The translations under genes and the position numbers were made by a program. Source: a virus. Taken from it: a stretch of DNA of 64,000 bases. Shown here piece after piece: positions 1-64,000 of the stretch. The stretch covers positions 1 through 64,000 of the IMG/VR virus record IMGVR_UViG_3300008255_000101. One strand, written 5' to 3'. Below the pieces are notes generated by a model. The model was not told the origin of the DNA. It saw nothing but the letters and a program-made list of their open reading frames with translations, and ran no database searches. Within the stretch, counting starts at the first letter, position 1. Each line of letters starts with the position of its first letter.

Positions 1-82
1 AAAAAAGAGATCCTGACTCTGTTAGATTTATTAGTGTCTTGGGGGCTTCTTCTCGCTCATCCATAAGTTTGTCCTTTTCCAT
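1..82 (-). CDS. Start of second integron cassette ORF, runs off the window (MEKDKLMDEREEAPKTLINLTESGSLF...), function unknown
   Basis: Open frame from ATG 82 (or ATG 64, preceded by AAGGA) to the window edge; begins 13 nt after the attC core GTTAGAC, as is typical of cassette ORFs. Not in the ORF track because it is truncated. Confidence 0.6.
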   Translation of the reverse strand, partial: MEKDKLMDEREEAPKTLINLTESGSLF

Positions 83-95
83 TTTGTATTTGTCC

Positions 96-346
96 GTCTA
101 ACGTCCAGTTTAGCTGCGGCGCAAATGCGAGCCACTGGGAGAAAGCCCAGGCGTTACGATTTTCTGGTTCATGTCTGAAATGTAGTTTCCTAAACCAGGA
201 AATCGTGCAATGAGCTTCGAACGACTTACTGGCAGTCCTACTGCCAGTTGGAGTGGCGTTTCGCGAAGCGAAATGCGAATGCGAATTGCCGCCTGGAGCG
301 TCGACCGATGAATCACCTGCGCTGCCAGCTACAACGTTTGTTATGC
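96..346 (-). mobile_element. attC recombination site (integron cassette), unusually long (251 bp)
   Basis: Minus strand reads GCATAAC-AAACG-TTGTAGCTGGCAGCGCA ... TGCGCCGCAGCTAAA-CTGGAC-GTTAGAC. Inverse core at one end, GTTRRRY core at the other, complementary arms with two extra (extrahelical) bases in one arm, and a G-T pair favouring folding of the bottom (+) strand. The inverse core GCATAAC is the exact complement of GTTATGC at the cassette start (1108-1114). Confidence 0.85.
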
Positions 347-406
347 TATGGGTTACTATTCATGCACCGGGATTTTATTCAACCACTAAATATGGCCTAA
401 CTCTGA

Positions 407-718
407 TTAACTAACCAAAATCTTTGCAAGTTGTTTTTTGGTGCCACCCAATGAGATCAAGGAACGAATCATCAATTCAATTGATACGGAAGGATCAGCC
501 TTTTCAATTTTTGCAACGCGCGATTGACTAGACTTGATCAATTTTGCTAATGCAACTTGTGTTACGTTCTTGTCCTTGCGTGTATCTTGAATAGCTTTGG
601 CCAGCGCCAATTTCATATCAATTATCGCCATGTCAGCTCTGTCCAAGTCCAGAAACTCATCGACGTCACCAATTTTCCAACCCTTGGCAGCAATTCGTTC
701 TTTTTTGGATTTCAACAT
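407..718 (-). CDS. XRE/HTH antitoxin of type II TA pair (HigA-like)
   Basis: HTH segment TQVALAKLIKSSQSRVAKIEKADPSVSIELMIRSL; lies downstream of the toxin. Start at 718 chosen because GAGGTG precedes it (ORF track starts at 730). Confidence 0.85.
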   Translation of the reverse strand: MLKSKKERIAAKGWKIGDVDEFLDLDRADMAIIDMKLALAKAIQDTRKDKNVTQVALAKLIKSSQSRVAKIEKADPSVSIELMIRSLISLGGTKKQLAKILVS

Positions 719-726
719 ATCACACC

Positions 727-1056
727 TCATGCATCATAAGATGCCAAACGAGCCTTACAAAGCTCAATAGTTGCCTTCGTCGTCTTTTCTGACTTTTTCT
801 CTTCCCAATGAATCATTACAATGCAATCAGTATCAATTCGATAAAAGAATCTCCACGTTACTTTCTCGTCATTTATACGAAGCTCGTGAACTCTTTTACC
901 AACGGATGGCATTGGTCTGCTATGCGGCATTGAAAGCATTATCCCCGACTGAATTAGACGAATCAAATACCCAGTCTCAATTCTGGCAGCCATTGAAAAA
1001 GGCGGTGACTTTGGAACGCCGATCATCCACGCTAATGGTTTATGGTCTGGACTCAT
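727..1056 (-). CDS. Type II toxin, RelE/HigB superfamily (phage gp49-like)
   Basis: Motifs MPHSRPMPSVG..VHELRI..WRFFYRID...KKSEKT typical of gp49/HigB-like toxins; toxin-first order with the XRE antitoxin. Confidence 0.85.
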   Translation of the reverse strand: MSPDHKPLAWMIGVPKSPPFSMAARIETGYLIRLIQSGIMLSMPHSRPMPSVGKRVHELRINDEKVTWRFFYRIDTDCIVMIHWEEKKSEKTTKATIELCKARLASYDA

Positions 1057-1062
1057 GAGTTA

Positions 1063-1091
1063 AGTATATATCATATCTGACATATTGTCAA
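1063..1091 (-). promoter_or_regulatory. Sigma-70 promoter of the TA cassette with an overlapping palindromic operator; probably leaderless transcript
   Basis: Minus strand TTGACA-N17-TATACT, then only 6 nt to the toxin ATG. The imperfect palindrome ATATGTCA-GATA-TGATATAT fills the spacer. Confidence 0.8.
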
Positions 1092-1107
1092 GTCGCTATT
1101 TTCATTA

Positions 1108-1176
1108 GCATAACTCCGTATTTACCGGAAACATGTCCTCATAACATCTTTTAGGTGGACAACATTCCTCATAACA
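1108..1176 (-). mobile_element. attI-like integron site: core GTTATGC plus two upstream direct repeats
   Basis: Minus strand TGTTATGAGGA (1166-1176) ... TGTTATGAGGA (1136-1146) ... TCCGGTAAATACGGA-GTTATGC (core 1108-1114). Three GTTATG cores spaced about 30 bp apart. No upstream inverse core or complementary arm, so it is not an attC. Confidence 0.65.
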
Positions 1177-1187
1177 CACTTATTGAA

Positions 1188-1216
1188 AATATACTACAGT
1201 TCCCGACTTTTTTAAC
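1188..1216 (-). promoter_or_regulatory. Putative Pc-like promoter reading into attI (GTTAAAAAA-N14-TATATT)
   Basis: TTAAAA-N16-TATATT overlapping the glycosyltransferase stop codon; same architecture as the promoters at 10576-10605 and 10811-10840. Confidence 0.5.
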
Positions 1217-1919
1217 CCCATCTAAGCAAACTTCCTGATTTACCCTCAGATCTCATCTTAGAGGCCAGTATTTCCCTCTTACCGTGTTGGGTAGCGTCGT
1301 GATCCTTAGTGACTTGGGTGTCAAAGGTACCCCTGACCCAGGCGTACCTGGGAAATGTGCCGCAAGTTAAACCCAAATGGGCGCCTACGTCTCCTAACGA
1401 CATATCCTCATAACCCCACAAACCATCGAAGCAAGGATTAAACAGAAAGCCGCCGTTGTACGCGGTTATGGTGTTTAAGGCACTAGAGCTTATTAAAAAC
1501 CCAGCAGTGTATACTCCATTCTTACAGGACCCCCATTTATCGTTGGGGGAGAAGTCGAAGTCCTTGAAAAATTTTCGGTGATCGCGGGAAACCCCCAGCA
1601 GGGTGATGTCGTACTTACGGGAAGCCTCTTCTAGCAAACTATCGCTAAGACCCGACGGTACTCTGTCCCCGTCCAGCATAAGTACGGGGCTGGTGTACCC
1701 CACATGGGAAAGACCCACGTTCCTTACTCTACCTGCCTCCCAACCGTCACCATCGTCTTTAATGATGTACTCTTCCCCCAAACTGTCCAGTAGGTCCGAG
1801 GATCCGTCAGTACACCTATCCAGTACAAATAGCCTTGGGAAACTTAGCTGAGCTCTAAGGGAATACACCATCTCGCTTAGTAGCGCCGCCTGGTTATGGC
1901 TTATGATTACGACACGCAC
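1212..1919 (-). CDS. Glycosyltransferase family 2 (GT-A fold)
   Basis: N-terminal VVIISHNQ, DRCTDGS, DxD motif (MLDGD) and FDGLWGYED acceptor-side motif. Confidence 0.85.
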   Translation of the reverse strand: MRVVIISHNQAALLSEMVYSLRAQLSFPRLFVLDRCTDGSSDLLDSLGEEYIIKDDGDGWEAGRVRNVGLSHVGYTSPVLMLDGDRVPSGLSDSLLEEASRKYDITLLGVSRDHRKFFKDFDFSPNDKWGSCKNGVYTAGFLISSSALNTITAYNGGFLFNPCFDGLWGYEDMSLGDVGAHLGLTCGTFPRYAWVRGTFDTQVTKDHDATQHGKREILASKMRSEGKSGSLLRWG

Positions 1920-2401
1920 GGGTTAAACCTCAAGTAAGTGCTGGATGACCACAACCAACCCTCTCCACTTACCTGGTCAGCACTCCTTAAAGTTTGGAGA
2001 TGACCCTTGAAATCAAAAAACCCTGGTCCGTAGGTGGGGATGTCCACATAACCCACAACCCTCTTAAAAATGTGGGAGAATTCATCTGCCCTCAGCATTA
2101 CACCCTTGGGGCCCAATGTAGGCCCACCAGAGCCCCCAGGAGCTGCGAATAGGTTTAGGAATATAAAGGTACCCTGTGGGACCGGTAAATCACCTGTAAC
2201 CCCCAAATAGGCCACATCAGTGGCTAGCTGCAAACCTGACATCCTGGCTTCAGTCAAAAAAGAAGACCAGGAGGACTCCCAATGGGGTACCCTCTGGTCC
2301 AAATGAACAAAAAGTACGCAACGACCCTTAAGGACTTCATGGGGGGTTCTCGAATTCAAACCCCCACACATATCCTGGATCTTGCTGTACCCTGTTGCCA
2401 T
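1907..2401 (-). CDS. Hypothetical protein
   Basis: Fills the gap between the ParB-like and GT2 genes; ATG 2401 lies 1 nt after the ParB stop and is preferred over 2458. Confidence 0.6.
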   Translation of the reverse strand: MATGYSKIQDMCGGLNSRTPHEVLKGRCVLFVHLDQRVPHWESSWSSFLTEARMSGLQLATDVAYLGVTGDLPVPQGTFIFLNLFAAPGGSGGPTLGPKGVMLRADEFSHIFKRVVGYVDIPTYGPGFFDFKGHLQTLRSADQVSGEGWLWSSSTYLRFNPCVS

Positions 2402-2402
2402 G

Positions 2403-3281
2403 CTATGGGTTTTCACCAATAGGTTTGATGTTGACGGTAGCGCTGACATAGACGGCAAACTGGTCGGGGTTCTTCAAGTACTCCTTGTAGTACTCCAAGT
2501 CCACCGGTTGAATCTCGCGTTTAGATTCGATGATTAGTTGGTCACCTTCCAACTTCAGACGTCCGCTGAACTTGTCTTTCATGGCGGAGCTGTCCTGGGG
2601 ACCATCCTCGCCTTTGACCGGATCGTTCGTAGGAGAGATCTCCCCCTTGGGGGCAAGGCGATCCACAGCCGACGCCACCTTGGAAGCGGGCAACTCGTTA
2701 GCGATAATCATATCACATACGTCACGCACCACTTCGTCCCCCATGGAGAAAGCTCCGGCTTTGTTGAGGGCTTCCACATGGAGATCAGTGAAGGCGGGAT
2801 CGAGCTCGTCGGGGGTGCACAAGTTCTGAAGGGCGCTGGCTGGTAAATTTTCTAGGAAATCATCCATCTTCAAAAGGCGTTTGGCACGGGATTCCGTGGT
2901 CCATAGAATCTTTGCCAATTCCTTGGCACTCATCGAAGGGTCTTCCTCCTTAAGGGCCACAGCGGCCGAGGATAGCTCCATAGAACTGAGGCTAAGGCGC
3001 TGCACGTTTTCCGTGATGGACAGACGCAGAGCATCCTTGTTGTTGACATCCTTCAGGATGTACCAACTGTCTTCCAATTCTGTGTCCGGTCCGGTTATGC
3101 TCTCGATAGCGAGTTTCCTACGCCAACCTGCCAGCACTTCGTATTTATCACCCTTGGGTCTGAGCAGCAACTTGCTCAATAGACCGTCCAGGGTTATGGA
3201 GTCCGCTAGATCTTCGATGAGCTCCGGCGGGTATTCCTTACGGATATTTTGGGGGCTCTGTATGAGCTGGCTGATTTTCAT
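2403..3281 (-). CDS. ParB/Srx-domain protein with HTH
   Basis: SPQNIRKEY..IEDLADSI...GLL..LLLR...YEVLAGWRRKLA (GxRR motif), ENVQR..LS..E, then HTH-like SAKELAKILWTTESRAKRLL. Confidence 0.85.
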   Translation of the reverse strand: MKISQLIQSPQNIRKEYPPELIEDLADSITLDGLLSKLLLRPKGDKYEVLAGWRRKLAIESITGPDTELEDSWYILKDVNNKDALRLSITENVQRLSLSSMELSSAAVALKEEDPSMSAKELAKILWTTESRAKRLLKMDDFLENLPASALQNLCTPDELDPAFTDLHVEALNKAGAFSMGDEVVRDVCDMIIANELPASKVASAVDRLAPKGEISPTNDPVKGEDGPQDSSAMKDKFSGRLKLEGDQLIIESKREIQPVDLEYYKEYLKNPDQFAVYVSATVNIKPIGENP

Positions 3282-3437
3282 CTACTTTCTCCTGTTTGGG
3301 TATCCTTTTTCAGCAGATAGTTTCCTCCGGGCTTTCCTAAGGGCTGCCCGGGGATTGTTCCCACTGCCTACTTCTTTCTTGAAAACTTCTTGGAAACGGT
3401 CACTGGCCTTCTCGGCGCGAGTCAGTTTTACGGACAT
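3282..3437 (-). CDS. Small basic protein (51 aa, MSVKLTRAEKASDRFQEVFKK...RRK)
   Basis: Exactly fills the intergenic gap; AGGGG RBS; its TAG stop abuts the ParB ATG. Below the ORF-track length cutoff. Confidence 0.55.
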   Translation of the reverse strand: MSVKLTRAEKASDRFQEVFKKEVGSGNNPRAALRKARRKLSAEKGYPNRRK

Positions 3438-3448
3438 AAGGACCCCTG

Positions 3449-4474
3449 TCATTGCTTTTCATACTTAAGCCCCGCGAAGGATCCTATGACCCTTTCCACT
3501 TTGAGCCTGTTGGGAGCGTCGAAGTCCTTAGCTACCCGCCCAGCATGACGTACAAAATCCTTGGATGTCCCCATATCATCACCGGCATCCTGAGCTTCCA
3601 ACAGGATGGATCGTTTTAATTTACTGGGAGCGCCCTTGATTTTTGAAAGAAGCATGCATGATCTTTCCAAACCGGGGAAGGATCCTTCGGAGTCGGTCAG
3701 GCTATCTAGGTACCTTACCGCATCCTCGTGGACTCTTGAAGGGATGGAATTCAGCATCTCCTGAACCTCAGTGGGTTGTACCCTTGCGTATTGGATCTTG
3801 GCAAAGGGTTGGCCGCCATACTGAGCGACCGCGTAGGTCTTCGACTCTGCATGGTAGAGGAATGAGTCGATTATCAAGTCAGATGCTCCGACTTCGCTGG
3901 CAGTGATAGCCACACCCACGGTGTACTCTCCGTCCAACTCCTTATTGTAAATGATCCTGACATGAGTGGTCAGGCAATCCCTCTCCATACCTGTACAGGC
4001 ATCCTCATCCACATCTATGGTGACTTCCTCGGGAAACACCGCCAGGGATGAGACTATCTCATGCAGAGGTAGCACAGCATAATTTATGGGAAGCACCGCC
4101 CGTATGGCCTTAGTGGGGGCACCCTCACGGATGCGAAGCATCACCAGGGTCTCGTCCCCCTCTTTGGGGGCATAGGATGCTAGCCACTGGCCAACCATCT
4201 GGTTACGCACGTTGGGTCGATTACTGGCGAAAAAAGGAAATGGCACTCCCACAATCTTGCAGAACTGTCTCTGGGCCTGAGTCCTTACGGGGTCCATGGG
4301 CTTATCTGGGCTGGCCTTGAACATATACCGTTCGTTGGTAGCCTCATCATGCAAGTACATTTCCTCGTCATCCGAATGGAACTTCACCCTACGCAGATCT
4401 ATTACTACGTCGACACAGTTCTCATCGATGGCCTCCAGCCGCCGTATGACATCTTGAAGGTTTTCGGATCTCAT
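3449..4474 (-). CDS. DUF932-like phage/plasmid protein
   Basis: AQRQFCKIVGVP, IRAVLPINY and GVAITASEVGASDLIIDSFLY resemble the DUF932 signatures (IRAVLSxxY; GxxIxNSEVG). Confidence 0.6.
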   Translation of the reverse strand: MRSENLQDVIRRLEAIDENCVDVVIDLRRVKFHSDDEEMYLHDEATNERYMFKASPDKPMDPVRTQAQRQFCKIVGVPFPFFASNRPNVRNQMVGQWLASYAPKEGDETLVMLRIREGAPTKAIRAVLPINYAVLPLHEIVSSLAVFPEEVTIDVDEDACTGMERDCLTTHVRIIYNKELDGEYTVGVAITASEVGASDLIIDSFLYHAESKTYAVAQYGGQPFAKIQYARVQPTEVQEMLNSIPSRVHEDAVRYLDSLTDSEGSFPGLERSCMLLSKIKGAPSKLKRSILLEAQDAGDDMGTSKDFVRHAGRVAKDFDAPNRLKVERVIGSFAGLKYEKQ

Positions 4475-4635
4475 TTCTTGATACCCTTCGCTTCCTTATG
4501 CTCTTTAAAGCGGGGAAGACCACGTTTTAGACGCATGAATTCCTGGGATACAGCGGAACGGTTTCCCGTCCCGGAATCGAGCATGACCTTAAGCTCCTGT
4601 AGCCTCTGTAGGGTCTGCTGGTAGTCTAGTTGCAA
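4471..4635 (-). CDS. Small hypothetical protein (54 aa, MQLDYQQTLQRLQELKVMLD...)
   Basis: TTG start after GGAGG; stop overlaps the next ATG (ATGA); fills the gap. Confidence 0.55.
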   Translation of the reverse strand: MQLDYQQTLQRLQELKVMLDSGTGNRSAVSQEFMRLKRGLPRFKEHKEAKGIKK

Positions 4636-5318
4636 GTTTCTAGACCTCCACCCTCTTCGTACCTTTCCCGGAATTCCCTAAAGCGCTCACGGAGGGCGTG
4701 TCGGATATTGGTGACATAGGTGGGGGTTATTTTTTCTTCTTGTGAAAAATTGTAGGGACGCACGCCAGCCTTAGAACTCATGAGGTACCTGTGGTACAGC
4801 TCCCTGGTTCTGTCGGACAACTCTGAGCTTCCCTTGATCTCTTTTTCGAAAGCTTCGAACATGGCCATGAAGTTTTCTTCATGGAATTCGTTTCGTATTG
4901 CGGAGTGGTTGTACCTTCCATCCACCACAGTACCTTGGTACTTATGGTTCCCCCTCAGTCCGTTTTCGGCGGCTTGGGGGTTGAGGACTTCAAAGATATC
5001 CAGCACTTCGTTATTTTCATGACTCAGCATGACGGTGCACCATCTCGCATCACCTACCAGCCTACGATCACCCATGTACCCGTACACTGAGTTCTCTATG
5101 GCCTTGTAGATAAACCTGGCAAAAAAGTGCCCTACATGGCTTGTGATTTCCTTGTCGAACTTATCCAAAATCTTATTCCTGATCATGACCAGATAAAAAT
5201 TCTGAGCAAGGTCTTCGAGCAAGTCGGGGTCTACCCTCCTTACCACAAAAGCCAAAATTTTCCTAACCTCTTTGTCGTTCTTTTCGACAAAGTCCTTGAC
5301 ATTAAACGCAACTTTCAT
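4626..5318 (-). CDS. Phage-encoded sigma-70-family (ECF-like) factor
   Basis: Region-2-like DLLEDLAQNFYL...FARFIYKAIENSV and region-4-like LSDRTRELYHRY...FSQEEKITPTYVTNIRHALRERF. Confidence 0.65.
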   Translation of the reverse strand: MKVAFNVKDFVEKNDKEVRKILAFVVRRVDPDLLEDLAQNFYLVMIRNKILDKFDKEITSHVGHFFARFIYKAIENSVYGYMGDRRLVGDARWCTVMLSHENNEVLDIFEVLNPQAAENGLRGNHKYQGTVVDGRYNHSAIRNEFHEENFMAMFEAFEKEIKGSSELSDRTRELYHRYLMSSKAGVRPYNFSQEEKITPTYVTNIRHALRERFREFRERYEEGGGLETCN

Positions 5319-5339
5319 GTGAAAGAGCTCCCCTGGTTA

Positions 5340-7814
5340 TTAAATGGAATAGTTGTAAGCTAGAGCAAGAAAGCCTTCCACGGAGTAAGCTTTATCCGTA
5401 GTATAAACGACTTTCTTATCCTTTGTAAGACGGATCCTTTTCTTAATACCGTTCTTGCAGCAATAAGGCTCGATACCTCCTAACACTGCCCAAGCCATAT
5501 CAGCATGAGCGCGTGAGACGGAATCAGTCTTCTGAACTTCGTAGTTAAAAAACTCACCGGGAGTTTCAGCTACGGGTTCGCCACTGGGAGGAACATCTCC
5601 CAAGACAGGTCTTTCAGTTTCGATCTTCTCCGCTTCCATGTTCTCCTGTCCCTTTGCTGCGTCTGCAGCTGATTCTTCCTTGACACTGTCAGGGTCGGGT
5701 GCCGAAGCCGTTTCGGGTGTCTGCACGTTTTCCGGTTTGTGTTCAGGTTCTTCTCCCCCTACCATCCCCAAACGGACGCTAGCGGTAATCCCTTTTTCAA
5801 GATCCTTGAAGTAATCGTACTCCACGAGGAAGTTAGGACCGTATTCTGCATCCACTTCCAAACCTACTTCCCACTTCAGGTGGCCTTTAGTGTAGTCATC
5901 AATCTTCATGATTTCCGAGAAGATGGGGATCAAAGTATCAAGCTTCTCATCCTTGATCTCGAAAACGATTTCATCATGCACAGGGAACAACATCCTTGCG
6001 TCTTCCTGCAAGTTGTGGTTCCTGATGTATTTCCACAACCTGTATATGGCTATCTTGATGATGTCTGCACCAGTCCCCTGCACGGCGGCGTTTACTGCTA
6101 GGCGATCGGCCTTACTCATCAGAGCACGATCGCCTGACTTGTATAACTCTTCCAGGGGTCTTCTACGACCAAAGGCCGTTAATGAGTAGCCACGCTTACG
6201 GGCACGTATGCGTTCGATCTTCATCCACTCGGAAAGCTTAGCCAATCCGGTGAAGTAGTTGTCCAAATGCTGTTGGGCTTCATACAGGGGTATCTTCGCA
6301 CTTGCTGCAAGAGTGGAAGCTCCTCCGCCATAGATAATAAGGAAGTTGGCTACCTTAGCGATGCCCCGCTTGGCCTTATTCTTCTTAAGAGCCATCTCTT
6401 CGGGGGTACCGCCAAACATTAGAGAGGCAGTGATGGAGTGAATATCCCCCGAACCTTCGTTAAATTCCTTAGTCCATACAGGTTCCTTAGACAAGTTCGT
6501 AACGATACGAAGTTCTTCACCGGAATAGTCGATAGCTACAATCTTATAACCCTTTCGAGCCTTGATACCCTTACGAAGTTTCCAGGGGTCGTCTGCTTTA
6601 GCTGCAGGGATATTTTGGGCATTAACCCCGGAATACCCGTCGTGGGGAAGCCCCTTACCCCCCCTAGAGGAGAAGCGCCCAGAGTCCGCAGCTGTTTGGT
6701 TAAGCTGAAACTTTACACATTCATTTTCATCGTAGTTCTTGAGAAGGTTTTGTAGATAGGTGCTTTGAATCTTTTCGATTTTACGAAGTTCTACAATCAT
6801 GGCGGGAAGAGTGTGCTTACTAGCTATCATATCTAGTACGCCCTCATTCACCAGGTAGCCACCGGTTTTACTCTTGTCCTTCAGCGGGTAAGGGATCTTA
6901 AGCTTATCAAACAGCAATTCTCCCAGCTGTTTGTTACTGTTCATATCGAAAGGTTGCCCCGCAGATTCGTAGATCTCGTCTTCTAGCTCTATAAGCCTCT
7001 TAGAAATAATGACATCGGACCTGCGGTAGTGCTCCACATCCACATGCACCAAAGCCCTTTCCATTTCCATGACGCCAAGCTGACACCCCTTCTCCACATC
7101 GTAGATGAAGTGGATGCCATTGTTCTTCTGGGCGTCCATCTCCATCATCCGGTTTTTACACCAGTTCCACAACCCTATGGTACACACGCCATCCGAAGCT
7201 GCGTAGTGCACAGCCACCTTGGGGTGTAATTCGCAAAAGTCAATATTAGACTTGTTGGGCACAATTGAGGACAACTCAATCATCGGTTGATTTAGGAGGT
7301 CCTTTGATGCACCCTTTAAGCCCTTGTTAGGGCGATCAGCCACGATAACGGCTAGGGCCAGAAGAGTGTCCTCGTACTTATTAAGATCCTCAATGACCAC
7401 CCCTTCATTCCTAAGGAGCTCACCATCAAACTTGAAGTTGTGGTATAAGGTAACACAGGCTGAGACCAACTTCATGATACGTGGTAGAACCACGGACATG
7501 GGGATATTCCTACCGTACCGGTGATTGACAGGTACGTAGACCCCGTAACCCTCATGGTAGGATAAACAGAACCCAGCTATCTTCGCTACGCGGGAACCAT
7601 TACCCCTATTGAAGGGTCCTGTATTAAGACCATCTGTCTCCAAGTCAATAACACATATGCCCGCCTCGCAGGCCTCATCTATAAAGGCATCTAGGGCATC
7701 GATGGTGTCGATGAGTTCCAATCTTTTGGACTTCATCCACTCTCTCGTTTCTACTAACGATTGTACAACTTCTTCCGAAGCCGTATCATCTACAAATTGC
7801 TGCATAACTTCCAT
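5340..7814 (-). CDS. polA: DNA polymerase family A with 3'-5' exonuclease domain
   Basis: Exonuclease motifs DLETDG, HNFKFD, YAASD; polymerase motifs A (IDYSGEELR), B (RGIAKVANFLIIYG), C (VHDEI) and NAAVQGTGAD. Start 7814 follows TAGGTGG. Confidence 0.95.
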   Translation of the reverse strand: MEVMQQFVDDTASEEVVQSLVETREWMKSKRLELIDTIDALDAFIDEACEAGICVIDLETDGLNTGPFNRGNGSRVAKIAGFCLSYHEGYGVYVPVNHRYGRNIPMSVVLPRIMKLVSACVTLYHNFKFDGELLRNEGVVIEDLNKYEDTLLALAVIVADRPNKGLKGASKDLLNQPMIELSSIVPNKSNIDFCELHPKVAVHYAASDGVCTIGLWNWCKNRMMEMDAQKNNGIHFIYDVEKGCQLGVMEMERALVHVDVEHYRRSDVIISKRLIELEDEIYESAGQPFDMNSNKQLGELLFDKLKIPYPLKDKSKTGGYLVNEGVLDMIASKHTLPAMIVELRKIEKIQSTYLQNLLKNYDENECVKFQLNQTAADSGRFSSRGGKGLPHDGYSGVNAQNIPAAKADDPWKLRKGIKARKGYKIVAIDYSGEELRIVTNLSKEPVWTKEFNEGSGDIHSITASLMFGGTPEEMALKKNKAKRGIAKVANFLIIYGGGASTLAASAKIPLYEAQQHLDNYFTGLAKLSEWMKIERIRARKRGYSLTAFGRRRPLEELYKSGDRALMSKADRLAVNAAVQGTGADIIKIAIYRLWKYIRNHNLQEDARMLFPVHDEIVFEIKDEKLDTLIPIFSEIMKIDDYTKGHLKWEVGLEVDAEYGPNFLVEYDYFKDLEKGITASVRLGMVGGEEPEHKPENVQTPETASAPDPDSVKEESAADAAKGQENMEAEKIETERPVLGDVPPSGEPVAETPGEFFNYEVQKTDSVSRAHADMAWAVLGGIEPYCCKNGIKKRIRLTKDKKVVYTTDKAYSVEGFLALAYNYSI

Positions 7815-7827
7815 CGTAACAACCCAC

Positions 7828-8367
7828 CTAATCCAAAGACGCACTAAGGCGCCTAGCCAGAGGCATAGTAACCTCTACAAACTTATCCTGGTCCTCTATA
7901 TGCCGAGAACTCAGAAACACGTATAAAATTTTTGCGTAAGTGTCGGGGTCCTCTGCAAATTTGGCAAGTCTCACCCGACTTTCTAGAAGGTACAAAGCCA
8001 TCTTTCTTTTGTCTACCCCTTTTTTACTTTTTTCAAACTGATCGAGCTTAAAGGCTTTCACGTCTGCTATCTTGGAGAGGTCCACCCCGAACTGGGAAGA
8101 CAGCTGCCTGGCGGCTTCCATGAATCCTATCCCCTGGTGCTTCATCCAAAAAGAGATAGGGTCCCATGATTTTTTGCATGCAAAGCAGTACATGGAGTTG
8201 GTGTCCGGGTAGAAGCGTGCACTCCGCGACGTATCCACCCCATGGAATGGGCAACTAATCTGCTGAGGTTTTATGGTCTGGGCCAAATGGTTACCAGTAC
8301 TCTCCAGCAGATTTTGTAGCGGAACTTTTTCCGCGACAAGTTCCCTTACTAGCCGGGGGTCTTTCAC
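7828..8367 (-). CDS. CHC2 zinc-finger primase N-terminal domain protein (no TOPRIM)
   Basis: CPFHG.DT.RS...YCFAC...DPISF......FMEAARQL matches the DnaG Zn-binding domain; only 179 aa. Confidence 0.85.
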   Translation of the reverse strand: MKDPRLVRELVAEKVPLQNLLESTGNHLAQTIKPQQISCPFHGVDTSRSARFYPDTNSMYCFACKKSWDPISFWMKHQGIGFMEAARQLSSQFGVDLSKIADVKAFKLDQFEKSKKGVDKRKMALYLLESRVRLAKFAEDPDTYAKILYVFLSSRHIEDQDKFVEVTMPLARRLSASLD

Positions 8368-8370
8368 TTA

Positions 8371-9867
8371 CTAATCCTCCAAGACTAGACCAGTTGTTCC
8401 AAAGTTACGGAGATCAGCTTCTGTGATATCCGACTTCGAATAGATGTACTTTGTGGCCAGGTTGGCGCACGCTTCGAACGGTTCGAAGAGGGCGTTTCTC
8501 CGTGCCTTTAGGTTGCAGATCTTGAACATGTGACTCTTGCGAAGGGCGTCGTCCATGAACAACGTGATAACCACGTCTGCGGATTTTTCGATTTCCGAGG
8601 TATCTGATAGGTCGGATAGGAGGTATATGCCTCCATTACCCAAGGCCCTGACGTAACCTTCACGCTTGATCTGATGGGGAGACAAGCATCTCAGCCCTTG
8701 ACCGTTGTTGAAGGAGATACAGAGACGTTTTAGTCCTTTAATGATATTGTTTAGGTTCTCTCGTGGGTCTCGGTTGGCTACTTTAGCTTCCACACCCAAC
8801 AACCTTATATAATCGACCACAAGAAACTCTAACTTCCTTCCTTGAGTCTTTAGCTCGGAATTCACTTCCAAGCACTTTACCGTGATGTCCTCCACGGTAG
8901 TAACACTCTTATCGGGCTGGAAGATATGAACTCGGCCGTACCCATCGTTGGCCTCCATATCATCCATAGAGGCGAAATGGAATTCCTTCATCTCAGGAGA
9001 AAGACGACCGTTGAGAGCGTCGTTGTACTCCATCTTGCCCACTAGGTGCTCATACTTGGTACCTTGCCAAACCTCCATGTTGGAGGAATGTAGAACGTAA
9101 AGCATGGTCTGCATTTCAGGAAGGGTCATTTCCAGAGTAACCAGAAGGCTATCCCACCCCGTGAACAAAGCCCTATACAGCACATTCAAACTGAAGGTGG
9201 TTTTACCCTGGGCGGTATACGCTGCCACGATAGCTAGTTCGGTATGCTTTAAACCGTCAAGGGCATCATCAATGTCATCCAGACCCGTGTAGATACCCAT
9301 GGTATCCAATTGGTTCCTGGACCTATGCTCGTAGGTCTCTTTGGCTTCCTGAATCTCTTTCCCCTCCAGAATCTGTGCTTCCGTTTTAAAGTCCTGACTA
9401 TAGGATCGGATCTCACGGGATTTGCTGGCAAGATAATCAAGGGCGGCTTCGACCCCCTTCATTTTTGCTTTACCCACGGTCCTGCCCACAAAGGCGATCT
9501 CGTTGGTTTCCGTCAGAACTTCTTTAAGGGCTTCCCTGTCTTGGTCTTCCTTTATACCCCTGAGAACTTCCTTGTAGTTACCCCCTATGTGGGGTTTCTC
9601 TGCCAAGATCTGGCTGAGGGTGACCACGACATCTTCACACCCCGGCTCATCGTTGAAATGGTCAAGGAGGTTGGTGTAACTAGGAACTTCCACGTAGCGG
9701 GAAAAATGGTCCTTGATCCGGAAGTAAATCTTTTTGAAGGACTCCTGCTCACAACGTATGTGGGAGCGCTGGAAAGAACGGAAGTTCTCCAGTAAGTCTT
9801 CCCTGTCTATTGTGGGCCTATTAGCCTTAGGGATATCAATGAGTGATCGAAAAGCTCTCTCTAACAT
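8371..9867 (-). CDS. dnaB: DnaB-like replicative helicase
   Basis: Walker A AYTAQGKTT, TLEM, Walker B VVDYIRLL, HQIKREG, DLSDTSEIEKSADVV, KARR. Confidence 0.92.
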   Translation of the reverse strand: MLERAFRSLIDIPKANRPTIDREDLLENFRSFQRSHIRCEQESFKKIYFRIKDHFSRYVEVPSYTNLLDHFNDEPGCEDVVVTLSQILAEKPHIGGNYKEVLRGIKEDQDREALKEVLTETNEIAFVGRTVGKAKMKGVEAALDYLASKSREIRSYSQDFKTEAQILEGKEIQEAKETYEHRSRNQLDTMGIYTGLDDIDDALDGLKHTELAIVAAYTAQGKTTFSLNVLYRALFTGWDSLLVTLEMTLPEMQTMLYVLHSSNMEVWQGTKYEHLVGKMEYNDALNGRLSPEMKEFHFASMDDMEANDGYGRVHIFQPDKSVTTVEDITVKCLEVNSELKTQGRKLEFLVVDYIRLLGVEAKVANRDPRENLNNIIKGLKRLCISFNNGQGLRCLSPHQIKREGYVRALGNGGIYLLSDLSDTSEIEKSADVVITLFMDDALRKSHMFKICNLKARRNALFEPFEACANLATKYIYSKSDITEADLRNFGTTGLVLED

Positions 9868-9870
9868 ACC

Positions 9871-10560
9871 CTATAGGACTCCTTTCATCTTAGGTTTGGA
9901 CGCTGCCAGCGACTTCAACTCTACGTGGGAGAAATCCCCTAGTAAAGTTTTCAAATTGTCGGAGTACTCCATGCATGCATCAAAGTCGTTGGTGGTGTAA
10001 ATCCAGGTAGCCTTTCCTATGGTCTGGCGCCCCTGAATCAATTCCACTACACAGGTAGGGACCGCCACGTTACTCACGCGGGTGTTGGCTATGATAACCA
10101 CCAAGTCCCTAAAGTTAACCAGGTCCAGAAAGCGTCGCTCCGAGTCCTTGGGTTGCTCCACGTAATAGTTCTGAACTATATCCAGGCCGTTACTTACATG
10201 CCCCATAAACTTGCTGCTCTTACGATGGTACACAAAGGCCGCTTTCACTGCTATAAGGAATTGGTCAAGTGACCCCTCAAACCAGAAGTCTTTGGTTAAA
10301 GGGTACTGAGCTGCAAACTTCTCTGCCAACTCACTGGATATCTTTGGAAGCCTGGGGTTGCGGAGAGCGGGGTAGGTATTCTCTACCAACTCATTACGAC
10401 GGCACTCACATAGGACTGACCTAGAGAAACGGACGGTCCTGTCCGGGTTCTTAGTGGGTCGGGGCTTTCCGTCGTGGACGATGATATTACCGGTACCCCC
10501 ACATTTGACACAATTTCGGACGGTGGTGTTACCATCAATATCAATTTTTGATATCTGCAT
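9871..10560 (-). CDS. DnaC/IstB-like helicase loader with degenerate P-loop
   Basis: N-terminal CxxC..CEC Zn site and C-terminal ELIQGRQTIGKATWIYTTN like DnaC/IstB; immediately upstream of DnaB; no GxxGxGKT. Confidence 0.55.
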   Translation of the reverse strand: MQISKIDIDGNTTVRNCVKCGGTGNIIVHDGKPRPTKNPDRTVRFSRSVLCECRRNELVENTYPALRNPRLPKISSELAEKFAAQYPLTKDFWFEGSLDQFLIAVKAAFVYHRKSSKFMGHVSNGLDIVQNYYVEQPKDSERRFLDLVNFRDLVVIIANTRVSNVAVPTCVVELIQGRQTIGKATWIYTTNDFDACMEYSDNLKTLLGDFSHVELKSLAASKPKMKGVL

Positions 10561-10575
10561 TCAAATCTCCTACCC

Positions 10576-10605
10576 AATATAAAGGGCCGGACTCAATTTT
10601 TTAAC
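10576..10605 (-). promoter_or_regulatory. Putative promoter TTAAAA-N17-TATATT followed by AGGAG RBS
   Basis: Direct sequence upstream of the DnaC-like gene. Confidence 0.55.
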
Positions 10606-10662
10606 TAAAAACCTCATCAAGGGGGTAAAATACCCTCTCTGCGGGCCACTCTTAAAACAGAA

Positions 10663-10794
10663 TCATACTTTTAGTAAAGCCTTCTTTCCCTTCAAAACTT
10701 CCAATACCTGTGAACTCACGGTCCCTTTAATCACCAGATCGTGCACCACACATGGGGTAGCACTATTACTGCCTAACGATTTTGATTTCTGCAT
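10663..10794 (-). pseudogene. 43-aa mini-ORF: degenerate duplicate of the SNF2 helicase C-terminus
   Basis: MQKSKSLGSNSATPCVVHDLVIKGTVSSQVLEVLKGKKALLKV aligns with the SNF2 tail RARRIGSDHVNVLVYHLVSSGTIDARVLDVLVMKKKLNEKV; own AGGAG RBS. Confidence 0.55.
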
Positions 10795-10810
10795 ACTAAA
10801 ACTCCTACCC

Positions 10811-10840
10811 ATTATAGGGGCATACACGGGATTTTTTAAC
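10811..10840 (-). promoter_or_regulatory. Putative promoter TTAAAA-N17-TATAAT followed by AGGAG RBS
   Basis: Consensus -10, 17-bp spacer, overlaps the SNF2 stop codon. Confidence 0.6.
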
Positions 10841-12587
10841 TAAAAATCTCGTCGAACAGAATATTAACTTCACCGCGATCGTCCAGCATGTCATCCGGAA
10901 TATCCGCAAGTACGCCGTCGAACACCAGGGCTCCAGTAGCCTGGGCACCAAGAACCTTCTCATTCAGCTTCTTTTTCATCACCAAAACATCCAAGACTCT
11001 GGCATCTATGGTTCCAGAGGAAACTAAATGGTACACCAGCACGTTCACATGGTCGCTTCCTATGCGACGAGCACGTCCTATGATCTGGACCAAGTCGCCC
11101 CATGACCACGGTGTATCGTAGAAAACCAATACACCCGATGTCTGCAAATTGATGGCGGCACTTCCAGCTTCAGTGATGTAAATGATCTCCACGTCACTTT
11201 CCTTATCCTGGAATACCTCCATGGCGGCAGCACGCTGTTTATCGTTCTCATCCCCGGTAACCCTTACGCTCTTCAGTCCTAGTTTTTCAGTTATGGACTG
11301 CAGACGCCTAATGCCACTCTTGAACCGTGTGAAGACAATGACCTTGGACCCGAACAACTCACCTTCCATCAGGTCTGCGAAAGCTTCTTCTTTGGCCGAA
11401 GTACCTGTTTCCTCTGGGTCTAACCACTGGGGGCCATTGGCAATGAGCTGGCAAAAGCCCAGGGCGGAGGACTTGTTGTTTTTTAAGAAGTCCCCCGAAA
11501 GGATCTCCTCATATTTTTCACTTATTTTCTCATAGTGGTCCCGGAATTTCTGGGGGAGATCCGTTCCGGACTCCTCAGCAGCTTCCATCTTCTCTGTCAT
11601 TTGAAGGTAGGTCTGCTTCACCCTACCTTCGTAGACGATGCCTGCCAATGCGTCCGCATACAGCTTGACCTGAGCGGGTGACATGGCGAATTCGATTTTT
11701 TTGGAAACGATCCCGGGGAGATCCTTGGCTACATCCTCCGCAGACCTTTTCAGGAAATAGGGGTCGATAATACTCTTGAACAGGGGTATGTTCTTGTAAT
11801 CCTTAATCTCCTTCACCATTCGGGGCTTACCACCCTTCATAGGGACGAATTTCATTTCTTGGATGGTAAATTCATCTTTCCACTTGGTGACACCCGTGAA
11901 TAGCTTAGGAACAATGATTTTGAAGATGTAGTAGAACTCAAGGAGGCGGTTCTTGATAGGTGTAGCCGTCAAACCGTATACACGGACAGCGGACTCCACC
12001 ATGATCTCGGCACCTATATGGGCCTTGGACTTATGGTTCTTAAGGGCCTGGACTTCGTCGAAAACGATCATCAAGTCTTCACCCATGGACTGAGCTAAAA
12101 GATGTGGTTCCATCTGCAAGGGATAGTAACCCGTGATGAACACATCCACTTCAGGTGCGACCTCATTATACTGTGCCAATCGGGCGTCCTTACCCGTTAC
12201 CTTACGCTTGGACCCCTTGGGCCGGTACGAGTTATCAAGGACGTGGTATGTTATCCCCACAAGAAACCTTTCGATCTCTTTACCCCATTGGATTTTAGAA
12301 GACTTGGTTGTGAAGACTAAAAGCTTCAGCTTGGGGTTGGCATTTTTCGCAATCCCGTAGGCTGTGAGGGATTGCAAAGTTTTACCTAGACCGGGGTCGT
12401 CCGCCAATATCATGTTGTTGACAATGGCCATGTTAAGACAGCCTACAGTCTGATAATCGCGGAGTACAGTACTCTCTTTCAGGTACGGGCAACTCTTTAC
12501 AGATAGTTTGCCCGCTTCGCGAACCTTCTTAATCTGATCGTAATTAGAGGGCACGGTGTAAGTGTGCGGTACAGACGCTCTAGCCAT
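10836..12587 (-). CDS. SNF2/Rad54-family SF2 helicase
   Basis: LRDYQ, LADDPGLGKT, DEVQ, LTATPIKN, VIVFTRF, AINLQ, QIIGRARRIG. Confidence 0.93.
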   Translation of the reverse strand: MARASVPHTYTVPSNYDQIKKVREAGKLSVKSCPYLKESTVLRDYQTVGCLNMAIVNNMILADDPGLGKTLQSLTAYGIAKNANPKLKLLVFTTKSSKIQWGKEIERFLVGITYHVLDNSYRPKGSKRKVTGKDARLAQYNEVAPEVDVFITGYYPLQMEPHLLAQSMGEDLMIVFDEVQALKNHKSKAHIGAEIMVESAVRVYGLTATPIKNRLLEFYYIFKIIVPKLFTGVTKWKDEFTIQEMKFVPMKGGKPRMVKEIKDYKNIPLFKSIIDPYFLKRSAEDVAKDLPGIVSKKIEFAMSPAQVKLYADALAGIVYEGRVKQTYLQMTEKMEAAEESGTDLPQKFRDHYEKISEKYEEILSGDFLKNNKSSALGFCQLIANGPQWLDPEETGTSAKEEAFADLMEGELFGSKVIVFTRFKSGIRRLQSITEKLGLKSVRVTGDENDKQRAAAMEVFQDKESDVEIIYITEAGSAAINLQTSGVLVFYDTPWSWGDLVQIIGRARRIGSDHVNVLVYHLVSSGTIDARVLDVLVMKKKLNEKVLGAQATGALVFDGVLADIPDDMLDDRGEVNILFDEIFS

Positions 12588-12667
12588 TGAAACTCCGGTG
12601 GATCTCTATTTTTAAGAGACCCTGTAATATATGCTATGGGTGTCCAAAAATGAACTAACTTTATGGA

Positions 12668-13627
12668 CTACTTTCTCGAAAACCCAGCTTTCTTCTCGGT
12701 GAAGCTCAAAACCACTCTATTTACCAGGTGGGCGGACTTCACAAGCCCTATGGACTTGGCAGTATCTTTGACTTGATTCAAAGTGTTCTTCAACTTATCC
12801 GCAGACTCCTGTGCCTTGTCAATCCCGTTGTTGGCATCCATGGAGTCGTCCTTAGAGAACCTCTGCTCGCCTTCTTTTTCTTCCTTGCGGGCTTTGTCTA
12901 CGGGTTTGAACTTAGAAGCACCTTCAGGTACTTCTTTTTCCCCTGCCCTGAGGATATCGGCAATTCTACGAGAGGTGGCCTGGTCCACGTTTCCGTTGGG
13001 CCAAACCAGGGCATTGCTGCCGGGACCTGCGTACATGAGAGACTTCTGATCCACAAACTCGGGCCCTATGGAACCAAACATGTTCTTCACATTGTCCGTG
13101 GCTCTTAGGTGGGTGATAATTTCTTCGGTCAACTTATCCTGACCATTGCTATCAGACACGTCCACAAAGACGATCGATCCATCGCGACCCAACTCCTTGG
13201 CATCCCTTAGCGACCCCATCTCTTGGAACGGGTAGGACCTAAAGGCTTTTAGGTCTTCCGCTGACAGGACGGACCCGTCGGGAAGTTTGGTTACCGATGG
13301 GGTAGGAGGGGTCACATAGGACCCACCATTGGCCATACCCCTACGAGGACTGTTCATAGGGATACGCACCAAATAGGGCTTTCCCTCTAGGGCGAACTTC
13401 CACAGTACCTCTGCCCATTTAAGGTTGTCGCCGATCCCGTTAAATGAACCGTCTTTCAAATCTTGGGCAGGGACATCCATCTGGGGTCCGTATTCGAAAA
13501 ATACCTCTCTACCCCCATCACCATGTTTACGGGTGAGGTAGGTTACCACATACACGTTGCTGCCTGGATCCGAATCACCAGGTGCCACACTCAATTGGTT
13601 CACAGTACTGCTTACAGAGTTTTCCAT
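12668..13627 (-). CDS. Hypothetical protein (possibly virion-internal)
   Basis: Long ORF at the end of the structural cluster; second ATG (13627) follows GGGGGAG. Confidence 0.6.
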   Translation of the reverse strand: MENSVSSTVNQLSVAPGDSDPGSNVYVVTYLTRKHGDGGREVFFEYGPQMDVPAQDLKDGSFNGIGDNLKWAEVLWKFALEGKPYLVRIPMNSPRRGMANGGSYVTPPTPSVTKLPDGSVLSAEDLKAFRSYPFQEMGSLRDAKELGRDGSIVFVDVSDSNGQDKLTEEIITHLRATDNVKNMFGSIGPEFVDQKSLMYAGPGSNALVWPNGNVDQATSRRIADILRAGEKEVPEGASKFKPVDKARKEEKEGEQRFSKDDSMDANNGIDKAQESADKLKNTLNQVKDTAKSIGLVKSAHLVNRVVLSFTEKKAGFSRK

Positions 13628-13628
13628 G

Positions 13629-14447
13629 TTAACGACTCCCCCCGTCATTCTTCTTTAGAGAGCCCAGAAAAATCTCCACGCCGCTCTCGCTCAAGTCCAC
13701 CCCGTAAGAAATTTTCACTTTGTTACGAAGCCCCGATTCCAAATCAGATATTTGTTGATGTCTTTCTTTTGTGATTTCCACTGCTTTCTTGAACACCATC
13801 ATTAGGCAGTGCTCCAGATCGGGCTTGACCTTGTCCAGCCCCTTTACGATCGAATCGAACGAAACTACCATCTTGTCCACGGGGTACATATCCCTGAGGA
13901 ACTGGTAGGCCTTAACCATCAGCAACTCATTCTTCTCTTCTATGTAGGAAGACAGTTGGTGGTCATCGTAGGAGCTAAAATGATTGCGAAGGAAAAACAC
14001 ACGGACGCTGCTCTTCATGTCTTCCTTCATAAGTTCCACCAAGCTTTGGTAGAAAAGGTATTCCTGGCTGCCAGACTCCCCCGATCCACTGGAGAAGGAT
14101 TCCTTCCAAGACAAACGGTAGGCTTCCAAAATAGTGTCCTTGACGATTACCAGGCGCTCTTCCAAGTAAGTCATCTGATCGTGCAGAATGAGCTTGGTTT
14201 TGATCTGGGTCATCATTGCCACGGTTTCTAATGTCTGGAAGAACACACCTGTGGCCACACTCTTTACAGTCTCGGGATCCTTGTTGTCCGGGGAATAGGA
14301 CAGTTGTCCCTTCGCCACGTTGAATGACAACTTCTTGTTGGATATCATACGGAAAAGGAGAAACACTATGGCGCCTAGCATGGCAGCCATCTCCATTATT
14401 ATGATAACCTTCTGACCGAATGTCAGTCCCGCAAACAATATGGTCAT
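13629..14447 (-). CDS. Membrane-anchored helical protein (holin-like candidate)
   Basis: Single N-terminal hydrophobic helix (VIIIMEMAAMLGAIVFLLF) followed by a soluble helical domain; at the end of the tail operon. Confidence 0.4.
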   Translation of the reverse strand: MTILFAGLTFGQKVIIIMEMAAMLGAIVFLLFRMISNKKLSFNVAKGQLSYSPDNKDPETVKSVATGVFFQTLETVAMMTQIKTKLILHDQMTYLEERLVIVKDTILEAYRLSWKESFSSGSGESGSQEYLFYQSLVELMKEDMKSSVRVFFLRNHFSSYDDHQLSSYIEEKNELLMVKAYQFLRDMYPVDKMVVSFDSIVKGLDKVKPDLEHCLMMVFKKAVEITKERHQQISDLESGLRNKVKISYGVDLSESGVEIFLGSLKKNDGGSR

Positions 14448-17400
14448 GTCGATGCCTTGAATAGAGTCCTTCCGTTTAACTCAAACAAATCCACAACATC
14501 CTTGCCCTGGAAGGGGTCAGTGCTAGGTATGGATTCCATGGAAGTGGTATCCGATGCCACCACGGCCAAGTAAACTTTGCCGGTGGGTCTTTCCTTCACC
14601 ACATAAGATTGAAATACCTTGTAGGCTACACCGTCGAGAACAGCTTCGTACATGGTCTGGATCTTAGCAGCACCCTCAGAGGTGTACTCTAGGCCATCCA
14701 CAACTTCCGCCACCATGTCCTGTATACCCCTCAGGGATACGGAACCGGCTCCAACGGTTACCCCGTTAGTGTCCGAAGCCATAGCGTCCGCAGCTGAACT
14801 GATAGGGCTTGCGTAGGTAGTGGACAGACCACTCACCAGAGCATCACCTGCATACAGATAGTCGTCGCTTGCGGCAGACGGCATGCGGCCCACCACGTTA
14901 GTGAACATGTCAGCGGAGGTGTCCGGGCGGACAAAAACCACATCGTCATGTAAACCTTGGGAGCCAGCCGAGATTAGGTTATCGTAAAGGGATACCAAGG
15001 TGTAACTTCCTAAACCATCGGAACCCGTGGTAACCGCAGAAACTCTGTAGCGAGCAGTGTCGCTAGCGGACAGCTTGAAAAAGTCCCCTTCCTGTATTTG
15101 ACCCTTGTTCAAAAGTCGACCCACGTCGCTCTCGTAGATCTTAACAGTCATGTCGGACCCTACAGTAGCCGCCAGAACATTTAAAATTGTGTCCTGAGCG
15201 CTTCCCGAGCCATTGGAGCTGATCAATGCAGGTCCTTCGCATAGAACCTCCATCTGCTTGCCGGTGTCCAGGAGCATACCTTGATACCCACGAGTGTTGT
15301 ACACAAATTGGATAAGCCCGTCCGTGGAGTCAGCCCAGCTGTCTAGGAAAGCACCAATTTTCATTTCACCAGTCAATGCCACGCCGCCTTGGGTCCAGGT
15401 CACTGTCGTGGGGTTGTTTTCGGCATCAGGGAAAACCGGTACGGTGTACATGGGCAAGTTGGCCCTGTTGGTACGTAGCGCCGTGGCAGGTATGGACTCG
15501 AAATAGGTGTACCCTGATTCTTTTCTCAAGAAGTATGGGGTATACGTGGGCTTGTCCACAGACCCTTCCAGGAATGAGCACATGCCTTTAATGGCCTTCA
15601 TGTCGTAACCTACCGCCACAGAATCGGAGGAGAAGGTATACTTGGTACCTGATACGATGGAGACATCCAAGAAGGTGGCCTCCACTGTGTTCACGACCCC
15701 CTTTCCTTCCTTATTAGTCTCAAAAGATTTTGTACCCAGGTATAGGGAGACTTCCACGGTGGAAGTCTCACCGGGTAGAGCTGCAGCCACACCTATGGTC
15801 AAAAGATTTTGGTCTAACCTTGTGAAGTTAATGGTCTTGTAATCACCCAGAGTACCTGTGGAATCTTTGCGTCGCACCGAACGAACACCTAGCACAGCTT
15901 GTCCCGTCTGGGGGAGAACCATACCAGGGAGATCCAAGTAAACAGAGTTGGGGCTTTCCACAGTAGCTTCGATGAAAGCCACTTGTCCAAAATTCACAAT
16001 GTCCTGATCGCCAGTACCCAGTAAACGGATCTGGTCCCCGTATGAATAGAAGCTGCTCCTATTGTACAGCTCCACAGGATTACCGTACTCGGCGTTGATT
16101 ATCGTATCTATGCGTTGTTCCAAAACTTTTGATGGTATGTCCCTGAACCCGTAGGATCCGTTGGCCGATATACCCAAGTCGTATTTAAGGTACCAATCCT
16201 CCGAGGGGGTACCCACAAGGGATGTGACCACGATGGAGTGGTAGGTGCCGTTATAAGTAGAAGTGATTGTGTAATCCACACCTTCTTCCTTCCACCCTGA
16301 CACCGAGTAAACAAAGGCATCGTCCAAGAACGGTTCCGCGATGCTCTGACCTGAAATGGGGTACCCTGATAGGCTCAGAGTAAAAGAACCAGCTACCCAT
16401 GCCGATACAGGTATTTTCCGCACATTGTTGTCCTGGGGCACTTCAGTGTTGCAGAAAGACCTACGGGGGACTCCGCTCTTAATAAGACCCATGGTACTTA
16501 CCAAGCTGTCGCTGTCCAGCTTATCCGCTGTTATAAGGTTGCTTCCACCGGGGGCTTCACCGTATCCGCCTGAAGCTAAACTGAGCTTACCCTTGGTTTC
16601 CCTGTAGGAACCCTTAGCCACACTCTTAATAGTCCTCTCGGCCAGCATCCTAGGATTGATGGCGCTTATAGCCACTTGCCTGCGAAGGTCTATGATATCC
16701 TGGGGATAGATCACGTCAGCGTACAGGTTGTCTGGACGGAAAGCATTTCCGTCCGACTTCTTACCGGCGTTGTACATGGCCATAGGGTCCGTAGGATCAA
16801 AACTGGTTATGGGGCTTGTCGAACGCACTCTGCGAGACACCAAGAACATAGGGATGGCGTAGACGTAACCGTCAACGGTTCCTAGGGTAGTCTGGTCAGA
16901 GGAACTCCCGTTACCCGCACGGTACAGGCCGGGATCTCCAGCGCTGCCCATGTTTACAAAATTCTTGGTAGAAGCGGAGGCAGCCCCCCCTCGGGCAAAC
17001 ACGCTTGTGTTGAAGCCATCGGGATTCGCGTTGAGATCTATGGAGTAACCCTTCTCGACACGGACGCGGTACTTAATTTGGACACGGCGGGAAGTTTCAA
17101 AACCTATGCCCTCATTGTACAAGTCATTTGTGACCGAGGCGTAAGCTGTCTGGTTTCCGTATTTCCTAATGGTGTCCTGGTAGGATACCAACTCGCGCCA
17201 CACTTCCAGGAATACAAATTCCGTGAAGGTGCTGCTATAGTCACCCATAAGGATAAGGTTGTGGTTATCCCCTGTGGGGGTGCCCGTAGCGGATACGTTA
17301 ATGGGCCAGCCGTTAACCATGGCTGTGTTGGTCTCTCCGTCGGAGGCCAGGTAGAAGGAGTTAGTGAGTTCCTTAGAGGTAAGGATCTCCCCGCTAACAG

Positions 17401-17632
17401 CCGAACTGAAAAGGGAATCAATATTGTCAGAATACTTTAGGGCACCTTTCCTAAGGAAACCAGAAGGTAGGTGCACGGTATTATTGCTCCGACTCTTATC
17501 GGAGGTTATCTGCCCATCGATGTCCAATTCGGAAGTGAGCACCGGACGGTGGGTCAGGTGTACGTTGCTATCCCAGTTACGATCTTGGGTCTGCAAAACC
17601 TTAGGTTGCTCTAATCCATAGTTATCAGGCAT
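14444..17632 (-). CDS. Large baseplate/tail structural protein, paralogue of 23253-27428
   Basis: Shares VNGWPI, FLEVWR, ETS.R.Q..YR.RV, TVDGY.YAIPMFLV.RR and RPD.L...DI.D.RR blocks with 23253-27428. Confidence 0.7.
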   Translation of the reverse strand: MPDNYGLEQPKVLQTQDRNWDSNVHLTHRPVLTSELDIDGQITSDKSRSNNTVHLPSGFLRKGALKYSDNIDSLFSSAVSGEILTSKELTNSFYLASDGETNTAMVNGWPINVSATGTPTGDNHNLILMGDYSSTFTEFVFLEVWRELVSYQDTIRKYGNQTAYASVTNDLYNEGIGFETSRRVQIKYRVRVEKGYSIDLNANPDGFNTSVFARGGAASASTKNFVNMGSAGDPGLYRAGNGSSSDQTTLGTVDGYVYAIPMFLVSRRVRSTSPITSFDPTDPMAMYNAGKKSDGNAFRPDNLYADVIYPQDIIDLRRQVAISAINPRMLAERTIKSVAKGSYRETKGKLSLASGGYGEAPGGSNLITADKLDSDSLVSTMGLIKSGVPRRSFCNTEVPQDNNVRKIPVSAWVAGSFTLSLSGYPISGQSIAEPFLDDAFVYSVSGWKEEGVDYTITSTYNGTYHSIVVTSLVGTPSEDWYLKYDLGISANGSYGFRDIPSKVLEQRIDTIINAEYGNPVELYNRSSFYSYGDQIRLLGTGDQDIVNFGQVAFIEATVESPNSVYLDLPGMVLPQTGQAVLGVRSVRRKDSTGTLGDYKTINFTRLDQNLLTIGVAAALPGETSTVEVSLYLGTKSFETNKEGKGVVNTVEATFLDVSIVSGTKYTFSSDSVAVGYDMKAIKGMCSFLEGSVDKPTYTPYFLRKESGYTYFESIPATALRTNRANLPMYTVPVFPDAENNPTTVTWTQGGVALTGEMKIGAFLDSWADSTDGLIQFVYNTRGYQGMLLDTGKQMEVLCEGPALISSNGSGSAQDTILNVLAATVGSDMTVKIYESDVGRLLNKGQIQEGDFFKLSASDTARYRVSAVTTGSDGLGSYTLVSLYDNLISAGSQGLHDDVVFVRPDTSADMFTNVVGRMPSAASDDYLYAGDALVSGLSTTYASPISSAADAMASDTNGVTVGAGSVSLRGIQDMVAEVVDGLEYTSEGAAKIQTMYEAVLDGVAYKVFQSYVVKERPTGKVYLAVVASDTTSMESIPSTDPFQGKDVVDLFELNGRTLFKAST

Positions 17633-18643
17633 TTATGCTCTCCCGCTTACCTGGGATTTGGCAAGGATACTTCCCTGCAGAAGCTCCAGGGGCTCCATAA
17701 CATTCATTTCAGTGTTCGGGACGCTGGCAAGAAAGCCCACGAGATAACCGTAGGCTTCCTTAAAATCTTCAATTAGAGTTCCGGGGATGGACCAGTGGAC
17801 GGGGTTACCCGTCAGTGCTCGGAAGGTCTCTTCTAAGCAGTATAAGGGGGCCAGGGCAGTTACGAGTTTCGTGGAGGCCACCTTGATGGCATCAAATGAT
17901 GCCATCACGTCAGGGATAAGAATGGAGTGTATGTACTTTCGGTCGTCCGGTGTTACGGGTGCTCCGCTCTTAATTCTGTAGGCCAATCTGCCCACGGACT
18001 TCTTACCCATATTGCAATTGAAACCCAAGTTATCGAAAACTTCTTCCAGGTAAGGGATCTTGCTTTTTACTTCGTCAAGACTCTTAACCACGTCTTTGAC
18101 ACCCCACATACTCTCTACGAGACGAACCCGGGTTATGGACTCGGTCTTCTCCAACATATGCTCAGCGTATTCTACTAAGCTACCCAGCTGATTCCCGTAT
18201 GCCTCCAGGTTTCCCACCAAATCCTTTGGATTGAGGGAGACTCTTGGCGCCGGTATTACGGCCCCGGGGCTATTCTGCTGGATAGTTAGATTGTCTGAAC
18301 CCAAGTCATCAACGAGTTTTTCTAAAAGGCGATTTTTGAATTCCTCGGAAGGGTACTTACCCGCCGAGTCCCATTCACCGTCATAGAAATCAATCTTCAT
18401 CCCTTCATACCACTTGTCCCTGAAGGCCTTAGTTATGATGGAAGCCATCACTGGAATGATCTCGGAGAACGGATCTTCGTTGAGGTTTGAATCCACTACT
18501 CTGTAACCGTTCACAAGACCCAGAGCTAGATCTCCGTCGGCCGCGATGGTGAACACATCACCATCGAGATCCAAACGACCAATTTGCTCTACAGTCTTAG
18601 ACGATGCTTTTTTTAGTATCCTTCTCACGGAGCGGTACCCCAA
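17633..18643 (-). CDS. Hypothetical helical protein
   Basis: 336-aa ORF tightly packed between structural genes. Confidence 0.6.
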   Translation of the reverse strand: MGYRSVRRILKKASSKTVEQIGRLDLDGDVFTIAADGDLALGLVNGYRVVDSNLNEDPFSEIIPVMASIITKAFRDKWYEGMKIDFYDGEWDSAGKYPSEEFKNRLLEKLVDDLGSDNLTIQQNSPGAVIPAPRVSLNPKDLVGNLEAYGNQLGSLVEYAEHMLEKTESITRVRLVESMWGVKDVVKSLDEVKSKIPYLEEVFDNLGFNCNMGKKSVGRLAYRIKSGAPVTPDDRKYIHSILIPDVMASFDAIKVASTKLVTALAPLYCLEETFRALTGNPVHWSIPGTLIEDFKEAYGYLVGFLASVPNTEMNVMEPLELLQGSILAKSQVSGRA

Positions 18644-18644
18644 C

Positions 18645-19226
18645 TTACGTTGTGATCCTGATAATGATCGTAAAGGCCATGGAATTGGTTTTGTTCAAAA
18701 CAGGGAATGTCCTGTAATTGACCAGAGTACCGGTATCCTTGCCTACACTGGCATCACCACCGTACAGACCCATTTCAACCAAAGCCCCTACTGCATCACT
18801 TTCTTGGAAATTGAATGCGTAGTCGACGATGTTGGTAGGGTCCACGGACTCAGTACCATCTTCAGGATTGATATACGTGGACGAGGTCACGGGTATGCGA
18901 AGTAATTCGGATTCCAGCTGGACCTGGTTGGTGGTAGGTGCCGGAGGGTCTTGTAAATCCCAAGACGGATCCCCTGTTCCTACGGCCAAAAAAGTTATGC
19001 CACCGGTGGGTTCAGTACTGTCTTTAAGAAGACGGGCCACCAGGATAGAGGCAGTGTTCACGATCACGTTGGGGCGACCCCAAGAGTACACCTCTTTGCC
19101 ATTCTCAAAAGCCCGGATTGTTACAAATCCCTTGATGCCTTTGGTGGCCTCTTCGAATCGCTGCACCAAACCTAGTTTGACGCCTACCTTGCGAATTCTG
19201 TGTAAAGTTTCTTTCATAAGACTCAT
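18645..19226 (-). CDS. Baseplate/tail-fibre attachment protein
   Basis: NVIVN..ITFLAVGTGD..QLESELLR..EMGLYGG..YRTFPVLNKT pattern, recalled from myovirus fibre-proximal baseplate proteins. Confidence 0.65.
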   Translation of the reverse strand: MSLMKETLHRIRKVGVKLGLVQRFEEATKGIKGFVTIRAFENGKEVYSWGRPNVIVNTASILVARLLKDSTEPTGGITFLAVGTGDPSWDLQDPPAPTTNQVQLESELLRIPVTSSTYINPEDGTESVDPTNIVDYAFNFQESDAVGALVEMGLYGGDASVGKDTGTLVNYRTFPVLNKTNSMAFTIIIRITT

Positions 19227-19327
19227 GAGTAACCCTTACCTTTTCAGTTATTTGTTATCTGATCCGTTGCCCCGTAAGTCCACGCCGAACAAAGACAAGA
19301 GGACCTCTATACATAAGAGGTCCTCGC

Positions 19328-19341
19328 GATTAGAAGATTAT
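19328..19341 (-). promoter_or_regulatory. Candidate late promoter motif ATAATCTTCTAATC (copy 1), followed by a 10-bp hairpin (19299-19325)
   Basis: One of five intergenic copies. Confidence 0.6.
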
Positions 19342-19358
19342 CCTGGGACTTGTTTGAA

Positions 19359-22300
19359 TTACGGTGTAATTCTTACAAATTCCTCGATAGAAATAATGTC
19401 GATTGTGTTGTCAGGTAGCAATTGACGTATCACTGTGTTCCTCAATTCGTACTGGGAATCGTTCAAACCCGATGTATCGTTGTAGTCCGCCAGCTTGATT
19501 AAAGCATTGGGGTAGGTCCCCGCCGCAACGATACCCATGCTTTCAGACGTGATCATCAAGGTGCCCCTGAAGGCATACTCCTCGAAGTCCTGGTTGGCCA
19601 CATTCCAGTAAAGGACCCTCAGGGAATCGGCATTGTCATCCATGGCTTCCTGGAAGGGTTCCTGGATAAGACCCATGCTAACCACTATCAAGTCCTGATC
19701 CCAGTTACGGAACTTAACCATCTTGTCGGCTTCGGACTCCGTCAGTAGGTGCAGCTTCCTGCTTCCCTGATCGTTAATTTCCGAATCCAAAAGGGGAGGA
19801 GATCCCGGGGCTGGCCCCTCACCGGGGTTACCCGAAAACCAATCACTGTCATTGCGTGGGTACGGATCAGGATCGGGATCAGGGAAGGCGACCTCCATCA
19901 ACCAGGGGCTGTATGATGGCCCTGAGAAACCGGTGTAGAACGGAAGCATGCTCTTAGCATCTAGGATCTTCCTTCGAACCACGTTATTCATCAGCACGTC
20001 CGAGCGCTGGAGATAAGTCGTGGTGACCTGATAATCGTACCTTCCCGACGGAAGGGGGAATCTCCGGTCTATTCTTACCGTGTTGTAGTTTAGGACCTCC
20101 ACCACAGTAAATTCGTACTGGTTCCCATTTTGGGAAACTGTAAGCAGGGTACCCCTACGCAGCCTGAGCCAATTCTGATCCACAGACTTCAGGAGATCCG
20201 AGGCTTGTATAGCCATGAACTTTCCTGATATCTTGGAGGGGATGACGTACTGGTAGGTTCCCGACGCACCGGTGAAATTATGATCCAAACGGATGGTCTT
20301 TCTGTTGATCACTTCCGCGATGACGAACTCCTGCATGGACCCCCCAACGCGGATTTGGAACTCGCTACCCACTTGCTGGTCCGACCAGTTCTCATCCCTA
20401 GACTCCACAGTGTCCGACCCTAGTGTAGCCACAAGGTTACCTTCTATGTATCCGAAAAACATCCTTTCAACATAGTCACGGTAGTCGTTCAATCTCAATT
20501 CTCTATTGGGGTAGTACTCTTCCTTATACTGCAGGGAGATATCAAAACCCCTATCCTCACAGAATGGGGATAGCACGATGTCCTCATCACCTTCCACGGT
20601 AATGGCTTCCACCGTACCTGCAAGCGTCTTAATCCTACCCTTGTCGAAGTACTCGGGGATGGGTACGTACTCTACCTGCCCACTAGGGACGGCGTCAATA
20701 ACCGCTGAAGCGGATACATCGAAGGCACCGTCTATTCCTTCTGTAGTGGTACTATCCGTAGGCACAATGTATTTCTGGAAAGCGTACTTAGCCCAACTGG
20801 TGAAACTCCTGTAGAAAGGAGGTACGCCACCCCTCAACTGGGTCAACGGGGTTAATCCGTTGAAGATGTAGGCATCGTTTAATTCTAGATACTTGTCCGT
20901 GTCGTAGAGGTATTCCCCGCTCTGCGTTACCCGGTAGCGGTTGAACTTACTCATGGTTCCTGCAAAAGATCCTTTTACCGCAGGCAACTGGTAGTCATTC
21001 AACTTAAACGTGTCCAGAGAGTTCCAAACGGAACTTTGGCTCAGATCGAAGGCATTGTAGCGGTACCCGTAAAGGGCGGGCTTAGTGTACTGACTTAAAT
21101 TGGTATTCTCTCCTGAGAATGGTGACGGATCTGTTACCAAGGTATAAGAGGAGTTCACTCCATAAACCATGTCTGCCAAATGCTGATCAGAGTCCATCAT
21201 GAAAGGGTAGTCCCTACGCTTGGCCTGGTAGTAATACTGGAAAGTTACAACGGAGCCAGCGGGGGGTAAAAAGTTAAGCTGCACATGACCTAGGAGAGGT
21301 CTGATGAATTCTATGCCACCCAGGGTCTCCACACCGTCTATGTACACAGCTACGTCACTTACCGTGGCAAGATCCCCCGTGTAATCCAATAGGGGGTACT
21401 CATTGAGCTGGTAGGACATGGAGTTCCCGAAATACGAGTAATCCGTGGCGGGTGTGGCATACACGGCATCTTCCACTTGGGACAAATCCCTATCATAGTC
21501 CAAGTCCCCGTATCCCATAGGAACCCCACTTTCCTCGACAGCCGCTTGGTAGGGCGACGGGGCAAAGGGCCACTGGAAATACACGACAGGGTTACTGGCA
21601 GGCACCACGCTAAAACCGGCGGGTACGTTTCCACCTGTACCCGCTGGGACACCGGGAGTGCCCGCTGGGTTACGGCTGAATCTCTCTTCTGTCAATACAG
21701 GGTACACCGTGTGGTAGTAGTAGTCGAAGCGAACCTCGGACCCCGCAGGTGGAAGGAAGTTAAGGGTGATGAGCCCTTCCCATGCGGATACACTCTCTAT
21801 GCCGTCTTCAACCCTACGGTTGTTGATGTACAGAGTGATGTCCTCAGGAGTAGCCAAATCACCGTCTTTGTTAACGAGGGGTACCCTTTCTATCTGAAAG
21901 ACATTGGGGTCCTCTGAAATCTGAACGTAAGATGGCATGTCCTGAAAACCGTCACCACTTGCTCCTTCTCCTACGTCAGGTGTGACGAAGATCTGGTGGT
22001 AAATCTTAGGCGTGGGGTAATCGCAGTTGTCCCTGAAATCTTCGTATAGAGGAATCAAGAGGTACCCGTCCTCCCCGATTTGTAAGGCGAACGGACAGCT
22101 GCTGTCCTGTATGACGTTTCCTTGCTCATCCCTTTCTCGGATCACGCTGCTTTGGAAAGCAGTGCTCTCTATCACCAAAGGTTTGAACTGAGCGTACCAA
22201 TTTTCAAGTACAGCGTCGGGGGTGTTATAAAAGTTGAAGCTGCCAGGGGCTTCGTTACCAAAAAACCATACCTCGGCCCCAGGGGCTAAATCCCCTACTT

Positions 22301-23231
22301 CGATACGATGTATGCTTCCCTCTGCGGAGAAGTATTTGTAGAAAACAGAAACGGAGCTAAAGACTAGCTCAGTGCTACCCACAAGGGTGATAACCCCACT
22401 GTCCCCATCCACGGACTCCACCACGCCTGGGATCCACTCGGCTCCTACGATATCGGAACCCTCGGGCACCTCTGCTAGCCTGTAAAGGCTGTAAACCTTA
22501 TTGGGTAGGTCCGTATAGCGGTAGCGGTAGGTGTTACCATTGGGGTCCATCGCGAACCCGTTAGTGTCGCACCCCGTAAGCAGCATATCGTCTCCCCAAA
22601 TCAGCCTCGTGTCAAACAGGGCATGGGCAGGCTTAATGAGGGCGGTAAAGTAGTATAGATCCTGAATGATAACGGATAGGTGCTGAAGCTCCTCGTTGGT
22701 AGCGTCCGTTAGAAAAATATCAGCCACCAAACGATGGGTATCCTTGATGGTGTAGGGTGAGTTTGTCCTACGTGCTTCTAGATACAGCTGCCTCAGGAAT
22801 ACGGGTATACCTATGATATCCGAAAGGGACTTATCGATATTGGCTGCGGTGCTACCGCCAAGATAGGCGGTGCGTACTTTTAACAGAAAATCCCTGTAAG
22901 TCTTATCTGTGTACTGAACCCCGCCGGCCTTCTCATTAATGAACAGCATGTCTCCCAGGATCTGGAACAGATAATCTGGGCGTGTGTTATCAAAGAACTG
23001 GTCGTCCGCGATATCACCTAGGGACTTAAGAGCTCTTTCCCTCTCCTCACAGAAAGTGCGGTACAAACTAGCTATGCGACTGGTATCCACGTCAGGATAG
23101 TTGTCGGCTAGATTACCCAACATTCTGCGAACAGAGTAGGAGGCCCTGTCGCCGATGAACTTCTCAAACTCAGCTCCCGAGGGGAATCTAAGTCTGCCAA
23201 GTTCTTCAAGCTTATTCAAGTTTGATTTCAT
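19359..23231 (-). CDS. Baseplate wedge protein (P2 gpI / T4 gp7-like N-terminus) with repeated beta domains
   Basis: YRDFLLKV..AYLGGS and ALIKPAH gpI-like motifs; two copies of LNFLPPAGS.V.F.YYY and two C-terminal beta-barrel-like repeats. Confidence 0.7.
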   Translation of the reverse strand: MKSNLNKLEELGRLRFPSGAEFEKFIGDRASYSVRRMLGNLADNYPDVDTSRIASLYRTFCEERERALKSLGDIADDQFFDNTRPDYLFQILGDMLFINEKAGGVQYTDKTYRDFLLKVRTAYLGGSTAANIDKSLSDIIGIPVFLRQLYLEARRTNSPYTIKDTHRLVADIFLTDATNEELQHLSVIIQDLYYFTALIKPAHALFDTRLIWGDDMLLTGCDTNGFAMDPNGNTYRYRYTDLPNKVYSLYRLAEVPEGSDIVGAEWIPGVVESVDGDSGVITLVGSTELVFSSVSVFYKYFSAEGSIHRIEVGDLAPGAEVWFFGNEAPGSFNFYNTPDAVLENWYAQFKPLVIESTAFQSSVIRERDEQGNVIQDSSCPFALQIGEDGYLLIPLYEDFRDNCDYPTPKIYHQIFVTPDVGEGASGDGFQDMPSYVQISEDPNVFQIERVPLVNKDGDLATPEDITLYINNRRVEDGIESVSAWEGLITLNFLPPAGSEVRFDYYYHTVYPVLTEERFSRNPAGTPGVPAGTGGNVPAGFSVVPASNPVVYFQWPFAPSPYQAAVEESGVPMGYGDLDYDRDLSQVEDAVYATPATDYSYFGNSMSYQLNEYPLLDYTGDLATVSDVAVYIDGVETLGGIEFIRPLLGHVQLNFLPPAGSVVTFQYYYQAKRRDYPFMMDSDQHLADMVYGVNSSYTLVTDPSPFSGENTNLSQYTKPALYGYRYNAFDLSQSSVWNSLDTFKLNDYQLPAVKGSFAGTMSKFNRYRVTQSGEYLYDTDKYLELNDAYIFNGLTPLTQLRGGVPPFYRSFTSWAKYAFQKYIVPTDSTTTEGIDGAFDVSASAVIDAVPSGQVEYVPIPEYFDKGRIKTLAGTVEAITVEGDEDIVLSPFCEDRGFDISLQYKEEYYPNRELRLNDYRDYVERMFFGYIEGNLVATLGSDTVESRDENWSDQQVGSEFQIRVGGSMQEFVIAEVINRKTIRLDHNFTGASGTYQYVIPSKISGKFMAIQASDLLKSVDQNWLRLRRGTLLTVSQNGNQYEFTVVEVLNYNTVRIDRRFPLPSGRYDYQVTTTYLQRSDVLMNNVVRRKILDAKSMLPFYTGFSGPSYSPWLMEVAFPDPDPDPYPRNDSDWFSGNPGEGPAPGSPPLLDSEINDQGSRKLHLLTESEADKMVKFRNWDQDLIVVSMGLIQEPFQEAMDDNADSLRVLYWNVANQDFEEYAFRGTLMITSESMGIVAAGTYPNALIKLADYNDTSGLNDSQYELRNTVIRQLLPDNTIDIISIEEFVRITP

Positions 23232-23252
23232 CTATTATCTCCAAACCCTTCA

Positions 23253-26200
23253 TTACCGGATGAGGGGCATTCCCGGAACCTTGTACAGAGCGATGATAGC
23301 GTTACCGTCTGGTCCAGCTATCAGCTCATTATCAAGGGAGGTGTTCTCGTACGAAGTCACCACAGCCATCAGGACTTCTCCGTATAGGGCGGGGGACGTG
23401 ATTTGAGAGCGAACTCTGACCAGGAACGGGATCATCAGCTTACGTGGATTACCCAGCATCATACCTTCAGTCTTGAACACCATGGTCTTAGAAGCTGACC
23501 CATAGTAGGACCTACCTAACCGGTCCACAGAGGGTTCGGACAGGGTTAGTACCCCGCTAGGACGTCGGGATACTCGGAAGGGCATTGTTAGGTACCCCTC
23601 TTCTTCCAGGAAGGTGTTGAGCTCTAGACCGTATAGGTTGAAGAAGTAAGAGGGGTTCGACAGGTTATCAGCCACGGGTATTTGCTCCAGGGGGTTCTTG
23701 TACATAGAGGACCTAATGCCCCCGCCTGTACCCTGCGAAGAAATCACAAAGCTGGACGGACCGTCAATCATTTCCACACTTAGGGTGGAGGGGAGTGGTC
23801 CCAAAGTCTGAGGAGCCCTCGATTTGTACGTAACTATGGCCGAGGCGTTACCTGCGGCATTCTGGAATTCTGTGATCTCCTGAATGACAGCCACGATGAT
23901 CAGTCCGTCGGCAAAAGCCGTACCGGTGATACTGGTTATGTATCCTTCTGAATCGTACTCCACTGAATCTACGGGTACTGTAGTGTAAGGAGTGTTGGTG
24001 GCCAGCCAAACCGTAGGTTTAGAGTTACCATCCAAATAGTTCATGGTGGCCAGTCCTACCACTTTCTCGTTGGGGAAAGTTACGGACGTGCTCCCTGAGG
24101 CGCTCTTCACCAAAAGCACACACTTGTAGGATTTGTACACTCCCTTGATGGCGCTATCAAAAACGGAAAGGTAGGGGCTTCTGTAGGCATCTATAGACTC
24201 ACCACGGTCATCCGTGCTTTGGCCGATGGACTGGGTGGTTATACCCGAAGCTTCTGTTTCCAAAGTAGTTATCTCGGCAATGATTTCAATATAGCTTCCC
24301 TCGGCTATGGTGTAGGTGTTTGCAAGGTTCACGACCAGAACGCTAGTATCGCTTCCAGCCCTATCCACTACGCTGCTTACCTTATACACACCACCGTCCA
24401 CTAGGTTACGAATCTCCCGCACGGCGTAAACGAAGTACCCCTCGTTGTTTTTAGGGATTCTGATTTCCGTGGTATTGGCCAAGATCTCTTGGTAGATGTG
24501 CAAACGGAACATAGAAGCGTTCTGCTGTACGTTACCACCAAAACCGGTAGCCGTAGCTTCCACGTAGTTAGTGTAACCTGGGATGCCTCCGTTTAGCCTA
24601 CGCACCACTTTACTTTCCACATCGCGATCGATGCCGTAGTAATTGTACGAAGATGCAGGAGAACCTTGAACCACGTTCTTAATCTGCAATGGGCTGTCGG
24701 GTATCTTCGACAATCCAGGAGAACCGTAATCGATGTAGGCGCCTTGGACAACATAGTTCACGCCCTCTCCCTCGTATACACCTGTTTCCCCAAATACGAA
24801 CACAGCCTGAGGCGTACCCATGCCTGTGAAGTAACCGGGGATATCCGAACCCTCAATACCAACGGGACCGTCCTGGGTCACACTGTAAAGAGCATGGTAG
24901 TAGGAAGGATCGTGGTTGTACAAACCATTCACCAAAGGAGCGAACTCGGCAGTAACAGGTGGGCCCGAGAAACCGGGTAAGGACAAAGCGCCGGTTTCGT
25001 CCTGCTGGGAACCTTGGGCAAAACCAGTGATGCCGCCGACCGCCTCTGAATTGATATCGCCGTTGGCAAGAGCTTCCAAGTTACCCTGGGAGATTTTGTC
25101 CACATAGGTCAGTAGCGAGCCGGCCTGCCCACCTTTGGAGGGTTCGCGAATCATAGAGGTAGCCAGGCTACCTTCCATAAGAGCGTCGAAAGCCGATCCC
25201 AGCAGTGCGGAGGTATCTACATTACCGGTTTTCCTGCGGATGTCCAAAATGTCATCTTGCACGATGTCTTCATAGGTCAGCCCGTCTGGGCGGATGGCAC
25301 CAATGGAATCGATGGACGATCCGTTAATGTTGGTGTCAGCGTTATAGGCCTGCTGATTCCTGCGGGTAACAAGGAACATGGGGATGGCGTATGTGTAGCC
25401 GTCCACAGTGTTGCGACACAGTGACCGCCATAAACCGTAGTCCCCCGTGCTTGCCCCCATGTTATCGAAAGCATAGCTACCCGCTTCTCTAACAGAAGCG
25501 TTGGGTCCTCTGCTGAATACATAGGAAGAACCTAGTCCCGCATCGCGGTAACTGGAAATGTCCACACCCTCCACTACACGAATACGGTACTGCACCTGTG
25601 TTCTTGCTGAGGTCTCGGTTTTTATACCGGGGTGGATAGAGTCGTTTCTGAGATTCAGATCTGCGGGGGATTCGTTATTCCCTTCGAAGAAAACCTTGCG
25701 CTGGGTCTGTTTAACCAAGTCCGTATCTTGGTTCTCCCACAGACCGCTACTAGCGTCGTAACGGGCGATCTCGCCCTGATCCCCAACAACCCAACCGTAG
25801 TCCACTCCTGTGAAGGAAATACCGTACATGTTGAAGGTAGTCGGAGAATCCTCTACTACCCACCGAGCACCCCCGTTCTGAGTAGACAGGACCAGTCCGT
25901 TGTCTCCCACTATCCACGCCCTGTCGCCCATGGAGAATCTGATCTCTGTGGACTGGGTACCGTAAATGGTGGCTGCGTTAGCATGTGAAAGGTAAGCTGA
26001 CTCTGTGTAGCTAAGGGTGGCATTGAAAACAATCTCCCCTGTGTCAGCATCCTGCACCGCGTTGATGGCGCTAACCAGGTCAACGTCTGTGGGGTACTGT
26101 GCCAGAGGTAGAGTTACTTTATGTTCCTGGAAGTCGTCGGCGTCTTGGTAAGTCAAGATTAGATTCTTGGGGCCGATCTCGTATGCAGCGGAACGGAAAA

Positions 26201-27428
26201 TATTCGCCTGTCGTATGGACAGATTGATACGGACAGGGTAAGAGTTCAGAATCTCGATGTTGTTCAAGTTCTGGGTAGTTTTTGAATATGCAGGGATGTT
26301 AGGGTTAGTCTCGGAGGCAGGATTGTAGATAGATACCGAGATGTCCGACCACCGCAGACCACCGTCAGTCGTACGCAGGATCATACCGTTGTCGCCCACT
26401 ACCCAACCATCACTAAGGTTCACAAAACGTATGCCCTTCAGATTGTTGGTGACGGTCACTTCTTGCAGAGGCTTAGACGGGTCCGCTGTGGTTATGGGCT
26501 GTACTGTCCAGGTCTGACCACCGTCCAATGTTCTGAGGTATTGACCATTATCTCCCGCGGCCCATCCTATGGATTGGTCGTAGAAGAAAACAGAATTCAG
26601 GTTGTTGGGGGCTCCGTCGCTGTTTAAGACCAAAACAAAGTCGAATCCGTTTTCAGATACCAAGATCGTTCCGTTGTCACCTACGATAACGATGTTACTA
26701 CCACTAATTACTGAGATAGCATTCAGGGAGTCCAATGCGGGGATGGCCAATTGGGTCCAAGTCCCCCCACCGTTGTCAGTCTTGAACAGGGTACCGTTGG
26801 CGCCGGCTAAGTAACCCACGGATGCAGTTAGAAACTTAACGGCATTGATTGCTACCGATGTAGGGGTAGGTTGGGAGAGCCAAGTGACACCACCGTTGTC
26901 GGTCTTCAAAACGATACCATTATCACCCACAGCCCATGCCAGATTCTCACTGACGGCGCAGACGGATTTCAGCACGCCTATCTGGGTAAGATCCGTTGGT
27001 GTGGTGATACCGGTCATTTCGTCACTGACCAAACCTCTCCACACTTCCAAAAATACTCCGTCTACTCTGGATCCCGTAACCAAGGGGTACTCGTCCATGT
27101 TCACCACGTTCACGTTTCCTAGGGTGGTATCCGTGTTGGTTACATGTATGGGCCACCCGTTGACCAAGGCTAGCTCGGGGAGTGGGGAGCTGGGGTTCTG
27201 GGTATAGAAAAAGTTAGGATTACCTGGTTCAGCAAAGTGGGACTTGTAAGAAACCCATCCCGAGCTGTTGTCCACGGTAGTTTTACGAGCAAGGTCCGAA
27301 AGGAGCTGCTGCGCCAGATTGACTTCCGAGTCCAAGGGTGGTTTTCCCTCTTGGAACACCACGCTGTCATAAGAGTAGTTCTCGTTGTCGAAAGTATGGG
27401 ATACGTTTTTTCCTAGATCCTTTGCCAT
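23253..27428 (-). CDS. Baseplate/fibre protein with inserted BNR/YCF48-type beta-propeller
   Basis: Repeated W.VGDNG.IL.T.DGG.TW blades inserted in a scaffold shared with 14444-17632. Confidence 0.75.
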   Translation of the reverse strand: MAKDLGKNVSHTFDNENYSYDSVVFQEGKPPLDSEVNLAQQLLSDLARKTTVDNSSGWVSYKSHFAEPGNPNFFYTQNPSSPLPELALVNGWPIHVTNTDTTLGNVNVVNMDEYPLVTGSRVDGVFLEVWRGLVSDEMTGITTPTDLTQIGVLKSVCAVSENLAWAVGDNGIVLKTDNGGVTWLSQPTPTSVAINAVKFLTASVGYLAGANGTLFKTDNGGGTWTQLAIPALDSLNAISVISGSNIVIVGDNGTILVSENGFDFVLVLNSDGAPNNLNSVFFYDQSIGWAAGDNGQYLRTLDGGQTWTVQPITTADPSKPLQEVTVTNNLKGIRFVNLSDGWVVGDNGMILRTTDGGLRWSDISVSIYNPASETNPNIPAYSKTTQNLNNIEILNSYPVRINLSIRQANIFRSAAYEIGPKNLILTYQDADDFQEHKVTLPLAQYPTDVDLVSAINAVQDADTGEIVFNATLSYTESAYLSHANAATIYGTQSTEIRFSMGDRAWIVGDNGLVLSTQNGGARWVVEDSPTTFNMYGISFTGVDYGWVVGDQGEIARYDASSGLWENQDTDLVKQTQRKVFFEGNNESPADLNLRNDSIHPGIKTETSARTQVQYRIRVVEGVDISSYRDAGLGSSYVFSRGPNASVREAGSYAFDNMGASTGDYGLWRSLCRNTVDGYTYAIPMFLVTRRNQQAYNADTNINGSSIDSIGAIRPDGLTYEDIVQDDILDIRRKTGNVDTSALLGSAFDALMEGSLATSMIREPSKGGQAGSLLTYVDKISQGNLEALANGDINSEAVGGITGFAQGSQQDETGALSLPGFSGPPVTAEFAPLVNGLYNHDPSYYHALYSVTQDGPVGIEGSDIPGYFTGMGTPQAVFVFGETGVYEGEGVNYVVQGAYIDYGSPGLSKIPDSPLQIKNVVQGSPASSYNYYGIDRDVESKVVRRLNGGIPGYTNYVEATATGFGGNVQQNASMFRLHIYQEILANTTEIRIPKNNEGYFVYAVREIRNLVDGGVYKVSSVVDRAGSDTSVLVVNLANTYTIAEGSYIEIIAEITTLETEASGITTQSIGQSTDDRGESIDAYRSPYLSVFDSAIKGVYKSYKCVLLVKSASGSTSVTFPNEKVVGLATMNYLDGNSKPTVWLATNTPYTTVPVDSVEYDSEGYITSITGTAFADGLIIVAVIQEITEFQNAAGNASAIVTYKSRAPQTLGPLPSTLSVEMIDGPSSFVISSQGTGGGIRSSMYKNPLEQIPVADNLSNPSYFFNLYGLELNTFLEEEGYLTMPFRVSRRPSGVLTLSEPSVDRLGRSYYGSASKTMVFKTEGMMLGNPRKLMIPFLVRVRSQITSPALYGEVLMAVVTSYENTSLDNELIAGPDGNAIIALYKVPGMPLIR

Positions 27429-27446
27429 TTTTTATACCCTGTCTCG

Positions 27447-30400
27447 TTAAGCTTCTTCAGCCGAAGCATCCACCCTGATGCTGGCGCTGTCCACTACCAA
27501 TGTTTCAATATTGCTCACCTGAATGTCTCGGGCAAACTCGTTTTCGGGAGCCACGTACGTGTAATACGATGCGCTGTACTCCTTATTCTGGGGAGGGGCT
27601 CCATCAGTGGTGCTCACCAGAATTCTACCGTCCGCCAATATGTAACCTCTCCCTAAAGAAGAAGAAACGTCAAGGGGGCTTGATGCCATAACCAAAGCAG
27701 TGCTGCCTTCGTAGATGGCCCTGAACATATTTGAGGGTCCTCCGTTATCCAGCGTGCCGTAGTTCAGAACGGGTTGGTTGGATACGTAGGAGGTGACACC
27801 TCTGCTTGCGTTGCGGGTATACACCTTGAAGTTAGCGAACCCTATGTAATCCTGTGGAATGAATGATTCGTTCTGCTTCATCATGCGGGTTATGGGGAGA
27901 ACCAGGGTTTTGACCCCCTCAGTATTTTTCACCAAACTGATCACATCGTCCACCATTAGCCCCTGGCCAACGTGAAGGTTGGATATGTAATTCCCCAGGG
28001 TGGTCTGTACTTTATTGGTCACACTGGTTTCTGTGTATCCCCGGCGCCTTATGATCTGGAGGTATATGTCCACGTAGTTCTGAACAGCTCCCTTAACCAC
28101 CACGTCGGCAGTTGCATGCTGGGACTTATCCACGGTGTCCTGTACAGTCTGAAGGGCTTCGTTAACCGTGTACACCACCTTAAGATTCTGAGAATGCTCG
28201 TAGGAAACAAACACTTCGCTACCCGACCGAATCTTGCTGTAGGGCTGCATGTACAAATACGTGTAACCCGCTTGTCCGCCCTTGCCTATGGTGAAGTCCA
28301 AGTCCTTCTCGTAAGTGTCTATACCGTCTTCATCCGAGGAGACTACGATCGCATCAATGTCCACACCCTTCTTTGCCAACCGGAGAGGCTTCGTGCTCAG
28401 AAACACATGAGCTTCAGCAGTAACTGTCCTGGATGACTCAGTGGGGTAACCGTTAAAGAAATTGATGGCCACACCGTCTCTAGCGATGGTGGATTCACCA
28501 TTTTGAAGAGGATCCTCCAGCTTGACCAGCTCGTAGCTTTCCGGAGGTAGTACACCGTCTACATCGCCCGTTACGGACACGATGGATCGGACTGGCTGGT
28601 TCGCCATAACGTAAGTGTTTGACCCCCTGTAGCGATAGTCCACCTCTATGACGTCTAGCGTAGCCATGCCAATCTTAAGATTGGAGGTGTTCTGGGACAG
28701 TTGGACTGTATCCCCATCGCCAAGACCCACTACGGCGCCGGCGGTGTCGTAGTTTTTACCGCGAGTCACGTTGTACACCCGGATAACTTCAAAGATAGGA
28801 GTGGCTGGTGTCACGTTAGAGTTATTGGTGCGGATCCTAAAATTGATGGCATCTTCTACAAAAAACTGTTCCTCGGAACCCTCGCCCGTGGGGCCGGCAT
28901 AGGAGAAAGCTATGATGTCCTGCTTCTCCCCTAGGGTTTCGCTTTGCACGTAGATATCGACCTTACCACCCAAATGCCTCTTGCTGTCAGGATCTATGTC
29001 CCTCATCATCATGGGGTCACCGCCCTTCTCCACGCGAGCTGAGCGTACCCCCGGTACGCCTAGGGTCTTCAATAGATAGCCACCCTCAGTGCCGGTATCC
29101 ACGCCAGCGATCGCTAGCTGTGTTCTGTTGGCAAGGGATAGGTTACTCTCGTTGTTGGTGCCGCCAGTGGTGGGAGACGTATTCTCCACTTGAAATCTAG
29201 GATCGGCGCCCGACACAGCATGGGATATCGTACCTGCGGGTACATTGGCCAAAGAACCAAAAGTGGTGGATATTATGTCGGCCTCAATTTCGTACCGCTT
29301 ATCCACCGTGTTGTAAAAAACGGACCTCTCACCGTAGGGTATTCTTTTGGAACCCGTCACTCTAAAAGTCACGGGAGCGTTTGCATTACCCATTCCTGGA
29401 CCAGTGGCTACAAGGGCCCCGTCGGAAATCAGTAATCCCTCCTCAGGTATGGAGTAGGCGTAGAAGAGGGCCTTTCCCTTAGAGTAGGTGGGGGACAGTC
29501 GAGATATGTTGAAGTTGGAAGCCTTCTTCTCAAAGAAGGAGTCAATGATGTTCTGAACAGCGTCCGCGTTGTTTAGTTTCAGCGCTAACCTAAGCCTTGT
29601 CTTCTTTACGGAAGTCTCCACCGGGTCGGACACACCGTCACCGTTTTCGTCGTCAAACTGCAGTAGGCCCTTGATAGATTCTGTCTGTGCCAAGAAGTCC
29701 TGAATAACGTAATAGTCCGAGTACTCCTCACTGATGGGGTCCAGCAAATCCTTGTAAACGGAAGCGGGCATCTGGTGGGCTTTTTTATTCTTCCCATAGA
29801 TACGCTGCATAAGGGTAACTGTGATCTGGTCACGATTCCTTACGGGTATCTCATTGTACACGGCTGCAAACGTGATGAAGCGAGCACTAATCTCGGGGGA
29901 GAAAGGACTTTCTACCACGGCCCCTACATCGGGATCGTACATCACCGTGGTCATCACAAAATAGAAAGTGGTTGTCTGGTCGTAGTTCTGGTTGGGTAGG
30001 ACCCCCGACCCTGTCAGACGGGCCAGAGCTTCTGAATTCAAATCGAATGAGTACTGGTTAATCTCTTTGTGGTACAAAGTGTTGGTCTTTACGATCACAT
30101 CACCACTTTGCTGCTCAGTTGTACCAAGGTCACTATCGAAAGCTTTGACGCTCGACGGGTTAACCACATAGTCCGTGTTCATCAGACCGTAACCTTGGGT
30201 ACCGCCACCGGCTTCCAGGGACACATAAAAGTTGTAACCTAAGAACTCACCAATGTACCCGTCTAGGTCCACTTCCGAGCAGGTGGGACGCAGAAACGTG
30301 TTGTTACGGTCTACACTGATACCCGTGGGTACGGGGGCAGAGATGGGGAGGTTAACTACGCTAGTGAATATTACTTCCACTTCCGTAGGGTAACTCGTTT

Positions 30401-30725
30401 CACCGGCATCTTCGTTTATGGCGTAGAACTCCACATACAGGGTGCTCCCCACGCTAACTTCATTACTTACCAGTGAACAGTTGAACGACCATGGTAGGGG
30501 CTCACCCACGTTATTCACCGTAGCCAGCGCAAAGGACACGGCCGTATCTAGGATGGGTCCTGAGTACACAGGATCTGCTCCTGTAGCACTATCCACTACA
30601 ACAAAGCGGTAGCCCACCTTGGTCGTGGTGCTGTCAGCTGTTCCCGATATGATCTGGGACAGCGATGAGGTCCGAAAAGAACCTTCAATTGTGGGTACTA
30701 AAACTTCTGGGCTAGAAAGGGCCAT
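27447..30725 (-). CDS. Baseplate J / T4 gp6-like wedge protein
   Basis: GSLANVPAGTI, VENTSPTTGGTNNES...R, GTEGGY..LGVPGV, GKVDIYV. Confidence 0.85.
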   Translation of the reverse strand: MALSSPEVLVPTIEGSFRTSSLSQIISGTADSTTTKVGYRFVVVDSATGADPVYSGPILDTAVSFALATVNNVGEPLPWSFNCSLVSNEVSVGSTLYVEFYAINEDAGETSYPTEVEVIFTSVVNLPISAPVPTGISVDRNNTFLRPTCSEVDLDGYIGEFLGYNFYVSLEAGGGTQGYGLMNTDYVVNPSSVKAFDSDLGTTEQQSGDVIVKTNTLYHKEINQYSFDLNSEALARLTGSGVLPNQNYDQTTTFYFVMTTVMYDPDVGAVVESPFSPEISARFITFAAVYNEIPVRNRDQITVTLMQRIYGKNKKAHQMPASVYKDLLDPISEEYSDYYVIQDFLAQTESIKGLLQFDDENGDGVSDPVETSVKKTRLRLALKLNNADAVQNIIDSFFEKKASNFNISRLSPTYSKGKALFYAYSIPEEGLLISDGALVATGPGMGNANAPVTFRVTGSKRIPYGERSVFYNTVDKRYEIEADIISTTFGSLANVPAGTISHAVSGADPRFQVENTSPTTGGTNNESNLSLANRTQLAIAGVDTGTEGGYLLKTLGVPGVRSARVEKGGDPMMMRDIDPDSKRHLGGKVDIYVQSETLGEKQDIIAFSYAGPTGEGSEEQFFVEDAINFRIRTNNSNVTPATPIFEVIRVYNVTRGKNYDTAGAVVGLGDGDTVQLSQNTSNLKIGMATLDVIEVDYRYRGSNTYVMANQPVRSIVSVTGDVDGVLPPESYELVKLEDPLQNGESTIARDGVAINFFNGYPTESSRTVTAEAHVFLSTKPLRLAKKGVDIDAIVVSSDEDGIDTYEKDLDFTIGKGGQAGYTYLYMQPYSKIRSGSEVFVSYEHSQNLKVVYTVNEALQTVQDTVDKSQHATADVVVKGAVQNYVDIYLQIIRRRGYTETSVTNKVQTTLGNYISNLHVGQGLMVDDVISLVKNTEGVKTLVLPITRMMKQNESFIPQDYIGFANFKVYTRNASRGVTSYVSNQPVLNYGTLDNGGPSNMFRAIYEGSTALVMASSPLDVSSSLGRGYILADGRILVSTTDGAPPQNKEYSASYYTYVAPENEFARDIQVSNIETLVVDSASIRVDASAEEA

Positions 30726-30727
30726 CT

Positions 30728-31468
30728 TTACCTCAACCTAAACTGTGTCAAACTCATTACCTGAGTCATGTCGTACGGTTCCCCACTCTGGCTCGTGTAC
30801 TGAACGTAGACACGAACGATGGAGGGGTCACTAGTGTCCTGAGTCACGTCTACTTTTTCAACGCTGTTCAGGACTTCATCACTGGTTACCAGGGGATTAA
30901 GTGCCTGGTGGGCGAGCTGCTGACTTTTCAAGTTCTCCAGGGAATTTCTAATGTCCGTCTGGATCTCCTGAGCTAGGATGGCGAAATCTGATATCTTGGA
31001 TCCTACTAATTTCTTCAGCTTGGTCCCCACCCACGGATAGTACTTGTTAGTGTTCTTCGTGGTCACTATGGCTTTTTCCACTTCCTGAATCAGAAGGGGC
31101 GCCCCGGTTACTTGCTGGATCTCGTTCCTGTCGTCAAACACCATGTCATCTACAAATTGGGTCCCCAAACACTTGGGGCAATATTGCGACGGGACGTTAT
31201 AGGTTATCTCGTACAACGGTTCTGTGTACATATCTGGATTTTTGAGCTCGATCTTGTGGTACTTGTCTTCGTAGACGGTCGCTTGGCTAAGAACGAATCC
31301 ATAGCTGGCAGGGGACACCAATACCCCAAAGCGTGTCAATTCCAAATTTCTAAGGGAACCCACTGGGTAGGCTGGGTACAGGGACACCCTGTCAGAGTCC
31401 ATGCGGACTCTTTCAAAGATGACCTTGTGGTCACACCTATTTTGGATCTTTATGTCGTTTGTTCCCAT
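30728..31468 (-). CDS. Baseplate gp25/W-like protein with N-terminal extension
   Basis: C-terminal YPWVGT.L...EVLNSVEKVDVTQD.SDPSIVRVYVQY resembles gp25; directly upstream of J. Start at 31468 preferred. Confidence 0.7.
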   Translation of the reverse strand: MGTNDIKIQNRCDHKVIFERVRMDSDRVSLYPAYPVGSLRNLELTRFGVLVSPASYGFVLSQATVYEDKYHKIELKNPDMYTEPLYEITYNVPSQYCPKCLGTQFVDDMVFDDRNEIQQVTGAPLLIQEVEKAIVTTKNTNKYYPWVGTKLKKLVGSKISDFAILAQEIQTDIRNSLENLKSQQLAHQALNPLVTSDEVLNSVEKVDVTQDTSDPSIVRVYVQYTSQSGEPYDMTQVMSLTQFRLR

Positions 31469-31533
31469 CGTACAAAACCATACCGCTGAAGAAGACCACA
31501 GCGAGAAAACACGCCTTCCCAAGGGCTGTGTTG

Positions 31534-31547
31534 GATTAGGAGATTAT
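31534..31547 (-). promoter_or_regulatory. Candidate late promoter motif ATAATCTCCTAATC (copy 2), followed by a hairpin (31508-31532)
   Basis: One of five intergenic copies. Confidence 0.6.
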
Positions 31548-31560
31548 CCTAGGATGGGTA

Positions 31561-32625
31561 CTAACGCAGCTCGTTTAGGAGCTTATTTATCTCCGCCACA
31601 TAGCCCCTGACGGCTGTTTTAGTGTTACTGGCGGCAACGGACGACACCAAGTTGTTGTAGCGGGCCTGGTACTCCTGCTGGCGGGACAGGGGTATGGTGA
31701 TTGACAAACGGAATTTGGCGAGCCTGTCCGTCCTTATGAACTCGGGCTTCTTTAGATATGCTCTACCGAAACCCTGACTCTGCCGGTCTTCCTGTAGGTT
31801 GGCTTCTTTTTCCTGGGCGCTGTTCTGTTCAGCGTTGTTATTCCTGGAGTCCTGTAGGGAATTCCTACTAAGGGGGTTCCGATTGGCGTCACAGTACCTC
31901 AAACTCTTCGGGTATTGCAAGGTTCTCAAGTACTCCTGAAAGTCTTCCACTTTCTTAGCCACGCTAACAGCCGGAACCGACTCCAGTCCCAAAATATCCC
32001 ATAACCCCTTTAAGGTGGAACTCGTTCCGTTTACCGAGGCCTGCACGCCGTCGTTGGTATCATTTTCAATGGTGTAGTCCTTCTCAGCCATATCCCTTTC
32101 AAAATCCCTTACGATGGACTCCTCAGTGGTTATAGAGTCCAGCAGGGAGTTGTTAGCTAGGGAGAAAAAGGCTGCCAGAGCCTTACTCTTGGCAGGTCCT
32201 TCCGAGGCCTTCTTGTTGATTTCCTTCTTAGCGCTCTGTATACTTTTCAGTTTGGTGTTCATGGCCTGAGCCACCTTATTCACCGCTGTCTTTAGTTCCA
32301 CGGATCCAAATATGGAAGCCGTTGGCAGACACTGAAAATCCTGAAGTTTTTTTTCGTCCAAAAACTTGAACTCATCCGGAAAAATTTTGAAGTACCGTGT
32401 GGACAATACCTTGATCTTGGTCTTTATTTCAACAATGGCCGAATCCACAGGTTTAACGGTACCAACGGGGGTCGCCGTCTTTTTGAATGCCAGCTCTATA
32501 CCGGATAGCTTCTTAACCTGGTACTCCGTGAAAATGGCCAGGACGCTGTGCAAACCCGTGAGAGCTGCCTGGGCATCCCTCTCAAGATCTTCTAACCGCT
32601 TGCGTGATAACTCGTAACTAGCCAT
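31561..32625 (-). CDS. Hypothetical coiled-coil protein
   Basis: 354-aa ORF overlapping its neighbour in the baseplate operon. Confidence 0.6.
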   Translation of the reverse strand: MASYELSRKRLEDLERDAQAALTGLHSVLAIFTEYQVKKLSGIELAFKKTATPVGTVKPVDSAIVEIKTKIKVLSTRYFKIFPDEFKFLDEKKLQDFQCLPTASIFGSVELKTAVNKVAQAMNTKLKSIQSAKKEINKKASEGPAKSKALAAFFSLANNSLLDSITTEESIVRDFERDMAEKDYTIENDTNDGVQASVNGTSSTLKGLWDILGLESVPAVSVAKKVEDFQEYLRTLQYPKSLRYCDANRNPLSRNSLQDSRNNNAEQNSAQEKEANLQEDRQSQGFGRAYLKKPEFIRTDRLAKFRLSITIPLSRQQEYQARYNNLVSSVAASNTKTAVRGYVAEINKLLNELR

Positions 32626-33181
32626 TTTCCCGTTCCTCCCCTTTAGCCACAGCCTCTTGCTCGGCCACCAATTTCTTGAGTTCCTCTCTCTTAAGGTTCA
32701 CAATAAGGAAAGCATTCAGTATCTTGTGCTCGTATCTCCGGGCGATGGAGTCCTCACTTTTAAGAGCCAGCAAGGCCTTGTTCACGGCTACGTTAACATC
32801 CTGTTGGGATGGTCGCGTCTGGGGTCTTTGGGTAGGGTCTGAGTAATCCCTAAAGTTTTTGTTCTGGACTCTAGAAGGAGCGTCTGTGCGAGAGTTAATC
32901 CCTAGGTCAGGAAGCGTAGCGTACGGATTCCTAGTGGGCTTACCGTCGTCACCTATGGGGCTCATAGGAACCAAGCCCAAGGTGCGGAGGTAACTTTCTT
33001 CGGCCTTCTTTAGATCTGCAATGTGGTCCAGTCCCATCTGTATCTCATTACGTAGGGTTTCTATCTTCCTCATCCTATCGTGATGGGTGAGATCGATCAT
33101 ACCCATGAGGACCCTGAGGTCCTCAGCGCGGGGAGCCCCCGTATAACTGTTTAACTTGCGAATCATATCAGGACCCTCCAA
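32618..33181 (-). CDS. Hypothetical protein
   Basis: 187-aa ORF overlapping both neighbours. Confidence 0.6.
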   Translation of the reverse strand: MEGPDMIRKLNSYTGAPRAEDLRVLMGMIDLTHHDRMRKIETLRNEIQMGLDHIADLKKAEESYLRTLGLVPMSPIGDDGKPTRNPYATLPDLGINSRTDAPSRVQNKNFRDYSDPTQRPQTRPSQQDVNVAVNKALLALKSEDSIARRYEHKILNAFLIVNLKREELKKLVAEQEAVAKGEERENG

Positions 33182-35039
33182 ACAAACCGGTTAGGAAGCC
33201 CATAATATCTTCGGCGTAACCGAAGTCAGTATCGTCCTCATTCCCAACCTTATCGGCCAGTCCCTTTCTACCCGCAGAAAACTGTGCCTTGGCTGATTCA
33301 AAATTTCCGGCTTTCTTTATCTTGTCCAACTCATCGGATGCTACGTTACCCAACTTATCGAAGCTAGATCCCGTAGGAGCTCCCACTACAAACATGAGAC
33401 CTCCGTAGATGGTACAGTTGTTATCTGTGGCATCCAGGTACTGCCTTAGGTTAGAAGAAAAACCTGCTTGGTTTATGCGACTCTTAAGTCCTGCCACCCC
33501 ACCGCTTTCCGAGGGGATGGTGAGTACCATGGCATTAGCACTGAACTGCAGAGCTTTTAGAGATTCCAAGAATTTTTTAATCTTTTCAAGGAGTACCGTG
33601 AGATCATCCACCCAATCCTGCAGGGTCTCTATAAGTTCTTCGAAATGCTTACTGGAGGATGTAGATACACCCTTCAGCCGGTCAGCCAAACTCTGAACTG
33701 ACCTCAGTAAGGAATCCATTGATTCCCCCAGAAGACCCCTAAGAGTGACGTTGTTCCAATAGGGCGGGTCTCCGCTAGCCTTACCGCGAAGTAAACCGTC
33801 TGGAGTCTCGTAGGTGTTGAGCAGAAGGTCGCTAGGTAAACACGCAGAAGCTTTGGCAGAAGTGTACTGACTTATTACCTCTCCCTCCACTATGGACCCC
33901 GCGGAATCCTTAAATACTGGGACCACCTTATAGAAGTAGATTTCCCCGTCGTACACTTCAAAGTCCACGTACTCCAACTTGTTTTTCTTGCTTTCTTTAA
34001 TGAGTACGGGCTTGCCATTGTTGAAGGCGTAGTCAACGTACTGGGTGATGGTCCTTCCAGCATTGAACGGACTGTCGGCGGGAACCCTTAGCAGATTACC
34101 CTTGTCGTCCAGCTCAGGAGTTCCCTCCTGGGTTTTGCTTCTGTATATGCGGTACCCGTAAATGCCAGGTATGCCCTGTGGAGCACCCCATGAAACTTTT
34201 ATGCCGGGTAGCTTGACACCAGCTGCTGCGGATAGGTAATCGGTGATAGTGTCGTAGGTGCTTGCACTTTGGCCCTCAGTCTCGTAGTATAGACCAGGGG
34301 TGGCGTTTAGGGCTGTGACTGTGGACAGCTTAGAACCTGAATCGTCCCCCTGCAGGAATTTTACAAGAATGGATAGATCCTTTATAACATCCCCTGCATT
34401 GGTGCCCGCAGTTAACAAGAATATCACGGAGCCCAAGTAGTCCCCATCAAAGAACACGGGGCGGTTGGGGTCCTGGCTATTGGTTAGGCTGTGGTTGACC
34501 TTTGCCATCACTTCCTTGAAGCCTCCGCCCGCCGGGGTGCTGGGGTCAAAGGGGGACGTCTCGGGCAGGAGGGGTAGCACATACACACCAGTGGAGGAAA
34601 TACTCACTGCCAATTCTTTGAGCACATCAATGATAGCTTGAATGGCAAAGTTTATAACCACGAACAAACTGTTTGCGTCCGACTGGAAGGCATTGATTAT
34701 TTTACCGGTTATCTTGAGTATCTCAATGGCAGCCTCGATAGTGCCTATCACATCGGATAGTGCGTTCACAGACTTACGCACTATGGGTTTATCCAACGTA
34801 TTACCGAGGGGGTTTATGTTGACCTTACCCAGGTCCCGCCAGGTATCTGTCACCTTAGGTTTACCCGATACCACTTCGGTGGGGGAGTCTCCCGTGCGAG
34901 TGCTTGTGGAGCTAGTGGCTGAGCTGGCCTGTTTAGCTTTAGCCTGCTGGGCTTGGGCCGTAGCCTTAAATACTCCAAGAGGTATAGCCACCTCGGATTT
35001 AAGATTTGGGTCTTGGGGTCTCTTATTAGGAATCGCCAT
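33168..35039 (-). CDS. Structural protein with central FN3-like domain and flanking helical/hydrophobic regions
   Basis: IKVSW..P....GYRIYRS...YVD..V.DGEIYFYKVVPV is FN3-like. Confidence 0.55.
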   Translation of the reverse strand: MAIPNKRPQDPNLKSEVAIPLGVFKATAQAQQAKAKQASSATSSTSTRTGDSPTEVVSGKPKVTDTWRDLGKVNINPLGNTLDKPIVRKSVNALSDVIGTIEAAIEILKITGKIINAFQSDANSLFVVINFAIQAIIDVLKELAVSISSTGVYVLPLLPETSPFDPSTPAGGGFKEVMAKVNHSLTNSQDPNRPVFFDGDYLGSVIFLLTAGTNAGDVIKDLSILVKFLQGDDSGSKLSTVTALNATPGLYYETEGQSASTYDTITDYLSAAAGVKLPGIKVSWGAPQGIPGIYGYRIYRSKTQEGTPELDDKGNLLRVPADSPFNAGRTITQYVDYAFNNGKPVLIKESKKNKLEYVDFEVYDGEIYFYKVVPVFKDSAGSIVEGEVISQYTSAKASACLPSDLLLNTYETPDGLLRGKASGDPPYWNNVTLRGLLGESMDSLLRSVQSLADRLKGVSTSSSKHFEELIETLQDWVDDLTVLLEKIKKFLESLKALQFSANAMVLTIPSESGGVAGLKSRINQAGFSSNLRQYLDATDNNCTIYGGLMFVVGAPTGSSFDKLGNVASDELDKIKKAGNFESAKAQFSAGRKGLADKVGNEDDTDFGYAEDIMGFLTGLFGGS

Positions 35040-35172
35040 TGTGGGCCCTCTTTAGATCGTCGATCTCTTTTTTCTTCCCATCTACGGCACGACCTAATAA
35101 AGAGATTAGATCCTCCAATTTTCCTTGCAAGTCCGTTGGTTGCTGAGCAACCCTTTTCCATTGTGCTCCCAT
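35026..35172 (-). CDS. Small coiled-coil protein (48 aa, MGAQWKRVAQQPTDLQGKLEDLISLLG...)
   Basis: Starts 1 nt after the stop of the 1783-aa gene and overlaps the next start; not in the ORF track. Confidence 0.55.
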   Translation of the reverse strand: MGAQWKRVAQQPTDLQGKLEDLISLLGRAVDGKKKEIDDLKRAHNGDS

Positions 35173-35173
35173 A

Positions 35174-38100
35174 TCACACCCCCTCTATCATTTTTTTAAG
35201 GGGAAGTATTTGATTAGCGGGTCCCCATATTCTCTGCAGATTGTTCTTCAACCAGAGCTGCCTATTACCCGCCAAAGCCTCTCCGTCACCACTGAAAGAG
35301 TTCTCCAGCTGTACGCCCCTAGCATGGTAGAATGAAGCGTAGTCCACTATGTCAGTAGACCTGTTGTTGAGTGAGGCTACCCTCATGTCCAGCACATAAT
35401 CGGAGATACTGTAGAAAGAGAGATCTCCTCGGGATCCGAAGTACATAGTGTAAGGAGTTACTAGGGATACCGGAGTGCTTACAGGTGTCATCAACCCGTA
35501 AGTAGCCGAGGCATCCACGTGGACCAGGGTCATGCTGAAGTAAGCCAAAGCATTTACCGCCATAGCCAGGGACGACAGTGACGGGTAGTTACCGTAGGGT
35601 ATTGTGTGGGTAGTCCCGTTGCCTTCGTCCAGGTATAGATTGTACTCATCTGAGCGGATAGAAGCTGCGGGCAATGTAGACGATACGGTAACGGACTGGC
35701 TCATTCTGAATATGTAGCTCTGACCGTCTGAGTACCCATAGGTGGACGGGGCACTATCCCACGACCCTATGGGGTTGCTTACGAAAAGGCCCTTATACGA
35801 GCTATTGTTGGTGTAAAAGGGGAACACGTTAGTCAAAGCGTAGTTTACGCCAATAGGGACAGATGGGGAGTTAGATTTATTTCCAAACAAAACCCTACCG
35901 TCATAGGAAGAACCCAAAGGGGATGTGAACTCTATGAAGGACTGGCCCGACGCCGCGAGGTTACTGGAAAGTATGGTGTTGACGCTGGACCGAGTGCTCA
36001 TGACTGCGGTAACGTCGTTTACCAACTTATTGACACTGGAACTCACCACCACATTTTTGAACAGGTTGTCGTCAGCAAGTATCGACTGGGTTTCCCCGAA
36101 AAAAGTCTGGTACTCTGTAGAGGCAGCCTCGGCTTGTTCGTAAGCAGGACTCATGCCTGTCTCCCCCATAATCACAAGGGCGGCTTCGTAGGCCATGGTT
36201 ATGCCTGTAAGGTGGTCAGTGGTGCTGCTAATAGTGTCAGTTACCAGCGGTGCAAGGGCGTCCATGGGGCCTGTGTACCCTCTTTCCAACTTGTTGGGTA
36301 TGGATAGCACTTCTTCCCCTAGGAAGGCTAGTTCCACGTTACGACTATCTTCTTCCATCGTTACCATAGTGCTGCAGTTGACCTGATCGTACTGGCTCTT
36401 GTAAGTCTTCGTTTTGGATATGCCCAAGTCTATTCCACCCGTGGTGGGGAACTTTACCCACACATTATTCTTTCGACTCCTAATAATGATGGCCGACCTG
36501 CGGGAATCCAAACCATCCATGTCGGGTATGGGGAGAGGCCAAGATATGTCTAGGGACTTGCTCACCTCCGCTGACATTCCTGGCCAGTTGTACACATCCT
36601 CCACACGCACGATAAAATCTCCATACATCTGATCGTAAAGCAACGAGGCCATCTCGGACAATGAGTAGAAACCTATTCCAGGAAATCCGGTGTCTACAGT
36701 ATAGGTTTTGTCGACCCACGTTTTCCCACTGTCTTCGGACATTTTCATCTTAAAGGTTTTATCGCCATCAGTCAGAATAAATGTATCTCTTTGTAGGGGT
36801 GCTACAACCACACAGCCGGCGCAACCCCTGTCATCCACATAAGACCAGGTACGTCCATCTCTAACAACGCTATAGCTGGTACCCTTGAAGGCACCGGGCT
36901 CCTGTATACTGGATGGTAGGGCTGAAGGAGCATCAGGTACCTCTTCTTCTAAAGTCACCAACACCGCCGAGTCTATGGACTCCACGGTAAAGTCCTCGGA
37001 CCAACCCTGTAGCTTAATGGTGTCACCCACCTTAATATCCCTAAAACCAGAATTGAATTCTGAATGGGGACCGTAGAGCTTGCCATTACCACCGGTGTTG
37101 TAGACGTAGACCTGATCGTACGCAGCATAAGAGGAAGAGTACCTACCGTCTTCCAGAGGAGTGTTCTTCCTATAATTTTTAGGATAGAACACGGACTCTC
37201 CCAAGGAAGCCTGCTGCTCTACGTCGGATAGGTTTGACATACGGTTCAATTCCGAGTCAGTAGTAGAGAAGTCGTTGTTGCCAAACCTTAATCCCTGCAG
37301 GGCTTCGGATTCCCCCGAGAAGTTACCCATGCGGTATTTATAATACTCAGAAATTTTCCAAAGAAGATTGTAGGATAGCCAATAATCCCTGAGCCTCATG
37401 AAGTTGTTGTACACCCCGCCACCCGAAGAAGGCGCTGCGGATATACCCTGGGACCCTTGGGACCGGGCTCCCTTTTGGGCTTTTACTTGTTCCTCTATGT
37501 AAGGATAGACGTAGTCCCCTAGGAAACTCAACTCGGTCATGCTCTGAATCATGTGCTGGTCCGGAGATAGGTAATCCATTACCAATCTAACGGAAGTGTC
37601 CTTGGGTATGCCCACGAACTTACTACCCGTGATAGTCACCTTGTCCCCATCGGTCATCCCCAAGCTATCCGAATGGGTGTAAGTCACCTTGAACCTGTCC
37701 CCCTTGGCTATGGGGTAACTTAAGGCAATAACACCCCCAACCACCGAGTAGTCCCCTTGACCAGGGGCAACTCCCCTAGTCAATACAGAGTAACTTCCAG
37801 AACCCGACTTCTTGCTGAGCGTGGTATACGCCTTGATGTCCATCGGGACCTGGTGGGGGTTGACAGACATCACCGTATTAGCCAGGCTGCTTGCTCCTAT
37901 CAGAGAGGTATCCCTGATCTCGGTATAGGTTACCTCAGAACTCGTGGCGGTTTTAATGGCCTCCAGTACGTCGTTCAGGGTTTCTAAACCGGTAGTGTCC
38001 ACCTCAATCAACTCGTCCTCGAGTGATTCCTGCCTACGTGTTATTTTAACCATGCCCGTGACGATTTCGATATTGAAACGAATCTCCGTATTTTGGTCGG

Positions 38101-40525
38101 AGCTATCCTGCAGTGTAGCTACGGGTGCCTCGAAACCTACCACGGGGTACTCGGTCAGTAATCCCGTATCCCCTTCCACATACGAGGGCTTGGCTGTAGC
38201 TAACACTGCACCCACCACATCTGAGGACTTTACCCTCGTGTTCGGTGTAACGCTAACGGTCTTGGTAGTCCCGTCTACACCCACTCCAGTCACTGATAGG
38301 ACTTGGGAGGATCCCAGGGCTATGAGACAGCCTAGCTTAATGTTGAGGTCACTAGCATTTTTGAACACCAGTGTGTCAGATCCTGCCCCGAAAGTACCCA
38401 GGGTGGTGGCTGACGGCAGCGATGTGAAACTAACCACAGCGTCCGTGTAATACATCAGGGGGAAAACAACTTCGGCACTCAGTGGGTTCTTTAGGTGTAC
38501 CCTAGAATTGACACCATCCAAGTCCTCTACACTATCCACCCAGGAGTACTCCTTGAAAGACGGATCTGCCGCAGAACGGAAGTTAAGAACGCTATCGGTG
38601 GCAATCTCCAAATCTGTGGATGGTATCCCTTCTAAGTCCACAAACGTGGAACCCCTAGGGAGTCGCTTCCGTATCCTTATCAGTGGGGCGTAGGCCAGCA
38701 CATCGGATGTAAGCGCTAGATCAGCATAGGCGTAGGATGCCTCTGCCATTTTACTACTGACTCCCCCAACGCTGTAGACTCCATTACCCAAGGACTTAAT
38801 GTTGGCTACACCTATGTCTGTACCATCGTGGGCTACTAACTTCTCAAAAACCAGGGAAGTGCCACTCATGAGCACCTTAACGGTTTTATTTGAATCCACC
38901 TGGACCGCTGCACGCACATATCTAAAAAGGGTGTTGTTATCGTCCGTGGGGGCCACGTAGCACACCATGGTTGTGGCGGGAGAGTACTGCACGGTGATAC
39001 TATCGGTATTCGCCGCGACTTCCTCACTGAGGGTTATGATCCCGTTCGAATAGTAAAGAGTAAAATCTTCTCCTTCCACCAAAGTTCTTATGCGTGTACC
39101 CTTGTAGGAAGAAACTTTAACAGTGTTGGGGACGATGGGGAAGTAGTTCAGCCTCAGATCGCTAGCTTTTTCCAACAGGTACTCTTCCTTCTGGGTAGCT
39201 CCGCCAACCATGTACTCTATACGGGCGCAACTATCCGGAGGTATCTGCCTAAGAAACAGGAATCCGCCATTGTTATCGTTGACAGCGTACCCTACTCCCT
39301 CTTGCAAGGAAGGGGCCCCGTCAAAAGAGGACTCGGTGGCTTCGGACAAGGGCACTTCGGCTACCTTTACGGACACCCCGTTGGGGAAAGCGTCCAAGAA
39401 TCCAAAGACCTGATCCACGGGGTATTCGTTGGAGGCGTGACCTATGGTTACCGTAGCACCTGTGGAGACGTTCGTAAGGAAGTCCGTTTTATGATCGATG
39501 GCGGTCTCCACACCGTCCACTTTCTTCACACCTTCCAAGGAATCCTCGTAGATGTTAGTTACAAAGGAATCCCCTTCCTTAAGAATAACAACTCCGTCAT
39601 AATCGGAGGCAATGTCCTGGGAGCATTCAAATTCATTTAGAAGGTGTATGTTAGCATTAGTCGCCTCGCCCGATAGTGGTCGGTAACCGTCATACATAGG
39701 ACTGGAGGTGTACGACAAAAGATAGTCCTGAGTGTACACCAAAAGCTTCTGAGTTACGTCCGTGGGTAACTTCATAAACACTTGAAACTTGCTCATGTCC
39801 TGGGGCGCCGTCAGGTTTGAGGGATTAGGCACAGGAGAGAAGGGGACAGTGTTGGAGTCGGTGGAAATTAGAGGCAAGTACTTATCGAGCACACCTGCTA
39901 CGGACATGTCCGGCACATCCACGACATCGTTAGCCAGCGTGTGTACGCTGATACCATCTTTCATGGGGGTGATGGAGCCATCCGAATTAGTGTCAAAGGG
40001 TCCGTCGGGATTTGACCCTGGTAAGGATTCCCAAGTATCCTTGCTCTTGTCGTAGTAGAACTCTGCACCCGTGGTCCCCACCTCATTCTCCAAGGTACTG
40101 TACTGAACCCTGCCAAAATTTATTTTCTGGACTTCACATATACCCGTGGTGTTGGGTAACTCGAAGGGTTTGTCAATCTTGATGGAGGAGGCGTTAACCT
40201 CAGTCACAGCGTACAGGATTCCGCCCGTACTTTGTGGACGCACAAAGTCCCCCACGGATACTGTGGAGAATGAAGAGGTAGTGTTTACCGTCTTACTACC
40301 CTCTACGAAGGTACAAGAGGAAACAGTTATGAAGTTAGCCGTCTTACCCGCCTGTAACCTGTACTCCTTGGGGGTAGCGTCGTCATAAGGATCATCCGTG
40401 TGGATGTAAAATAACCCCGCGTCAGGATTGTTCTTATTACCGGGCTTAGCGTTTCTAACCACCCTCTTGTCAAGGTTGCCCAAGTAACTGATATTCTGTA
40501 GGTCTTCTGCCACTGTGATCCTCAT
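35174..40525 (-). CDS. Very large baseplate/tail structural protein (1783 aa)
   Basis: Beta-rich and S/T-rich, with repeated EG.DF...GII.L modules; follows the spike genes. Confidence 0.65.
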   Translation of the reverse strand: MRITVAEDLQNISYLGNLDKRVVRNAKPGNKNNPDAGLFYIHTDDPYDDATPKEYRLQAGKTANFITVSSCTFVEGSKTVNTTSSFSTVSVGDFVRPQSTGGILYAVTEVNASSIKIDKPFELPNTTGICEVQKINFGRVQYSTLENEVGTTGAEFYYDKSKDTWESLPGSNPDGPFDTNSDGSITPMKDGISVHTLANDVVDVPDMSVAGVLDKYLPLISTDSNTVPFSPVPNPSNLTAPQDMSKFQVFMKLPTDVTQKLLVYTQDYLLSYTSSPMYDGYRPLSGEATNANIHLLNEFECSQDIASDYDGVVILKEGDSFVTNIYEDSLEGVKKVDGVETAIDHKTDFLTNVSTGATVTIGHASNEYPVDQVFGFLDAFPNGVSVKVAEVPLSEATESSFDGAPSLQEGVGYAVNDNNGGFLFLRQIPPDSCARIEYMVGGATQKEEYLLEKASDLRLNYFPIVPNTVKVSSYKGTRIRTLVEGEDFTLYYSNGIITLSEEVAANTDSITVQYSPATTMVCYVAPTDDNNTLFRYVRAAVQVDSNKTVKVLMSGTSLVFEKLVAHDGTDIGVANIKSLGNGVYSVGGVSSKMAEASYAYADLALTSDVLAYAPLIRIRKRLPRGSTFVDLEGIPSTDLEIATDSVLNFRSAADPSFKEYSWVDSVEDLDGVNSRVHLKNPLSAEVVFPLMYYTDAVVSFTSLPSATTLGTFGAGSDTLVFKNASDLNIKLGCLIALGSSQVLSVTGVGVDGTTKTVSVTPNTRVKSSDVVGAVLATAKPSYVEGDTGLLTEYPVVGFEAPVATLQDSSDQNTEIRFNIEIVTGMVKITRRQESLEDELIEVDTTGLETLNDVLEAIKTATSSEVTYTEIRDTSLIGASSLANTVMSVNPHQVPMDIKAYTTLSKKSGSGSYSVLTRGVAPGQGDYSVVGGVIALSYPIAKGDRFKVTYTHSDSLGMTDGDKVTITGSKFVGIPKDTSVRLVMDYLSPDQHMIQSMTELSFLGDYVYPYIEEQVKAQKGARSQGSQGISAAPSSGGGVYNNFMRLRDYWLSYNLLWKISEYYKYRMGNFSGESEALQGLRFGNNDFSTTDSELNRMSNLSDVEQQASLGESVFYPKNYRKNTPLEDGRYSSSYAAYDQVYVYNTGGNGKLYGPHSEFNSGFRDIKVGDTIKLQGWSEDFTVESIDSAVLVTLEEEVPDAPSALPSSIQEPGAFKGTSYSVVRDGRTWSYVDDRGCAGCVVVAPLQRDTFILTDGDKTFKMKMSEDSGKTWVDKTYTVDTGFPGIGFYSLSEMASLLYDQMYGDFIVRVEDVYNWPGMSAEVSKSLDISWPLPIPDMDGLDSRRSAIIIRSRKNNVWVKFPTTGGIDLGISKTKTYKSQYDQVNCSTMVTMEEDSRNVELAFLGEEVLSIPNKLERGYTGPMDALAPLVTDTISSTTDHLTGITMAYEAALVIMGETGMSPAYEQAEAASTEYQTFFGETQSILADDNLFKNVVVSSSVNKLVNDVTAVMSTRSSVNTILSSNLAASGQSFIEFTSPLGSSYDGRVLFGNKSNSPSVPIGVNYALTNVFPFYTNNSSYKGLFVSNPIGSWDSAPSTYGYSDGQSYIFRMSQSVTVSSTLPAASIRSDEYNLYLDEGNGTTHTIPYGNYPSLSSLAMAVNALAYFSMTLVHVDASATYGLMTPVSTPVSLVTPYTMYFGSRGDLSFYSISDYVLDMRVASLNNRSTDIVDYASFYHARGVQLENSFSGDGEALAGNRQLWLKNNLQRIWGPANQILPLKKMIEGV

Positions 40526-40528
40526 CTA

Positions 40529-41125
40529 TTATATGAACTGGGCTGGGAAGACGGTAGCTGCAGGTGCAGGTCCCGCTGGCCCTACGATCGGTACCCCAGG
40601 TACCGTTCCGGCCGCATTCAGGCTCAAGCATACCCCATCACCAATTGCTGCAGCCAGGGGTATGGCATTGATTCCGAACATTCCCAACGACGCCATGTTC
40701 GTATAGAGGGTTGTGCTAAATAGAACATTATTAAAACCCACGATCTTACCCATACCCACCCCGGCGCCCACTCCGGGGCACGGACCTGTCAGCACTAGCG
40801 TGGATACCCCGGAAACCACACCGGTGCTTATGGCCATGGCTTGGTTATAGGCTTGAGTACCCAGCATGCCCGTAGCGGACATTCGAACGTACATGAGATC
40901 AGCCATGGTTTTCGGGGTTATACCCGTAACCGGAGGTCCGGGGGCGATGGCCCCTGCTCCGGCGGCTCCTGTTGCGGTCACCACGACAGTTCCAGGTAGG
41001 AGGAAAACCGCCTGGCAGGTGACTGCCACAGCTTGTGCTATTTTGGCAAAATCAGGCCCCACCAGTCCTAAGCCTGATCCGGCGGACATGATGCTGCTGG
41101 TTACTGCCGGGATTACCCAGGGCAT
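40529..41125 (-). CDS. Gly/Ala-rich protein with three internal repeats; spike-tip candidate
   Basis: Translationally coupled to the spike gene; three G(L/M)xG......A.A(V/I) repeats. Confidence 0.5.
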   Translation of the reverse strand: MPWVIPAVTSSIMSAGSGLGLVGPDFAKIAQAVAVTCQAVFLLPGTVVVTATGAAGAGAIAPGPPVTGITPKTMADLMYVRMSATGMLGTQAYNQAMAISTGVVSGVSTLVLTGPCPGVGAGVGMGKIVGFNNVLFSTTLYTNMASLGMFGINAIPLAAAIGDGVCLSLNAAGTVPGVPIVGPAGPAPAATVFPAQFI

Positions 41126-43164
41126 TACAGACCTGCCGTAACCGTGAGGGACGGTATCAAGGGAGCCCCCGTGGTGTAATCCTTATGGCTAAGCATAGTG
41201 ATGACACCAGATCTGGTGGCGGGGTTACCCAGCGATACAAAGGCTGAATCCACAGAGGTGCTCGTACTCGTAATGTTGACGCTAGTCCCCGATATGGAGA
41301 AGGACCCACTCGTTGACAGAGACATAGACCCGGCACCTACGGATACGCTGTAGTTACCAGCTCCTACCGTTGTGGAGTGGTTACCTGTCGCTATGACATC
41401 CTTTACGTCACCTACTCCTACTTGCCTTTCAATGTTACCGGTCCCCACAGTGGTCTTGTAGTTACCAACCACGATATCGGTGGTCCGGTCCCCCAATAGA
41501 ATCTGTTTTTCGTCGCTACCCTTTACAAGTTTCTCAGTACGCTGGGCAGAGGTGATCTTGATTTCCGTGGTAGCGTTTACCGAGAAAGCCCCCATAGTGC
41601 TAATGGTCCTATCGCCCGTTGACGACTCACTCATGGACCCACCTATCGACGTGGACTTCAAGCCGGATATTTTCTTGAACTCATCTCCACCTATGGAATG
41701 CTCAGAGTTCCCCATCACTTCATCACGGGAATGCCCCGCCACACGCTCTACTCTTCGGTAGGTTGCCAGGTCCAGCTTATTCAGGACTTTACCCTTATCG
41801 TTTCCCCTCAGGTACCTGATAATCTTGGGATTGAAGCTGGCATCAAACCCGTGCTCCGTATAGGTGCTCCCTATGTAGCGAACTTCCATGCTTCGGGGTA
41901 TCTTGTTCTTCTCAGGATTCTCGGCCGTCTGGCCAATGACCCAACGTATGCCGCCTTTGGTGAAAAGGTCCCAGGACACGTTGTCCTCTCGTATGGCTCC
42001 CCATTCCTCGCGTTTTCCTCCACGGGCTACAGTCACCTGGGATACACCAGTGTTGGTACCGCGAGCTTCACTCATGTACTCGTACTTGACACCCTGTTTG
42101 TCGAAACCATAAAAACCCTTACCGGGTATATGGAAAGACCAGGCGACTCCCCTTTTACCTATATCATCATTGTCGCCCGATGGGGACAATGCTTCAAACC
42201 CTAGGCGCCCGTCACCTTTACCCTCGGATATGAAGGCAGGTGCTAAGAATTTACCATAGTTTTCAATGTCGTTTGGATCATTACCCACGTAATTAGCGAT
42301 CGACATGATGACGCGAGGGCTACGGGGAGTTACGTTCTCTCCGTCGTTTACATCGTTGACCGGCTTATTGAGGCGATTGGAGTCCTCCACTTCTAGGCGG
42401 TACTCGTTGTACACCTGACCGCCGTGACCAAAATCCCCACCAATGTATACGGATTTGGTTCCATCGGAATTAATAACTTCCTTAGCTTCTATGCCCCCAG
42501 GGGCATCCCCAGCTACTGTAGCTGCTAGCGAGTTCCTCTGGATGGGCCCAGCTGATCTCCACACACCATTGGTGAACATGTAGTTCTGCTGGGTAGTGGT
42601 TATAAAACTTCCGTCCCCGGCTCTTAACCGGACGGAGTTACCTGCCCGGTTTTCGATCTCTACGCTATCATCGAGGAATATTTCAGCTCCTTGGGCAGAA
42701 GCTAACCTACCTTCACCGGATCTCATCTTGCGGATACGTGACGGCATTACCCTGGTATGCTCGTTAGCTTCGTCAGAAACACTTTCGGGGAACCTTTCCA
42801 CTAGGTTGTAAGATAAAGCAGTCTCTGCGTCCGGGATGAAATAGGATATGGGAATCAGAATCCCCTTAGAACCGTTCAAGAGCACTACGAGGCAGCCTAC
42901 CTCTGGCATCACACCCATGTAACCCATGGGGCCCTGATAGGCAGGCATCCAGTATATGTCTGTCAATACCTGGGCGCTGTCCAGGGTGATGACATCCATG
43001 GTGTACCTTTCACCGTTAACCTGGGTCACTTTAGCAAGGAAAGTAATTTCCTTGTGATTTTTCTTAGTGACCTCTGCGGGTTTATCACCCTTGGCTACGT
43101 ACAAACCCCTATGGCTTTTATCCATGTAGTTTGCATTTGTGGAATTTAGTGAAGCCCTGTTCAT
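41125..43164 (-). CDS. Central spike protein (T4 gp5 / P2 gpV / VgrG-like)
   Basis: N-terminal OB-fold-like AKVTQVN...GVMPEVGCLVVL and C-terminal Gly-periodic beta-helix repeats. Confidence 0.8.
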   Translation of the reverse strand: MNRASLNSTNANYMDKSHRGLYVAKGDKPAEVTKKNHKEITFLAKVTQVNGERYTMDVITLDSAQVLTDIYWMPAYQGPMGYMGVMPEVGCLVVLLNGSKGILIPISYFIPDAETALSYNLVERFPESVSDEANEHTRVMPSRIRKMRSGEGRLASAQGAEIFLDDSVEIENRAGNSVRLRAGDGSFITTTQQNYMFTNGVWRSAGPIQRNSLAATVAGDAPGGIEAKEVINSDGTKSVYIGGDFGHGGQVYNEYRLEVEDSNRLNKPVNDVNDGENVTPRSPRVIMSIANYVGNDPNDIENYGKFLAPAFISEGKGDGRLGFEALSPSGDNDDIGKRGVAWSFHIPGKGFYGFDKQGVKYEYMSEARGTNTGVSQVTVARGGKREEWGAIREDNVSWDLFTKGGIRWVIGQTAENPEKNKIPRSMEVRYIGSTYTEHGFDASFNPKIIRYLRGNDKGKVLNKLDLATYRRVERVAGHSRDEVMGNSEHSIGGDEFKKISGLKSTSIGGSMSESSTGDRTISTMGAFSVNATTEIKITSAQRTEKLVKGSDEKQILLGDRTTDIVVGNYKTTVGTGNIERQVGVGDVKDVIATGNHSTTVGAGNYSVSVGAGSMSLSTSGSFSISGTSVNITSTSTSVDSAFVSLGNPATRSGVITMLSHKDYTTGAPLIPSLTVTAGL

Positions 43165-45806
43165 TGGTTAACGCTCTGGTTTAGGTTGGCTATGGCATCG
43201 GGGTCCATGCCCTGATTATTAAGGTTCTGGTTGAATGCAGCCTTGGGGTTATTGGTGGAAGCCACGTTGGCCACCATGTCCCTCTCACTCTTACCTTTAG
43301 ACTGGACCGACGATCCCACGTCGGAGGAAACAACCCGCGGGTTATGAATACTATGGGCATCATCCGTGGTGGATAACCCTTCTTGAGGGTCTGCAGAAAT
43401 ATTTTTGACATCCCCAGACTTACCTTCTTGGTCCAGTTGCTCAGCCTTAAACGCCATCGAGTTACCGTAAAAGTCCTGGGTACTCTGTAGGTTGCCGTCA
43501 GACCTGAGAACCATGTTGGCGCCGTAGGGAAATCCCCCAATGTGGTAGAACCCATTCACATCAGTGTAGGGCAGAGTTTCCCCTGTGTAGTGTACGAGTT
43601 CCGTTAATTCCCCATTGGCAACATCCACAGAAAAGTCTCTTGTCTTAGTAGGGTCCCCGTTGGACTGGGACTTGGCCGTATCTGAGGTCACTACCCTAAA
43701 AGCTTTAAACGCATCTGACTCCACTATCCTGTAAAAACCAGGAGTAGGGGACGATATGAAACCGCCCTGCTGGTAGTACTGTTCGGACGGTGTCATGGCC
43801 TGCTCGAAGTAACTATTATCCGTAGTGTTTTGGGTACTGTCCTCAGCTTCCTTCTGTAGCTGCTGACTGGATAGTAAGCTCTGAGAATTCTGGTAACGTA
43901 GGGCATCATCGTTACTGAGGTTCTTTTTGAAAGTATCCAGCTGAACAGCTCTCTCCCCTTTATCCCCCAACTTCTTGCTTTCAGCCGTCGCGAAGGACTT
44001 CTGTATGTAACCTCTAAGGGGCTCTCCCTGGGCGTTGTACAACCTGACCCTCTTAGCTTCCAGCACTAGGGTGGTAGTGGCCGTGTTACCCATAGAAATG
44101 GAGTGGGACACGGATCTTAGGTAGTAGAAGGTATCCAAGTGATCAATATACACGGGGTAGCCTATCCTGATTTCGGGACGAAACGGTATGGTTACATTAG
44201 CGGTGTAGGCTTTAGAATTGGCCTTGGCCATCTCCCCCGCAGCCATAGCTTGCAACTCTTCGGCGTTGTTACCGTAGGCTACCTTTACGGTCCTCTCCCT
44301 TATGCCGTACTTAGCCATAAGGCCAAAATCCGCATGAGCGGCCTGGAAGTCCGTACTGGTGGCCTGCATGATGATAGGACCGCTGGCCTCCACAAAGGTT
44401 ACTATCTGCGAGGAGTCCTCAGCAAAATCAGCGTTAATTATGTCTCCCGCCTTAATCACATAGATGGGGTTGTTCGATGTGTCCATGTTAAAGAACGGCG
44501 GTTTGAAAACAAACATACCGTTCACATCCTGATAGAATTCGAAATGAATGCTATCCGCCACATAGGAAGCCACCTCCAGCTTTGTCATTTTGGTGGGCTC
44601 CGTTCCCATGCTGTAAGAGCTGAAGGCACCAAAGGGGAGGACCCTACCAAAGGCGGCAAAGTCCACATCTATGCGATGGGACGGTGTCTGAAACTTCTTC
44701 ACCTGGTAAACACGGTTTCCCCCGTTACCCCCACTATTCTTGGGAGTGCTACTGCCATCAGTGCTACCGTCAGCATTAGGTGTTTGGTTACCACCGGGCT
44801 CGGTATCTGGTAGGAGAGGGCTCTTCCTTTTTTTCAAGCTCTCGTCTGAATCTACTTTAAACGGAGTTGAAGCCAGATCTTCTAAACGGAATACCTTGGA
44901 GATACCGAACATCTCTAAATTAGAAAAAGCAGAATCCTTCTTATTTTTAGAGGAGTAAGGTGTACCCATACCGTAACGACCCTTCCAAGAAGCCAAAACC
45001 TGCTTACCCAGAATTTCCCAAATACCGTCTGAACCCGGTTCCGACTTTGCAGCTCTGGGCATAGCAGCTTCAGGGGGGATTACGCCGTTTTTAAGCAGTG
45101 CAGGGAAAACAAAGTTGTCAAACGTGGTCTCCTGGAATAAATTCAGCATGATTTCCCACGGGTTCATGAATCTGAATAAGGAACCTGTGGAGGGGACGGA
45201 CCCGCCACCGTACCGAGCGTTTACGGGGGATGCCACTACGTTTACATTTTGGTATTCCCACCACCCCAACATATCCCTGCAGGTTATGTTGAAAGTGGTT
45301 TCGCTGCTGTTGTACGACTCATTAACTGTTGTAATGAAACCCCAGAACACGGGGTAGTACGCGGGAACAAGATCCTCTCCGTCCTTCCTCATGAAGCGTC
45401 CCTTTGCAAAGACTTGTACTTCCATCATACTGGAAAAGAAAGGAACCTTGGTGCCATTGGGTTGATCTATGTAGAAGCTCTGGTTGAGGCTATGGTACTG
45501 AGGGCAAACATAGGTTAAGGAACATGTACCCGATCCGGGGTTAGTTGCAAAACCAACGGACATGTTGGTTATCCCAGACTTGAAACTTATCTTCTGGAAT
45601 CCTGCATCATTATTACCCTGGGCGCCACCAGTGTATTGTTTGTTCCCGTCCACCACAGTGTATTCGGCGGACTTGGTTTCATTGGAGACCAACACCCGTG
45701 CGTCGTCGCGTCCCTGTATCTGCACAAAGAAGTCGGGGGCTAACTTGAGCACGCCCTTGTTCTTAAACTCATTTAGAGTGTAGATGCCGTCATTTCTATT
45801 TGCCAT
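43161..45806 (-). CDS. Baseplate hub (T4 gp27 / P2 gpD-like)
   Basis: VFWGFIT.V.ES, FEFYQDVNGMFVFKPP, KYGIR, IPFRPEIRIGYPVYI, YLRSVSHS; lies between the initiators and the spike. Confidence 0.8.
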   Translation of the reverse strand: MANRNDGIYTLNEFKNKGVLKLAPDFFVQIQGRDDARVLVSNETKSAEYTVVDGNKQYTGGAQGNNDAGFQKISFKSGITNMSVGFATNPGSGTCSLTYVCPQYHSLNQSFYIDQPNGTKVPFFSSMMEVQVFAKGRFMRKDGEDLVPAYYPVFWGFITTVNESYNSSETTFNITCRDMLGWWEYQNVNVVASPVNARYGGGSVPSTGSLFRFMNPWEIMLNLFQETTFDNFVFPALLKNGVIPPEAAMPRAAKSEPGSDGIWEILGKQVLASWKGRYGMGTPYSSKNKKDSAFSNLEMFGISKVFRLEDLASTPFKVDSDESLKKRKSPLLPDTEPGGNQTPNADGSTDGSSTPKNSGGNGGNRVYQVKKFQTPSHRIDVDFAAFGRVLPFGAFSSYSMGTEPTKMTKLEVASYVADSIHFEFYQDVNGMFVFKPPFFNMDTSNNPIYVIKAGDIINADFAEDSSQIVTFVEASGPIIMQATSTDFQAAHADFGLMAKYGIRERTVKVAYGNNAEELQAMAAGEMAKANSKAYTANVTIPFRPEIRIGYPVYIDHLDTFYYLRSVSHSISMGNTATTTLVLEAKRVRLYNAQGEPLRGYIQKSFATAESKKLGDKGERAVQLDTFKKNLSNDDALRYQNSQSLLSSQQLQKEAEDSTQNTTDNSYFEQAMTPSEQYYQQGGFISSPTPGFYRIVESDAFKAFRVVTSDTAKSQSNGDPTKTRDFSVDVANGELTELVHYTGETLPYTDVNGFYHIGGFPYGANMVLRSDGNLQSTQDFYGNSMAFKAEQLDQEGKSGDVKNISADPQEGLSTTDDAHSIHNPRVVSSDVGSSVQSKGKSERDMVANVASTNNPKAAFNQNLNNQGMDPDAIANLNQSVNQ

Positions 45807-45814
45807 AACTAAAC

Positions 45815-47209
45815 CTATTTGGGATCATATTCGATGTGGAAGTGCTCGACGGGTCCATGCAAAAGTACGTCGTAGTCCTTACCCAGAACCCGTCGGAACT
45901 CACCCAATATCTGTTTTTTGGTAGTAGCGGGCATACCGTTGGAACGGAAGTCCGCGGCTAATCCTTGGTAATGCAAAGAGTTTGTCGCAGTATGGGTACC
46001 ATCCTTGGCCGAGGTCACCATCAGGGGATACCAGTGCCCTATCTCCGCGTCAGTCTGTAACCCTTGGTCTTTTACTTGCTGGGCGTACTTTGCCACTATT
46101 GCCGCTAGTATAGGTATCTTGGAAGCTATCTCCGTCTTGAGCTCCACAAGGTTGGTTTTACCGCTAAGAGCCCTTATGGTGCCGTTCTCTACCAAGGGTA
46201 CCAGATAGCTTCCGGTAGCGTAGCGAGTTACACCCGTGTTCTTCAGGTATTCATTGACCGCCTTAAAATTCAGAGTCATACGGGTTTGGGCGGACCCTCC
46301 CGTATCTACTCCCTGTACAAAAAGCTTTATACCCGAGTAGTGGTTGGTGCCAGTGCTCAGATGGCCCTCTACGTTATCACCAAGTATACCCGAAACCACA
46401 AACTCAAAAGAATACGAAAATCTAAAGGGGCTACTGGCGTCGTCCTCTAAGGTGAAGGAATTGAAAGTTCCTAAGTACGTGGTTCCTCCGTAGGAGATAG
46501 CCAACGTGTCCATTACGTGAATAACCCTAGTACGCTTGTCGCCTATGAAGGCAGTGGGCATCGCCGACGGTGCAAAAGTGCTTACGGGTATGTCCACCTC
46601 TGGTGTTTCCTTCGTGGGCATGGAGGTGCTGAAAAGGGGGTTGTCGCTGTTTGCCTTTATACCCAAATTACCAGGCTGCACGCCTTCGGTTAAATGCCTG
46701 TACCCATTACCTCTCACCAGTGAAACAAAGGACATCATATTGGCGTAGGCTAAGCTGTCTTTTTTAGAAACACCCTGACCGGAGAAAGCTGTGTTAGCTA
46801 AGCCCCCGTCCAAGTTAATAAAGGCGGCACTCGAACCGTTACCGGTTAGCGTTGGCTGGGCCTTCCCCCATAACGAATTTATGTGACCGTCCCGTCCGTA
46901 CTGGCTGTTTTGCACCTGTGCGGACCCCACGTTTAAATCCGACGGGTTTATCATCATTGTGAGCTTGTGCTTTACTTCCATGTCGCTTGGGGATGTCGTA
47001 CCCGCCACATACACCAGTATCTCGAAGGGCAGCATGTCCGAGGCAGACCTAGACTGGATGGACGAGGTTATGGAGTACCCCGTTTCAGGAGTGTTCTTAC
47101 GTGACCCCACGGACCTTATGGCATTGTTACTGACAGTCCCCTGGACGCCCTCGCGGCCATCGTCCTTGAGCCAGCTAGCTACGAAATTAGGATCTACTGG
47201 ACGTTCCAT
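45815..47209 (-). CDS. Tail-tube initiator-like protein fused to a C-terminal M15 (D-Ala-D-Ala-type Zn) peptidase
   Basis: INPSDL...GTFNSFTLEDDASSPFRFSYSFEF tube-like domain; C-terminal VTSAKDGTH..SLHYQGLAADFR...HFHIEYD with the H-x6-D / HxH Zn ligands of M15. Confidence 0.75.
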   Translation of the reverse strand: MERPVDPNFVASWLKDDGREGVQGTVSNNAIRSVGSRKNTPETGYSITSSIQSRSASDMLPFEILVYVAGTTSPSDMEVKHKLTMMINPSDLNVGSAQVQNSQYGRDGHINSLWGKAQPTLTGNGSSAAFINLDGGLANTAFSGQGVSKKDSLAYANMMSFVSLVRGNGYRHLTEGVQPGNLGIKANSDNPLFSTSMPTKETPEVDIPVSTFAPSAMPTAFIGDKRTRVIHVMDTLAISYGGTTYLGTFNSFTLEDDASSPFRFSYSFEFVVSGILGDNVEGHLSTGTNHYSGIKLFVQGVDTGGSAQTRMTLNFKAVNEYLKNTGVTRYATGSYLVPLVENGTIRALSGKTNLVELKTEIASKIPILAAIVAKYAQQVKDQGLQTDAEIGHWYPLMVTSAKDGTHTATNSLHYQGLAADFRSNGMPATTKKQILGEFRRVLGKDYDVLLHGPVEHFHIEYDPK

Positions 47210-47216
47210 GGTACCC

Positions 47217-48590
47217 TCACAACCACTTTGTGTGTTCGGCGCGGAACGACACGTTATAGCTCAAGCTGAATGGTTTATCTGAGGACTCAGTAACATCGAA
47301 TGATTCAAAGTACCCTATGAACTCTGCAAAGTAGCATCTCATCCGAATGTATAAACGGTAATTAGCCATACCAGCCCTAGGGTGGTTACCCACCGTGTAG
47401 GGATTGGCCGGGTCCCCCATGTTGAAGAAAGTTCTTCTTTGTATGAGGGGAGTCAGCAACCCTGTGTCGGGATCTCTCTTTAAGGGGATTTCTTTGTCCT
47501 GGTACACTATGCCGTTGGTCGTGTACAAGTCCACCAAGTGCTGAAGCTCTTTGTACGGTTCAGATATGTTTCTGCTGTTTACGCACAGACCCTGTCCTCC
47601 GTCAGTCTTAAAATCAATAAAGGCGTAGCTGGTTCCTGAGAAGGATATCTGATCCATCTCATCGCCCCAATGCTCCTCTACCCAACGTACCAGGGTTTGG
47701 TACCTATTGGTTTTTTTGGCAGCATTTATTACTAAGGAAGCGGGTGACATATTTAGCTGCAGGGACGTGACGATCCTTCCCTCAGCTGCTTCCAAATCCA
47801 CTCGGCGAGGTTCCGTACCGTCCAAGGACGGAGTTATCATCTCCACCGTGAAGAAGTCGGATCTAGGCCTACGACGTGACATGCTGTCAGCCTGGTAGTA
47901 GGTGGGGGAACTATCCAGCAGCTTAGCGCCCGCGGTAGCCTTTACAGACACATTGTCCAAAAACAGATGGTCGATGGATGTGTTCTTGGCGAAACAGTTG
48001 GCATGTATCGTCAGGGGCAAGCTCGTCCTCAAGCCTTCCAAAGCTTGGATACTTCTTTTCTTCTCAGCGGCGGTGTAGGATTTAAAGTTCTGTACGCGGG
48101 TTATGTAGACATCGATGGACTTATTCACCATAGCGATCATGTCCTGGTACCCGGCCAGGACGGAGTAGTCGGTTTCGCTTAGCATAGCCAGCAGATTGTT
48201 CCTGCCCTGGCCCACTGGGTCAGAGGAGTCCGAAGGGTTCGCTATACCGCGAAGTTCGTCATACTGGTCGAGCTGGGACAGCCTTAGCAGGTTGTCTGGA
48301 CCGTATTTGCCCTCGGGTATCTCCACGCCTTTACCCGATAGGTAAAACTTGGCACCAGGGTCAGAAGCATCGTAAACGATGTTGGTGGCTGCACTCGTAG
48401 CGAAGGCTATGTTGGCTACCTCGGGCGACTCCGTGGCCACTGTGATAGCGTCCTCTATCTCAGCACGGACGCAGGCTAGGTAATAGAAGTCCCCGCTCAC
48501 GTTACCGTAGACGGTATCGGGATTTGGTTTCTTAGGCCCCGTGGAGAAGTCTAGTGTAGACTGGGGGAATGTTGTCTCGTTTGTGGCCAC
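47217..48590 (-). CDS. Tail-tube initiator-like protein (gp48/gp54-like paralogue)
   Basis: MSPASL...EHWGDEMDQISFSG...GYFESFDVTESSDKPFSLSYNVSF parallels the domain in 45815-47209; follows the tape measure. Confidence 0.7.
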   Translation of the reverse strand: MATNETTFPQSTLDFSTGPKKPNPDTVYGNVSGDFYYLACVRAEIEDAITVATESPEVANIAFATSAATNIVYDASDPGAKFYLSGKGVEIPEGKYGPDNLLRLSQLDQYDELRGIANPSDSSDPVGQGRNNLLAMLSETDYSVLAGYQDMIAMVNKSIDVYITRVQNFKSYTAAEKKRSIQALEGLRTSLPLTIHANCFAKNTSIDHLFLDNVSVKATAGAKLLDSSPTYYQADSMSRRRPRSDFFTVEMITPSLDGTEPRRVDLEAAEGRIVTSLQLNMSPASLVINAAKKTNRYQTLVRWVEEHWGDEMDQISFSGTSYAFIDFKTDGGQGLCVNSRNISEPYKELQHLVDLYTTNGIVYQDKEIPLKRDPDTGLLTPLIQRRTFFNMGDPANPYTVGNHPRAGMANYRLYIRMRCYFAEFIGYFESFDVTESSDKPFSLSYNVSFRAEHTKWL

Positions 48591-51562
48591 TATTCTTCCT
48601 GCTTCTCAACGTAGTTGACCTTATCTAGGTCACCCTTTACGTCGTTGGAGTTGTTAAAAGTAACAGACAAATTCTTCACAGTGTATACTTTCCCACCTCC
48701 AGCTGTCGTCTTGTGCTGACCCACGTCTCCACCCTCGGCAGCTGCACCGCTAGCTTCGTACGCAGTGAATGTTTTGTTTTTGAAGTATTTCTCGGAGTCT
48801 ATCAAATCCTTACCACGGTCGCGGAACGCAGCGGCCCTTTGGTCAGGGTCCAGATCGTCCAGTTCCTTAGCCACACGTGAGTGGGCTTTCCCTATAGCCC
48901 TCTTAGAATCGTAAACCCCTTTATCGGCTTTGGTGCCTAGGCGAGTAAGGTCGAGGTCGCCTCCATATTTTTCCATTAGGGTCTTGAACTGAGTGTCCGC
49001 GTCACCGCTACCCAATTTCATCTTATCCATTTCCTGGTCTACCGTAGTCCCTTCTTTCATAGCCCGTAACCGTGCTACACTGTACTTAGACTTAGCCAGG
49101 ATTTCTTCTTTGTCTGCCCCATTGGTTGCGTTAGCCATGGCCTCTTTGGCGTTCGTCATGTTAGCTACGGCCATTTGGTCTTTTTTGGCTTCCTCAAAGC
49201 TAGCCGTACTTTCCTTTAGCTCCGATGCTGCAGCTTCAAAGTCGTCCCTCTCGCTTCGAGTCATAAAGTCTAGAATACCAAACACACCCTTCTTGATAGC
49301 CAGGGACGCTGCGTAGGATGCTTCAGCTTTATCCGAAGAGAATATCTGCCACTCCAAAGCCTCCTTGGTTATACCAGACATTTTCTCCAACGGGGTCAAT
49401 GCCTTTATCTGGGCTTTCTGGTTCTTTACAGAATCCTTGTACATACCCGAAGAGCTATCTGCGGTGCGTTCCAGCTGCTTCTCTGCAATAGCGGAGGAGC
49501 TGGCGCCCACCAAATTCTTACCCTTAGCAAAGAGTCCCTCATTTTTAGTGAGAAGACCCGAGAATGTTTCACCTAGGGACTTGGAGTCCTTTTCCAACAT
49601 GTATATGAAATCCTTAATGTCGTCCGGGTTTACACCCTGTTCCTTAAGGATACCTGTCATCTGTTTCTTAGCGGCGTCTGATTCGAACTGGCTCATGTCC
49701 CGTCCCTTACTCAGGGTGTCCATAAGCTGCCTAAAACCTTCTTTCTGGTCCTTAGTGGCATCTCCACCGCCCACAGCATTTTTCATGTAATCGTTCAGCT
49801 TACCCACTACGGGGGCCAATTGGGCCTTATCACCCTGAATAGCGTTCTTCAGTTTCTCAACCATGTCCTCGCTCATACCCAGACCCTGTGCGGACACCAA
49901 ACCTCCGTAACTGCCCAGGTACTCTTCCATGGACTGACCGTTCTGGCCCTTGACATTCTTAAGAGCCTTCATGATAAGAGGTACTGAGTCCACGTAGCGT
50001 GTGGCGCTAGATAGTGCCCCATACCTTTCCCCGCCCTGTGTGTTAAGAGCGTCCGAGATTTTGGAGCGCTGACCCTTCAGCTTCCTTCGCTCCTCGTCCG
50101 TTACGTTACCACCGGCTAGCTTCTTATTGATCTGGTCCAGTTTTTCTTGAAGGGCGGGGGCTATGACCGTCTCCTCGGCCCCTTTACCCATTATACCAGT
50201 GAACTTCATGCGCTCGGTTATATCCTTGCCCCTAAAGAAGGTGGTAAGATCGCCGGTCATCTCCTCAGCATCCTTCTGGGTCACACCTGCATTGTTCGAA
50301 AATTTCTCCAAAGTGGAAGCTGCTGCCTTTGTGAAGTTACCATAGGTACCCATGGACAGCGTCGACGCCTGGATGACATTCAAAAATTTATTGGACTCTA
50401 TTCCAGCGGAGCGTGCGCTCTTGGCTACTTCCTCGAAACCTTCTTGCATGGTGCTTATACTGGAACCCATCTCTAGATTCTGCTGCACCATGGCCTCGCC
50501 CATGACTTCGGTGGATACACCGAGGGCCAAGCTAGTTCTACGGGTAGCTTCCATGGTGGCACCAAAGTCCCCCATTTTCTCGGTTACACCGTGAAGGGAC
50601 AATCCCCCCTGCGTCATGGATTCGAACATGGACTTCCAGTCCGAGGAATCCATGCCAAGCTCCATATTGGTACGTATGTCCCGGATAGCGGAGTTGAACT
50701 CCTTTCCTTCTTTCACAAACTGGGTACCGCTAGTCTGGGCACCCGACATGGAGGAATAGTCCTTCATGGCTCCGGTATACTTATTGTTCCCGTAGTTGAC
50801 GGCGTCGTTGATCATGGACCCTACCTGTACGGCGGTGCCCACTAGGGGTACTGCCTTGCTGGCTCCGGCCAATCCTCCGCCCAGCATCTTCGCTGCACCC
50901 CCGCCCATCCTCATGGCTCCGCCCAGAGCCTTGCCCCCTATACCGGCTCCGGGCTTGCTGCCCGCGAACCTACCCAGTAGGCTTTGGCGACGTCCCCAGG
51001 ACTTCATCATGTTGCCAGTAGAGCGCCATTCGCTGGGGTCCTTATTCACCCAACCCCTCTTAAGGGAGCCACCTATGTCCTTGGCCGCGGCGCCCCGCTT
51101 CATCCACTTGGCGCCAATGGCTTCGCTGTCGACCTTGTGTATGGCTTTGTTAATACCCTTGATTCTATTTAGAACCTCAGTCTGGGTTTTTTTGGATAAA
51201 AGCTGATCGGCTGACAGACCTCCACCACTCTCCAGAGCCTTCTGCAGATTTTTGATGGTCTTGAGAGCCCTCTTTCCGTAGGCGTCCTCAAACGCATCAC
51301 CCGAGGCATTTACGGACTTATTGAAGTCCTTATTGATGGTCCTCGGTATTTTCTTAAGGGCATCGTCAATGCTCTCCAGGGTCTCTTCATAATCACTAGC
51401 GTTCGCGTTAGCTTTCTTCAGGGCGTCCTGGGTGGCCTCATTGTATTCACGCTGAGCTTTCTTCAGACCACGGACAGTATCCAAGAGCTTCTTCTCAAGC
51501 TCTAGGGTTTTTTCCAACTCCGCGTTGGTCCTCTTGGTGTTTTCTTCCATATCCGAAGCCAT
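48590..51562 (-). CDS. Tape measure protein
   Basis: 990 aa, helical and A/G/K/M-rich with a Gly-rich hydrophobic stretch; follows the chaperones. Confidence 0.8.
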   Translation of the reverse strand: MASDMEENTKRTNAELEKTLELEKKLLDTVRGLKKAQREYNEATQDALKKANANASDYEETLESIDDALKKIPRTINKDFNKSVNASGDAFEDAYGKRALKTIKNLQKALESGGGLSADQLLSKKTQTEVLNRIKGINKAIHKVDSEAIGAKWMKRGAAAKDIGGSLKRGWVNKDPSEWRSTGNMMKSWGRRQSLLGRFAGSKPGAGIGGKALGGAMRMGGGAAKMLGGGLAGASKAVPLVGTAVQVGSMINDAVNYGNNKYTGAMKDYSSMSGAQTSGTQFVKEGKEFNSAIRDIRTNMELGMDSSDWKSMFESMTQGGLSLHGVTEKMGDFGATMEATRRTSLALGVSTEVMGEAMVQQNLEMGSSISTMQEGFEEVAKSARSAGIESNKFLNVIQASTLSMGTYGNFTKAAASTLEKFSNNAGVTQKDAEEMTGDLTTFFRGKDITERMKFTGIMGKGAEETVIAPALQEKLDQINKKLAGGNVTDEERRKLKGQRSKISDALNTQGGERYGALSSATRYVDSVPLIMKALKNVKGQNGQSMEEYLGSYGGLVSAQGLGMSEDMVEKLKNAIQGDKAQLAPVVGKLNDYMKNAVGGGDATKDQKEGFRQLMDTLSKGRDMSQFESDAAKKQMTGILKEQGVNPDDIKDFIYMLEKDSKSLGETFSGLLTKNEGLFAKGKNLVGASSSAIAEKQLERTADSSSGMYKDSVKNQKAQIKALTPLEKMSGITKEALEWQIFSSDKAEASYAASLAIKKGVFGILDFMTRSERDDFEAAASELKESTASFEEAKKDQMAVANMTNAKEAMANATNGADKEEILAKSKYSVARLRAMKEGTTVDQEMDKMKLGSGDADTQFKTLMEKYGGDLDLTRLGTKADKGVYDSKRAIGKAHSRVAKELDDLDPDQRAAAFRDRGKDLIDSEKYFKNKTFTAYEASGAAAEGGDVGQHKTTAGGGKVYTVKNLSVTFNNSNDVKGDLDKVNYVEKQEE

Positions 51563-51569
51563 TATGAAC

Positions 51570-52661
51570 CTACCTCACAGAGCCCCTCGGCTCTCCTATT
51601 ACCCTTTTACCTACTACCGCGGTGGCACCCGGTCTGATAGGCACCTCGCTGGCTGCTATCCTAACCCTGTCCTCCTCAGCCTTTTGCTTCGCCAATCCCA
51701 TAGGGGTCGCCTCACCCCTCATAACCCTTTCCATTTCCTCCGGGGTCACTTCGAAACTACCGGTGTGGGGATCACCGCCCCTTTGGCGGCGAACTTCTTC
51801 CAGACGCTTCTTTTCGACCTCTTCTCTTTCCTGAAGTTCTCGACGTAGCTTTACACGGTAACCCTCGATAAAGAGATCATGCTTATCTTGGACGCCGTGC
51901 ATCTGTCTTTCCAGCTCGTCCATGATATCTTTGGCAGTATCCAATTTTGCAGTCCACCGCTCTTTCTTGTCAAGGGACTTGTCCTTGGTGATCCTCTTAT
52001 GCGCCTCGGAGCCATACTCCACAAGCATCCTACGATTTTTCTCTATAAGCTCTTTTTCACCCTTGATACCGGCTCCCACTTTTTGGGAACCCTTGGGGTT
52101 TGTGGCAGAGGTAAGAAAAAGAGCATTTGACATTCTCTTATCACTTTCCACTTCTTGGTCCAAACTCATATTCACCAGGGACCATACCTCCACACTTTCA
52201 GGTATACCCAAGGTGGAAGTGCCGGGGATATGAGTGACCTCTGGGGATAGGAGGGGGCTACCCCTACGGGACTTCCACAGCAGCCTTGATGGTGTACTGT
52301 ATGAGAACCCCTCCACTAGATTACAATAGCGCCTATAGCGACCCTGCAACCTAATAGCAGTCTCCTCCACATTTTCGAACAGATGGACTGGGAGGCTACC
52401 GTACATGTCGACGAGGCTGTCTACGTGCTCCTGGCGGTTCTCCAGGGTCATTACCCCGTTAGCCATAAACGTAGCGTAAGCCATGCGGTATAAACGAAAG
52501 CACAGGATCCCCCTGCCGAACGAATGGTAGCGGGCCATGTCCAACTCATGGGGTGTCAAAGTTTTCAGGATAAGGGAAAGACCGCCGTAGTTAAACCCTA
52601 CGGTGTCAAACCCTCTCTCAGCGACTTTGAGGAGAACCCTGTATGCACGGCCTACATCCAT
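51570..52661 (-). CDS. Tail assembly chaperone-like protein (second)
   Basis: Between tube and tape measure; N-terminus resembles 52677-53288. Confidence 0.55.
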   Translation of the reverse strand: MDVGRAYRVLLKVAERGFDTVGFNYGGLSLILKTLTPHELDMARYHSFGRGILCFRLYRMAYATFMANGVMTLENRQEHVDSLVDMYGSLPVHLFENVEETAIRLQGRYRRYCNLVEGFSYSTPSRLLWKSRRGSPLLSPEVTHIPGTSTLGIPESVEVWSLVNMSLDQEVESDKRMSNALFLTSATNPKGSQKVGAGIKGEKELIEKNRRMLVEYGSEAHKRITKDKSLDKKERWTAKLDTAKDIMDELERQMHGVQDKHDLFIEGYRVKLRRELQEREEVEKKRLEEVRRQRGGDPHTGSFEVTPEEMERVMRGEATPMGLAKQKAEEDRVRIAASEVPIRPGATAVVGKRVIGEPRGSVR

Positions 52662-52676
52662 TATGGGGCAGCTCCG

Positions 52677-53288
52677 CTATGCCACTGGTTCTGTAGGAGT
52701 GGGTGGTTCGGGGGTCTGGAAGGAGGGAGTATCTTGAGAGGTACTACCATCGTCCGTATACTCCACACGCCGTTCCTCTTCCTGACGCATTTTTTCCTCT
52801 TCAGCAAGAAGGGCTTCTTCTTCCTCCTGCTCGTCCCTTTCATCCTTTTCAATAAGATTTTCCCCGAACCACTCGTATTTTACGGATTCTCGGATATCCT
52901 TACGGATCTTCTTTTTCAAGTCGATGCATACAAGGTGTAGGGATGTGACCAGGGAAGCAGGCCATTCTGTGATCTCCCCCAACAGGTACAAAACCCGTTC
53001 CTTGGTATGGGCGGGCACATCGCCTTCTGCGGGGATATTCACGATTTCAGGTATTTCTACGCCATCGACGGCCTTCAGCATGGACGCGATGGTCCGGAGC
53101 CGGATATTACCTATGGCGGCCACGGCGTCGCTGGGGTCGATTGCCTGTTGGGACAATTCACCAGCTAGGGCAAACTCATCCCTATTGGACGTGGGGCCAA
53201 ATCCGAATACGACACCTTTGATGGTGGCGGTGGCTTTCAGGTTATCGTCCCGAAAGGCTTCCTTGATTTTCTTGGTGATGTTCAGCAT
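52677..53288 (-). CDS. Tail assembly chaperone-like protein (first)
   Basis: First gene after the tube; acidic tail. Confidence 0.55.
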   Translation of the reverse strand: MLNITKKIKEAFRDDNLKATATIKGVVFGFGPTSNRDEFALAGELSQQAIDPSDAVAAIGNIRLRTIASMLKAVDGVEIPEIVNIPAEGDVPAHTKERVLYLLGEITEWPASLVTSLHLVCIDLKKKIRKDIRESVKYEWFGENLIEKDERDEQEEEEALLAEEEKMRQEEERRVEYTDDGSTSQDTPSFQTPEPPTPTEPVA

Positions 53289-53462
53289 CTACCCGTCTCC
53301 TATCTAATGGACATAACGTCCGTTTTTGATTTGCACAATTAACCATGCAAGACGGGGCAGCACTAAGACCGAATGTTCTAAGATTTTTCATGTGGTATCT
53401 TTTTGCTGGTAAGGCTACTTTTGGCCCTACGATATCTTATTTCATTTTGGATCTTGGATCGG

Positions 53463-53493
53463 AAAAAGGCCCCGGTTTTTACACCGGGGCCTT
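53463..53493 (-). terminator. Intrinsic terminator after the tail tube gene
   Basis: AAGGCCCCGG / CCGGGGCCTT stem ending in a T run on the minus strand. Confidence 0.85.
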
Positions 53494-53516
53494 CAGTCCC
53501 GTCTTACGTCAACGTC

Positions 53517-54179
53517 TTAGGCCGTTAGGCCTTGCATACGCACAGACATCATCTTGTTACCGGTATCCTCGCGAGGATCGGTAAGGATCTGATGAGTACC
53601 ATCGTACACGTCGGAAACCATCATGGAACAATTTTCTTGCACCAAGGCAGCATCGGAAGAATAACTGGTGCTCCAATCTTGGAACCAGCATGCTTCAAAC
53701 ACCGTTAGGGTAGCCGAAAAATCTTCACCAGTGGCGTCCTGCATTCCACTCTTACCGTTACCGTCAGACAGATCCGAAACCAGTTCAGAGAACACGGTTT
53801 CCTTGATCACGTCGAAAGGCCAGCGGTGATGTTTCAGTGAGCGTACCAGTCCGTCGATACCACCCTTGTACCCAAACACCTGATACATGTTGGACAAGTA
53901 CTGTGCAGTACGGTCCACGCTCAGGGTCATAGGTTCAGTTACACCGGGAATCAATTCAGCGATCTGGTCGCCGTAACCGATACCACGGATGGGTTCGATC
54001 GAACGGGATTCATTGGGGTTGAATGCAGCGATCACACCGACCTGCACCTTCTGCCCTTCCCCTTGTTCTTGTCCTGCAGGTACCGCGAAGATCTTCGTCT
54101 TGGACGAAATCTCGGAAACGGTATTTGGGGAAACACCTTTCCTAACTACGTAGGTATCCTGATCACTTCTCAGAGCCAT
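53517..54179 (-). CDS. Tail tube protein
   Basis: QVGVI..FNPNESR...IRGIG...ELIPG...LSVDRT, WPFDV, FEACWF...S..Y; downstream of the sheath. Confidence 0.8.
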   Translation of the reverse strand: MALRSDQDTYVVRKGVSPNTVSEISSKTKIFAVPAGQEQGEGQKVQVGVIAAFNPNESRSIEPIRGIGYGDQIAELIPGVTEPMTLSVDRTAQYLSNMYQVFGYKGGIDGLVRSLKHHRWPFDVIKETVFSELVSDLSDGNGKSGMQDATGEDFSATLTVFEACWFQDWSTSYSSDAALVQENCSMMVSDVYDGTHQILTDPREDTGNKMMSVRMQGLTA

Positions 54180-54216
54180 ATGTTACTCCTCCAATTACAC
54201 GTTCCGATGAACGGTC

Positions 54217-55014
54217 TTAGTTATTGAAAAGACCGTGTAGTTCGCTGTCCGATGCTTCCAGTTGGACAGGTTCCACAGAGGAACTTCCACCCATTTGGAT
54301 ACCTGCGAACACGTAACCTTCTTCAGCAGCTTCCTTGGGCTCTTCCTTCCCCTCTTCCTTCTCAGGAGCGGGTGCGGGAGCTTCGGCAGCAGCCTTGGAT
54401 TCCATGGTGTCCACAGGTCCATCGCTCTTAGCCACCATGTCCGATTTGATCACGGTAGCGTCTTCCGGAGTTTGCTCTTTGGGGAGCTTTGCACCGGTAT
54501 TGTCGGGGGTGTCGGTCACAGTGCCTTCACCTTCGGACTTTCCATCAGGAATCTGTTCCTTAGGGAGAGCAGCCGCAGGGACAGCATCAGGACGACCAGC
54601 ATCGGCAGCAAGCTTGGCTAGCACAGCGGCCGCGGCCTTACTGTTCCAGGCGCCTGCAGCTTCCGCAGCAGATTTCATGGTGATCACAGGTCCGTCGCTC
54701 TTCTTCACCATGTCAGAATCCAGGGATTCAGCGACATCGGGAAGTTGATTGGTTTCGACCTTGGCACCGGAAGCTTCAGGAGCGGTCTGCTCCGTGCCTT
54801 GCTTGACGCCTTCGCCGTCAGGAGTTTGATCCTTAGGCAAAGTAGAGGCAAGCTTGGCCAGGGAGTCCAAGTTCACCATACTGGCAAACTTCTCGTCCGA
54901 AGCTTGATGGAGAGCCTCAGCCGCGGTATTGATATCCGTGGCCATGGCTTCGTGGGTGATAATCTCAGATGCTTGCCTGAGAAGACCTATGAGGGCTACC
55001 TTCTGTTCTTGCAT
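54217..55014 (-). CDS. Acidic Ala/Pro-rich repeat protein between sheath and tube
   Basis: Two ~70-aa repeats (LAKLA..LPK.Q.PDG...GAK...SDMV.KSDGPV.TM); strong GGAG RBS. Confidence 0.7.
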   Translation of the reverse strand: MQEQKVALIGLLRQASEIITHEAMATDINTAAEALHQASDEKFASMVNLDSLAKLASTLPKDQTPDGEGVKQGTEQTAPEASGAKVETNQLPDVAESLDSDMVKKSDGPVITMKSAAEAAGAWNSKAAAAVLAKLAADAGRPDAVPAAALPKEQIPDGKSEGEGTVTDTPDNTGAKLPKEQTPEDATVIKSDMVAKSDGPVDTMESKAAAEAPAPAPEKEEGKEEPKEAAEEGYVFAGIQMGGSSSVEPVQLEASDSELHGLFNN

Positions 55015-55025
55015 TTTGTTTCTCC

Positions 55026-57857
55026 TTACAGTGTGCTTCTCAGGTAGTGAGTTACAGTGATCCAGTTCAATCCGAAAATCGGACGGTAGTACACGACTAC
55101 ATTGATGATAGTGGGGTCGGCATCGTCAACCACAGCCTTGATACCTTGGAAAGCCCCAATCAGATTGAGGAGTTTCAAGGAGCTGAAGTAGCTGTTCAGG
55201 CTCTTTTCGATGTCGTTGGTGAGACCATTGATCATCTTCTTACCGATGAACACGTCACAAGTCCTACGGACACCCTGCTGCACGAAGTGCTTAACAGAGA
55301 TGATACGAGGGTCACGAGTCAAAGGAGAGGACAGATCAGTGGTCAGTGCCATCATAACTTTGATGACGCCGAATTTGTTTTCCAGCACGGTGATACCAGC
55401 CTGGGCAACCTGGGAAGCGTTGGCCAAGGTCATGGCTCTTGCCAGACGGAGGATACCCACCAAATCGATGTTGGTCAGAGGGGTAGCCACGTCACGAGAC
55501 GGGGATACATCCGCACCAGCCATGGCACAAGCGATGTACTCCCCACCGACCTGGATGTCCTGGTCATTACCGTTTTCATCAGGAACGGTAATAACCGCTC
55601 CGTCAGGGTAGATGGCTGTGAGGAGTTCAGTACGAAGAGCCTTGGCGTAACCAATGGCTGCTTCAGGTGTGGTACCCAAGGCAAAGCCAAAGTAGGAAGT
55701 CCTTTCGTTCTTGAAGCGGATGCTGGTCTGCTGAGCGTTGGAGCTCTTCAGGTGGTTGATCACCTGTTGATTGGAGGTAACCACCTGAAGGATGCAGGGG
55801 CGAGTGCTGTTGGAAAGGGGTTCGTCGAATTCGTCGATGGCGGCGATGTAACTGTTTACAGAAGCATCGTTGCTGTCAGGAGCCTTCTGCACCTGCTTAA
55901 GAGCCAGGGCTTGAGCACCATTCTTGAAAGCCAAGTCGGCAGCGATAACGATAGGGTTGTTCTGGGCCAAAGGACCGAACAGACGAGTCACTTCAGGGAA
56001 GGTTGTGACATACTTGGTAGTAAAGTCCACCTTCACCTTGTCGAAAGTCACGTAGTACACGTCACCCACGCCAGGTTCTTCGTCGTAGTTCATATTGTAG
56101 GTTTTGAGCAAAGCGGTGTCAGAAACAGCCACGCCCAAAGTCGTTTCCACATTGAAGCGAAGGTTAGGGATACCCAGCTCGTAGTTCACGCCTACGGTGA
56201 AATCCTTGGTCACGTTGAAGATCAAGGTTCCGGCAGTAGCGGATTCCAGAGCGAAGGTGAATCCAGTGATGGTGTCCACATAAGTCTGACCCACGGTACC
56301 AGTGTTGATGGAACCAGATCCAGTGCCGGTGGCGACGTTGGAGGTAACCACAAAATCACCACCGGCATCCACGGTCACGGTAACGATTTCATTACCGCGA
56401 GAGCGCGAAGGAGCAATATATGCGTTGCTGGCAGAACCGGCAGCGTCATCCCAACTGGTAGTTCCTGAGTCCAGGAAGGTAGCAGTGGATGTGCTGGCAC
56501 CATCCAAGCTGACCTGGTACACGTTTCCGTTGGTAGCTCCGCGAACAGTGTACTTACCTACTCCGGCGGCACCAGCCACGGAGTTGGTTACTGTCCAGGT
56601 GTCATCTTTGTACATGTTCACGTAGGAGTCCACGAAAACATATTCTCCGACAGCAGGAGCCGTTTGCAGAGTGATGGTCTTACCGTCCAACTTGGTGATG
56701 ACCGCTTCTACAGCGGTAGCCAAGGTGGTGCCCACATAGGCCGTAAGGTCGTCGTAAGTTTCGGGGGTGCCATTTCCGATATCAGAAATGGGGTTACCCA
56801 TTCCGTCACCTTTAACAGGTACCCATGGCAGCGTGAAGGACTTTGTGGTGCCGTTACCGGTCCCCACGGAAGCCTTGTAGTAGCGCCAGTCCACCATGAC
56901 AGCGGAAATCTGGTTAGCTCCGAATTCAGTGGAACCCACAGTGGTGTCACCGGCTTCGACGGAAGCCGAGTTACCCCAATGGATTTCGTTACCGTTAGCC
57001 AATACGTAGTCTCTTCCGTTCAGGAAGTCTGTGCGGCCGGCGTCGTAACCTGCACGAACGATGCTACTCACCAAAGCGGCTGGCAAGATATCGTACGTGT
57101 TTTGGTAATCGTTGGAGAAATAGCTTACGAGAATTTCAGCTCCAGCGGTAGGGGCTGACACGAGAGTGAACACACCAGTGCTTCCACTGATGGACTCAAC
57201 AGATGCTTCCACACCGTCAACCATTACGAGAAGGACGGGTACGGTGATGATGCTTCCGTTGGACTCGGTAGAGGCGCTTGCGCCAATGTCAGAGTTAGTA
57301 GCGCTTGCGCCACCGTTATCACCCTTGACGATGCGAGCGGCCTTCACCTTGAACTGGCGAGTAGTTCCGTCCGCCTGTACAGTAAGGTCTTCGGCTTCGT
57401 TGTAGGAGTCGCGGCGCTTGAAGTAGTAGTTCAATACTACCAGGTCGCCTTCCTGAGGGGGGTTAACCAGAGTGATCAAGCCGTTAACAGCGTCAATCCT
57501 TTGGACCGGTGAGTTCTCACCGTTAACCTGAACGATTACCTGGCTAGGCTCGGTAGCAAAAGTACCCTGTCCATCGCCTTTGACGAGAGGGTAGTGCTTG
57601 GCGCCGACTTGCACATTAACGCCATCAAACACATTACCTCTACCGTTGGAGGCAGCGAGTTCACCCATGATCAGATTGTCAGCGGTGGAGGAAGATCCTC
57701 GAATCATTTCGAATGATTCAACTCTTTCCTCTTCCTGACCTACACCAATAATAGCTGGGTAACGCAGACTGCCTGCAGCTGTAGGAGTGGGTGATTCCAC
57801 GAGGGTCCTAGTGTAGGTCCCGGGGAACACAAATTGTTCTAGTGGTCCTATGGCCAT
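55026..57857 (-). CDS. Contractile tail sheath protein with inserted beta domains
   Basis: N-terminal FPGTYTRT, AFKNGAQ, C-terminal DPTIINVVVYYRPIFGLNWI; 943 aa. Confidence 0.9.
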   Translation of the reverse strand: MAIGPLEQFVFPGTYTRTLVESPTPTAAGSLRYPAIIGVGQEEERVESFEMIRGSSSTADNLIMGELAASNGRGNVFDGVNVQVGAKHYPLVKGDGQGTFATEPSQVIVQVNGENSPVQRIDAVNGLITLVNPPQEGDLVVLNYYFKRRDSYNEAEDLTVQADGTTRQFKVKAARIVKGDNGGASATNSDIGASASTESNGSIITVPVLLVMVDGVEASVESISGSTGVFTLVSAPTAGAEILVSYFSNDYQNTYDILPAALVSSIVRAGYDAGRTDFLNGRDYVLANGNEIHWGNSASVEAGDTTVGSTEFGANQISAVMVDWRYYKASVGTGNGTTKSFTLPWVPVKGDGMGNPISDIGNGTPETYDDLTAYVGTTLATAVEAVITKLDGKTITLQTAPAVGEYVFVDSYVNMYKDDTWTVTNSVAGAAGVGKYTVRGATNGNVYQVSLDGASTSTATFLDSGTTSWDDAAGSASNAYIAPSRSRGNEIVTVTVDAGGDFVVTSNVATGTGSGSINTGTVGQTYVDTITGFTFALESATAGTLIFNVTKDFTVGVNYELGIPNLRFNVETTLGVAVSDTALLKTYNMNYDEEPGVGDVYYVTFDKVKVDFTTKYVTTFPEVTRLFGPLAQNNPIVIAADLAFKNGAQALALKQVQKAPDSNDASVNSYIAAIDEFDEPLSNSTRPCILQVVTSNQQVINHLKSSNAQQTSIRFKNERTSYFGFALGTTPEAAIGYAKALRTELLTAIYPDGAVITVPDENGNDQDIQVGGEYIACAMAGADVSPSRDVATPLTNIDLVGILRLARAMTLANASQVAQAGITVLENKFGVIKVMMALTTDLSSPLTRDPRIISVKHFVQQGVRRTCDVFIGKKMINGLTNDIEKSLNSYFSSLKLLNLIGAFQGIKAVVDDADPTIINVVVYYRPIFGLNWITVTHYLRSTL

Positions 57858-57959
57858 GCTATGTCTCCTTCAGTTATAAAAACTGCTGCCTTTTGTACTC
57901 CGGTTCGTACCCTATAGCCAGGTACCACAGAATGACTAATTTCTTCTGAGTCAACTCAC

Positions 57960-57973
57960 GATTAAAAGATTAT
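57960..57973 (-). promoter_or_regulatory. Candidate late promoter motif ATAATCTTTTAATC (copy 3), upstream of the sheath
   Basis: One of five intergenic copies. Confidence 0.6.
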
Positions 57974-57983
57974 AGGGTTCTGA

Positions 57984-58463
57984 CTAAATCTTTACTTCTC
58001 GGAAACCAGTCTTATCCCAAGCTTTAGGATCTCGTCCTAGGGCTCTTTGGCTATCCTGATGACCAGTCACAGCTTCTGAGTATATCTCAGATCTTTTTCT
58101 GCGGTTGGCATCACCCAGCATAGCCTCTGGATTGAACTTCTCTCCGGGTTTCACAGCGACGGTAACAATCTTGGCGCCTTCTGTTTCTTCGGCCTTCGCG
58201 ATCTTCTCAGCCGTTTTCTTCTCGAAAGCTTGCCACTTCTTATCAGCGTCTTCACCTACTACCCTGTCGATCTCTTTCTTCGTGTGGGGACTCTTTGTTT
58301 TCAAATCCAGTGGGGTATTTACGGAAAATCCCGAAAATCCGTTACGTACGGCCTTTCCAGAACAAAGGGGGCACCCCTGGTCATCCCTTTCGTTCATCGC
58401 AACCATTCTTTCGAAATTGTGGTTGCACTTAGTGCCGGAGCACTTGTATTGGTATAATGGCAT
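57984..58463 (-). CDS. FmdB-family zinc-ribbon protein
   Basis: MPLYQYKC...C.H.FE.......CPLCSG...R..S.F signature. Confidence 0.85.
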   Translation of the reverse strand: MPLYQYKCSGTKCNHNFERMVAMNERDDQGCPLCSGKAVRNGFSGFSVNTPLDLKTKSPHTKKEIDRVVGEDADKKWQAFEKKTAEKIAKAEETEGAKIVTVAVKPGEKFNPEAMLGDANRRKRSEIYSEAVTGHQDSQRALGRDPKAWDKTGFREVKI

Positions 58464-58478
58464 CTGGTTTTCTCCTAT

Positions 58479-59918
58479 CTAGTAGAATCTTGGATATGCT
58501 GTTTTTGGGTAGATAACCTGGAAGGGCTTATTGTCTACCCACATCTCTTCTTCGAACCACACCGATGGATTGACAGCAGTCACGCTATCCTTGACGTCCG
58601 TTGGAACCACTCGTCCCTCTGACACCTTAGCACGGTACTTAGCCAGCTTCAGTATGTAAGGAACGAATTTCTTCCACTCGGTCATTATTTCCATGGATAT
58701 GGTGTTTTGGAAGTACACGGCCTGGGTGGCATCGTCGTAGGATTCTTCCATCTCGCCTGTGGCATCACAAGCCTCGATGGTTATGCCTTCCCAGCGCAGG
58801 GGTTCCTTGCGGTTTCCCCAAATGTCAGAAATCAAATGGTCAGTCAATTCTTCGGTAGACATTGGGTCCCGAGTAAAAACCTTCCATTCTAAATTCATTA
58901 TGTAGTGGCCGCCATACACTTTGGCCACCTGCTCCCTCTGGGGATTAAGAACCACTACCTGCTTGTCCCCTGCCTGCTTACGGCTACCCACAGAAAGCAC
59001 TACACCTTTGATGGCGCTGTCTATGTACTGGTACTCATCCTTTACCGGGAAAGGACCTCTGTCCTCACCTCTCCATCTATAGGATGCGTAAACAGTGGTG
59101 CCCGTCTGCAGGGGGCGTAGGAAAGTGACCAAACCGGTTTCATCCACGTCGTAGTCGACGCCTCTGTCCAGGTAGATCAAAGTGGAGTTGAAGTTTTTCT
59201 TGGTGGTTAGGTTGAGGACGTAATCCAAGAGTACGGGGCTATTAGTTAGCTGTGCGTTAACTTCCACACCAGTTGTCTTTGCTATCAAAACTTCATTGAA
59301 CTCCGAGTACATCGGGGTTATCATAAAGTTGTCGTTCGCATCAAATTCTATGAAGTAGTAACCGGGTTTATCCACATCCACGTAGTAATAGGAGACTTCA
59401 ATCTTATCAGTGGAGGAAGCTGAGTATGGTAAACGGATCTGTCCACTCGCGGCATCCACTCCGGCGGCATCCAGGGGAACACCGTTTACATACAACTTTA
59501 CCTGTCCAAAGCTGGTAGCAGGCATCGTGTTTTGATTACCGGCTGCGATGGGAGCGTTAGCCACAGTCACCGTTCGCTGAGTCAAAGGATCCAGAGTGCT
59601 GGACACATCTTCTTTCTCGACGTAAGGTGTCAGATTATAGGCGTCTTCCCACACCCACTCGATGGTGGAACCCGGATAGTTTCCTACCCTGGTCAAAGCT
59701 ACCAGGGACCACAGGTCCCCTATGTAATCGTCGGGGCTTAGGTTTATGCGGGAAGAGGACACGCTCTGCAGGACTACTCCTGTCTGAGGTCTCTCCTTAC
59801 CCATATGAAGTCTGTTGTAGGCTTTCGTCCCGTGGGCATACGTAGGATGGCGCTGAATCGATAGATTCATCTCCTCAAACATCCTGTGCTTTATGGCACT
59901 GTATAGCTTATTTTCCAT
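58479..59918 (-). CDS. Tail completion/terminator-like protein with two inserted beta-sandwich modules
   Basis: Position upstream of the sheath; ERPQ.GVV N-terminus and F.RDP...EEL.D C-terminal half; inserts share the G.I.F..P module. Confidence 0.5.
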   Translation of the reverse strand: MENKLYSAIKHRMFEEMNLSIQRHPTYAHGTKAYNRLHMGKERPQTGVVLQSVSSSRINLSPDDYIGDLWSLVALTRVGNYPGSTIEWVWEDAYNLTPYVEKEDVSSTLDPLTQRTVTVANAPIAAGNQNTMPATSFGQVKLYVNGVPLDAAGVDAASGQIRLPYSASSTDKIEVSYYYVDVDKPGYYFIEFDANDNFMITPMYSEFNEVLIAKTTGVEVNAQLTNSPVLLDYVLNLTTKKNFNSTLIYLDRGVDYDVDETGLVTFLRPLQTGTTVYASYRWRGEDRGPFPVKDEYQYIDSAIKGVVLSVGSRKQAGDKQVVVLNPQREQVAKVYGGHYIMNLEWKVFTRDPMSTEELTDHLISDIWGNRKEPLRWEGITIEACDATGEMEESYDDATQAVYFQNTISMEIMTEWKKFVPYILKLAKYRAKVSEGRVVPTDVKDSVTAVNPSVWFEEEMWVDNKPFQVIYPKTAYPRFY

Positions 59919-59944
59919 GGGCCCTACTTTAAAGGGGTGCGAGC

Positions 59945-59958
59945 GATTAGAATATTAT
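59945..59958 (-). promoter_or_regulatory. Candidate late promoter motif ATAATATTCTAATC (copy 4)
   Basis: One of five intergenic copies. Confidence 0.6.
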
Positions 59959-60002
59959 GGGGTTTTCAGAGGGTGACTCAAATAATTTGTGGTGTTTTAA
60001 TA

Positions 60003-60036
60003 AAGTACCCCACCTCTTTTAGGAAGTGGGGTACTT
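60003..60036 (-). terminator. Intrinsic terminator-like hairpin after the actin gene
   Basis: AAGTACCCCAC / GTGGGGTACTT stem, followed by TATT on the minus strand. Confidence 0.7.
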
Positions 60037-60055
60037 AAAGTTTAGACCGGTTGGA

Positions 60056-61069
60056 TTACTCCGAGAAATTGATTGCCGCGATGAGCAGTCCCTTGGCAAC
60101 GTCGTTCAAAGGATCGTTGGCCAAGCGTATCTCCGAAATAGGGATGGGGAAGTCAGTGACCTTGTCGAACTCGGCTTGGAACAATTCCAAAAAGTTCTTA
60201 GCCTTAGCAGTACCGCCAGAAAGAACCCATGGTAGGGGCTCATCCACTTGTACGGCACTTTCCGTTTTACGGAACTCCCTCTTGATGTTATCCACCACAT
60301 ACTTGATGAGATTCTTGTAATAGACGATAATGGCTTCCCGCTCACGTAAATGCTTGGGATCTCCGTCGGTGGGGTCCAAAAGGTTCACGCCGCGTTCCTT
60401 AATGGCCATGATCTGCGAAGCAGTCATGCCCACAGCCCTGGCTGCATTTTCATCGATCCAGTCCCCCGACCGAGCCACAGAAAACTTCATACCTTCCATG
60501 GTCTGGTAAACCAAGGCCGAGTTCACCATGCCTGCTCCGAAGCTTGTGGCCAAAGCGGTAAAGGCCTCATCGGAACAGTTAGAGAATACCAGAGAGGTGG
60601 CCTCATTCATGGGTTGTGCGGTGTACCCGATCTGTTCGAGGATTTTCTTAAAAATTGCCTCATGGTAGGCTACATCGCCTTCCGCGTCCACGGGAGCCGC
60701 TGGGATGGAGTAGAAGCATACTTCCCCCTTCTGCGCGGGATCCCCCACCACTTCCTTAAGAAGGATGTACAGGATATTCTCAGCTTCCCTCTCGCCTGCG
60801 GAAATGACTCCCTTAGATAGGGGACGGCGTGCTTCGCGCTTCATCATGTTGGCGATCTTCAGAGCGGGGTCGCCCACGATGTAGAGTGTATCGCCCTTCT
60901 CGATGAAACTCACCTTGCTCATTTTGAGCATATTCTTAGTAGCGGGTTCGTTGTCCATGTTAAGAAAAGCGTCCCGGACAGATGTGATGTTCACGTCTGC
61001 CATGTCCGTGCTATCCGTTGTGGTAGCTCCCACAAGGAAACAGGTTCCGATGTCTAGCCCTTTTGCCAT
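60056..61069 (-). CDS. Actin-family ATPase, volactin-like
   Basis: Phosphate-1 GLDIGT, RRPL..GVI, connect-1 PMNEA, phosphate-2 SFGAGMVN, GDWID, adenosine VLSGGTA, connect-2 DPLNDVAKG. Confidence 0.88.
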   Translation of the reverse strand: MAKGLDIGTCFLVGATTTDSTDMADVNITSVRDAFLNMDNEPATKNMLKMSKVSFIEKGDTLYIVGDPALKIANMMKREARRPLSKGVISAGEREAENILYILLKEVVGDPAQKGEVCFYSIPAAPVDAEGDVAYHEAIFKKILEQIGYTAQPMNEATSLVFSNCSDEAFTALATSFGAGMVNSALVYQTMEGMKFSVARSGDWIDENAARAVGMTASQIMAIKERGVNLLDPTDGDPKHLREREAIIVYYKNLIKYVVDNIKREFRKTESAVQVDEPLPWVLSGGTAKAKNFLELFQAEFDKVTDFPIPISEIRLANDPLNDVAKGLLIAAINFSE

Positions 61070-61085
61070 AATGGCCTCCTATCTG

Positions 61086-61781
61086 CTATTTTTGATTGTT
61101 GTTCTTGTTAAGTTCTCGTAGTTTTGCCAAAGAAGAATTGACAGTTCCTCCCTGACCGAGACTCTTAGTCTCAAGCTTCACCCTATTCGTCATGTCGTCC
61201 ACTTGGAAAGATGATGGAACGTAGACCTCTTCACCCACCGTACTCCGGCTAGACTTGGTCTCTACAGACCGTACACCTGCCCCTGAAACGGTTATACCCC
61301 TGACGGACTCTTCAACGCGATCCAGTTGTTCGACCACCGATGAGGAGATGTCATTCTTATTTTTGAGAGCCTCCTGGATACCAGCTACCTGTACAGCCAG
61401 GGACTGCAGGGCAGTTTCTACACCTGTACCGGTTGCGGGAGTGGCTGCAGGGGGCATTACTTCTTGACCACTCTTTTGCTGTATAACAGCAACCTTATCA
61501 CTGAGCTCTCTAATTACTCCCAGGATTGCGTCCATCTTCCCATCATCTACGGGGACCGCTGGTTGCACCACTTCTGGATTCTGTACGGGGGCCTTAAACC
61601 CAGGATAACTCTCGACCTTGTGGTCCATCACAAAAAGCTTTCCAGCTTCTATGGCCTTTTTGAGTTCGGGGGAGGAATTATATTGGTTATCCGAAAAAAT
61701 CTTTTCTTGACCATAGTAGACCCTGTCTGCTATGTCCCGTAATTCCACAGTTCGGAAATCTATTCCTCTTACCTTTATCAT
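61086..61781 (-). CDS. Hypothetical coiled-coil protein, candidate actin adaptor
   Basis: Small N-terminal domain, Pro-rich linker, heptad coiled coil, C-terminal amphipathic SSLAKLREL; directly upstream of actin. Confidence 0.55.
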   Translation of the reverse strand: MIKVRGIDFRTVELRDIADRVYYGQEKIFSDNQYNSSPELKKAIEAGKLFVMDHKVESYPGFKAPVQNPEVVQPAVPVDDGKMDAILGVIRELSDKVAVIQQKSGQEVMPPAATPATGTGVETALQSLAVQVAGIQEALKNKNDISSSVVEQLDRVEESVRGITVSGAGVRSVETKSSRSTVGEEVYVPSSFQVDDMTNRVKLETKSLGQGGTVNSSLAKLRELNKNNNQK

Positions 61782-61830
61782 TTTTTATAGTAAGCCCGCC
61801 TTAGGCCGCGGGCATAGCCTTTCGGATGGA

Positions 61831-62874
61831 TTAGCCCAAGTAGGCAGCGAGCTTTTCTTGGTTGATGCGCGCAGACTTGCTGGCTGGTGCCGGCGTAGCC
61901 TGTGCCACATCGCGGGGTGCCCCTTGGTTACTGAGTTCATCAGCACCAGGAACGTGTATTTTGGAGGAAGTACCGTCTTCGTTCTGAACCGTTTGGTCAT
62001 AAGAAGGAAGCTGGTGGACAGGAGCCGAAGCCATTTCGTTCACCACTTCGATAGCCTGGGTAGCGCCTGGGAGATATTTTTCCAGCATGGAAACATTCTT
62101 ACCCTGGCCTGCAAAAGAAGCACCGATAGTGAGAAGAAGTGCGGCCAAAGCTGCCTTAACAGGAGCACCTGCCAAATGAGAGGCGTCGGGCTCAGGCATC
62201 AGCATGGAGACCATAGCCTGCAAGTCGTTGTGCTTAGCATCACCGTACTTGGTCTTGAAATTGCGTAGGTTGGTTTCCATGTCCGCAGGAGACAAATTGG
62301 TTTCGAAGATGAATTCCAAATCGTGAGGATGGACATCCTTAAGGATGGCTTGGGCTTGTTCCAAGTCACGTGCGCGAACAGCATGCTCGTCCAGTACCTT
62401 CACAGCCCGGAGTGCTTTCTGCTTGGCGTCTTCACCCACGTCCACTTTACCGGTGGCGATGTTGGAAACATTCTTAAGTCCGTTCATGACCTTGTCTAGG
62501 ATACCCGCCTGTGCCTCCATGGCAGCTTGAGCCTCCATGGCACCTTCGTCTTCCTTGGAGCCTTCTTCGGAAGCCTCGGCAACGTCCACGTAGAACTTTT
62601 CGCTGTCGGGAGTGGCTACGTAGGACATGGAGCTCTGCTTACAGGAAGCACACTTAACCTTGTCATTGACAGTCACAAGCGCAGCTTCGACGTTGAATGT
62701 CCCACCCTCAGAGGCCACTTTGCTGGCATGGCTGTGGATGGACGCATTGATTTCGCTCAACGAGGCAGTGTGCCCACAGCCGCCGCATGCAAAAATGGTC
62801 TTTTCGGCAGCTTCTTTCTCCAAGTCTTCAGCGAGCTTGATGAGGTGTTCGGCGGCAGTGATGATTCGTGGCAT
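61831..62874 (-). CDS. Zn-ribbon-containing Ala-rich protein (possibly head-internal)
   Basis: CGGCGH...CASC Zn pair; low-complexity linkers. Confidence 0.55.
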   Translation of the reverse strand: MPRIITAAEHLIKLAEDLEKEAAEKTIFACGGCGHTASLSEINASIHSHASKVASEGGTFNVEAALVTVNDKVKCASCKQSSMSYVATPDSEKFYVDVAEASEEGSKEDEGAMEAQAAMEAQAGILDKVMNGLKNVSNIATGKVDVGEDAKQKALRAVKVLDEHAVRARDLEQAQAILKDVHPHDLEFIFETNLSPADMETNLRNFKTKYGDAKHNDLQAMVSMLMPEPDASHLAGAPVKAALAALLLTIGASFAGQGKNVSMLEKYLPGATQAIEVVNEMASAPVHQLPSYDQTVQNEDGTSSKIHVPGADELSNQGAPRDVAQATPAPASKSARINQEKLAAYLG

Positions 62875-62969
62875 ACCTTTTTCTCCTGTTCCAGTACGTT
62901 AGGTCTAGCAACATAACCGTACGAGGAAAACAAAAACCTGTACGGCGGGTTTTGAAATAAGAGCACAAG

Positions 62970-62983
62970 GATTAGAAGATTAT
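62970..62983 (-). promoter_or_regulatory. Candidate late promoter motif ATAATCTTCTAATC (copy 5), upstream of the actin operon
   Basis: One of five intergenic copies. Confidence 0.6.
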
Positions 62984-62989
62984 CCGTCC

Positions 62990-64000
62990 CTACGCCGTAA
63001 TATTCTCAAAGGTCACTGTGCGGCCTATTGGTACGGTCCCCGGGATGCTCTCTGGCTTGATAGGTAATTGGGGACTTGCGTCCGAAGGCCTATCCTCTCT
63101 GTAGGCGTTCCACCCTGCGGGCACATACAATTGGCCACCATTGATGGGGACAGAATACACGGGGTCCGTCTGGTCTATCTGGGACAAGCTAAAGTGCTGC
63201 TGATAGGTGGCGCCGCGAGATCCCTGTGGGTTGGGCCTCACTACATAGAATCGATCGTTGTTGGATCGAACTATGACGTCCCTGTCGTTCAGAAGGGGCT
63301 CGGGCCCAGTCCAGGTATTCCAATCGTATGTGATATGGAGACCTGCGTCCATCAAATTTACGGCTTTCTCCGTCTCAGGGGGAGCGATTATTATGTCAAA
63401 AGGTCCTTCGTAACCTCCCACATACCCCGTGCCGTAGCAGATCATGCAACTCCGGTCTGTACCCACGCCCTTCGAGCGTCCGTAAACATCGTTGTAGCAA
63501 CTGCATCTTTGGCCGTTCCATTTCCTTAGGAAAAGTTTGACCCTGTCCCCTGTCTGCTCCAAAAGCCAGTGATTCCTGCGAATGGCCTCTGCCCAGATCC
63601 AATCGATCTTCTCCATGTCGTATAGGCTTATGGCTTCGCACTCACTCAGGGGTGTCTCAATGTCTTCGTTCTTATCAAAATCATGAGCTACCGTTGTTAC
63701 CTTGTAGTAGATCTTGCGGCTCATATCGTTTGCAATTAGACCGTTCAGGTAGTAGTAGGTCACTCTTATGCCCCCAGAAAGCAAATCGGGTAGGACAGGT
63801 TTCTTATAGGAGTTAGTGACTGGGTCGTAGGTCCTATTCGTGTTCAGGAATATTAAACCCTCGTCCGCATATATTTTCCAAGGTATCACAGGGACATAAC
63901 CCATACCATCACCGGCATCCACTTCCACCAAAACATCCTGTACGGTTGTGGCCTTTAGGTCATTACTACCAGGATGGATCACCTTCTTGTGAGATGTGTG
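62990..64000 (-). CDS. Neck/head-tail joining protein with CxC...CxxCxGTG Zn site (5'-partial)
   Basis: Frame stays open to the window edge; LLEQTGDRVKLF.R...RCSC...CMICYGTGYVGGY pattern recalled from large-myovirus neck proteins. Confidence 0.6.
   Translation of the reverse strand, partial: HTSHKKVIHPGSNDLKATTVQDVLVEVDAGDGMGYVPVIPWKIYADEGLIFLNTNRTYDPVTNSYKKPVLPDLLSGGIRVTYYYLNGLIANDMSRKIYYKVTTVAHDFDKNEDIETPLSECEAISLYDMEKIDWIWAEAIRRNHWLLEQTGDRVKLFLRKWNGQRCSCYNDVYGRSKGVGTDRSCMICYGTGYVGGYEGPFDIIIAPPETEKAVNLMDAGLHITYDWNTWTGPEPLLNDRDVIVRSNNDRFYVVRPNPQGSRGATYQQHFSLSQIDQTDPVYSVPINGGQLYVPAGWNAYREDRPSDASPQLPIKPESIPGTVPIGRTVTFENITA

Follow-up and report, generated by a model that had tools for sequence, protein, structure and literature searches.

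A probable CALIN of eight cassettes in the genome of a very large uncultured phage

Integrons count as gene-capture systems of bacteria, with many anti-phage defences among their cassettes. Why, then, does a cassette array sit directly beside phage genes, and how could it have come to be there? The stretch of DNA analysed here (the window) comprises positions 1 to 64,000 of the IMG/VR record IMGVR_UViG_3300008255_000101, whose parent phage contig is 150 kb long. The initial annotation had read its first positions as an integron cassette array lacking an adjoining integrase gene within a large phage genome, and this reading was supported. Each element that it listed on the minus strand (the GT2 gene, an attI-like site, a toxin–antitoxin (TA) cassette, an attC and the start of the next ORF) was found in its place.

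Architecture and phage context of the array

The array is approximately 3.6 kb long and contains eight co-oriented cassettes, running from window position 1114 leftward through the window end to position 13516 of the ENA contig k141_550153 (122 kb; here L001). Window position 1 is one end of the 150-kb IMG/VR contig, and this end falls within cassette 2. L001 is 100% identical to window positions 10993 to 1 (10,993 bp) and continues beyond the contig end. Extended leftward in this independent contig, as the initial annotation had proposed, the array carries on with seven more attC sites after attC1, and beyond it phage genes resume, not host genes. With its junctions recurring in several assemblies as well, none of the three outcomes that the initial annotation had named as counting against its reading came about. 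The features of the locus are listed below.

1212 to 1919, minus strand: gene for a GT2-like glycosyltransferase (235 aa), the last phage backbone gene before the array
1188 to 1216, minus strand: phage-type promoter-like site, GTTAAAAAA-N14-TATATT, overlapping the GT2 stop codon and directed into the array
1166 to 1176, minus strand: direct repeat DR1, TGTTATGAGGA, containing the core-like GTTATG
1136 to 1146, minus strand: direct repeat DR2, TGTTATGAGGA, 30 bp after DR1 and 31 bp before the core
1108 to 1126, minus strand: first-cassette junction, with an L-like box GGTAAATAC, a 3-nt spacer and the core G|TTATGC (1114 to 1108)
1063 to 1091, minus strand: predicted cassette 1 promoter, TTGACA-17-TATACT, 11/12 sigma-70 matches, with the palindrome TGACAATATGTCA over the -35 box
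727 to 1056, minus strand: toxin gene of cassette 1, Gp49/HigB-like, RelE superfamily, 109 aa (PF05973, E 9.3e-11)
407 to 730, minus strand: antitoxin gene of cassette 1, XRE/HigA-like HTH, 107 aa (HTH_37 and HTH_3 above cut-offs)
96 to 346, minus strand: attC1, 251 nt, with a branched interior, R'' GCATAAC and R' GTTAGAC
1 to 82, minus strand: beginning of the cassette 2 ORF (complete length 126 aa), within which both the contig and the window stop
L001 10994 to 13516: remainder of the array beyond the window

The array is bordered by the phage GT2 gene on one side and a phage gene of phrog_22562 on the other. The GT2 product matched Pfam Glycos_transf_2 at E 3.7e-4, which is below the curated cut-off, and its homologues (47–53% identity) lie in the same polA-ParB-GT2 order in the related phage contigs L100–L106. 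A search of the viral contigs gave no relatives of GT2; distant ones were reached by protein search. To the right of the array, genes of phrog_22562 (E 3.6e-22) and phrog_18518 (E 6e-41) are followed by a 95-aa gene, at which the shared gene order resumes, and then by thioredoxin and an HA-domain gene, with rIIA-like, rIIB and exonuclease genes further right. The nearest related phages, at 47–53% protein identity, have no intergenic space after GT2. They consequently offer no empty site for comparison, and the 97-bp flank between GT2 and the first cassette sits in a stretch of ~9.45 kb that is absent from them. A blastn search of window positions 1–1216 against phages and plasmids returned no match, and an Rfam search of L001 and of L112, a metagenomic contig discussed below, returned no family.

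Base composition also sets the locus apart. The GC of the flank (0.36) and of the array (0.42) was below that of the phage DNA to the two sides (0.50 and 0.48), which bears out the earlier impression that the region is more AT-rich than the phage genes. Individual cassettes ranged in GC from 0.35 to 0.46, and the attC sites, 45 to 251 nt long, belong to several attC families.

A complete integron would carry a divergent intI; the neighbour of this array is the co-oriented phage GT2 gene. Nothing in the 150-kb record matched the profiles PF00589 or TIGR02249 at E ≤ 1, and no recombinase was called in positions 65,707–114,222 of the ENA record, which add ~38 kb to the sequence covered. In total, profile searches and gene calls found no tyrosine recombinase in ~188 kb, in agreement with the initial annotation for the window. 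CheckV rated the 150-kb record as 32% complete, and at least 188 kb of the phage has been assembled; since the genome is incomplete, an integrase could lie elsewhere in it. IntegronFinder defines a CALIN as at least two attC sites that have no integron integrase in their neighbourhood. Here, eight attC sites lie within 3.6 kb and no integrase was found in the ~188 kb. We therefore consider it very likely that the element is a CALIN (an attC cluster lacking an integron integrase) within an uncultured and probably virulent phage with a very large genome, and that its cassettes were joined by an integron integrase. Because intI was not found, recombination at this locus is read from sequence signatures only.

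attC sites, cassette boundaries and gene products

A covariance model trained only on the class 1 attC sites of aadA1, aadA2 and psp was used to search for attC sites. In 139,689 bases it gave five matches, all within the array, on the gene strand and directly after ORFs (E-values 3.1e-8, 1.4e-7, 2.7e-7, 3.5e-6 and 0.3), and a sixth site appeared at E 0.41 with filters off. There were no matches outside the array in ~325 kb searched, ~185 kb of it other phage DNA; the remaining 86 kb of the phage and related phages were covered as well. As a control, the attC of cmlA1, which lies outside the training set, scored 35.8 bits, in the same range as the phage sites. The model is narrow: it misses attC1 and attC6, and also the true attC sites of estX and dfr.

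Four sites (attC2, attC3, attC5 and attC8) align to the model over its full length, with R'', a CCGAC-type L'' with bulged bases and R'. The attC bottom strands form predicted R/L hairpins, with z-scores of −3.1 to −4.7 in five of the seven folded (attC2, attC3, attC5, attC7 and attC8). All eight sites have R'' (RYYYAAC) and R' (GTTRRRY) at their ends, the strict form of R'' being present in six; the GCATAAC of attC1 and attC7 is one position off the consensus. The boundary between cassettes 6 and 7 is atypical, as attC6 is a 45-nt site with the unusual R' GTTTAAT. A GTTATGC at L001 12712 was considered as the R' of attC6 and rejected, as it encodes a conserved Leu-Leu-Cys. The two strands of the long attC1 gave fold z-scores of −3.7 and −4.2. 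Homologues of attC1, two attC sites of 295 nt each, are present in the metagenomic cassette array L112. The structure common to them comprises 72 pairs, of which 15 show compensatory changes; by these 15 covarying pairs, attC1 belongs to a conserved attC family.

The cassette boundaries carry a second signature. According to the initial annotation, the core at the cassette start complements the attC inverse core, and for cassette 1 this is exact, with GCATAAC as the inverse core of attC1 and GTTATGC at the cassette start. Taken alone, this 7-mer match would be weak, as the contig contains 16 copies of GTTATGC. It becomes decisive because the downstream sequence, in an independent contig, shows the same rule in 5–6 of the eight cassettes together with the seven more attC sites. 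The first six bases of a cassette complement its own R'' in these 5–6 cassettes (permutation p 0.028 to 0.007), and R' and R'' match within one and the same site in just two of eight. Such complementarity to the cassette's own R'' is the expected mark of IntI recombination with crossover at G|TT. The array begins and ends precisely at G|TT, and the last attC ends in a perfect GTTAGGC, ~11 nt ahead of the ribosome-binding site of a phage gene. Stop codons lie inside R'' in cassettes 2, 3 and 6, while the ORFs of cassettes 4 and 5b run into the site.

Cassette 1 encodes a predicted type II HigBA-like TA pair, with the toxin gene first, an antitoxin gene that overlaps it by 4 bp, its own promoter and a palindromic operator. 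The toxin scored 42.1 bits against PF05973 (cut-off 23.9) and has 647 homologues of 109–119 aa, mostly with 94–100% query coverage. The antitoxin scored 32 against HTH_37 (cut-off 27), and its NCBIfam match to a Y4mF-family antitoxin (E 3.6e-8) was below the cut-off. A homologous TA cassette, with a 69% identical toxin, occurs in a metagenomic cassette array (L109, L112) and has the same promoter, palindrome and attC family; the stretch TTGACAATATGTCAGATATGATATATA is identical in the two cassettes. The tyrosine recombinase beside this homologue (L109–L114) was rejected as an IntI: it is Xer-like, 399–404 aa long, without a TIGR02249 match, and it interrupts a long attC.

The remaining cassettes encode predicted proteins of another kind. 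Cassettes 2–8 had nothing above threshold in Pfam, PHROGs or PADLOC, and by these searches they hold seven proteins without a known family (ORFans). In L001 the cassette 2 ORF runs to its stop codon within the R'' of attC2, and an atlas search with its protein gave no usable match. In cassette 5 there are two small ORFs, and its site is degenerate. For the cassette 7 protein, 519 homologues were found, at identities of up to 94% and with differing neighbours, and the predicted structure of this protein (pLDDT 84) had no PDB match at E ≤ 0.001; this family of 519 members thus has a confidently predicted fold matching no solved structure. The GC of the array (0.42 vs. 0.50), the TA homologue in another array and the homologues of the cassette 7 protein together mark the cassettes as foreign in origin. 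Candidate functions of the HigBA-like pair and of the seven ORFans are phage counter-defence or host takeover.

The first-cassette flank and the origin of the array

The initial annotation had also reported a core GTTATGC and two 11-bp direct repeats 30 bp apart in the flank, all of which were recovered. The exact repeat TGTTATGAGGA (starts 1176 and 1146) has no other copy in the 150-kb contig, and a repeat of such length arose in 35 of 20,000 shuffles of the flank. At the junction, TTATGC complements the inverse core GCATAA of cassette 1 itself, and the fifth base of the core, T, departs from the R of GTTRRRY. A 108-nt stretch of the flank (L001 9783–9890) does not fold (z +0.2 and −0.7) and has no match to the attC model, so we rejected it as an attC. 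The repeats were likewise considered as operators of the TA pair and rejected, since it is the palindrome over the -35 box that is conserved as operator, and the repeats are missing from the homologous cassette. What the flank does provide is a non-hairpin partner site with its core at the first-cassette junction, one base off GTTRRRY; a classical attI also lies beside a cognate intI that recombines it, and here intI is absent. In a metagenome scan the repeat pair gave 86 matches, none homologous to the flank (tandem repeats and chance), and in scans of viral contigs the repeat pair and the L-R box gave one match each, both unrelated. Among the viral and metagenome contigs, no homologous site was found beside any intI or in another phage. 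We conclude that, most probably, the 97-bp flank is a site of attI type that is or once was active.

The putative promoter upstream of it is of a phage type. The motif GTTAAAAA[AT]-N12-17-TATAWT has three copies in 168 kb, all on the same strand, where shuffles expect none, and the other two copies precede replication-module genes. The site at 1188 to 1216 is also a 9/12 promoter match, and this motif would act as a promoter directed into the array.

These features suggest how the array could have been built and could work. An integron integrase would have joined the cassettes, acting at G|TT and in trans, supplied by the host, by a co-resident element or by an unassembled part of the phage. 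The flank would have served as the non-attC partner of the first junction, and its direct repeats, L-like box and core resemble attI1. The strong host-type promoter of cassette 1 probably drives the seven promoter-less cassettes behind it, and the phage-type promoter just upstream possibly contributes; no terminator-like site was found on the gene strand of the array. We infer attI function, integrase source, transcription and any benefit to the phage from these sequence features.

Several origins are compatible with such an array. The foremost of them, though in itself less likely than not, is a landing pad of the phage's own: a functional attI maintained behind a phage promoter, into which cassettes are captured again and again during infection by an IntI that the host, or a phage region not yet assembled, supplies in trans. 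In its favour, the flank is no attC, and it contains two significant core-like repeats, an L-like box and a core in an order much like that of attI1, directly downstream of a promoter motif otherwise confined to sites before the phage's own genes. The perfect GTTAGGC of the last attC, so close to the phage ribosome-binding site, is what insertion into a true core site is expected to leave. Mixed attC lengths (45–251 nt) and families and a cassette GC of 0.35–0.46 look like repeated capture and not like a slice of a uniform chromosomal array. On the other hand, the integrase was not found, the contigs scanned showed no second phage or bacterium with the same site, empty or otherwise filled, and the recovered copies of the array are all identical, with no turnover. 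Furthermore, direct repeats typify attI1 in particular and not attI in general, and the GC of the flank is low, as in imported DNA. A more specific form of this origin, in which a huge virulent phage keeps its own integrase-less platform and has it filled during infection by a stress-induced IntI of the host acting in trans, is conceivable and somewhat doubtful. If it were true, the integron would be a gene-capture device shared by phage and host.

Insertion at a secondary site is rather unlikely. By this account, an IntI of the host inserted a multi-cassette circle, or one cassette and then others, at an ordinary GWT site (attG) between phage genes in the course of an infection, and the direct repeats are incidental. 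IntI does often insert at GWT genome sites (Loot et al., bioRxiv 10.1101/2022.09.11.507474), and the precise G|TT points at both array ends, as well as the lack of an integrase nearby, fit such an event. However, an attG event leaves four phage bases after GTT, and the right junction is a full GTTAGGC; by our own calculation, a chance fit to RRRY has a probability of ~1/16 and an exact AGGC of ~1/256. Eight cassettes are also a large number, as most CALINs in the survey of Loot et al. hold two, and the significant core-like repeats are left unexplained.

It is unlikely, and more clearly so, that illegitimate or homologous recombination copied an attI together with its array, as one block and without intI, from an integron of a bacterium or plasmid into the phage. 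The flank has a cassette-like GC of 0.36, its 97 bp lie within the ~9.45-kb stretch that related phages lack, and phages with slices of host chromosomal integrons, as well as a prophage CALIN with its own attI, have been described (Qi et al. 2023, PMC9892861). Such a capture needs a right breakpoint within ~16 nt after the last attC, for which we estimate a probability of ~3–4% for a random break, and a left breakpoint in the short gap between intI and attI. The first 30 bp of the flank carry the phage-type promoter motif. No donor integron was found in the genome contigs scanned with the left arm of attC4/5 and the inner motif of the long attC.

Finally, the initial annotation had allowed for a chimeric assembly or a prophage between the intI and attI of a host integron. 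All contigs overlapping the locus (ERZ27293386, ERZ27293400, JGI 3300004210 and SRR6053076) are 100% identical and cover both junctions. The array or its right-hand junction occurs at 100% identity in four other contigs from three further data sets, and a second contig (20–50 kb class) was also counted as a carrier of the toxin gene. The same strain is present in all data sets, so a single habitat may be the source. A misjoin of bacterial integron DNA to a phage contig would suit an array that begins 1.2 kb from a contig end, differs from the phage in GC and is cut off inside cassette 2 in the IMG/VR contig, but an independent assembly crosses that end, the array recurs in four or five data sets, beyond it come over 20 kb of phage genes, rIIA/rIIB among them, in an order common to related phages, and an integrase lies at neither side; this explanation and that of a host context are thus extremely improbable and, for practical purposes, refuted.

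Comparison with known systems

The initial annotation knew of no description of gene capture of this kind by a phage, and here it has to be corrected, as phage CALINs have been published. Qi, Rajabal, Ghaly, Tetu & Gillings (2023, Front Microbiol 14:1091391, PMC9892861) reported 17 CALINs and three complete integrons in 10,705 phage genomes. Pseudoalteromonas phage PH101 (132 kb) is among the virulent carriers in that survey, and of six attC sites from virulent phages that were tested, five were recombined by IntI1. The same study described a prophage CALIN (Shewanella M16-3) with its own attI and a Vibrio phage integron that holds a TA cassette with its own promoter. The present array is a clean, unusually long case of the phage CALIN first reported in 2023 and not a new kind of system. 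Like those, it consists of co-oriented, attC-bounded cassettes in a phage genome from which an integron integrase is absent. It differs in having eight cassettes, where the CALINs illustrated for virulent phages have two or three attC sites, and in a far larger carrier, of which at least 188 kb is assembled and the 150-kb record is rated 32% complete by CheckV. Its flank, in addition, has attI1-style direct repeats behind a phage-type promoter-like site, making it a candidate landing pad without an integrase of its own. The array extends the short CALINs reported in 2023, and eight cassettes with canonical attC sites in a huge, probably virulent phage show that phages use the bacterial cassette pool and can carry cassettes between hosts.

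Class 1 integrons provide the closest parallels at the level of single sites. The phage attC2, attC3, attC5 and attC8 align over their full length to the aadA1/aadA2/psp model and score like cmlA1. The attI1 sequence used for comparison was confirmed in at least 5,000 plasmids. The flank has its elements in the attI1 order (DR, DR, L box, 3-nt spacer and core), whereas the spacings are 30 and 31 bp in the phage and 19 and 32 bp in attI1, and there is no sequence homology beyond GTTATG. Class 1 integrons also have intI and a Pc promoter inside the integrase gene, both of which are absent here, and the phage cassettes are a TA pair and ORFans, not resistance genes.

A further comparison is with the toxin–antitoxin cassettes of sedentary chromosomal integrons (Richard et al. 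2024, Sci Adv, PMC13108822; Qi et al. 2023). Cassette 1 is alike in being a two-gene type II TA with its own promoter in an otherwise promoter-less array, and differs in standing first in a short phage array. Its role could be stabilisation of the array, transcription of the later cassettes or a part in phage–host conflict. The frequent insertion of cassettes by IntI at GWT sites was proposed by Loot et al. as the origin of single attC sites (SALINs) and small CALINs. These resemble the phage array in lying away from an integrase and having precise G|TT junctions, whereas the target here has a full seven-base core and core-like repeats and contains eight cassettes.

The array and its phage context

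The source record is a single linear IMG/VR virus contig of 150,182 bp (CheckV completeness, 32%), of which the window is bases 1-64000. It lacks a terminal repeat and its far end cuts an ORF. Window position 1 thus marks the end of a contig; the integron feature occupies the last 1.2 kb there. An exact-match look-up of the toxin protein led to ENA contig ERZ27293386:k141_550153 (122 kb), whose locus L001 covers window 10993-1 at 100% identity before extending past the contig end (L001 position = 10994 minus window position). The elements named in the initial annotation were all found on the minus strand of window 1-1216, as was the lower GC it described (0.36-0.42, vs. 0.50 in the phage). Beyond the contig end, the continuation held further attC sites (attC2-attC8), and phage genes resumed after the array.

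Features of the array, in gene order
Window, ends 1212, minus: GT2-like gene
L001 9783-9879: attI-like flank
Window, start 1176 and start 1146, minus: DR1 and DR2, exact 11-bp repeats TGTTATGAGGA
Window 1114-1108, minus: core GTTATGC
L001 from 9880: cassette 1, toxin-antitoxin pair
Window 1091-1063, minus: sigma-70 promoter, 11/12 consensus matches
Window 1056-727, minus: toxin, Gp49/HigB-like, Pfam score over cut-off
Window 730-407, minus: antitoxin, XRE, Pfam score over cut-off
L001 10648-10898 (window 346-96, minus): attC1
Window, starts 82, minus: ORF of cassette 2, 126 aa
L001 11287-11344: attC2, followed by cassette 3, 66 aa
L001 11554-11607: attC3, followed by cassette 4, 68 aa
L001 11806-11886: attC4, followed by cassette 5, two ORFs of 58 and 69 aa, with a degenerate site at L001 12083
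L001 12243-12332: attC5, followed by cassette 6, 80 aa
L001 12595-12639: attC6, atypical
L001 12659-13063: cassette 7, 134 aa
L001 13047-13106: attC7, followed by cassette 8, 111 aa
L001 13469-13516: attC8

To the left of the array lie genes for DnaB, primase, family A polymerase, ParB, and GT2. Directly to the right of attC8 are a ribosome-binding site and a phrog_22562 gene (E 3.6e-22), then a phrog_18518 gene (E 6e-41). Further right are a sugar-modification cluster, HNH, methyltransferase, thioredoxin, an HA-domain protein, rIIA-like, rIIB, and an exonuclease. The order polA, ParB, 157-aa gene, GT2 is common to related phage contigs (GT2 47-53% identical). In those phages, a 101-109-aa gene directly follows GT2; here, 9.45 kb separate GT2 from the homologue of that gene. 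The phage backbone is thus conserved, and the array sits in an accessory stretch of it. Measured from GT2 to a conserved 95-aa gene, the extra sequence is ~9.45 kb (L001:9783-19236). The sugar-modification cluster (~10 kb, L007:11243-20741), further on from the array, is also extra relative to the related phages and encodes a UDP-glucose dehydrogenase, several GT2, an acetyltransferase, a DegT aminotransferase, a nucleotidyltransferase, a methyltransferase, and an epimerase. The phrog_22562 gene (L001:13537-13561, outside the window) has a start that is seemingly lost: at a four-A run, an ATG that has a good ribosome-binding site is shifted out of frame by one base. Read minus one base, the N-terminus aligns with homologue starts (MKGKYLITTDSWF...), and the sequence is identical in all assemblies covering the position.

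Cassette contents

Cassettes 2-8 had no family over threshold in Pfam, PHROG, or PADLOC. No terminator-like sites were found on the gene strand of the array, and we infer that the cassette 1 promoter could consequently serve all cassettes. A toxin 69% identical to that of cassette 1 is encoded in a metagenomic cassette array, by a cassette with the same promoter-operator stretch and long attC family. The attC sites of the array are of mixed length (45-251 nt) and cassette GC values are mixed too, which suggests that the cassettes came from several sources.

The cassette 7 protein had 519 homologues (identity up to 94%), many on contigs of ~1 kb; some come from a further phage-like contig (Prim-Pol, HNH), and the neighbours varied by contig. 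The family shares the invariant motif WFSLGWWGGRLDIDGSL. Its fold was predicted confidently (mean pLDDT 84, pTM 0.76), and Foldseek returned no PDB match to the model. One 87%-identical homologue is encoded as the same protein in four loci (L126, 7000-10800; L129; L130; L131), one of them phage-like (Prim-Pol, HNH/NUMOD4), and its neighbours differ in each. The four sequences diverge right after GCATAACG, at the R''-like end rather than at R'. This hints at a type of array whose genes are inverted with respect to the sites.

In cassette 5, the degenerate site ACCTAACGGCTAGGT (L001 12083-12097) separates the two ORFs. The second (L001:12110-12319, 69 aa) showed weak, sub-threshold similarity to CD-NTase/DncV cyclases in their C-terminal part (Pfam E 0.0034, PADLOC E 0.0023) and may be a gene fragment.

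attC sites and the trace of an integrase

Repeat analysis of the L001 continuation revealed two alternating box families within L001 10648-13524, with seven R''-type copies of the form GCCTAACAAnCGTTGAACC and seven R'-type copies of the form ...CGTTAGGC. GC falls to 0.35-0.46 across this stretch and returns to ~0.5 beyond it. A covariance model was built only from the class 1 attC sites of aadA1, aadA2, and psp, as present in the integron of phage P1 record MH445380, using the textbook R/L pairing with two bulged bases. In 139,689 scanned bases (the window, three ENA-contig stretches, and two bacterial-type cassette contigs), the model gave five matches, all inside the array, on the gene strand, and at sites read by eye (E 3.1e-8, 1.4e-7, 2.7e-7, 3.5e-6, and 0.3). 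With filters off, attC7 reached E 0.41. The cmlA1 attC, a control outside the training set, scored 35.8 bits, in the range of the phage sites. Genuine estX and dfr sites were missed, so little can be concluded from the absence of a match to this narrow model. No array match came from the related phage contigs or from the remaining 86 kb of the phage record. Bottom-strand folds of attC2, 3, 5, 7, and 8 had z-scores of -2.2 to -4.7.

The 251-nt attC1 went undetected by the class 1 model. It is palindromic, starts with GCATAAC, ends with GTTAGAC, and has a much stronger fold than its shuffled versions (z -3.7 and -4.2). Two 295-nt sites at cassette boundaries of a metagenomic array (L112) are its homologues, and the three share 72 pairs, 15 with compensatory changes, including the outer R and L stems. 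This long attC family (251-295 nt; window 96-346, L112:3205-3499 and 4001-4295, L109:7750-7880) has a conserved, branched interior with conserved blocks CTCCAGGCGGCAATTCG, TAAGTCGTTCGAAnCTCATTGCAC, and GTAACGCCTGGGCTC and compensatory changes in one inner hairpin. It had no Rfam match, and its inner motif had none in genome_contigs. Both metagenomic contigs also encode a Xer-like tyrosine recombinase of 399-404 aa (L109:6388-7587, L112:908-2122), divergent to the toxin-antitoxin cassette homologue; by NCBIfam it is not an integron integrase. The two are separated by the 3' half of a long attC only, and an attC there seems to have been interrupted by the insertion of a mobile element (DUF3631 and others).

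The integron integrase IntI crosses over at G|TT. The first six bases of a cassette should therefore pair with its own R'' rather than with that of the abutting site. The own-R'' complement was present at the start of cassettes 1, 2, 3, 4, and 8 (permutation p = 0.028 at 5/8; 6/8 would give 0.007). A GTTATGC at L001 12712, the candidate sixth junction (cassette 7), was rejected as it encodes a conserved Leu-Leu-Cys. Within single sites, R' matched R'' in only two of the eight. The initial annotation recognised no tyrosine recombinase in the other 63 kb of the window, and the same was true across the 150-kb record, where neither PF00589 nor the integron-integrase model TIGR02249 matched at E <= 1. 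No recombinase was found among the genes called at ENA record positions 65,707-114,222. As an attC cluster in which no integrase was found, the array is a CALIN by the usual definition.

The attI-like flank and the origin of the array

The first 30 bp of the flank read GTTAAAAAA-N14-TATATT, a motif with only three copies in 168 kb, all on the minus strand (none expected by chance); the other two precede replication-module genes. Two near-identical promoter-like sites, TTTTTAGTTAAAAAAT-N14-TATAWTGGGTAGGAG (minus strand, window 10576-10605 and 10811-10840), lie directly 5' of small replication-module genes and probably represent a phage-specific promoter class. In the remaining 73 bp of the flank, DR1 and DR2 are followed by an L-like box (GGTAAATAC) and, after a 3-nt spacer, by the core. 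The repeats occur nowhere else in the 150-kb contig, and a repeat as long arose in 35 of 20,000 flank shuffles. A leftover attC was ruled out because the flank neither folds nor matches the attC model. Compared with attI1 (reference sequence with at least 5,000 exact matches in a plasmid collection), the element order is the same, whereas repeat spacing is 19 and 32 bp in attI1 and 30 and 31 bp in the flank; the likeness is one of layout, not homology. To our knowledge, direct repeats are not general among attI sites. Searches of viral and metagenome contigs for the flank gave chance matches only.

A phage-borne attI serving as the capture site is a tentative reading, to which we give about one chance in three. 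The array's right end bears on it: the final bases of attC8 are a perfect GTTAGGC, and the ribosome-binding site of the phage gene lies ~11 nt beyond. This favours a true core target because insertion at a secondary site (attG) would leave phage sequence in the four bases after GTT. Uptake of attI and array as one block is another candidate route; the low GC of the flank and its absence from related phages are in its favour, but two unlikely breakpoints would be needed. A further candidate is insertion of the cassettes into an attG, a documented route to integrase-less cassettes (bioRxiv 10.1101/2022.09.11.507474) that, however, accounts for neither the full core nor the direct repeats. A chimeric assembly and a prophage within a host integron, both raised initially, are removed by contigs of ERZ27293400, JGI 3300004210, and SRR6053076, in which the array or its right-hand junction recurs with 100% identity.

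The initial annotation knew of no description of such a phage system, but phage CALINs have been published. Qi et al. 2023 (PMC9892861) screened 10,705 phage genomes and reported three complete integrons, one In0, and 17 CALINs, with virulent phages among the carriers and one prophage CALIN with its own attI; IntI1 recombined five of six attC sites from virulent phages. Integrase-less cassette arrays in phages are thus already known, and the present array is another example, which stands out by its length, its canonical class-1-like sites, the size of the host phage, and the attI-like flank.

Follow-up and report, generated by a model that had tools for sequence, protein, structure and literature searches.

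The minus strand of the window, by which we mean the whole 64,000-nt stretch analyzed here (positions 1 to 64,000 of IMG/VR record IMGVR_UViG_3300008255_000101), carries a compact three-gene unit whose last gene, at 60056–61069, encodes a full-length actin of the volactin family. Across a large clade of uncultured phages with near-complete members of 0.4–0.5 Mb, this actin unit belongs to the core of the neck/tail gene block and has been inherited vertically. We consider it plausible, if not quite probable, that the unit has a putative role in organizing virion assembly spatially in the infected cell. The 150-kb record is a fragment of an uncultured phage of ~470 kb, and the unit lies inside its tail/neck assembly genes.

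The unit begins with a promoter-like motif, ATAATCTTCTAAT (family ATAAYCTNNTAAT), at 62971–62983 (−), 96 nt 5′ of an ORF for a 347-aa Zn-ribbon protein (gene 1; 61831–62874, −). This is followed by an ORF for a 231-aa coiled-coil adaptor candidate (gene 2; 61086–61781, −) and, 16 nt 3′ of gene 2, by the 337-aa actin (gene 3, −). An intrinsic-terminator-like hairpin at 60003–60036 (−), 20 nt past the actin stop codon, has 14-nt arms that are 93% complementary and a 6-nt loop; its RNA fold has an energy of −26.7 kcal/mol (z −5.47), and none of 200 shuffles was equally stable. The initial annotation had listed promoter, Zn-ribbon protein, coiled-coil protein, actin and terminator as a self-contained unit. 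All are present on the minus strand where it had placed them, and with the motif at one end and the strong hairpin at the other that description holds. Within the 150-kb record ATAAYCTNNTAAT occurs 15 times against 0.2 expected from shuffles, always on the coding strand (15/15) and nearly always between genes (14/15). In at least 25 related loci the promoter-like motif stands 60–120 nt 5′ of the orthologous gene, and both here and in related phages it precedes the sheath gene as well as the actin unit. We infer that transcription of the unit starts at 62971–62983, and that the unit is probably co-regulated with the structural genes.

The product of gene 3 matches the Pfam Volactin family (PF25216) at E 4.1e-73 and 247.1 bits (cut-off 35), with residues 1–332 covering profile positions 1–321 of 321, and was re-found by genome search. 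The same Pfam scan gave no match to MreB_Mbl (PF06723) at E ≤ 0.1, and ParM/StbA was absent both from the actin’s Pfam matches (E ≤ 0.1) and from its PDB profile matches (E ≤ 10). These results agree with the initial call of a volactin-like protein rather than an MreB or ParM, and the actin peptide motifs quoted in its favor are all found in the translation. The nucleotide-binding motifs, said to be complete, are indeed all there and invariant: phosphate-1 (DIGT), phosphate-2 (SFGAGM.N) and adenosine (GGT), with D6/G8/T9, S176/G178/G180/N183 and G285/G286 unchanged across 43 phage and cellular sequences. From these motifs the actin is predicted to be catalytically intact. Its AF2 model (pLDDT 90.2, pTM 0.87) has the four-subdomain actin fold and matches MamK, BeeR, MreB and actin at Z 25–28 over residues 1–337. 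A single-sequence PDB search with the actin returned spurious HisF matches only, and a profile search was needed; there MamK was best (E 1e-7), ahead of BeeR (E 0.022) and MreB (E 0.15). MamK is thus the closest relative in the PDB by sequence and the closest solved structure (Z 28.1, rmsd 3.1 over 301 residues), yet the two are only 19% identical, and the phage protein has a tail/neck context and no magnetosome context. The second-best structural match (Z 27.6; MreB, Z 26) is BeeR from Verrucomicrobiota (PDB 8r2n), a three-stranded, tubular, MamK-like bacterial actin of the PVC superphylum; here the kinship in sequence is weak, as the profile E-value indicates, and BeeR’s disordered N-terminal extension is absent from the phage actin.

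We placed the protein in a tree of 62 representative phage actins (<80% identical), cellular volactins and an MreB outgroup. The phage actins are monophyletic inside the volactin family, all 62 forming one clade (SH-aLRT 99). The initial annotation had likened the actin to haloarchaeal volactin; the tree corrects this in one respect: the sister of the phage clade is made up of bacterial volactin-family proteins of Planctomycetota and Omnitrophota and not of the haloarchaeal ones. In this MreB-rooted tree, whose sequences come from the volactin family and MreB, a very long branch of 4.6 substitutions per site separates MreB from a single group that holds the proteins of the phages, Planctomycetota/Omnitrophota, Desulfobacterales and haloarchaea. 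The closest cellular kin are chromosomal genes with partner genes of their own, and the volactin family is present in 65 of 151 sampled Planctomycetota genomes.

Relatives of the phage actin were found on 399 IMG/VR contigs and in >1600 protein clusters. The order of 461-aa protein, actin unit, tail-terminator-like gene, Zn-ribbon gene and sheath is kept in ~100 contigs of up to 529 kb, and of the loci seeded with the sheath, all 24 whose upstream DNA extends for 3.9 kb or more have the actin. Synteny across phages had been proposed as a check on the unit, and the actin and adaptor indeed sit at the same place in ~100 loci. Among 50,697 phage records there were two matches, both metagenomic, and no cultured phage with the actin gene. 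GTDB matches in Altiarchaeales, KSB1, Actinomycetota, Legionellales, Betaproteobacteria and Lysinibacter MAGs were rejected as cellular, as their contigs show the phage synteny. One relative has an intein inside the phosphate-2 motif of its actin, and in others homing-endonuclease genes flank the actin; inteins and adjoining homing endonucleases are typical of indispensable phage genes. In subclade 2 the Zn-ribbon gene was not detected and a different conserved gene of ~170 aa takes its place, and a ferritin-like gene is inserted between adaptor and actin.

Directly upstream of the unit is a conserved 461-aa protein with Cys-rich motifs (62990–64000, −; the ORF reaches 64375, past the window), which is syntenic in nearly all loci and has a weak PHROG ‘virion structural protein’ match (E 1.7e-3). 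Directly downstream of the actin, and syntenic in all loci, is the gene for a 479-aa protein (58479–59918, −) that in the ESM Atlas matches SP10_terminator and Phage_tail_terminator_9 clusters (TM 0.57–0.75 by target), a lead to a tail-terminator-like protein and taken here as a lead only. A weaker copy of the promoter-like motif, read from the sequence, lies 5′ of this gene at 59943–59958 (−). Then come a 159-aa Zn_ribbon_8 protein (57984–58463, −; PF09723, E 3.3e-10), which separates the terminator-like gene from the sheath in a position conserved across loci, and the tail sheath gene (55026–57857, −), which has the same promoter-like motif at 57961–57973. A profile of five sheath homologues searched against the PDB found the phi812 sheath (5li2) at E 7.5e-4. 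The sheath homologue and the tail-terminator-like lead suggest that the actin’s neighbors are contractile-tail genes; compared with PHROGs and Pfam, the ~35 neighboring proteins gave almost no matches. The initial placement of the unit between neck and tail completion genes stands on the tail side, through the sheath profile and the terminator lead, and on the neck side comes down to the weak PHROG match. As evidence on function, the position in the structural block is circumstantial.

The Zn-ribbon protein has no Pfam or PHROG family over its 347 aa. Its conserved part, ~100 aa, consists of an N-terminal helix and a CxxC...CxxC zinc ribbon; after these come an acidic, variable linker and, at the C-terminus, a short peptide that is again conserved. 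jackhmmer found the family in 47 of 105 actin loci, and the four Cys are kept in the 30 distinct homologues that these loci hold. A hydrophobic stretch at 234–256 was discarded as a membrane anchor, being present in this copy and in none of the relatives (0/47).

The adaptor candidate is more widespread, with family members in 94 of 105 actin loci and, with two added by an HMM of its N-terminal domain, in at least 96. It consists of an N-terminal domain (1–52), coiled-coil helices (80–103 and 120–161), a P-x-Y-I-P motif and, at its extreme C-terminus, a basic amphipathic helix (214–230) ending ..SSLAKLRELNK... A Pfam scan of 59 homologues gave weak coiled-coil families only, and alignment of the adaptor model with VIA-align was swamped by generic coiled-coil matches. 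The C-terminal helix motif recurs in the gene directly upstream of cellular volactins: when an HMM of the motif alone was run against 1027 ORFs, the ten best non-self matches were all the ORF directly 5′ of a cellular volactin. The E-values are modest (1.9e-6 to 0.1), and the argument therefore rests on this exclusive placement. Its recurrence supports the initial view of the coiled-coil protein as an adaptor and points to the helix as a putative actin-binding peptide common to phage and cellular volactin systems. In haloarchaea the upstream partner is a multi-pass membrane protein, which fits the tip-anchored filaments described for volactin (PMC10869688); no conserved membrane anchor was found in the phage partners. 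The N-terminal domain (model pLDDT ~96; four strands, two helices) was found in phage partners only and not in the partners of cellular volactins, and we take it as the putative phage-specific site of cargo binding. No PDB match to the domain was significant, YqbF being the best (E 0.23). In BFVD it matched, among others, proteins of phage G, and some of its BFVD fold matches are labeled ‘LEM-like’. The idea that the domain always belongs to neck/tail modules was dropped, as the best of these matches, phage G gp158 and gp163, lie among non-structural genes.

The studied relative is Volactin of Haloferax volcanii (VolA, HVO_2015), with a full-length PF25216 domain, the same nucleotide-binding motifs and an upstream partner gene bearing the same short helix motif. 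Its filaments are tip-anchored at the membrane, have dynamics like those of ParM and play a role in the Haloferax cell-shape transition (PMC10869688). The phage actin differs in scoring 247 bits against ~450 for the haloarchaeal proteins, in its separate clade nearer to Planctomycetota/Omnitrophota, in its location in a virion morphogenesis block and in a partner whose N-terminal domain is soluble and phage-specific rather than membrane-bound. In concept the unit resembles MamK and MamJ of the magnetosome chain, a filament with an adaptor that ties bulky cargo, although the phage adaptor has no family match and, by the tests made, no kinship with MamJ.

Hundreds of huge phages keep this actin/adaptor pair in the same genomic position, and so they probably build their own filaments late in infection. 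We propose that, upon expression of the structural genes, the actin would polymerize with ATP into dynamic filaments, like haloarchaeal volactin. Actin binding would fall to the adaptor’s C-terminal helix, with filament ends as the probable site: the haloarchaeal partner, which is membrane-anchored, has the same peptide, and haloarchaeal filaments touch the membrane by their tips only. A phage cargo would be bound by the adaptor’s N-terminal domain, and the Zn-ribbon protein may be an accessory factor of one subclade. The purpose would be the positioning, transport or joining of heads and tails in the infected cell, comparable in function with cargo handling by MamK/MamJ or ParM/ParR and with the spindle that phiKZ-like jumbo phages make from PhuZ. 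PhuZ, too, is a cytoskeletal polymer whose gene is found in very large phages, and it may deliver capsids or organize the cell during infection (PMC7950403); it is a tubulin rather than an actin, and has been studied experimentally whereas phage volactin is known from metagenomes alone. The tubulin family was not found in five near-complete relatives (417–529 kb), and the actin could thus fill the role of tubulin in phiKZ-like phages. A bolder version, that throughout this clade of 0.4–0.5-Mb phages the actin serves transport or docking of virion parts as a counterpart of PhuZ, and that a filament-end-binding peptide common to archaeal, bacterial and phage volactin systems marks the membrane anchor that binds volactin in Haloferax, is possible but doubtful.

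Adaptor-anchored filaments might instead remodel the host cell, altering its shape, size or division without handling virion parts directly, which would provide space for very large virions or a bigger burst. The one volactin-family member that has been studied acts in a cell-shape transition, the nearest kin of the phage actins are chromosomal genes with their own partners, and very large particles are presumed for phages the size of the near-complete relatives (417–529 kb). We nevertheless find this unlikely: the adaptor’s N-terminal domain is phage-specific and missing from cellular partners, the phage partners have no conserved membrane anchor, and the actin keeps its place in the neck/tail block under a sheath-type motif in ~100 loci, unlike host take-over genes, most of which are early and variable. 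Less likely still is that the unit positions or segregates DNA, the adaptor binding phage DNA, a DNA-filled head or the portal, and the filaments moving or holding replicating or packaging genomes. ParMRC, Alp7AR and AlfAB are also small operons in which an actin is paired with an adaptor, the contact probably being made by the adaptor’s C-terminal helix; the adaptor of ParMRC-type systems is a DNA-binding ribbon-helix-helix protein, and the phage adaptor’s layout of small N-terminal domain, linker and putative C-terminal actin-binding helix resembles that of ParR. The ‘LEM-like’ label on some fold matches also tends this way, as does AlpC of the Corynebacterium glutamicum prophage CGP3, a phage actin-like protein with an adaptor that serves viral DNA replication and transport (PMC4446434). 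AlpC, however, belongs to a different actin family and a small temperate prophage, and the phage volactin has a structural-gene context. The ParM-type features that the initial annotation named as contrary evidence, a centromere repeat array and ParM/StbA membership, were looked for and not found: the only repeats in 59800–63200 are two-copy ones at chance level, a single coding repeat and the arms of the terminator hairpin, so that a centromere in or beside the unit was rejected. Further, the N-terminal domain has no significant match to a DNA-binding fold, the phage adaptor precedes the actin, and the unit carries a structural-gene motif and lies among tail genes, away from replication or partition genes.

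We regard as improbable a non-filamentous ATPase or chaperone that aids neck/tail assembly, or a component packaged in or attached to the particle. The fixed place between the 461-aa protein and the tail-terminator-like gene would suit it, and the actin fold is common to Hsp70 (Z ~24.5); against it, the protein has no substrate-binding domain, its family forms filaments and its closest structures are the filament subunits of MamK, BeeR and MreB, and the partner motif is also found in cytoskeletal volactin systems. Spatial organization of virion assembly by actin filaments is the reading that we favor.

Phage cytoskeletons known so far are the PhuZ tubulin of nucleus-forming jumbo phages and a few actin-like proteins for DNA replication or segregation. 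In the accessible literature on volactin, phage actin and huge or jumbo phage actin we found no description of this actin–adaptor system, and the presence of the adaptor’s C-terminal helix motif in the gene directly upstream of cellular volactins is also new. A barely studied, recently named actin family, common in Planctomycetota, is a fixed part of the tail/neck block in hundreds of uncultured huge phages. If its members form filaments, each of the two major cytoskeletal folds would have been taken up independently by large phages to organize infection.

The actin gene is the last of three on the minus strand, where a 347-aa Zn-ribbon protein (61831-62874) is followed by a 231-aa coiled-coil protein (61086-61781), here called the partner, and by the 337-aa actin (60056-61069), which starts 16 nt past the coiled-coil gene. 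The initial annotation had placed a promoter in front of this unit and a terminator behind it, and both were located on the same strand: a promoter-like motif at 62971-62983, and at 60003-60036 a hairpin with a 14-bp stem (-26.7 kcal/mol, z -5.5) whose stability none of 200 shuffles equalled. The motif, ATAAYCTNNTAAT, has 15 copies in the record where 0.2 are expected (57961-57973, 59943-59958, 62971-62983, 31535-31547, 19329-19341 and ten beyond the window); every copy is on the coding strand, and 14 are intergenic. A 16-nt version allowing up to three mismatches gave 13 matches, 12 on the coding strand, against a calculated expectation of about one. One copy precedes the sheath gene at a distance of 103 nt, and a weaker copy lies in front of the gene following the terminator hairpin. 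In relatives, at least 25 loci have the motif 60-120 nt ahead of the orthologous Zn-ribbon gene; it also precedes the Zn-ribbon/sheath and terminator-like genes there, nearly always on the strand of the gene itself. Lying upstream of structural genes, with its placement kept in related phages, ATAAYCTNNTAAT is a candidate non-sigma70 promoter. The positions of motif and hairpin, together with motif placement in relatives, suggest that the unit is bounded and co-regulated with tail genes; we infer that its expression is late.

The resemblance to volactin rather than to MreB or ParM, at first proposed from motifs, was borne out by Pfam, in which the actin covered the whole Volactin profile (PF25216, E 4.1e-73) and matched neither an MreB nor a ParM family at E<=0.1. 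Across 43 aligned phage, bacterial and archaeal members, nucleotide-binding residues showed no variation in phosphate-1 (D6, G8, T9), in phosphate-2 (S176, G178, G180, N183) or in the adenosine motif (G285, G286). A confident AlphaFold2 model (pLDDT 90.2, pTM 0.87) gave its best full-length superposition with MamK (Z 28.1, rmsd 3.1, 301 residues), followed by BeeR (Z 27.6), MreB (Z about 26) and eukaryotic actin (Z about 25). MamK was also the top match in a profile search of PDB sequences (E 1.2e-7; MreB, E 0.15). The actin adds a new, divergent lineage to a family already known.

The parent IMG/VR record is 150,182 bp long and begins with the 64 kb of the window; nearly all genes are on the minus strand, and CheckV rates the record 32% complete, implying a genome of roughly 470 kb. 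Near-complete relatives are 417-529 kb, and IMG/VR assigns those behind loci L055 and L083 (467 and 529 kb) to its 'provirus' class, which would be unexpected at such size. Only two of 50,697 deposited phage genomes encode a relative of the actin, both from metagenomic huge phages: LR745208 (485 kb) and LR756511 (595 kb). No cultured phage does. Relatives are also found on 399 IMG/VR contigs, and more than 1600 clusters in a large protein collection matched at E<=0.001, the best 120 being 57-82% identical and many of these lying on 100-460 kb contigs. Among cellular genomes, the Volactin Pfam cut-off was passed in 24 of 151 sampled from the phylum holding haloarchaea. The figure for Planctomycetota is 65 of 151, frequently with 2-4 copies, and the neighbours of these copies are ordinary cellular genes (response regulator, acyltransferase, peptidase). 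Omnitrophota (a tandem pair, L120:5986-8550) and one Desulfobacterales MAG are further carriers, and the family is not confined to haloarchaea, though its Pfam name suggests an archaeal one.

In a maximum likelihood tree of 93 sequences (IQ-TREE, LG+C20, quick search; outgroup, three MreB), 62 phage actins formed a single clade (SH-aLRT 99) whose sister was a Planctomycetota/Omnitrophota clade (84). Successively more distant were the Desulfobacterales protein and the haloarchaeal volactins (95). This fits one ancient capture from a bacterium and subsequent vertical inheritance. Two long branches had no firm placement, a low-GC contig binned with Methanothrix and the LR756511 protein. The latter (LR756511.1, 548783-549799) is a very divergent volactin-like actin (31% identity) whose gene neighbourhood is unrelated, with partner and tail synteny both absent, and may represent a second, independent acquisition. 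A search of 185,579 species-representative genomes returned 16 matches, for six of which we rejected a cellular origin: these contigs (L117, L118, L119, L127, L128 and L131) carry full phage synteny, belong to the phage clade and were binned into unrelated GTDB MAGs labelled Altiarchaeales, KSB1, Actinomycetota, Legionellales, Betaproteobacteria and Lysinibacter, probably through bin contamination.

Comparison by tblastn across about 105 loci showed an essentially invariant order of 461-aa protein, (partners), actin, 479-aa protein, (159-aa Zn-ribbon) and sheath. The 943-aa gene is a tail sheath (five-homologue profile against the phi812 sheath 5li2, E 7.5e-4), and the predicted likeness of the 479-aa protein to ESM Atlas terminator clusters (TM 0.57-0.75) is a lead to a tail-terminator-like role. 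When loci were fetched via the sheath, the actin was present in all 24 having at least 3.9 kb of DNA upstream; in the six loci without it the sequence ends too early to reach its position. Partner families were sought iteratively among the ORFs that separate the actin from the 461-aa gene. The 231-aa family is present in 94 of 105 loci, an HMM of its N-domain adds two, and the remaining loci are mostly incomplete. The Zn-ribbon family was detected in only 47 loci, every one of them within the window's subclade. The window's own Zn-ribbon protein has a long insertion and a hydrophobic, transmembrane-like stretch (residues 234-256), both absent from all 47 relatives. Ahead of the partner, the other subclade has a ~170-aa protein (33 loci), and its partner and actin genes are separated by a ferritin/Dps-like gene (PF00210, E 4e-6; 35 loci, directly upstream of the actin, e.g. 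L072:9321-9854) and a further small protein. A 'MHPRQAS...' family occupies the same gap in 27 loci, its N-terminus resembling that of the Zn-ribbon protein minus the cysteines.

The 231-aa family, for which Pfam held no fitting entry, begins with a conserved N-terminal domain of ~55 aa, continues through a variable helical linker and a P-x-Y-I-P motif, and ends, at the extreme C-terminus, in a basic amphipathic helix (consensus ..V..A..ALR.LR..). AlphaFold2 predicts four strands and two helices for the N-domain (pLDDT about 96), with further helices at residues 80-103, 120-161 and, C-terminally, 214-230; fold searches with the N-domain returned only small uncharacterised phage proteins (e.g. 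a 51-aa Xanthomonas phage protein, TM 0.83) and B. subtilis prophage YqbF (E 0.23). Cellular volactin genes are directly preceded by an ORF with the same type of peptide at or near its end, as in Planctomycetota (..GGVSNSLNKLKSLKG.., ..GVKGTLAKLRNLRKG..) and haloarchaea (..SGVDAQVAGLKGLKG.., ..VDDQTQKLKELR..), compared with ..GGTVNSSLAKLRELNK.. and ..GDSVRNSLNKLKKLKN.. in phage partners. An HMM built from the last 30 residues of phage partners only was run against 1027 ORFs (900 raw ORFs from cellular loci and 127 proteins of the window's phage). The ten matches ranked directly below the window's own partner (E 1.9e-6 to 0.13; three haloarchaeal, seven Planctomycetota) each corresponded to the ORF that directly precedes a volactin gene, and each has the motif at or near the C-terminus; conserved upstream partners occur at cellular loci L133-L136 and L143-L150. 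The partner bodies are mutually unrelated: the N-domain is confined to phages, Planctomycetota partners are long coiled-coil proteins, and haloarchaeal partners are multi-pass membrane proteins, one deposited as a 'permease' (MFP8956245.1, L135:480-1403). The haloarchaeal membrane partner is a candidate anchor of volactin filament tips, and published observations of Haloferax volactin fit a membrane-bound, end-binding partner (PMC10869688). Taken with these observations, a shared peptide on unrelated bodies suggests that the peptide is an actin-binding element and the variable body a cargo or anchor module.

The usual targets of inteins and homing endonucleases in phages are genes that are highly conserved and indispensable. 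The actin gene of one relative (IMGVR_UViG_3300028837_003833, L008:8378-10477; the same contig as L037) is interrupted in frame by a ~340-aa class-1 intein (Cys1 ... His-Asn/Cys+1) with canonical junctions (...ALASS/C...HN/CGAGM) and a LAGLIDADG homing-endonuclease domain (E 5e-9), inserted exactly in the phosphate-2 ATP-binding motif. In several relatives, free-standing homing-endonuclease-like genes directly adjoin the actin (L005:11190-12986, L007:1552-3021, L029:5878-6708, L074:9109-9987) and are of two kinds, a treble-clef DUF4379 plus DUF2726 nuclease and a Vsr/DUF559 type.

Our preferred reading, which we put forward tentatively as somewhat short of an even bet, is that actin filaments and their adaptor organise virion assembly in space. 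The actin would polymerise when tail and neck genes are expressed, and the adaptor would couple filament ends to phage-made cargo; the fixed gene position makes some component of the virion under assembly the likeliest cargo. Host-cell reshaping would be consistent with the known role of the family, but is a poorer fit to a phage-specific adaptor domain and a position among structural genes, and we consider it unlikely. Positioning of DNA by an actin of the ParM or AlpC (PMC4446434) kind seems decidedly unlikely, as our check for a ParM-type actin beside a centromere found neither centromere repeats nor a ParM signature. That the protein is instead a non-filament assembly ATPase or a virion component strikes us as improbable.

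Full-text literature searches turned up no description of an actin, volactin-type or otherwise, within the structural module of huge phages, and tubulin was the sole cytoskeletal mention in a huge-phage survey. An actin with a modular adaptor as a core component of a tail/neck gene block represents a new variation among phage cytoskeletal systems rather than a new category. No tubulin family was detectable in the five relatives of 417-529 kb, of which three have completeness ratings of 98% or more; should these phages use a polymer to organise the cell, the actin is the candidate.
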